This document shows, piece by piece, positions 1 to 4,612 of a stretch of DNA of 4,612 nucleotides (within the stretch, counting starts at the first letter, position 1; each line of letters begins with the position of its first letter). The DNA comes from a virus (taxonomy: Duplodnaviria; Heunggongvirae; Uroviricota; Caudoviricetes): the IMG/VR virus record IMGVR_UViG_2671181050_000008; one strand, written 5' to 3'. A program made the position numbers and the translations under genes. The notes under the pieces were generated by a model, which saw nothing but the letters and a program-made list of their open reading frames with translations, was not told the DNA's origin and did not search any database.

Positions 1-148
1 TTGCCCCGTTTGGGAGCTCCAATTTAGGCCGTTTGAAATCAGCAATAGTCATAAATATTTTTATTGGGGTCATGAAAGCGGACAACCACGCTGGCTCTAC
101 CCTGCGCCATGAAAATGTCAATTCACATCTGAACTAATGCTCTTTAAT

Positions 149-574
149 CTAGTAACGTCTAAAATACCTAACATTTCCTTGATAAAATGCCAGTACACGC
201 TGCATAGCTTCGCTCTTCCGGCACTCGCGACAGATTATATTCAGACGCCTGTCGTAGCGGCGTATTTCGCCGTCTGGTAACGACCAGATAAGGTCCGGAT
301 CAACCACTGCAGGTTTCTTCACCTTTGCCCTTGAGAGTTTTTTGCGGGCATTTTGCCAGTCCTTACGCGCCTGTTCAGACGGGAATAACCCGTAACCAGA
401 GTTGTATACATCACCACTGGCAACCAGCTCTCTGGCAAGAACGCTCATCAGATATCTTGTCGCACCTGTCTTGGCTTCCAGTTGCCGTAACGTCTCGCGC
501 CCACTCCGGCGTACTAGCTCAACAACCTGCCCTTTAATTTTTTCTCGCTCTTCTTGTGTAAATACTTTTGCCAT
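149..574 (-). CDS. Ren-like protein with an N-terminal winged-helix-like domain (141 aa)
   Basis: ORF-track frame 149..589 starts at TTG; ATG at 574..572 is preceded by GAAGG 5 nt upstream. C-terminal ...ECRKSEAMQRVLAFYQG resembles lambda Ren C-terminus as I recall it (ECRQSAAMKRVLAVYG); a TGAT-containing HTH-like segment also matches. Lies downstream of the P-like gene, as ren does in lambda. Recalled homology, not searched. Confidence 0.55.
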   Translation of the reverse strand: MAKVFTQEEREKIKGQVVELVRRSGRETLRQLEAKTGATRYLMSVLARELVASGDVYNSGYGLFPSEQARKDWQNARKKLSRAKVKKPAVVDPDLIWSLPDGEIRRYDRRLNIICRECRKSEAMQRVLAFYQGNVRYFRRY

Positions 575-589
575 AAGCGCCTTCGGCAA

Positions 590-1360
590 TCACTTTTCCG
601 ATACAACACGGCGGGAAGAATCAGTAATCTGTCGAACAATATCCCGGTGCTTGTTCAGCTCCCGCAGCGCGGCGCAGACTCGTTCCCACTTCTGAACATC
701 ACTTTTCGCCCTGCGCAGCGCCAGGTTTGCCCTGCGCAGGGACGGAAAAATCAGCTCATCTGCTTGCGTTTCGGTAAACGATGGCAACGACTGCACAATG
801 TCCGCCACAGTTTCTGTTTTAATTTCTTCCTGTGTTGCGGCTTCCCGGACTGGTAACGCAGCACCTGCTGGCTGAGGAAAGGCCTTACCATCACTTTCCG
901 TTACCAGCGCGGCTTTCGGCTCTGCTGGTAAATTATCGCCCGGCATGCAGTAACGAAATTTACCGTTCTGATTAACGCGTGCCAGCCGCCCCGTTGCGGT
1001 TACCACCGCCAGCGTGGAAGCAACCTTGCGAGTACTGACACCGAACTTACCCGCCAGTTCCTCACACGTTTTAGCCCCATCCTGACCGATAAACTCAATC
1101 ATCATGTCTGCGGTAACTTTTTGTTCGACCTCCCCGGTCAGCATATCCTGTGCTTCAGATTTTACTGGCCGCTCTTCGGTTACCCGGGATTCACCTTCGC
1201 CAGCCAGAAACCAGGTGTGACCAGTTTTATCAACGACGCCTTTTCTTTTGAGTTCCCACAGCTCGTTGAGAACCTCTTCACGACTGATATCAAGTCGCGC
1301 GGCCAGTTCTACCGATGTGGCTTTTCCCATTGCTTTCAGTGCGTCAAATACGGTTTCCAT
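590..1360 (-). CDS. Hypothetical protein with two tandem winged-helix-like repeats and a helical C-terminal region (256 aa)
   Basis: Track ORF 590..1378 starts at TTG; ATG at 1360..1358 is preceded by GGAGGA 7 nt upstream. Two internal segments ([32 protein letters not shown] and [32 protein letters not shown]) align to each other and to the HTH-like segment of the downstream Ren-like protein. Same strand and tight spacing with flanking genes. Confidence 0.65.
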
Positions 1361-1393
1361 TAAAATTTCCTCCGACAAAATCGTTTCTCAGAT

Positions 1394-2059
1394 TCAAATA
1401 AAACCAGCTGCCTTCCGGCGTTCGTATTCCTGTTTCAGCCGTTCAATTGGCGTTGGCCCTTGCGGGTGTTTCGCCCCTTCCAGTTGTCGTCGCACTGGCG
1501 GAACACTCATCCCGTTACCAACATGCTTTGCCCATTTCGTCAGTTGCCGTTCCGCAAGTCGTTTTAACTCACCCTGCGTCATCTGGCGCTCAATCCCTCT
1601 GGTACGCATTTCGAGGCAGATGTGGTACAGCACAGGCTGAGGCCACGGATATTTGTCGCTTCCGTCATATCGCCAGGACTCATCACGCCAGCGGCGGTAC
1701 TCCTCCATCACAGCATCCACCGTCAGGCCAAATGGATTGGCCCCGCTTTCTGAAATCAGCGCCACAAACTCAGCCAGGTCCGGAGGCCATGTTTCACCCG
1801 CCCGGCAGCGGTCCATGCACTGGCGGCAGACCTGTCGGATTTGCTGCTCAGTCATCGTGCCAATCTGTGCAATCCAGAGCTTCGAAGGTGCGGCCCCGTT
1901 CTTCTGGGTCCAGCGGTTCGAATAAACCTCCCCCATGAGTTCCCACAGCTTCCAGACCGTTTCCGTCGCTGATAAATCCGTTTTCACGTTCCCACTGCTC
2001 ACGTGCTGCCCGAATTTCCTGAACTGCCCGTGATGCGGTGCCACCTGGTGCTGCTGCAT
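1394..2059 (-). CDS. Replication protein P-like helicase loader (221 aa)
   Basis: ATG at 2059..2057 is preceded by AAGGGGG 5 nt upstream. Several blocks match lambda P as recalled: KLWIAQIGTMTEQQ vs RQWVLAFRENGITTMEQV, WPPDLAEFVALISE vs FLPSPGQFVAWCRE, YPWPQPVLYH vs YPWKSNAHYW, MTQGELKRLAERQL vs LTDAELRRKAADEL. The first 212 nt overlap the upstream O-like ORF in another frame, so the exact start is uncertain. Confidence 0.7.
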   Translation of the reverse strand: MQQHQVAPHHGQFRKFGQHVSSGNVKTDLSATETVWKLWELMGEVYSNRWTQKNGAAPSKLWIAQIGTMTEQQIRQVCRQCMDRCRAGETWPPDLAEFVALISESGANPFGLTVDAVMEEYRRWRDESWRYDGSDKYPWPQPVLYHICLEMRTRGIERQMTQGELKRLAERQLTKWAKHVGNGMSVPPVRRQLEGAKHPQGPTPIERLKQEYERRKAAGFI

Positions 2060-2888
2060 GGTTTACCCCCTTGCTGACTGGCTTAACCTGCGCCCTGACG
2101 TGATTTACGTGACGGGCGAATTTCTGCTCCCACTGAACCTGCGTGAAAACTTTCCCCTCCGCTGCCCAGTAGTCCCGGAAAGCGGCAAGTTCAGCAGGTG
2201 TAAATTCCGGCTCCGGCAAAGCCATCCCCCACAACGCAGCCCGTCGTCGAAAATCCGGCGACGGATGCCAGTCATCGACCATCGGAAATTTCCCGATGGG
2301 TTCGCTCAGTCCATCCAGGGATGCAGGTTCTGCTGCCTGCAACGGCGTACCACTCGACTCACTGGTCGGAGCACTCTCGCGCACGTGCGCGTTATGTGTG
2401 GGGTTTAATTCTTTATCTGTATCTTTATCTGTCGTGACTCGTCGTGACATGTCGTGACATATGCGTGACTCGTCGTGACACCCCTCATTCTGTTTTCGTA
2501 ATTTTTCCCTCTCGCGCTGCGCTCTCTTGCGCTCTGCCGGGGATTTCGCGGTTTGTGAAACGTTGCCATTGTCCTCTTTCAGTACCTGGCGTTTTTCCCA
2601 TCCGGTGATTAAATCTCCATCAAGTACCCGCCCCTGCATTGCCTGTAAAATTGAATCAATTACTTCTTCCGTCACATCAAGCGCACTTGCTAAATCTTCC
2701 GTCGTGACATCAATGTGACCACGTAGTGACACGCCGTGACATGTCGTGACATTTCGTGACGCGCTCACCAGAAGGTGGATATACACTGCCATCACTGTTG
2801 CAATTGGCTGCCCTGACACCCTGGCAATTGTTCGCCACTTAGGGTCATTTGGCATGTCATGCCATAATCTGAGCCAGGCGTTAGCCAT
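1848..2888 (-). CDS. Phage replication initiator, O-like / YdaU-like replisome organiser (346 aa), carrying the origin iterons internally
   Basis: Track start at 2894 is GTG; ATG at 2888..2886 is preceded by GAGGTGA 4-5 nt upstream. Trp-rich N-terminal domain (AWLRLWHDMPNDPKW...GWEKRQ) followed by a Lys/Arg/Glu-rich linker. Sits directly upstream of the P-like gene and contains phased iterons, the lambda O arrangement. Occupies the ydaU position after the YdaS/YdaT-like genes. The C-terminal ~70 aa overlap the P-like start and may be a read-through extension. Confidence 0.65.
   Translation of the reverse strand: MANAWLRLWHDMPNDPKWRTIARVSGQPIATVMAVYIHLLVSASRNVTTCHGVSLRGHIDVTTEDLASALDVTEEVIDSILQAMQGRVLDGDLITGWEKRQVLKEDNGNVSQTAKSPAERKRAQREREKLRKQNEGCHDESRICHDMSRRVTTDKDTDKELNPTHNAHVRESAPTSESSGTPLQAAEPASLDGLSEPIGKFPMVDDWHPSPDFRRRAALWGMALPEPEFTPAELAAFRDYWAAEGKVFTQVQWEQKFARHVNHVRAQVKPVSKGVNHAAAPGGTASRAVQEIRAAREQWERENGFISDGNGLEAVGTHGGGLFEPLDPEERGRTFEALDCTDWHDD
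2403..2480. other. Candidate origin of replication: five phased iterons next to an AT-rich tract
   Basis: Iteron starts at 2431, 2441, 2451, 2462, 2472 (GTCGTGAC, one variant TGCGTGAC), spaced 10-11 bp. Adjacent tract 2403-2430 (tttaattctttatctgtatctttatct) is AT-rich with a duplicated CTTTATCTGT. In the gene's direction of transcription the order is iterons then AT-rich tract, as in lambda ori inside O. Confidence 0.6.
2701..2760. repeat. Second iteron array: six phased GTCGTGAC-like repeats
   Basis: Units start at 2701 (gtcgtgac), 2712 (aatgtgac), 2723 (gtagtgac), 2733 (gccgtgac), 2743 (gtcgtgac), 2753 (ttcgtgac), spaced 10-11 bp. Same core as the 2431-2479 array, about 220 bp away, inside the N-terminal coding region of the initiator gene. 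Confidence 0.6.
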
Positions 2889-2959
2889 ACTCACCTCTTC
2901 TGATACCGAATCTTTTTACTCACAAATTGCCGGAAGTGATCCGGTATGAATATTGCGAG

Positions 2960-3385
2960 TCAATGCACAGCCACAATATTTCCTGCAGGGCCACCACGAT
3001 TCATCTGGTTGAAACCAGCGATCGCCACTGCGACAAAATCATCAGCGTCTCTCACCAGTCGTTCCCGCGTCTCCACCAGCTCCCGAAAATAAGCTGAACT
3101 GTGGCTGCGCATTCGGGCCACCAGCAGAGGCGGCATTGCTTTTTCGATCGCTGGTAACAACGCCTGAATTTTTTTAACCGCATCAGGAGTGTCTTTCTCC
3201 ACCCAGCGGAAAATTTTCTGGGTATTGCGAGCCAGGGCTTCCGGATGGCTGTCGTCATATAATTCCGGGAACGTCATACCAAGCTCAAAATAAGCCCGGG
3301 TTATTTCAGCTGCCGGAACTTTTTCACCGTCCGGATGCGCCCAGGCATTCATCGCCATGCGGATGTGCTCATGCCTGATTTTCAT
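2960..3385 (-). CDS. ydaT: YdaT-like protein (proposed CII functional analogue), 141 aa
   Basis: ATG at 3385..3383 is preceded by GGAG 7 nt upstream. Start overlaps the end of the Cro-like gene by 17 nt. Size (~140 aa) and position between the Cro-like gene and the replication genes match ydaT of Rac-type prophages. Assignment is mainly by synteny. Confidence 0.65.
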   Translation of the reverse strand: MKIRHEHIRMAMNAWAHPDGEKVPAAEITRAYFELGMTFPELYDDSHPEALARNTQKIFRWVEKDTPDAVKKIQALLPAIEKAMPPLLVARMRSHSSAYFRELVETRERLVRDADDFVAVAIAGFNQMNRGGPAGNIVAVH

Positions 3386-3644
3386 GAATCAACTCCGATG
3401 CATTTGGTGTGTTAGCCTTGAATCCAACAGGTAAGCCGTCGGTTGGATTCGGGTAAATATCAGGCCGGAGTTCATGAGGTGTAACCTCGAAATTCGTTAC
3501 TTCAGCAACACGTAATGCTTTTTCAGGGCTGAATCTTTCATAGCCCCCCAGCACTCGACTTACATGCACCTGAGATAAACCCGTTAGCTTCCCAAACTGT
3601 AGCTGGGTGATATGTTTCTCTTTTAAATAGTCTCTTAAGTTCAT
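3369..3644 (-). CDS. ydaS: Cro-like HTH regulator, YdaS family (91 aa)
   Basis: Track start at 3650 is TTG; ATG at 3644..3642 is preceded by GAAGG 6 nt upstream. HTH segment (ITQLQFGKLTGLSQVHVSRVL) and C-terminal ELRPDI motif match E. coli K-12 YdaS as I recall it (CEELRPDIDW). First gene downstream of the divergent promoter region. Confidence 0.75.
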   Translation of the reverse strand: MNLRDYLKEKHITQLQFGKLTGLSQVHVSRVLGGYERFSPEKALRVAEVTNFEVTPHELRPDIYPNPTDGLPVGFKANTPNASELIHENQA

Positions 3645-3674
3645 AGCCAACCTTCTACGTTATGCCTCGAGCAA

Positions 3675-3703
3675 ATATTAGCCCCGCTAATTTTAAAGAT
3701 CAA
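3675..3703 (-). promoter_or_regulatory. P_R-like sigma70 promoter for the Cro-like operon
   Basis: Read on the - strand: -35 TTGATC (plus 3698-3703), 17-nt spacer, -10 TAATAT (plus 3675-3680). Predicted start near 3668, about 24 nt upstream of the ATG at 3644. Confidence 0.5.
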
Positions 3704-3717
3704 TAGCCAGACTATCT

Positions 3718-3745
3718 TTGATAATATTGGTAAAACAAATAAACT
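3718..3745 (+). promoter_or_regulatory. P_RM-like promoter for the repressor, probably giving a leaderless mRNA
   Basis: -35 TTGATA (3718-3723), 16-nt spacer, -10 TAAACT (3740-3745), which places the start at or next to the A of ATG 3752. No Shine-Dalgarno precedes the ATG. Lambda cI from P_RM is leaderless. Confidence 0.4.
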
Positions 3746-3751
3746 CTATGT

Positions 3752-4213
3752 ATGAAAAAAACACGCGAAGTGATTGCAACTCCAGAAGCGAGCAAGAATT
3801 TAAAAGCCGCATGGAATGCAAGAAAAAAAGAGCTGAAGCTGACTCAAGAGCTGGCGGCTGAGTTGTTGGGATTCGAATCTCAAGGCACCGTTAGCCAGTA
3901 TCTGAACGGCAAGATACCGGTAAATACCGACGCTGCGCTAAAATTTGCGGCTCTGTTAAAGGTAAAACCAGAGGACATTCGAGAAGACCTTAAAGACTTA
4001 ATGAATTATGTAAGATCATCAGATACTTATGATGATAACTTTTCAGGCAAAGGATGGAGGCTGGTCAATGAAGAACAGGCAGAGTTACTTAACCTCTTCG
4101 AGATTCTACCTGCGTCAGAAAAAGCCAAACTCCTTAACCAGCTACGTGGACTAAACAAGCTCTACGAGGAAGCCTTCGAGAACATGCTGGCACTAAAGAA
4201 ACGTAACCAGTAG
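3752..4213 (+). CDS. CI/RacR-like HTH (XRE-family) prophage repressor, 153 aa
   Basis: ATG start. HTH segment LTQELAAELLGFESQGTVSQYLNGK. Divergent from the Cro-like gene across ~100 bp of promoter/operator DNA. Size close to RacR. No peptidase-like C-terminal domain is obvious. Followed by an intrinsic terminator. Confidence 0.75.
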   Translation: MKKTREVIATPEASKNLKAAWNARKKELKLTQELAAELLGFESQGTVSQYLNGKIPVNTDAALKFAALLKVKPEDIREDLKDLMNYVRSSDTYDDNFSGKGWRLVNEEQAELLNLFEILPASEKAKLLNQLRGLNKLYEEAFENMLALKKRNQ

Positions 4214-4237
4214 CCACCGCTCACTACCCCATCCACA

Positions 4238-4270
4238 ACAAAAAAACCGACGTCTTAGTCGGTTTTTTTG
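4238..4270 (+). terminator. Rho-independent terminator, potentially bidirectional
   Basis: A-tract 4238-4246, stem CCGAC (4247-4251) / GTCGG (4258-4262) with loop gtctta, then TTTTTTT (4263-4269). Lies 25 nt after the repressor stop codon. Confidence 0.8.
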
Positions 4271-4366
4271 TGCCATAACTTCTGCAAATCAGCTGTATAA
4301 CTAATATTTTTCCCTTGAAAAAACATTTACATAGTTACCAAATCAAAAATATCATACGCCATACTG

Positions 4367-4395
4367 TTGACTTAAAATATCCGCGTTACTAATAT
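4367..4395 (+). promoter_or_regulatory. Near-consensus sigma70 promoter for the downstream gene
   Basis: -35 TTGACT (4367-4372), 17-bp spacer, -10 TAATAT (4390-4395), with AT-rich DNA upstream. Predicted start near 4402, giving a ~65-nt leader. Confidence 0.6.
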
Positions 4396-4466
4396 TTCTA
4401 TCAAGAACAGCACGGCGCTGTAGGTTTTAGTTCCGCCACCCGGCGTTAAGGGGAAATGAGGTCAGC

Positions 4467-4612
4467 ATGGATACTATCGAGCTTGGCAACAACGAATCTC
4501 TGGTGTACGGCGTGTTTCCCAACCAGGACGGCACATTCACCGCGATGACGTATACCAAAAGCAAAACGTTTAAAACCGAAAATGGTGCCCGTCGCTGGCT
4601 GGAAAGAAACTC
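4467..4612 (+). CDS. 5' part of an unidentified protein (MDTIELGNNESLVYGVFPNQDGTFTAMTYTKSKTFKTENGARRWLERN...), truncated by the window edge
   Basis: ATG at 4467 is preceded by GAGGT 4 nt upstream. Open to the window end. No in-window ORF-track entry, because it runs off the edge. Confidence 0.55.
   Translation, partial: MDTIELGNNESLVYGVFPNQDGTFTAMTYTKSKTFKTENGARRWLERN

Follow-up and report, generated by a model that had tools for sequence, protein, structure and literature searches.

Read on its minus strand, the window, the whole stretch of 4,612 nucleotides that was analysed here, is a module of immunity and replication genes from an E. coli prophage of the Rac/lambda type. Its rightward early (replication) operon runs from a cro-like gene through cII-like, O-like and P-like genes to a DUF1627 and a DUF977 gene, which are the final two genes of the operon. 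The genes are as follows.

3752-4213, plus strand: cI/DicA-like repressor
3369-3650, minus strand: cro/YdaS-like gene
2960-3385, minus strand: cII/YdaT-like gene
1848-2894, minus strand: O-like initiator with a DnaT domain (PF17948, 1e-17; phrog_1408, 9e-117)
1394-1855, minus strand: P-like helicase-loader gene, directly upstream of the DUF1627 gene in the same operon (PF06992, 6e-16; phrog_109, 8e-63; coordinates transferred from a PGAP annotation)
590-1360, minus strand: 256-aa DUF1627/YdaW-family gene (start METVF, stop TGA at 590-592)
149-574, minus strand: 141-aa DUF977/'LygF'/Ren-like gene (start MAKVF, stop at 149-151)

The O-like gene is accompanied by seven exact copies of the iteron TCGTGAC, against 0.4 expected. 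A Shine-Dalgarno sequence (GGAGGA) lies 8 nt 5' of the DUF1627 ATG (at 1360), and the DUF977 gene, which has its own Shine-Dalgarno sequence (GAAGG), starts 15 nt past the DUF1627 stop and shares its frame. No promoter or terminator signal above chance was detected between or after the two genes (positions 1-1500), no Rfam family matched anywhere in the window, and no Rex-like system was found within it. Since the DUF1627 and DUF977 genes are packed tightly behind P, with ribosome-binding sites of their own and without such promoter or terminator signals, they should be delayed-early lytic genes. Programmed read-through into a fusion protein was considered because the two share a reading frame and a 403-aa fusion is known, but was rejected, as the spacer in relatives measures 14-16 nt and the fusion proteins are single-contig variants.

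Both families, DUF1627 (PF07789, which includes Rac YdaW) and DUF977 (PF06163), are already catalogued and very widespread. The 256-aa protein matches PF07789 with 328 bits (cut-off 28.1) over aa 97-251 and phrog_630 at 9.4e-136 over positions 1-252 of 253, and the 141-aa protein matches PF06163 with 99.7 bits (cut-off 22.1) over positions 1-133 of 134. Many complete E. coli genomes carry prophages with 98.7% identity to region 100-1400, and in a locus of this identity PGAP calls the same DUF1627 open reading frame. At least 80% of the region is present in 1,277 of 5,426 complete E. coli genomes, which puts the DUF1627-DUF977 pair in about 1,280, and some match occurs in 4,572 of them. The PGAP names are 'DUF1627 domain-containing protein' and 'DUF977 family protein', and phage records use 'ydaW' for the former and 'LygF' or 'Ren-like exclusion protein' for the latter; 'LygF' is a mere name in Salmonella genome announcements and phage annotations. 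The suggestion of the initial annotation that the module could be undescribed is wrong, given that thousands of E. coli genomes carry PF07789 and PF06163 annotations. As sequence features, the two genes hold nothing new or surprising for a phage genomicist, and the earlier observation is slightly extended by the full-length Ren homology, the three winged helices, and the one to three winged-helix modules in the DUF1627 family.

The initial annotation had described three winged-helix-like repeats across the two genes, and the letters and places of the three segments it quoted (R1, R2 and R3) proved exact. These segments and the surrounding domains are located as follows.

1196-1360, minus strand: D1, the N-terminal winged helix of the DUF1627 protein (aa 1-55), containing R1
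1232-1327, minus strand: R1 segment (aa 12-43 of the DUF1627 protein)
932-1111, minus strand: D2, the second winged helix of the DUF1627 protein (aa 84-143), containing R2
983-1078, minus strand: R2 segment (aa 95-126 of the DUF1627 protein)
593-805, minus strand: C-terminal module of the DUF1627 protein (aa 186-256), a SLPSFT..ELIFPS motif followed by a long basic helix
383-556, minus strand: Ren-like winged helix of the DUF977 protein (aa 7-64), containing R3
407-502, minus strand: R3 segment (aa 25-56 of the DUF977 protein)
317-376, minus strand: basic helix of the DUF977 protein (aa 67-86)
176-241, minus strand: C-terminal Ren motif of the DUF977 protein, NIICRECRKSEAMQRVLAFYQG (aa 112-133)

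Compared as single sequences, the three segments appeared only weakly similar: in Smith-Waterman alignments against 2000 shuffles, the domains of R1 and R2 gave z 3.5 (p 0.008) and those of R2 and R3 z 5.4 (p 0.001), and the R1-R3 pair was not significant (z 1.35). Because this single-sequence evidence was thin, family profiles were built for the comparison, covering D1 (aa 1-58), D2 (aa 84-145) and the N-domain of the Ren/DUF977 family (RenN). Using hhalign with 40 column-shuffled controls, the D1-D2 pair reached a probability of 91% (E 1.1e-6, z 10.7), D2-RenN 94.9% (E 4.7e-8, z 13.9) and D1-RenN 88.5% (E 2.7e-6, z 15.4), with all alignments in register over 53-54 columns. The RenN profile was shallow (Neff about 2.8), since IMG/VR scans gave only copies that were 92-100% identical. 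AlphaFold2 predicted an H1-b1-H2-H3-b2-b3 winged-helix topology in all three domains (pLDDT 82-95), and Foldseek returned winged-helix matches at an rmsd of 1-2.6 A over 55-63 columns. By profiles and models, the three segments are predicted winged-helix domains that are homologous at the superfamily level. The winged-helix-like nature of the repeats was borne out by the model topology together with the profile-level homology, and so was their standing above shuffled controls (hhalign z 10-15 for the profile pairs).

The closeness of this homology bears on the explanation that the repeats are three unrelated recruitments of the winged-helix fold, and that the adjacency of the genes is an accident of mosaicism without common function or co-evolution. 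The sequence comparisons provide several points in its favor: identity among D1, D2 and RenN is 15-23%, and D1 and D2 match generic winged-helix families (MntR, ArsR, CARF-HTH and the MarR-like phrog_1687 at E values of 1e-5 to 1e-7, and further HTH_11, PafC and FeoC) about as well as each other. Moreover, a fourth winged-helix-like segment, in the O-like protein, scores against the D2 profile similarly to the repeats. Against it stands the finding that the best PHROG of D2 is the Ren N-domain, save for a MarR-like family with a lambda Ren match of its own (1.5e-10); the match of D2 to the Ren-like phrog_142 is 8.5e-4 for the domain alone and 2e-6 within the whole protein. The D2 profile also scored slightly higher against RenN than against D1, a small difference obtained with a shallow Ren profile, which would be as compatible with domain capture as with duplication. 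Of the proposed three paralogous repeats, homology at the profile level thus stands, but closeness beyond that of MarR/ArsR-type winged helices does not at 15-23% identity. Likewise, the proposal that a two-repeat Ren paralogue had been inserted here finds no support, as the similarity among the three domains is no stronger than that to generic winged-helix families.

Searches for better-characterized relatives pointed to the fold in general. Fold searches of the DUF1627 protein against PDB and of the DUF977 protein against BFVD and PDB returned generic winged helices only and no informative analogue, and a PDB sequence search with the DUF977 protein returned nothing; no solved structure was found for either family. 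Comparison with PADLOC models gave weak matches of the DUF1627 protein to the HTH parts of CARF/Csa3 models, and none for the DUF977 protein or lambda Ren, and NCBIfam gave HTH matches below threshold only. The best PDB sequence match of the DUF1627 family was ADAR1 (5e-6). Binding of Z-DNA or Z-RNA by Z-alpha domains involves two conserved helix 3 residues, Asn173 and Tyr177, and the wing residue Trp195 (numbered as in human ADAR1). In a HMMER alignment of the DUF1627 family profile to ADAR1, N173 and Y177 are replaced by Ala and the wing aromatic residue alone is kept, and the Z-alpha reading was rejected.

The anatomy of the DUF1627 protein was determined from its AlphaFold2 model and from a survey of 1.84 billion representatives, among which 184 clusters were related to the 256-aa protein, with full-length members down to about 24% identity; the family alignment comprised 36 of these clusters, down to 21% identity. 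D1 (pLDDT 84-91; H4-11, E13-15, H16-23, H27-39, E43-46, E49-52) shows the strongest conservation within the family, notably in H1/b1/H2 with a major-residue frequency of 0.72-0.83, and is acidic, its 'recognition' helix included, with a mean net charge of -2.5 across the family. It is connected through a linker that is disordered in the model (aa 56-79) to D2 (pLDDT 82-86), which is basic (mean net charge +2.8 across the family), and this is followed by a Pro/Ala/Glu-rich linker, also modeled as disordered (aa 145-180). The C-terminal region is again basic (mean +4.6 across the family), and its 48-residue helix (aa 208-255, pLDDT 89-97), which carries a net charge of +8 in the window protein, is likely an oligomerisation or binding element. 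The C-terminal module is kept in homologues down to 24% identity and is matched by phrog_11856, phrog_29124 and phrog_1888. The models thereby show a predicted beads-on-a-string protein, in which winged helices and a motif with helix are joined by disordered linkers.

This layout of two winged helices, each followed by a linker, and a terminal motif with helix recurs in diverse members of the family. Since the PF07789 model covers D2 and the C-terminus only (aa 97-251), the N-terminal winged helix and the tandem arrangement lie outside the family description. Among 150 representatives, 47 have the architecture D1-D2-Ct, 15 have D1-Ct, as exemplified by a 128-aa Scandinavium protein, and two have D1-D2-D2-Ct, the remainder being fragments. 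The D2 module is missing in short relatives and doubled in a few, so that the number of winged helices is one, two or three.

The DUF977 protein matches phrog_142, 'Ren-like exclusion protein', at 8.1e-47 over positions 1-113 of 116, and lambda Ren matches the same family at 1.6e-41 over positions 11-110 of 116. Direct alignment of the full DUF977 protein with lambda Ren gave z 9.4 against shuffles, through NIICRECRKSEAMQRVLAFY versus NLVFKECRQSAAMKRVLAVY. The model of the DUF977 protein (pLDDT 90-95) contains H7-24, H29-36, H40-53, a wing and H67-86, and its winged helix aligns to that of lambda Ren without gaps (TGATRYLMSVLARELVASG in the window protein versus TGATVTSINQAAAKMARAG in lambda Ren). 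The C-terminal motif shares 12 of 20 residues with aa 72-92 of lambda Ren (z 9.4), and the C-terminus alone matches positions 77-113 of phrog_142 at 1.4e-16; this region is of low confidence in the model (pLDDT 53-63). Besides, phmmer searches with lambda Ren recovered DUF977 proteins at about 5e-4. Lambda Ren is below the reach of PF06163, and no Pfam family joins Ren and DUF977. By sequence, the DUF977 protein is a homologue of lambda Ren over its full length and not at the C-terminus alone. The resemblance to Ren that had been noticed at the C-terminus of the third-repeat protein was thus confirmed, and on proper alignment the relationship extends over the full length via phrog_142.

The gene neighbourhoods were compared next to these homologies. 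Directly upstream of DUF977, at 78 loci off contig ends (mostly from the 80 best IMG/VR loci; 7 more lay at contig ends), DUF1627 was present in 56, an O-like gene in 10 and another gene in 12. At lambda-ren loci DUF1627 was absent (0 of 80), all 80 being off contig ends with ren directly after lambda P. A scan of one genome per species, with a single N-terminal peptide pattern as query, yielded 15 DUF1627 loci, and within the searches run the family was confined to Enterobacterales. In every locus surveyed, DUF1627 directly follows replication genes on the same strand, whatever their type. It is preceded by O and P in the window and Serratia, by YdaU and the DnaC-like YdaV in Rac as well as in E. 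ruysiae, and by a DnaT-like protein together with DnaC in Shigella phage 75/02 Stx; in Citrobacter, Buttiauxella and Scandinavium the preceding gene is a single initiator. The next gene downstream differs between loci: it may be DUF977, or encode a small zinc-ribbon protein, a membrane protein, a 689-aa protein or, by sequence reading, a putative HTH-like protein that matches only an unnamed PHROG. No Ren-like gene adjoins DUF1627 in prophages of Serratia, Citrobacter, Buttiauxella and E. ruysiae, and DUF977 is found without DUF1627 in phages HannyBb and PhiR46_1.

Behind the replication genes lies a mosaic slot, in which DUF1627 and DUF977 are independent, exchangeable cargo, often but not obligatorily paired. 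This agrees with the expectation that the two-repeat gene is variable cargo, DUF1627 being upstream at 56 DUF977 loci and other neighbours at 22. By contrast, the view of DUF1627 as an expansion of Ren is not supported, because the family has a conserved C-terminal module of its own and occurs without a Ren-like neighbour; DUF1627 is an independent family. The frequent occurrence of either gene in the absence of its partner would also be expected if the winged helices had been recruited separately and the genes had met by accident. Against such an accident stand the adjacency of the pair at the 56 of 78 loci and in the E. coli genomes counted above, its recurrence beside a DnaC-type replication module, and the short DUF1627 relative of Scandinavium, which is again located two genes from a Ren-like gene. 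Unrelated recruitment with fortuitous adjacency is considered unlikely.

With respect to function, literature searches found no functional study of DUF1627, DUF977, LygF or Ren. The classical phenotype of Ren, reportedly described by Toothman and Herskowitz in 1980, is protection against Rex exclusion. The sole functional datum found for the DUF1627 family is that overexpression of K-12 ydaW relieved the toxin RcaT of retron-Sen2, which classed it as a prophage 'blocker'; ydaW was a hit of the overexpression screen and is not clearly among the 11 re-tested RcaT blockers (bioRxiv 10.1101/2020.06.22.160242). The cro-like dicC was also a hit, and DNA-binding proteins may therefore score indirectly. 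Two-hybrid assays have shown that Rex proteins contact O and Ren, and in the same work lambda ren is described as 'likely involved in DNA replication' (Thomason et al., bioRxiv 10.1101/2021.04.19.439022).

By analogy with these systems, both proteins may be accessory counter-exclusion or counter-abortive-infection factors that bind a partner via their winged helices, a reading to which we assign a probability of roughly 0.4. The DUF1627 and DUF977 proteins would be non-essential accessory products made early in lytic growth, and their winged helices, for DUF1627 probably together with an oligomerising C-terminal helix, would bind a protein or nucleic-acid partner. Such binding could protect the developing phage against exclusion or abortive infection, with the Ren-like protein acting as Ren does against Rex, and the YdaW-like protein as suggested by the blocking of RcaT by K-12 ydaW. 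For D1, the conserved acidic face would be the site of protein binding, and D2 and the helix, both basic, would act on nucleic acid or in oligomerisation; neither protein is proposed to be a classical operator-binding repressor. The acidic and conserved H1/b1/H2 face of D1 fits a protein-binding rather than a DNA-reading surface. The exchange of genes at the slot and the non-essential nature of lambda ren likewise favor this reading. The basic D2, the DUF1627 C-terminal helix and the DUF977 helix 67-86, on the other hand, fit plain DNA binding, which speaks against the counter-exclusion reading. So do the purely generic winged-helix matches from PADLOC, NCBIfam, PDB and fold searches, the replication role suggested for lambda Ren, and the lack of a Rex-like system in the window.

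The basic charge belongs to the explanation that both proteins are sequence-specific DNA-binding regulators or replication accessory factors, whose winged helices bind the origin, the iterons or a promoter and thereby adjust the initiation of replication or delayed-early transcription, with anti-exclusion effects, if any, arising indirectly. Besides the basic charge of D2, of the C-terminal helix and of DUF977 helix 4, it draws on the position of the genes inside the replication operon, where every locus has them directly behind O/P or DnaC-type genes, on the MarR, ArsR, GntR and AspA DNA binders as closest structural or sequence neighbours, on the prediction of YdaW as a transcription factor (PMC9308461), and on the work of Thomason et al., which ties ren to DNA replication and in which Ren and O contact Rex. 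However, the genes are cargo that can be dispensed with, the same replication modules being found with and without them, DUF1627 stands beside several unrelated initiator and loader types, the winged-helix family matches are all below curated cut-offs, and D1, the most conserved domain, is acidic. Moreover, lambda ren is non-essential, plaque formation included (PMC10695390). A role as regulators or replication factors, the main rival to the counter-exclusion reading, is judged somewhat doubtful for the pair.

The counter-exclusion reading can be extended to the slot itself, which would then be a counter-defence locus where Ren-type proteins are directed against Rex-type exclusion and DUF1627-type proteins against retron or abortive-infection toxins, the variable number of basic winged helices tuning which protein or nucleic-acid sensor is bound; this generalization is speculative and improbable as it stands. 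DUF1627 and DUF977 are among the commonest uncharacterised E. coli prophage genes, those of Stx-converting phages included, and few lambda proteins other than Ren still lack a mechanism. The analysis provides a domain map for both, with Ren/DUF977 as a predicted winged helix with a short C-terminal motif, and YdaW-type proteins as a conserved acidic winged helix, basic winged helices in varying number and a putative oligomerising helix. The link of these families to the ydaW hit as a blocker of a retron toxin makes a role against abortive infection directly testable.

Compared with known systems, the window proteins have in common with MarR/ArsR/GntR-type transcription factors the winged-helix fold and weak profile matches. 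They differ in that all scores are below curated cut-offs, the N-terminal winged helix is acidic, and MarR-type dimerisation helices as well as ligand or metal sites are missing. The best Foldseek and profile matches of the DUF1627 model were ScpB, the SelB C-terminal WH1-4, ESCRT-II, DDRGK1/UFL1 and ADAR1 Z-alpha/Z-beta, which, like DUF1627, place two winged helices in series. These matches are weak (E about 1e-3, TM about 0.2) and concern each winged helix separately, and the winged helices of DUF1627 are separated by roughly 30-40 disordered residues whereas those of the solved tandem structures are packed; the likeness does not imply a functional link.

K-12 Rac YdaW (b1361) belongs to the DUF1627 family as the window protein does, has both winged helices, and is encoded at the same place, directly after replication genes (ydaU-ydaV-ydaW). 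It is about 60% identical to the window protein over the common part, and is a 186-aa truncation that, unlike the window protein, does not include the C-terminal motif and helix. Compared with lambda Ren (96 aa), the DUF977 protein is 45 residues longer, with an N-terminal extension, the additional basic helix (aa 67-86) and, at aa 87-111, an insert modeled as disordered. A CxxC stands in place of the single Cys of lambda Ren, and the DUF977 gene follows DUF1627 here whereas lambda ren follows P. Both proteins belong to PHROG 142, have an N-terminal winged helix that matches ungapped through TGAT, helix 3 and the following G, and contain the motif N-[IL]-[IV]-x-[RK]-E-C-R-x-S-x-A-M-x-R-V-L-A-x-Y, and each of their genes is the last of the replication cluster in the rightward operon, on the same strand.

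Members of the DUF1627 (YdaW) family, to which the protein encoded at 590-1360 on the minus strand belongs, were found to differ in the number of their winged-helix domains, with versions that carry one, two, or three of these ahead of the C-terminal motif and helix module (D1-Ct, D1-D2-Ct, and D1-D2-D2-Ct; examples are proteins P0341, P0351, and P0299, and locus L097 5001-5387). A weak match to the profile of the second domain, D2, as well as to Pfam HTH_Crp_2, was also obtained for a segment of the O-like replication initiator:

2637-2723, minus strand: fourth winged-helix-like segment, DVTTEDLASALDVTEEVIDSILQAMQGRVL, residues 58-86 of the O-like protein

In Serratia prophages (L088/L089 4615-5001), a protein assigned to phrog_1704, "Lpa-like transcriptional activator", is encoded between the P-like helicase loader gene and DUF1627, while in L095 DUF1627 is followed by another small protein that we read as HTH-like from its sequence and of which the sole match is an unnamed PHROG. 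The slot behind the replication genes seems to gather small HTH-type proteins from several families.

The junction of DUF1627 with the Ren-like gene DUF977 was considered as a possible site of programmed read-through:

572-592, minus strand: DUF1627 stop codon (TGA) to DUF977 start, with a 15-nt spacing that leaves both genes in one frame

Two fusions of these genes, each known from one metagenome contig, were encountered, i.e., the 403-residue P0003, in which TGA is replaced by GGA, and the frameshift fusion P0005. Rac-SA53 has a spacer of 16 nt and Shigella phage 75/02 Stx one of 14 nt, so that relatives do not keep the two genes in a shared frame, which makes programmed read-through unlikely.

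The E. coli-type replication/DUF1627 module of the window is also present, at approximately 88% nucleotide identity, in PP818812.1 ("Actinobacillus phage vB_Apl-pPE4"; database matches H2 and H42); the host given for this record looks odd, which may be due to contamination or a mislabelled prophage.

Two further features of the window are located downstream of the Ren-like gene and directly past the cI/DicA-like gene, respectively:

1-52, minus strand: beginning of a QueH-like (epoxyqueuosine reductase) gene, going by the annotation of E. coli 118UI, whose prophage is 98.7% identical
4246-4272: GC-rich hairpin ACCGAC..GTCGGT with a T-run behind and an A-run ahead, spotted by eye

The hairpin looks like a bidirectional intrinsic terminator; it was not among the signals listed by the consensus scan.

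Finally, the motif TCGTGAC occurs in seven exact copies, versus 0.4 expected by chance, which form two clusters within the O-like gene:

2432-2479: first TCGTGAC cluster
2702-2760: second TCGTGAC cluster

These copies are probably origin iterons, arranged in two arrays approximately 220 bp apart, whereas lambda has one array of four iterons.

Follow-up and report, generated by a model that had tools for sequence, protein, structure and literature searches.

A Rac-like lambdoid prophage of Escherichia coli with a likely replication origin embedded in its initiator gene

The locus and its initiator

The window, i.e., the whole stretch of 4,612 nucleotides that was analysed, comes from a Rac-like lambdoid prophage of E. 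coli, of which it forms the immunity and replication region. By megablast it shares 99.9% identity with the chromosome of strain 118UI, and identity to phage Rac-SA53 is ~92%, over parts; the prophage of the window may be defective. A CI/DicA-like repressor gene lies on the plus strand (3752-4213), and the minus strand carries a Cro/YdaS-like gene (3369-3650), a YdaT-like gene (2960-3385), the initiator gene (1848-2888, with the ORF running up to 2894; 346 amino acids by the RefSeq start) and a lambda-P-like helicase-loader gene. The latter, downstream of the initiator, belongs to the P family (PF06992, E 6e-16; phrog_109) and spans 1394-1855 by the RefSeq start or 1394-2059 as an ORF, as both the ORF and the Pfam match reach upstream of 1855 and overlap the initiator gene. 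A P-family loader at this place is not constant across the wider initiator family. DUF1627 and DUF977 genes are also present in the window.

From its N- to its C-terminus, the initiator has a winged-helix domain, a basic helix, a linker and a DnaT-like domain. The region coding for the winged-helix domain (aa 1-100; 2589-2888, minus strand) is the proposed iteron-binding module, and a W-x-K-R-Q motif closes the domain. The N-terminal 110 residues have no Pfam family, the sole trace being a sub-threshold Crp-like HTH (E 0.022); in Pfam, the N-terminus does not match Phage_rep_O, the lambda O family, and the initiator has no significant match to PF09681 (Phage_rep_org_N). The PHROGs label for the protein is that of "replication initiation protein" families, with weak matches to replisome organiser and DnaD-like families, and close relatives are named "phage replisome organizer" by NCBI. 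A total of 1007 protein clusters match the N-terminus. At the other end, the C-terminal module is a DnaT-like ssDNA-binding domain (PF17948, aa 203-269, E 9.6e-18; 2088-2288, minus strand). The initiator is not a full-length match to DnaT (primosomal protein I): the equivalog model NF002770 scored 97 bits versus a cut-off of 201, and the match was limited to the C-terminal DNA-binding part.

An AlphaFold model of the initiator, built on an alignment of 32 sequences, folds aa 1-100 into a helical winged-helix domain whose helices reach pLDDT values of 84-91. As modelled, this fold is like that of the DnaD N-terminal domain and of the plasmid initiator 4pta. Within the domain, aa 46-60 form a hairpin/loop in which residues 49-54 are a low-confidence loop, and the 7 extra residues that the window protein has there are modelled with low confidence. 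The basic helix (aa 117-135, AERKRAQREREKLRKQNE; 2484-2540, minus strand), which is helical in the model and is encoded just before the second of the two repeat arrays described below, may provide another contact with DNA or contribute to specificity. Residue 124 is Q in proteins of the GTCACG type and W in those of the CGAACGC type. A similar basic helix is present in other organiser families that use the repeat word GTCACG. From residue 137 onwards the model is disordered.

The module is widespread. When the region 1800-2950 of the window, which covers the initiator gene plus some of the P-like one, was used as a megablast query, 2564 of 5426 complete E. coli genomes matched, including O157:H7 strains, and in 658 of the 5426 the match spans at least 80% of the query. 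A tblastn search of a phage collection with the N-terminus matched only uncharacterised phages, e.g., Evi, Tritos, pAEv1818 and phita81A, and none of the well-studied ones (lambda, P22, phi80 etc.). Our literature search (oriJ, ydaU, replisome organiser with iterons, GTCACG iterons) found no paper on the origin of this initiator module and no experiment on this initiator family, and recent surveys of Stx-phage replication regions make no mention of origins or iterons.

Two iteron arrays, an AT-rich tract and a palindrome

Two arrays of short direct repeats lie inside the initiator gene, and the order in gene sense is array A, 229 bp, array B, an AT-rich tract, and a perfect GC palindrome. Array B has five copies on the minus strand (2431-2438, 2441-2448, 2451-2458, 2462-2469 and 2472-2479) with the gene-sense core GTCACG. 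The initial annotation had described five phased repeats with one variant, and this was borne out: exact copies of GTCGTGAC start at 2431, 2441, 2451 and 2472, the copy at 2462 is the variant TGCGTGAC, and the spacing is 10, 10, 11 and 10 bp. Array A, in the same orientation, has six copies (2701-2708, 2712-2719, 2723-2730, 2733-2740, 2743-2750 and 2753-2760, minus strand) whose GTGAC ends fall at 2708, 2719, 2730, 2740, 2750 and 2760, i.e., with a spacing of 11, 11, 10, 10 and 10 bp. Since iterons recur every 10-11 bp, the sites face one side of the helix. Allowing at most one mismatch, GTCGTGAC has 11 sites in the window, six of them in array A, versus 2.95 expected; none of 200 shuffles reached 11. 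The extent previously given to the element, 2403-2480, was too small: array A (2701-2760), which belongs to it, had been missed, and the GC palindrome perhaps has to be included as well.

Array A codes for aa 44-66, i.e., the hairpin/loop inside the winged-helix domain, and array B codes for part of the disordered linker (aa ~137-153), with the AT-rich tract likewise encoding disordered linker. As the arrays and the tract encode a loop and a disordered linker, the origin proposed below would be threaded through protein segments that tolerate it. Compared with Evi, Tritos and others, the window and E. albertii have an extra 21-bp insertion in array A, which corresponds to two iterons and seven codons. 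Expansion in steps of 21 bp, being two helical turns as well as seven codons, satisfies helix phase and reading frame together.

The AT-rich tract (2403-2430, minus strand), our proposed DNA unwinding element, reads ACAGATAAAGATACAGATAAAGAATTAAA in gene sense, is made of AGATAA/AGATAC hexamer repeats and encodes TDKDTDKELN. Its presence next to the repeats, as well as a duplication of TCTTTATCTGT within it, had been pointed out in the initial annotation, and both hold: the duplicates start at 2410 and 2422, and, of all 30-mers in the initiator gene, 2404-2433 has the lowest stability (77% A+T; nearest-neighbour dG of -31.2 kcal/mol versus a window mean of -41.2 kcal/mol, sd 3.7). The TTATC cores of the tract had also been likened, loosely, to DnaA boxes; this did not hold, as no DnaA box (TTWTNCACA, at most one mismatch) occurs in 2380-2500, and the window has 6 versus 8.8 expected. 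A DnaA-dependent origin, with boxes in or beside the unwinding element, is not supported at this threshold.

Directly after the tract follows the GC-rich perfect palindrome GCGCACGTGCGC (2379-2390, assigned to neither strand), which may delimit the unwound region or form a hairpin. Taken alone it is not significant, as about one such palindrome is expected per 4.6 kb. Sequences with GCGC..GCGC symmetry are found at the equivalent place in other DnaT-type C-terminal modules, with differing amino acids. A scan for promoters and terminators gave counts near chance; the only hit near the element was the GC palindrome, scored on the non-coding strand as weakly terminator-like. Neither RNA structure in 2395-2490 (z -1.33) nor ssDNA structure in 2360-2440 (z -1.17) was significant, and no known RNA family was found in the window.

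Conservation and selection on the DNA

Homologues of the N-terminal domain were sampled from 52 species, four phages and IMG/VR contigs. Nearly all of them, in ~50 related species and >80 viral contigs, carry both arrays, these counts being of non-independent events, since the homologues share ancestry. Homologues with at least ~56% identity all keep both arrays, at unchanged positions in the gene. The hosts and phages concerned include Enterobacterales (Escherichia, Shigella, Serratia, Rahnella), and Aeromonas and Pseudomonas phages, as well as Bordetella, Chromobacterium, Aquitalea, Acidovorax and Pseudothauera, so that repeats and AT-rich tract are retained across Gamma- and Betaproteobacteria and their phages. 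The family iteron consensus is RR(T)GTCACG(M), its conserved core being the asymmetric 6-mer CGTGAC (GTCACG in gene sense). Across the family, neighbouring copies stand 10 or 11 bp apart in 149 of the 151 intervals, and the distance from the last copy of array A to the first of array B is mostly 227-229 bp.

Distant homologues without GTCAC have another phased word, shared by their two arrays. This word is CGAACGC at eleven loci, GTAACG at four and TGTAACGC at one. Since the word is alike in both arrays and changes with the lineage, the arrays evolve in concert and track the initiator lineage. Array B is present in all GTCACG-type homologues and array A in most homologues. Three low-GC loci (L036, L037 and L049) have no array A and keep a short array B with a long (AGATAA)n tract; array A is thus not essential to the initiator family, and its absence from a few members leaves array B and the tract as the universal core, with array A as an accessory. 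The AT-rich tract always directly follows array B and is kept in hosts of up to 69% GC, with Pseudothauera (69% GC) reading GTCACGCTAGATAAAGATACAGATAAAGATAAA.

Selection was assessed by shuffling synonymous codons within each gene, which leaves the protein and the codon usage unchanged. The window gene has 11 GTCAC versus a shuffle mean of 3.4 and a maximum of 7 (0 of 500 shuffles), and a similar excess of repeats over synonymous shuffles was seen for nearly all homologues and for all three word classes. Array B differs between the window and phage Evi by compensating -1 and +1 indels; a few codons are thereby read in another frame, while the repeats persist. For the tract, the linker was defined on the protein sequence as (D[KT])n in 32 genes. 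In this linker, Asp is encoded by GAT in 120 of 122 codons versus 333 of 624 elsewhere (p 1.6e-26), Lys by AAA in 85 of 88 versus 273 of 518, and Thr by ACA in 27 of 27 versus 92 of 503; the bias persists in genes with at least 57% GC. The genes are related to one another, and any spread of tandem hexamers by slippage inflates the codon-bias statistic. These sequence comparisons show the repeats and the AT-rich tract to be under selection at the DNA level, and neither is explained by the protein sequence.

The proposed origin, rival readings and related systems

We consider it likely that the element is the vegetative (theta) replication origin of the Rac-like lambdoid prophage, located inside the gene of its own initiator. 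Transcription of the early rightward operon (cro-like, YdaT-like, initiator, and P-like genes) would yield the initiator, whose N-terminal winged-helix module, possibly together with the basic helix, would bind the directly repeated GTCACG iterons. At array B, a multimeric complex would be nucleated beside the (AGATAA)n tract, the tract would melt, and the C-terminal DnaT-like domain together with the P-like loader would bring in the host DnaB. Array A, bound by the same initiator, would be an accessory site, where the complex is stabilised by looping or where control is exerted. Initiator binding, unwinding, helicase loading and origin activity are thereby what we infer from the DNA and its homologues. 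The initial annotation had seen an origin-like element inside the initiator gene, and such a placement is now supported by comparative evidence, i.e., conservation, the change of word with lineage, features independent of the protein, and a constant N-terminal partner.

It is hardly credible that the repeats and the tract have no function at the DNA level and are mere by-products of low-complexity linkers expanding by replication slippage. Both arrays do encode disordered or insertion-tolerant segments, copy numbers vary in close IMG/VR relatives (4 or 6 in array A; 4, 5, 6 or 9 in array B), and (DK)n-type linkers are common; however, repeat counts exceed those of synonymous shuffles, the repeats outlast shifts of frame, the tract shows an extreme codon bias, GC-rich hosts included, and both arrays co-vary in word. 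A period of 10-11 bp does not correspond to whole codons, so the repeat is not one of peptide units; this explanation was rejected on account of the period, the frame shifts and the synonymous shuffles. A binder other than the initiator, either a protein of the host or one of the regulators encoded nearby (YdaT, Cro or CI-like), is also very unlikely. The window does carry genes for YdaT- and Cro-like DNA-binding proteins immediately upstream, and GTCACG arrays stand beside other gene families too, as they were also found in other organiser-like genes (without array A) and in intergenic DNA, so the word alone cannot identify the binder. Nevertheless, no YdaT, YdaS or CI homologue was detected in the 18 GTCACG-type loci that have at least 1.5 kb of upstream sequence, and the GTCACG-type loci differ as well in C-terminal domain and downstream gene (P-like, DnaC-like or neither). 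Given that upstream genes, C-terminal and downstream modules all vary, the N-terminal part of the initiator is the only constant partner of the arrays; YdaT, Cro and CI were rejected as binders because they do not co-occur with the arrays, and a conserved host factor does not fit a word that switches with the initiator lineage across host classes.

A reading that we regard as quite unlikely takes the arrays as operator-like sites for control only, bound by the initiator or another phage protein, with the true origin elsewhere in the prophage; the initiator and loader genes could be autoregulated by a roadblock to their transcription, or copy number could be controlled by pairing. This would suit the position of both arrays within the transcription unit, upstream of the loader gene, and an array A without a conserved AT-rich neighbour, and it is generally known that plasmid iterons serve initiation and control alike. 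A pure operator, however, needs no AT-rich tract, whereas here a tract selected at the DNA level always directly follows array B; moreover, the layout is that of oriλ (PMC7466680), and there is no repeat cluster beyond the two arrays within the 4.6-kb window.

The proposed origin may be taken one step further, as bipartite, although we see this as speculative and somewhat unlikely. Array A would be the cis partner of array B, a loop of ~229 bp (~22 turns) would be closed by initiator multimers, and the shared word would be the vehicle of a one-step specificity switch. As the arrays are kept identical in word, they could carry such a switch of origin specificity (GTCACG, GTAACG or CGAACGC), which, if true, would let co-resident prophages avoid firing one another's origins. 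In a stronger form, the hairpin residues encoded by array A could help to read the iteron, with site and reader changing together. Within aa 1-100, only the residues encoded by array A separate the iteron specificity classes, which is expected because the iteron itself encodes these residues; organiser genes without array A also bear GTCACG arrays, and this speaks against the hairpin reading the iteron.

Among the closest known systems, lambda matches in the order of its elements and in its domain logic. At the lambda origin, one O dimer binds each of four iterons, which are 18-bp inverted repeats (PMC6022878), and a 39-bp AT-rich region follows; O itself binds DNA through its N-terminal domain and P through its C-terminal one, with a flexible linker in between, and its function survives in-frame deletions in the AT-rich region (PMC6022878, PMC7466680). 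As in the oriλ/O-P systems of lambda and Stx phages, the origin proposed here would lie inside the initiator gene, with iterons and then an AT-rich tract along the direction of transcription, and the tract encodes a flexible linker between a DNA-binding N-terminus and a partner-binding C-terminus (PMC7466680, PMC6022878). Further likenesses are an iteron number that varies between relatives (4 versus 6) and a P-family loader gene that comes next. The differences are as clear: instead of 18-bp inverted repeats there is an asymmetric 6-bp core repeated head to tail every 10-11 bp, the N-terminus has no Pfam hit and is not Phage_rep_O, the C-terminus is DnaT-like, and a second array lies inside the region coding for the DNA-binding domain. 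A lambda-like layout of different design, as had been suggested from the window, is therefore supported, but the 8-bp near-palindrome then taken as the repeat unit is a local accident, the core conserved in the family being asymmetric. The asymmetry of the conserved unit points to head-to-tail binding and not to lambda-style dimers on inverted repeats.

Binding repeats inside their own gene are also a trait of the replisome organisers of Gram-positive phages, such as SPP1 G38P and lactococcal phage Rep. In SPP1, theta replication is initiated at oriL (PMC5737612). The initiator of the window resembles these proteins as a winged-helix "organiser", in its weak PHROG matches, in the names given by NCBI to its relatives and in W-x-K-R-Q at the end of the domain; it differs in lacking a significant PF09681 match, in its proteobacterial hosts and in its P-like or DnaC-like partner, and the present group is set apart by its repeat words and its (AGATAA)n tract. 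In RepA_N plasmids, iterons are central in the rep gene, between the domains for DNA binding (N-terminal) and host-factor binding (C-terminal). Those plasmids (e.g., with the staphylococcal multiresistance plasmid RepA, PDB 4pta) are, however, of Firmicutes, have other iterons and partners, and show no detectable sequence relationship to the initiator. Satellite phage P4 has octamer iterons, bound by its initiator, at two cis sites, ori and crr; the likeness lies in short iterons at two separate sites, but in P4 the sites are ~4.5 kb apart and the initiator is a primase-helicase.

The Rac prophage has an active origin, oriJ (PMC3945230). The window shares with the oriJ/ydaU region of K-12 Rac the order of slots (repressor, Cro-like, YdaT, initiator, loader) and, at the domain junction, an identical AAAGATACAGATAAAGA tract. 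K-12 YdaU, however, has a DUF1376 N-terminus, absent in the window protein, and a DnaC-like loader, while ydaU has no GTCACG repeats, its own words TGTTCAAACA preceding the tract. In sequence, only the AT-rich tract is shared with the Rac oriJ module, plus the C-terminal module in Rac-SA53. Identity with the K-12 oriJ was rejected, as neither the repeats nor the N-terminal module agree. The E. coli initiator gene is a mosaic with its joint in the AT-rich tract: megablast matches cover either 2410-2950 or 1800-2414, and in Rac-SA53 a K-12-type DUF1376 N-terminus is joined to the C-terminus of the window at ...GATAAAGATACAGATA...

In our best reading, the principle of an origin within the initiator gene is known from lambda, whereas the initiator family and the iteron design differ from it. 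If the proposed origin is right, it can be defined in sequence as a GTCACG-type iteron array, an (AGATAA)n tract and a GC-rich clamp. Such a definition would serve studies of prophage induction and copy number, the prediction of cross-activation among co-resident prophages, the design of compatible phage-derived replicons, and the annotation of an N-terminal domain that has no Pfam family, in a module that is very common in E. coli. More generally, an origin can thread through those parts of a protein that tolerate it, which here would be a loop and an inter-domain linker.

Overlap of the initiator and lambda-P-like genes

The initiator open reading frame, on the minus strand, ends with its stop at 1848, and a lambda-P-like frame on the same strand can be opened from an ATG at 2059, so that the two share up to 212 nt (1848-2059) in different frames. 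The RefSeq start of P is placed at 1855, giving a protein of 153 aa, and part of the Pfam P match is thereby lost; in the longer P-like frame this match begins at aa 55. Since PHROG 15931 (482 aa) covers the initiator and the P-like protein as a single protein, fused or frameshifted forms of the pair may exist. The E. coli database records of the initiator protein are mostly labelled "partial" (protein matches P0001-P0039). The gene is apparently a site at which assemblies break, and the probable reason is that one half of the mosaic is common to several prophages residing in the same genome.

Sequences flanking array B

In the gene sense, the five-iteron array B is preceded by a basic helix, AERKRAQREREK (2484-2540, minus strand, aa 117-135), a candidate specificity element. 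At position 124, within this helix, GTCACG-type proteins have Q where the distant homologues of CGAACGC type have W, and similar basic helices are encoded upstream of GTCACG arrays in unrelated organiser-like genes. On the other side, directly 3' of the AT-rich tract, lies a GC-rich palindrome, which in the window reads GCGCACGTGCGC (2379-2390); a palindrome of this kind is also found at the matching position in four compared loci (L014, L045, L005 and L001). The loci carrying one are those with the DnaT-type C-terminal module, and among them the GCGC..GCGC symmetry is kept though the encoded residues vary. With other C-terminal modules, including that of K-12 ydaU, CCCCC-N4-5-CCCCC-N-GGGGG (encoding PPxxPPRG) stands in place of the palindrome.

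E. coli K-12 Rac ydaU shares the AAAGATACAGATAAAGA tract with the window initiator gene, whereas its N-terminus, a DUF1376 domain, and its repeat words differ. The repeats, two copies of GTTCAAACA and an inverted TGTTTGAACA (about 2505-2640 of locus L002), directly precede the tract, and together they form a candidate oriJ core that would carry a different specificity module.

As a separate observation, two homologues, from Serratia and Pantoea (L051 and L058), have an insert 3' of the winged-helix domain (gene nt about 330-700) resembling a GIY-YIG nuclease motif (YVYYVA...GISRNPWAR), and CTACGTA-type repeats replace the usual array B and AT-rich tract.

GTCACG arrays in viral contigs

A scan of IMG/VR for three GTCACG words at 10-bp spacing (loci L061-L180) identified such arrays in at least 120 viral contigs. 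Among the matches listed, the majority lie within or beside homologues of the initiator N-terminus, which is missing from about 30. Of these 30 or so, some are found in other organiser-like genes, where there is one array with a purine-rich tract after it (e.g., L087, L095, L099, L109, L120 and L126), and some are apparently intergenic (e.g., L066, L076, L085, L130 and L142). Given these arrays in loci without the N-terminus, one iteron word, GTCACG, may serve several initiator families.

Follow-up and report, generated by a model that had tools for sequence, protein, structure and literature searches.

A second iteron array inside a phage initiator gene, a conserved DNA element and probable component of a bipartite replication origin

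Phage replication origins are known to lie within the gene for their own initiator. In phage lambda the iterons of such an origin form a single contiguous block in linker-coding sequence. By contrast, the initiator gene of the virus IMGVR_UViG_2671181050_000008 has an extra block 229 bp upstream, in the coding sequence of the folded DNA-binding domain. What does this second array contribute, and which molecule reads it? The analysis below adds to the known arrangement the second array and the two-part layout to which it belongs. The window, meaning the whole stretch of 4,612 nucleotides that was analysed, represents the immunity and replication region in a prophage of the Rac/lambdoid type, with its early genes on the minus strand:

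3752 to 4213, plus strand: CI-like repressor gene
3369 to 3650, minus strand: Cro/YdaS-like gene
2960 to 3385, minus strand: YdaT-like gene, in the cII position
1848 to 2888, minus strand: O-like initiator gene of 346 aa with its ATG at 2888, assigned from PF17948, PHROG, the NCBI name and a winged-helix model
1394 to 1855, minus strand: lambda-P-like helicase-loader gene, directly 3' of the initiator gene (PF06992, 6e-16)
Downstream of the P-like loader gene: DUF1627 and DUF977 genes

The loader ATG at 1855 was picked by analogy with RefSeq homologues, which overlap the initiator gene by 8 nt. Three elements of the initiator gene concern the question directly:

2699 to 2762, minus strand: array A, six iterons with GTCAC(G) on the coding strand, recognised from statistics, conservation, frozen synonymous sites and co-variation with array B
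2429 to 2481, minus strand: array B, five iterons with a GTCACG core in the same orientation as array A, in linker-coding sequence (CHDESRICHDMSRRVTT)
2403 to 2432, minus strand: AT-rich tract, a candidate DNA-unwinding element, directly 3' of array B in the coding direction

This part of the gene is widespread. Positions 2380 to 2900 of the window, which hold the N-terminal-domain coding region and both arrays, were used as a query and matched 2213 of 5426 complete E. coli genomes at a DNA identity of at least 80%; some E. coli chromosomes contain DNA identical to the segment. Matches to the initiator module occur in about 40% of the complete E. coli genomes, among them O157:H7 strains that have several copies.

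The initiator consists of an N-terminal winged-helix domain (aa ~1-96, window ~2600-2888), a basic linker and a C-terminal DnaT-type domain. The last of these matches PF17948 at aa 203-269 (E=9.6e-18, 64 bits against a cut-off of 25). The NCBIfam DnaT model scores 97 bits, under its equivalog cut-off of 201, so the initiator has a DnaT domain yet is not DnaT itself. Its N-terminal domain matches no Pfam family at threshold, including PF04492/Phage_rep_O, the lambda O family, and PF09681 (Phage_rep_org_N) gives a weak match at noise level in one of 35 family members (E=0.033). PHROG "replisome organizer" families match at 4e-5 and 2e-3, PHROG files the protein as "replication initiation protein", and its NCBI name is "phage replisome organizer". 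An AlphaFold model (mean pLDDT 68.7) predicts three helices, a hairpin at residues 47-58, and then a helix-turn-helix and wing. The stretch joining helices 1 and 2 in this model is predicted with low confidence and tolerates length changes; it is the part encoded by array A. A Foldseek search of the PDB with the model returned weak winged-helix matches only (CRP, MarR and RepA_N, all at E>0.08), which support the predicted winged-helix fold class and nothing narrower. A PDB sequence search with the family profile gave nothing meaningful.

Array A itself is unambiguous. On the plus strand its GTGAC cores lie at 2704-2708, 2715-2719, 2726-2730, 2736-2740, 2746-2750 and 2756-2760, with copy spacings of 11, 11, 10, 10 and 10 bp. 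A first-pass annotation of the sequence had reported six 8-mers starting at 2701, 2712, 2723, 2733, 2743 and 2753, and these starts proved exact, both in the sequence and by pattern search. It had also put the array about 220 bp from the other one and inside the N-terminal-domain coding region. The array edges are indeed some 220 bp apart (229 bp from last copy to first copy), and array A occupies codons ~43-63 of the initiator ORF, encoding ASRNVTTCHGVSLRGHIDVTT. The coding-strand unit is approximately (A/G)TGTCACGAC. The GTCACG core is complete in four copies, and the other two have GTCACT and GTCACA. In array B, plus-strand GTGAC occurs at 2434, 2444, 2454, 2465 and 2475, and all eleven copies of the two arrays have the same orientation. 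Both Tandem Repeats Finder and a second repeat search place arrays A and B in one repeat family. CGTGAC occurs 10 times in the window against an expectation of 2.14, a count reached by none of 200 dinucleotide shuffles, and the longest chain of GTGAC at 10-11 bp spacing has six members, compared with a maximum of two in 5000 first-order Markov simulations of the window. A chance origin of the phasing in array A is excluded. One further CGTGAC, at 2108, was considered as an array-related copy and rejected; Rac-SA53, which has no arrays, has the same copy, which is thus unrelated to them.

The constraint on array A lies in the DNA. Because the period of 10-11 bp is not a multiple of three, the iteron word is read as VTT, CHD and SR in successive copies, and since the copies fall in differing reading frames the repeat acts at the DNA level, not the protein level. 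Synonymous codon choice agrees with this. Among 22 genes of the GTCACG class, drawn from different species with a mean pairwise nucleotide identity of 0.70, codons 43-55 have a normalised synonymous-codon entropy of 0.20, compared with 0.81 across 64 other columns (Mann-Whitney p=1.1e-7). Val47 GTC, Thr48 ACG and Gly50 GGT are invariant (22/22 each), as are His51 CAC (21/21) and Val54 GTC (22/22), and the 90% consensus is GCGTCACnnAnTGTCACGCGnGGTCACnnnnnnGTCACG. An independent test in genes of the CGAACGC class gave the same picture (0.16 versus 0.74, p=3e-6). Array A is a real DNA element under purifying selection at the DNA level.

Both arrays belong to the family at large. Their positions in the gene are unchanged in E. 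coli prophages, Aeromonas phage pAEv1818 and several Pseudomonas phages, as well as in prophages of Bordetella, Chromobacterium, Serratia, Rahnella, Gilvimarinus and other gamma- and beta-proteobacteria. The most distant relative with two arrays, Ralstonia phage Firinga, shares 37% protein identity. Phage Evi, whose complete genome measures 40 kb, has no clusters of the motif other than arrays A and B. Array A has six copies in the window type and four in Evi, Tritos, the Aeromonas phage and the Pseudomonas phages, a difference of exactly 21 bp, or two iterons, or seven codons (TCHGVSL). The comparison with relatives that the first-pass annotation had recommended therefore has a clear outcome: arrays A and B are both conserved, and array A is indel-polymorphic only in whole-iteron steps (6 versus 4). 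Array A is absent while array B is kept at one of 47 genome loci (L048), and six loci have neither array, so array A is not indispensable in every lineage. The prophages lacking array A or both arrays may be defective.

The two arrays also change together. Different lineages use different iteron words, namely GTCACG, CGAACGC and GTAACGC, with a fourth, GCAACGC, in both arrays of Firinga. Within each class the identical word recurs at 10-11 bp spacing in arrays A and B, except in array A of the GTAACG class, where the copies are 21 bp apart. The 47 genome loci are distributed as follows:

Array A GTCAC, array B GTCAC: 23 of 47 loci
Array A GAACG, array B GAACG: 12 of 47 loci
Array A TAACG, array B TAACG: 5 of 47 loci
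Array A none, array B none: 6 of 47 loci
Array A none, array B GTCAC: 1 of 47 loci
Array A of any class, array B of a different class: 0 of 47 loci

The same motif thus occupies both arrays at 40 of 47 loci, and discordant pairs are found at none. On a tree of the N-terminal domain with the loop masked, the motif classes are interleaved, which implies that arrays A and B have switched jointly several times. One such joint switch is visible on a single backbone, in L030 (GTCACG) as against L031 and L035 (GTAACG). Another example is L047, whose loop is a hybrid in which array A comprises a copy of about 30 nt of its own array B beside a CGAACGC-class remnant. Gene conversion between the arrays, rather than selection for one reader, could explain part of the co-variation. 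The family offers a natural system of concerted evolution, in which an initiator and two sets of sites change together. The four motif classes would correspond to replication-specificity groups, which bears on cross-activation between co-resident prophages.

The exceptional spacing of the GTAACG class is instructive with regard to dual coding. At 21 bp the word stays in its Val-Thr frame and avoids the TAA stop of another frame, and this spacing gives a direct view of how coding and binding constraints are reconciled. In this family a phased protein-binding array appears to run through the coding sequence of a folded domain, and the DNA motif visibly shapes the peptide.

Sequences next to the arrays distinguish one from the other. 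The AT-rich tract beside array B contains TCTTTATCTGT twice on the plus strand; it is a tandem repeat whose GATAAA/GATACA units encode DKDTDK. The GC minimum (35%) lies at 2400-2439, and in 19 relatives the 40 nt past array B have a GC fraction of 0.17-0.40, compared with 0.40-0.64 for the gene part. A local dip to 35% GC at 2640-2679 was considered as a second unwinding element after array A and rejected, since the dip is not conserved among relatives. Because a conserved AT-rich tract adjoins array B only, array A is accessory and does not amount to a second complete origin.

The explanation that we favour, with moderate confidence, is that array A gives the winged-helix domain of the cognate initiator a second set of binding sites, and that arrays A and B and the AT-rich (GATAAA)n tract together constitute a bipartite origin. 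The first-pass annotation had listed an auxiliary initiator-binding site among its options. Of that suggestion the genuine phased array stands as it was, and a site for the initiator is probable on the strength of conservation, frozen synonymous sites and A/B co-variation. Units of 10-11 bp, one helical turn each and all in one direction, would seat initiator molecules head-to-tail on one face of the helix in each array. Protein-protein contacts would then bridge arrays A and B, and the intervening ~230 bp, which encode the rest of the DNA-binding domain, would be looped or wrapped into a larger and more stable origin complex. This complex would melt the AT-rich tract adjoining array B, after which the C-terminal DnaT-like domain and the P-like loader would recruit the host helicase. 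From sequence comparison we infer all three premises of this scheme, that is, the initiator as binder, the bridging of the arrays and a positive effect on initiation; the role of array A would most likely be architectural. The helical phase offset between arrays A and B clusters weakly around -1.8 bp despite differing gaps (R=0.41, Rayleigh p~0.003, in sequences that are non-independent through shared ancestry), and such a weak shared phase fits bridging.

The initiator is suggested as the reader by the company that the arrays keep. Their sole constant neighbour is the N-terminal domain, while upstream genes, C-terminal domains (DnaT-type or others) and loaders or helicases vary. Comparison with two groups of relatives delimits the unit that moves:

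2431 to 3361, minus strand: exchangeable module of the YdaT-like gene, the N-terminal domain and both arrays, a block non-homologous to Rac-SA53

Rac-SA53 matches the window on either side of this block, with no homology inside it. Evi/Tritos-type phages have window positions 2410-3396 in common with it and a different C-terminal half. From the limits of these blocks, the N-terminal domain and both arrays move as a single module. Because both arrays lie within about 330 bp of reader-coding DNA, sites and reader are inherited or exchanged as one cassette. The junctions of the module fall not at array A but at array B and the AT-rich tract, with the homology to Rac-SA53 ending at 2430/2431.

Several known replicons resemble this arrangement in part. 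In ori-lambda, as in the window, the origin lies inside the initiator gene, iterons are followed by an AT-rich tract, a P-type loader gene is downstream and transcription comes from pR. Iteron number varies among lambda and Stx phages as it does here, with four in lambda and six in Stx phages, where the extra ones are needed for replication. The window initiator, unlike lambda O, is no lambda-O homologue. Lambda iterons are palindromes of 19 bp bound by dimers, whereas the units in the window are short direct repeats of 10-11 bp. Another example is satellite phage P4, in which ori and crr are two separated clusters of an 8-bp direct iteron that a single initiator binds; replication requires the two of them in cis, with the initiator presumed to bridge them by looping. 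P4 is like the window in placing one short direct iteron in two clusters. Its clusters are ~4.5 kb apart and outside the coding sequence of a DNA-binding domain, and its initiator, a primase-helicase, is unrelated to that of the window. RepA_N replicons such as pSK41 likewise have iterons inside the gene of an initiator with a winged-helix N-terminal domain, and RepA N-terminal domains can bridge two DNA duplexes. Two of these domains (4pta and 4pql) are among the fold matches of the predicted model; since these matches are weak (E~0.6), homology to RepA_N is not established. RepA_N replicons differ from the window in having a single central array and in their hosts and gene context. In the bipartite origins of Bacillus subtilis and Helicobacter pylori, two clusters of boxes lie around dnaA, the DNA between them is looped and unwinding occurs beside one cluster. 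There, unlike in the window, DnaA is the initiator and the clusters occupy intergenic DNA on either side of the whole gene. Our search of the literature, including work on the ydaU/Rac origin and on non-lambdoid Stx replication regions, found no description of this putative two-part origin or of its motif. [quoted passage not shown]

Known two-site systems (SPP1 oriL/oriR, Stx phages, P4 and P1) provide positive and negative precedents alike, and a negative role for array A is possible, if rather unlikely. Initiator bound at array A could be titrated there, could handcuff sister origins, or could block RNA polymerase coming from pR and so autorepress the initiator and loader genes. The first-pass annotation had raised handcuffing and autoregulation, and the layout lends itself to both, with one iteron repeated in two arrays apart from each other, an AT-rich tract beside just one of them, and array A at codons 43-63, where an occupied array would stand in the way of polymerases transcribing the initiator and P-like genes. 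The control iterons of plasmid P1 incA are a precedent. In P1 (incC/incA) and R6K, one of two arrays of the same iteron adjoins the unwinding region, the initiator can pair the arrays, and the control arrays are dispensable and act negatively. The distal array of the window, unlike theirs, is as conserved as the proximal one, and it lies within coding sequence in a phage replicon. Control arrays are typically dispensable or variable, whereas array A equals or exceeds array B in conservation, is lost alone at a single locus of 47 and is steadier in copy number: among 80 close relatives (viral contigs), 74 have six copies in array A, while array B varies from three to six. Array A does not display the pattern expected of a handcuffing array, that is, an accessory array both dispensable and more variable than the origin array. 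Its stability, and its loss jointly with array B, argue against a dispensable control array. Moreover, a phage that replicates lytically has little obvious need to limit its copy number, and array B is intragenic too, so that a roadblock role would not be special to array A.

An origin with an asymmetric accessory site could also direct replication forks. In phage SPP1, as in the window, oriL lies inside the gene of the initiator gp38 and combines direct repeats with an AT-rich unwinding element, and the initiator has a second, separate site. Gp38 bound at that second site, oriR, has been proposed to stall forks and to aid the switch from theta to rolling-circle replication. By analogy, initiator at array A, some 230 bp from the unwinding site, might act as a barrier that imposes unidirectional replication or helps to trigger a theta-to-rolling-circle switch. 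Besides this proposed role of oriR, the position of array A on one side only of the AT-rich tract and the single direction of all its copies speak for such a barrier. SPP1 oriR, however, is a complete origin ~13 kb away, intergenic and with an AT-rich region of its own, whereas array A is 230 bp away in the same gene and has no conserved AT-rich tract. The sequence shows no sign of fork-arrest polarity, and the weak in-phase signal fits bridging better. A fork barrier is accordingly improbable.

A separate issue is how the initiator, as the presumed reader, would set its specificity. With the loop masked and the three main classes compared, no residue outside the loop was found to track motif class (top normalised mutual information 0.61), which keeps in play a hairpin-based mechanism. 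There is a small chance that the hairpin encoded by array A itself sets iteron specificity, in which case array and reader would be partly the same DNA and specificity could switch in one step; a change in the repeat would alter the site and the peptide that reads it together. L037, L045 and L046 have near-identical predicted recognition helices and three different motifs, and differ chiefly in the loop. In one subclade an iteron copy likewise encodes the beginning of the recognition helix, and between L030 and L031/L035 a His/Asn change at the start of helix 3 is written by the GTCACG or GTAACG copy. Against a reading hairpin, the change from GTC to GTA leaves the peptide unaltered in the Val-Thr frame, and winged helices do not usually contact DNA through the segment that joins helix 1 to helix 2.

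The same lack of class-tracking residues outside the loop would also suit a reader other than the initiator, such as a host factor or another phage regulator. This is very unlikely: flanking genes and hosts vary widely while the arrays remain tied to the N-terminal domain, and recognition by a host factor would leave unexplained why the same host groups contain four motif classes.

It is more unlikely still that array A has no function as DNA, its repeats having arisen incidentally, either through selection for the encoded peptide (SRNVTRGHxDVT) or by slippage in a loop that tolerates it. The loop is indeed constrained as protein, in that every class retains an Arg-Gly pair, though in differing register relative to the iteron, and its length changes in 21-bp steps. 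Peptide selection does not account for synonymous third positions frozen in two independent classes, nor for a period that is not a multiple of three, nor for the recurrence of the same motif, whichever the class, in the linker array 230 bp away. Overlapping signals were sought as another cause of the frozen codons. An Rfam scan of the window gave no matches, a scan of 2300-3000 gave no promoter-like site, and the only terminator-like matches in that interval are to a GC palindrome at 2378-2400, outside the arrays.

The proposal that array A is a recombination remnant, half an origin left behind by a swap of origin specificity, draws on the mosaic nature of the region (the Rac-SA53 break at array B, the Evi-type C-terminal half that differs from 2410 on, the hybrid loop of L047 with its remnant of another class), and it is refuted as the first-pass annotation had framed it, since the two-array layout spans four motif classes down to 37% protein identity and is ancestral to the family, the exchanged module always has both arrays, and the junctions lie elsewhere than at array A.

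The initiator gene includes one more conserved copy of the motif:

2669 to 2677, plus strand: single inverted iteron-like copy, with GTCAC on the plus strand at 2671-2675, identified by pattern search and in relatives

This copy lies 33 bp 3' of array A in the coding direction and supplies the D-V-T with which the predicted recognition helix begins. It recurs at an equal offset in E. coli, Aeromonas and Pseudomonas relatives. Its Val65 codon, GTG in 19 of 19 sequences, is the sole fully invariant degenerate codon outside array A, where one further column is nearly fixed.

The initiator gene (1848..2888, minus strand) encodes an N-terminal winged-helix domain, a linker and a C-terminal DnaT-type domain. 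Two iteron arrays with the same GTCACG core lie within it: array A, six phased iterons at 2699..2762 (minus strand), and array B, five iterons in the linker-coding region at 2429..2481 (minus strand), which adjoins an AT-rich tract. When window positions 2431-3361 were compared with Rac-SA53 (L001), array B and the AT-rich tract proved to be the exact site of the recombination junction. Rac-SA53 shares the DnaT-type C-terminal half of the window's initiator and has a different N-terminal domain, which, going by the name of its RefSeq match, is of the DUF1376 type. The GTCAC arrays are absent from Rac-SA53.

The AT-rich tract at this junction (2403-2432) is a GATAAA/GATACA hexamer repeat and encodes (DK)n or (DT)n. 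The number of hexamers differs widely, reaching at least 8 units in one related locus (L053, gene nt ~375-420), and in some relatives the tract contains GATC (Dam) sites. Just downstream, within the coding sequence, lies a perfect 14-bp GC palindrome, CGCGCACGTGCGCG (2378-2391). It is kept in only part of the relatives, and in one of them (L003) it has been deleted.

Another domain arrangement is found in the Serratia and Pantoea loci (L058 and L062), where the N-terminal domain of the window's initiator is joined to another C-terminal part. The latter contains what looks, from its sequence, like a putative GIY-YIG/T5orf172-type motif (YVYYV...GISRNPW). Arrays A and B are both absent from these loci, and short CTACGTA repeats occupy their place. 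The Noviherbaspirillum locus L048 is the sole relative with array B (ATGTCAC x3) and no array A. Because its backbone is similar to that of the CGAACGC iteron class, L048 may be a recombinant or decaying prophage.

Some E. coli genomes, such as those of O157:H7 strains, carry 3-5 copies of the window module, and co-resident prophages may therefore have one iteron class in common. Prophages sharing a class in this way could cross-activate one another or compete for the initiator.

Array A itself is polymorphic in steps of whole iterons (window ~2716-2736 compared with the relatives L007-L011). The window type has six copies, whereas Evi, Tritos, an Aeromonas phage and Pseudomonas phages have four; the two forms differ in length by 21 bp, corresponding to 7 codons (TCHGVSL), and the reading frame is preserved. 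In the Pseudomonas sp. JAI111 locus (L037), the array has grown to approximately 8 copies (gene nt ~130-215) in a loop that is 23 residues longer; large array expansions are thus tolerated by the loop. Forward and inverted units are mixed in this expanded array.

A lone iteron-like unit in inverted orientation is located 33 bp downstream of array A, at 2669-2677, and may represent a third origin element. It reads TGTCACGTC on the opposite strand in many of 19 diverse relatives, and its GTG Val codon is present in all 19 without exception.

Follow-up and report, generated by a model that had tools for sequence, protein, structure and literature searches.

The described systems closest to the locus considered here are PaaR2 of prophage CP-933P, RacR of E. 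coli K-12, DicA/DicC of Qin, and the CI/Cro switch of phage lambda. In CP-933P of E. coli O157:H7, paaR2, ydaS and ydaT stand in the same gene order as here, and the intergenic region, in which PR and PRM have been mapped, is 97 bp long; the footprints of repressor and Cro overlap, a copy of the operator occurs at PL, and the switch is bistable (PMC8630535, PMC9986795). The footprints, and the 5' RACE data that identified the paaR2 mRNA as leaderless, come from the first of these studies (PMC8630535). As for K-12, RacR, YdaS and YdaT occupy the same position in a Rac-type prophage, and RacR has three operators of the form WTAGGC-n3-GCCTAW together with a mapped leaderless transcript (PMC9638921). 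DicA is a short, non-cleavable repressor for which an antirepressor has been documented, as has a bistability that depends on Cro and not on RecA. The PL-type promoter of Qin, dicBp (bioRxiv 10.1101/2023.04.14.536235), precedes ydfA-ydfB-ydfC...dicB, and its downstream sequence is common to Qin and to the locus described below.

The present locus lies in a DNA stretch of 4,612 nucleotides (IMG/VR record IMGVR_UViG_2671181050_000008), hereafter the window, and is an uncharacterised version of this well-known kind of switch. Its 107-bp gap, positions 3645-3751, separates a 153-aa cI-like repressor gene on the plus strand from the minus-strand genes cro (of YdaS type) and cII (of YdaT type); the corresponding gap between repressor and cro in lambda is 100 bp. 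The gap likely serves a Rac-like lambdoid prophage as its right operator/promoter region (OR), with the repressor acting on 21-bp dyads of 9-3-9 layout.

Genes of the switch and their relatives

Prophages in E. coli 042, ABU 83972 and VR50 match the whole window at 100% identity; in each strain this is a Rac-like lambdoid prophage adjoining ompW, and in 042 it extends from the integrase next to ompW as far as the antiterminator gene. The early region around the switch holds O-like and P-like replication genes, an antiterminator, an exonuclease, xis and int. The module is present in about 180 of 5,426 complete E. coli genomes, and viral contigs of 40-55 kb carry it as well. Neither the repressor (WP_000753626) nor YdaS (WP_001053425) was named in any paper found by the literature search, which likewise returned no description of the Rac-SA53 immunity region, and the window had no match in Rfam. 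A scan of genome contigs gave E. albertii and distant matches only, and the useful diversity came from a protein search and contig look-ups. Conservation was assessed on ten lineages with 58-100% repressor identity, a set that leaves aside the E. coli variant L058, and within-species variation on 29 haplotypes. The layout is kept in all ten lineages and is preserved in relatives from Hafnia, Serratia and Enterobacter.

The repressor gene spans 3752-4213 (+), and the ATG at 3752 is its first possible start, with none in frame upstream. Regarding domains, Pfam detects HTH_3 and HTH_31 only, and no S24 (LexA-like) peptidase or self-cleavage domain was found in the 153-aa protein, so that RecA-driven induction is not expected; some homologues of the N-terminal domain carry PF00717. 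This N-terminal domain matches that of lambda CI in sequence (phmmer, E 2.6e-4) and in fold (TM 0.78 and 29% identity to 1lmb), and the best ten Foldseek matches comprise nine lambda CI N-terminal domains and one lambda-186 hybrid repressor, with TM up to 0.83 and identities of 27-31%. The C-terminus resembles instead that of DicA (38% over 42 aa; BLASTP E 8e-6) and a PaaR-type protein (BLASTP E 2e-5), the three sharing an ELLxxFxxLPxxE motif in their C-terminal helices; this PaaR-type protein, a paralogue from O157:H7 which starts MMSALE rather than MQKKE and is not PaaR2 itself, is only 25% identical, mainly in these helices. Homology thus shows that the N-terminal DNA-binding domain is of the lambda CI type and that the short helical domain behind it is of the DicA/PaaR type. 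In the structure model the C-terminus forms two helices with a pLDDT of 50-70; at this low confidence, oligomerisation and cooperativity are assumed, and no oligomeric state is concluded. RacR, although its prophage position is the same, has no detectable similarity to this repressor by BLASTP (E 26), and the YdaS and YdaT proteins of K-12 are only 32% identical to those found here. From Qin, the locus differs in its DNA-binding domains and Cro proteins, and the promoter/operator DNA is replaced.

As for the leftward genes, the cro-like ydaS (3369-3644, -; 91 aa) is a YdaS family HTH protein according to PGAP, with Pfam matches to YdaS_toxin (PF15943, 30.9 bits at a cut-off of 30) and HTH_3. 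Across lineages its N-terminal HTH part varies together with the repressor, its C-terminal 35 aa are common to a YdaS of O157:H7, and it is preceded by a Shine-Dalgarno-like AGAAGG whose duplex with the anti-Shine-Dalgarno sequence is worth -5.9 kcal/mol. The cII-like ydaT (2960-3385, -) matches Pfam YdaT_toxin (PF06254, 39.1 bits at a cut-off of 21) and the PHROG of CII-like activators; its product shares about 97% identity with PDB 3c4r and about 85% with YdaT of CP-933P (8bt1). At the junction of ydaS and ydaT lies the repeat CTGATT-TTCATG-AATCAA (3374-3391), one mismatch away from the footprinted CP-933P site TTGATT-N6-AATCAA (PMC9986795), which an O157:H7 locus has in exact form at the same junction position. 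CP-933P also carries the toxin-antitoxin pair paaA2-parE2, whereas no such pair lies behind the repressor gene here. The locus shares with modules of the Rac/Qin/CP-933P type a YdaS-Cro followed by a YdaT-CII, the YdaT operator, and a short non-cleavable repressor with a helical C-terminus. In contrast to lambda, Cro belongs to the YdaS family, CII to the YdaT family, and the repressor is a 153-aa protein devoid of the S24 domain.

Predicted divergent promoters and start of the repressor mRNA

The first-pass annotation had read the gap as a lambda-like divergent switch flanked by genes for a CI-like and a Cro-like protein, and this architecture is supported by the gene content and by promoter hexamers that sit at fixed positions in ten diverged lineages, with precedent in the sister prophages. 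The -35 hexamers that it listed (GATCAA at 3698-3703 on the plus strand and TTGATA at 3718-3723), the GATC at 3698-3701 and the predicted starts at 3668 and 3752, 84 bp apart, are all exactly placed. On the minus strand, the PR-like promoter is made of TTGATC (3698-3703) and, 17 bp away, TAATAT (3675-3680), with a predicted start at about 3668. This TTGATC-17-TAATAT scores 8/12, below the threshold of the consensus scan, which left it unreported; the plus-strand PRM-like promoter, TTGATA (3718-3723), 16 bp and TAAACT (3740-3745), scores 9/12 and was picked up. Support for both comes from conservation in the relatives. Nine of the ten lineages keep PR as TTGAT(C/T)-17-TAATAT, with ATATTA at -76/-77 from the repressor ATG and [G/A]ATCAA at -53/-54, the GATCAA form occurring in eight. 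As for PRM, the -35 is not conserved in distant lineages, which have weak TT-rich hexamers instead, as would fit an activator-dependent promoter.

The last two bases of a -35 hexamer usually vary most freely. The GATC within the PR -35 is retained at a fixed position by 8/10 lineages, while it is missing from the relative in E. ludwigii and from L058 of E. coli, which reads TATC, the Serratia relative has it shifted to -47, and most PL paralogues have none. It is a speculative and rather doubtful suggestion that the lytic promoter PR is wired to DNA methylation through this Dam site. Were the strength of PR, or the binding of repressor or Cro at the overlapping arm of OR2 (see below), to change with Dam methylation or with the hemimethylated state that follows the replication fork, this switch, which is not expected to answer to SOS, would receive a replication-coupled or epigenetic input.

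The -10 of PRM ends shortly before the gene that it serves: its predicted +1 is the A of the repressor ATG (3752). In 10/10 lineages a TAnnnT hexamer (TAAACT, TAAAAT, TAAGAT or TAGAAT) lies exactly at -12 to -7 from the repressor ATG, while the 6 nt between hexamer and ATG vary freely, and the same spacing recurs in distant CI homologues of Pseudomonas phages. None of the ten has a usable Shine-Dalgarno ahead of the repressor ATG, and upstream pairing with the anti-Shine-Dalgarno sequence is weak (-2.8, +0.4 and +0.2 kcal/mol). The repressor mRNA is therefore probably leaderless, as the first-pass annotation had proposed and as lambda's is. The alternative that the switch is real while transcription of the repressor starts further upstream, or only from a PRE-type promoter activated by YdaT, with no canonical Shine-Dalgarno, has parallels in K-12 racR, which has several starts beside the leaderless one (PMC9638921), and in the YdaT site at 3374-3391, the CP-933P counterpart of which serves YdaT in activating a PRE-type promoter. 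This is unlikely, however, in view of the fixed -10, of the missing Shine-Dalgarno and of the leaderless starts that have been mapped in lambda cI, paaR2 and racR.

Candidate operators at OR and OL

The better candidates for the repressor sites are 21-bp dyads that follow the pattern AATATTAGY-N3-RCTAATATT; their centres fall at 3684, 3709 and 3733, or -68, -43 and -19 from the repressor ATG. In lambda, the annotated centres are -66, -42 and -19; its sites, however, are 17 bp long and differ in sequence. The CP-933P operators, four 18-bp palindromes with the consensus GTTTAGTAA, also differ from these dyads, whereas the RacR operators, with their 3-nt spacer, resemble the WTAGY-N3-RCTAW cores.

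OR1, AATATTAGC-CCC-GCTAATTTT (3674-3694), has arms complementary at 8/9 positions and is the strongest dyad in the gap (P ~0.014 in dinucleotide shuffles of 3645-3751), although the first-pass annotation overlooked it. Its left arm includes the -10 of PR, as RacR O1 lies on the ydaS promoter. A matching site occurs at -67/-68 in 9/10 lineages; natural variation in OR1 is confined to the spacer and the innermost base (3683-3686), and the G/C at 3681 and 3687 of the half-sites is invariant. OR2, ATCAATAGC-CAG-ACTATCTTT (3699-3719), is weaker, with the core ATAGC-CAG-ACTAT at 3703-3715. The only exact matches to WTAGY-N3-RCTAW in the window are 3678-3690 and 3703-3715 (0.04 expected, for a pattern that was defined after both had been seen), and the 25-kb prophage segment L001 contains the same two and no others. 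The change C3707T makes the OR2 core a perfect palindrome in 20/29 haplotypes and in E. ludwigii. OR2 was not recognisable in lineages further removed (58-74% repressor identity), and its support is limited to lineages of the window type. OR3, AATATTGGT-AAA-ACAAATAAA (3723-3743), agrees with the dyad pattern at 14/18 positions, and a matching site centred at -19 occurs in 7/10 lineages; it ends 9 bp upstream of the ATG, whereas RacR O3 overlaps the racR start codon. Against a pattern drawn from OR1 only, OR2 and OR3 each reach only 12/18. Among the 29 haplotypes, polymorphism sits in the middle of the operators and leaves their arms and the PRM side invariant; 3712-3751 as a whole is nearly so. 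Co-variation of residue 49 in the recognition helix (Q in the window type, H in the others) with the half-site core (TTAGC versus TTAC/TTAA) is suggestive and not clean, because an H-type Serratia relative also has GCTAAT.

The first-pass annotation had placed its candidate operators elsewhere, in the inverted repeat AAAGAT (3695-3700)/ATCTTT (3714-3719) and in the AATATT hexamers at 3674-3679 and 3723-3728, all of them present at exactly these positions. If repressor and Cro recognised AAAGAT-N13-ATCTTT (centre 3707) and AATATT as such, and not the 9-3-9 dyads, this would agree with the perfection of the repeat, with its situation between the two -35 hexamers, and with a symmetry in the window that is comparable for the two centres (7/12 about 3707, 5/9 about 3709). 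However, 44% of the shuffles contain one or more perfect 6-bp inverted repeats whose arms are no more than 20 bp apart, which puts AAAGAT/ATCTTT at chance level; it falls to 3/6 in the Enterobacter ludwigii relative despite an identical repressor HTH, is altered in L058, and is absent from the PL paralogue. The hexamers fare better: two AATATT in 107 bp are more than expected (P ~0.011), and 4/7 of those in the window fall in candidate operator sites, yet they continue into the longer conserved arms AATATTAG(Y), being the outer arms of OR1 and OR3. This half of the earlier assignment is kept and the repeat is dropped; recognition of the repeat and of bare hexamers has little probability, and the sites first picked are probably not the ones that the repressor binds.

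A second set of sites, as in lambda, is to be sought at a PL-type promoter, here only about 700 bp from OR, a distance unlike lambda's. The repressor gene is followed by an intrinsic terminator (4238-4271, +) made of an A-tract, a 14-bp stem and a T-tract (dG -19.7 kcal/mol, z -6.2), and then by the PL-like promoter TTGACT-17-TAATAT (4367-4396, +), which scores 9/12 in the promoter scan and lies upstream of ydfA. Inside it is the candidate OL1, AATATCCGC-GTT-ACTAATATT (4376-4396), paralogous to OR1, and OL1 would give the locus a second operator set at its PL-like promoter. OL1 matches the pattern from OR1 alone at 15/18 positions (P 0.002 in its region, 0.0075 in the window), and PR and PL align in register. 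Since the ungapped similarity of OR and PL 21-mers in the window is at chance level (15/21, P 0.33), the case for OL1 rests on the dyad-pattern test and on the relatives, three of which each have an OR/OL paralogy of their own (19/21, 18/21 and 17/21; P 0.003 or less). OL2 and OL3 are not convincing: the site at 4288-4308 (13/18) has a good right half only, and an OL3 at 4327-4347, 6/18 by hand count, is not claimed.

Proposed working of the switch and its meaning

The 9-3-9 dyads suggest the following scheme. PR, starting near 3668, would drive the Cro-like YdaS, the CII-like YdaT and the replication genes, and PRM would be a weak maintenance promoter whose start at the first base of the start codon (3752) would leave the repressor mRNA without a leader. 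The repressor, as a dimer or higher oligomer, would bind the dyads. OR1 covers the -10 and spacer of PR, so its occupation would turn PR off; at OR2, between the two -35 hexamers with its centre at -43, bound repressor could, as it does in lambda, aid RNA polymerase at PRM. The spacer and -10 of PRM lie under OR3, which would serve negative autoregulation and likely be the first target of Cro. OL1 would act in the PL-like promoter 700 bp downstream, ahead of the ydfA-dicB operon. Because the repressor cannot self-cleave, induction would probably proceed, by analogy with DicA and PaaR2, through an antirepressor or spontaneous Cro-dependent bistability rather than through RecA.

The Pfam names YdaS_toxin and YdaT_toxin could suggest a toxin-antitoxin-like module instead, in which the repressor holds two toxins in check and decides nothing about lysis or lysogeny; silencing of racR in K-12 is reported to be lethal via ydaS and ydaT (PMC5700377, PMC5700373). 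Nevertheless, this is very improbable: a full lambdoid early region surrounds the two genes, YdaT is a DNA-binding CII analogue of solved structure, and YdaS and YdaT of CP-933P were shown to be regulators and not toxins, as Jobling also argued. Equally improbable is that the elements are relics of a switch no longer working in a decaying cryptic prophage, for although Rac-like prophages are often defective and the repressor gene of one relative (L062) is frameshifted, the promoter and operator arms are nearly invariant among the 29 haplotypes, about 180 complete E. coli genomes and the 40-55 kb viral contigs carry the module, and its layout is preserved in Hafnia, Serratia and Enterobacter.

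In conclusion, a lambda-like switch built on 9-3-9 dyads would be an incremental gain, because the general mechanism is already established in the sister systems RacR, PaaR2 and DicA. It offers a natural comparison for lambda, in which a lambda-type DNA-binding domain is combined with a different, non-cleavable C-terminus at an operator spacing that is almost lambda's. Among the carriers of this immunity type are two pathogens, 042 and VR50, as well as ABU 83972, a strain of asymptomatic bacteriuria, and the prophage under control of the switch carries cell-division inhibitors of the dicB type; knowledge of its operators and promoters may therefore permit a better prediction of superinfection immunity and prophage induction in the carrier strains.

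The prophage locus and its repressor

E. coli 042, ABU 83972 and VR50 are among the strains whose chromosomes contain the segment 3300-4612 at 100% identity; most of the segment is present in about 180 of 5,426 complete genomes. In E. coli 042, the locus lies within a lambdoid prophage adjoining ompW, which besides the genes of the window has dicB, ydfABC and genes for an integrase, an excisionase, an exonuclease, RusA and an antiterminator. The plus strand of the window carries the repressor gene (3752-4213; an HTH_3 protein of 153 aa) and ydfA (DUF1391; from 4467); the minus strand carries the Cro-like gene of the YdaS family (3644-3369) and the CII-like gene of the YdaT family (3385-2960), as well as genes for an O-like initiator containing a DnaT domain, a lambda-P-like protein, and DUF1627 and DUF977 proteins. 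YdaT is ~97% identical to PDB 3c4r and ~85% to CP-933P YdaT (8bt1). Inside the initiator gene, (G)TCGTGAC(A) repeats phased at 10-bp spacing form two clusters (2421-2491, ~5 copies; 2701-2762, ~6 copies), 250 bp apart, which look like replication-origin iterons. Downstream of the repressor gene there is a strong, symmetric terminator (4238-4271; A-tract, 14-bp stem, T-tract; dG -19.7 kcal/mol, z -6.2), missed by the pattern scan because the A and T tracts were absorbed into the stem.

As for the repressor, residues 1-80 match the N-terminal domain of lambda CI in a sequence search (E 2.6e-4), and among PDB structures the AlphaFold model of the N-terminal part (pLDDT ~87) comes closest to 1lmb, in which the lambda domain is bound to operator (TM 0.78, 29% identity). 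For the C-terminal 45 residues the model shows two helices, at low confidence, and this end has an ELLxxFxxLPxxE motif in common with Qin DicA and a PaaR-type regulator of O157:H7. A Pfam domain search found no S24 peptidase domain in the 153-aa protein, and no sequence similarity was found between it and K-12 RacR. One related sequence, L062, has 6 A instead of 7 just past the repressor start codon (L062 ~2495-2520), which shifts the reading frame and points to a sequencing error or else to an inactivated repressor.

Predicted promoters and start of the repressor mRNA

The gap between the repressor and cro genes (3645-3751) contains all the elements named in the first-pass annotation, namely the -35 hexamers GATCAA (3698-3703) and TTGATA (3718-3723), the inverted repeat AAAGAT (3695-3700)/ATCTTT (3714-3719), the AATATT hexamers (3674-3679, 3723-3728) and GATC (3698-3701). 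A consensus scan reported the candidate repressor promoter PRM (plus strand, TTGATA-16-TAAACT, 9/12) and did not report the cro-side PR (minus strand, TTGATC-17-TAATAT, 8/12). Both were followed in ten lineages: the window and nine others (Rac-SA53, Enterobacter ludwigii, Hafnia alvei and Serratia relatives, and five metagenomic or unassigned contigs) whose repressors share 58-99% identity with that of the window; the gap measures 104-107 bp in all ten. For PR, nine of the ten have [G/A]ATCAA at -53/-54 and ATATTA at -76/-77 from the repressor start, that is, TTGAT(C/T)-17-TAATAT. The PRM -35 is not conserved across lineages, as expected of a weak, activator-dependent promoter. A further promoter-like match, TTTACA-18-TATCAT (4326-4355, 10/12), lies upstream of PL, the PL-like promoter in front of ydfA.

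In 10/10 lineages, a TAnnnT hexamer (TAAACT, TAAAAT, TAAGAT or TAGAAT) occupies exactly -12 to -7, counted from the first base of the repressor ATG, and the 6 bases in between vary freely. No earlier start is possible in the frame of this ATG, and conservation of the basic N-terminal arm begins at residue 2. Anti-Shine-Dalgarno pairing before the gene is weak or lacking, at -2.8, +0.4 and +0.2 kcal/mol; in the Serratia relative, a GAGG is only 1 nt away from the ATG. The Pseudomonas-type viral contigs L064-L069 encode CI homologues of full length (248-255 aa) whose N-terminal domains are ~41% identical to the repressor's; in the ~20 bp before these genes there is a -10-like TATTAT, 6 nt ahead of the likely ATG, a spacing as in the window. 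Leaderless starts have been mapped for lambda cI, paaR2 and racR (PMC8630535, PMC9638921). Given the fixed -10 position, the start-codon evidence, the Pseudomonas-phage spacing and these precedents, the repressor mRNA is most likely leaderless, as first proposed. This layout may be common to the family of the repressor's N-terminal domain. The upstream repeats of L064-L069 (TAGTAC, ACCTTTGGCATT) are unlike those of the window.

Regarding GATC, which is part of TTGATC, its retention in 8/10 lineages exceeds what the -35 hexamer alone requires; it is absent from the E. ludwigii relative, from the E. coli variant L058 (outside the ten-lineage set) and from most PL copies, and it is shifted to -47 in the Serratia relative. 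The suggested Dam control of the switch is possible but unsupported.

Candidate operators

The repeat AAAGAT/ATCTTT, initially put forward as an operator, is probably not one: dinucleotide shuffles of 3645-3751 contain a perfect 6-bp inverted repeat (gap <=20) in 44% of cases, so it is not above chance; it is reduced to 3/6 in the E. ludwigii relative though the repressor HTH is identical there, is altered in L058, and has no counterpart in the PL paralogue. Its centre, 3707, is two bases off that of the candidate OR2, and its right arm falls within OR2. Two AATATT hexamers per 107 bp are unusual (P ~0.011); these, also suggested as operators, are retained as the outer arms of the candidates OR1 and OR3, because AATATTAGY-N3-RCTAATATT-type sites recur across lineages at -67/-68 (OR1) and -19 (OR3), but the recognition unit is probably a longer 9-3-9 dyad.

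OR1 (3674-3694), overlooked at first, is the dyad AATATTAGC-CCC-GCTAATTTT, with 8/9 complementary positions (P ~0.014). A pattern symmetrised from OR1 only, AAWATTAGC-N3-GCTAATWTT, matches OL1 (4376-4396; AATATCCGC-GTT-ACTAATATT) at 15/18 positions, with P 0.002 in a 253-bp region and 0.0075 over the whole window. OL1 lies between the hexamers of the PL-like promoter TTGACT-17-TAATAT, in the register of OR1 within PR. The OR and PL sites are paralogous within each relative (Hafnia 19/21, L076 18/21, Serratia 17/21; all P <=0.003); the ungapped comparison of OR and PL in the window itself gives 15/21, which is chance level (P 0.33). OR3 (3723-3743) reads AATATTGGT-AAA-ACAAATAAA, 14/18. OR2 (3699-3719) is a weaker candidate: its core (3703-3715, ATAGC-CAG-ACTAT) and that of OR1 (TTAGC-CCC-GCTAA) are the only exact WTAGY-N3-RCTAW matches in the window (expected 0.04) and in the 25-kb prophage segment L001, with a pattern written after both had been seen; OR2 is not recognisable in the more distant of the ten lineages.

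Two other sites were recorded. Upstream of PL, 4288-4308 is a half-good operator-like site (ATCAGCTGT-ATA-ACTAATATT, 13/18); inside ydaT, 3287-3307 (AAAATAAGC-CCG-GGTTATTTC) matches the OR1-derived dyad at 14/18, probably by chance, since the score is near the level reached by whole-window shuffles.

Among 29 close haplotypes, 21/107 positions vary in 3645-3751 vs 7/145 and 12/149 in the flanking coding DNA. Changes recur at 3665-3666 and 3671-3672, close to the PR start, at 3683-3686 (the OR1 spacer and innermost base), and at 3704-3711 in the OR2 core, where the common variant C3707T creates a perfect palindrome; the operator arms and the entire 3712-3751 are nearly invariant. This polymorphism could reflect operator-strength tuning or merely relaxed constraint.

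Proposed switch and its relatives

The candidate operators are centred at -19, -43 and -68 from the repressor start, vs -19, -42 and -66 from cI for the annotated lambda operators. This places OR1 over the -10 and spacer of PR, OR2 between the two -35 hexamers, and OR3 over the PRM spacer and -10. Lambda CI touches sigma at the place equivalent to OR2. Most likely, repressor on OR1 and OL1 would block PR and PL, and on OR2 it may stimulate the weak, leaderless PRM; OR3 would serve negative autoregulation, and the YdaS Cro probably binds there first. The recognition helices of YdaS (SQVHVSRV) and of the repressor (SQGTVSQY) begin alike, and that of YdaS co-varies with that of the repressor. As for YdaT, CTGATT-TTCATG-AATCAA (3374-3391) extends over the start codon of ydaT and the last part of ydaS; it has one mismatch vs the footprinted CP-933P YdaT operator OM, and an O157:H7 locus carries that operator without mismatch at the corresponding position. 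YdaT probably binds CTGATT-N6-AATCAA here and would drive an establishment promoter. Within the 3' portion of ydaS there is also a 9-bp inverted repeat, GAATCCAAC-N13-GTTGGATTC (3420-3450). The codons of the invariant PTDGxP motif overlap with it, so coding constraint may account for its conservation; alternatively, it could act as a hairpin or as a secondary site for YdaT. Since the repressor is without a cleavage domain, induction is likely to be DicA/PaaR2-like, by an antirepressor or by spontaneous RecA-independent switching.

Sister systems have been studied experimentally: three operators WTAGGC-n3-GCCTAW and a leaderless transcript were mapped for K-12 RacR (PMC9638921); 5' RACE, footprints, an operator copy at PL and bistability were reported for CP-933P PaaR2/YdaS/YdaT (PMC8630535, PMC9986795); and the Qin prophage has a mapped system with DicA, DicC and dicBp. 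A literature search turned up no publication on this repressor or the immunity region of Rac-SA53.

The window has mosaic boundaries at ~3440 and ~4405: ydaT and the 3' third of ydaS are common to CP-933P-type prophages, ydaT DNA being present in 3,068 of 5,426 genomes beside many different cro types, and from ~4407 onward the DNA is common to Qin dicBp-ydfA. The stretch between the two boundaries is the exchangeable immunity cassette. The locus represents a new immunity specificity within an already known type of switch.
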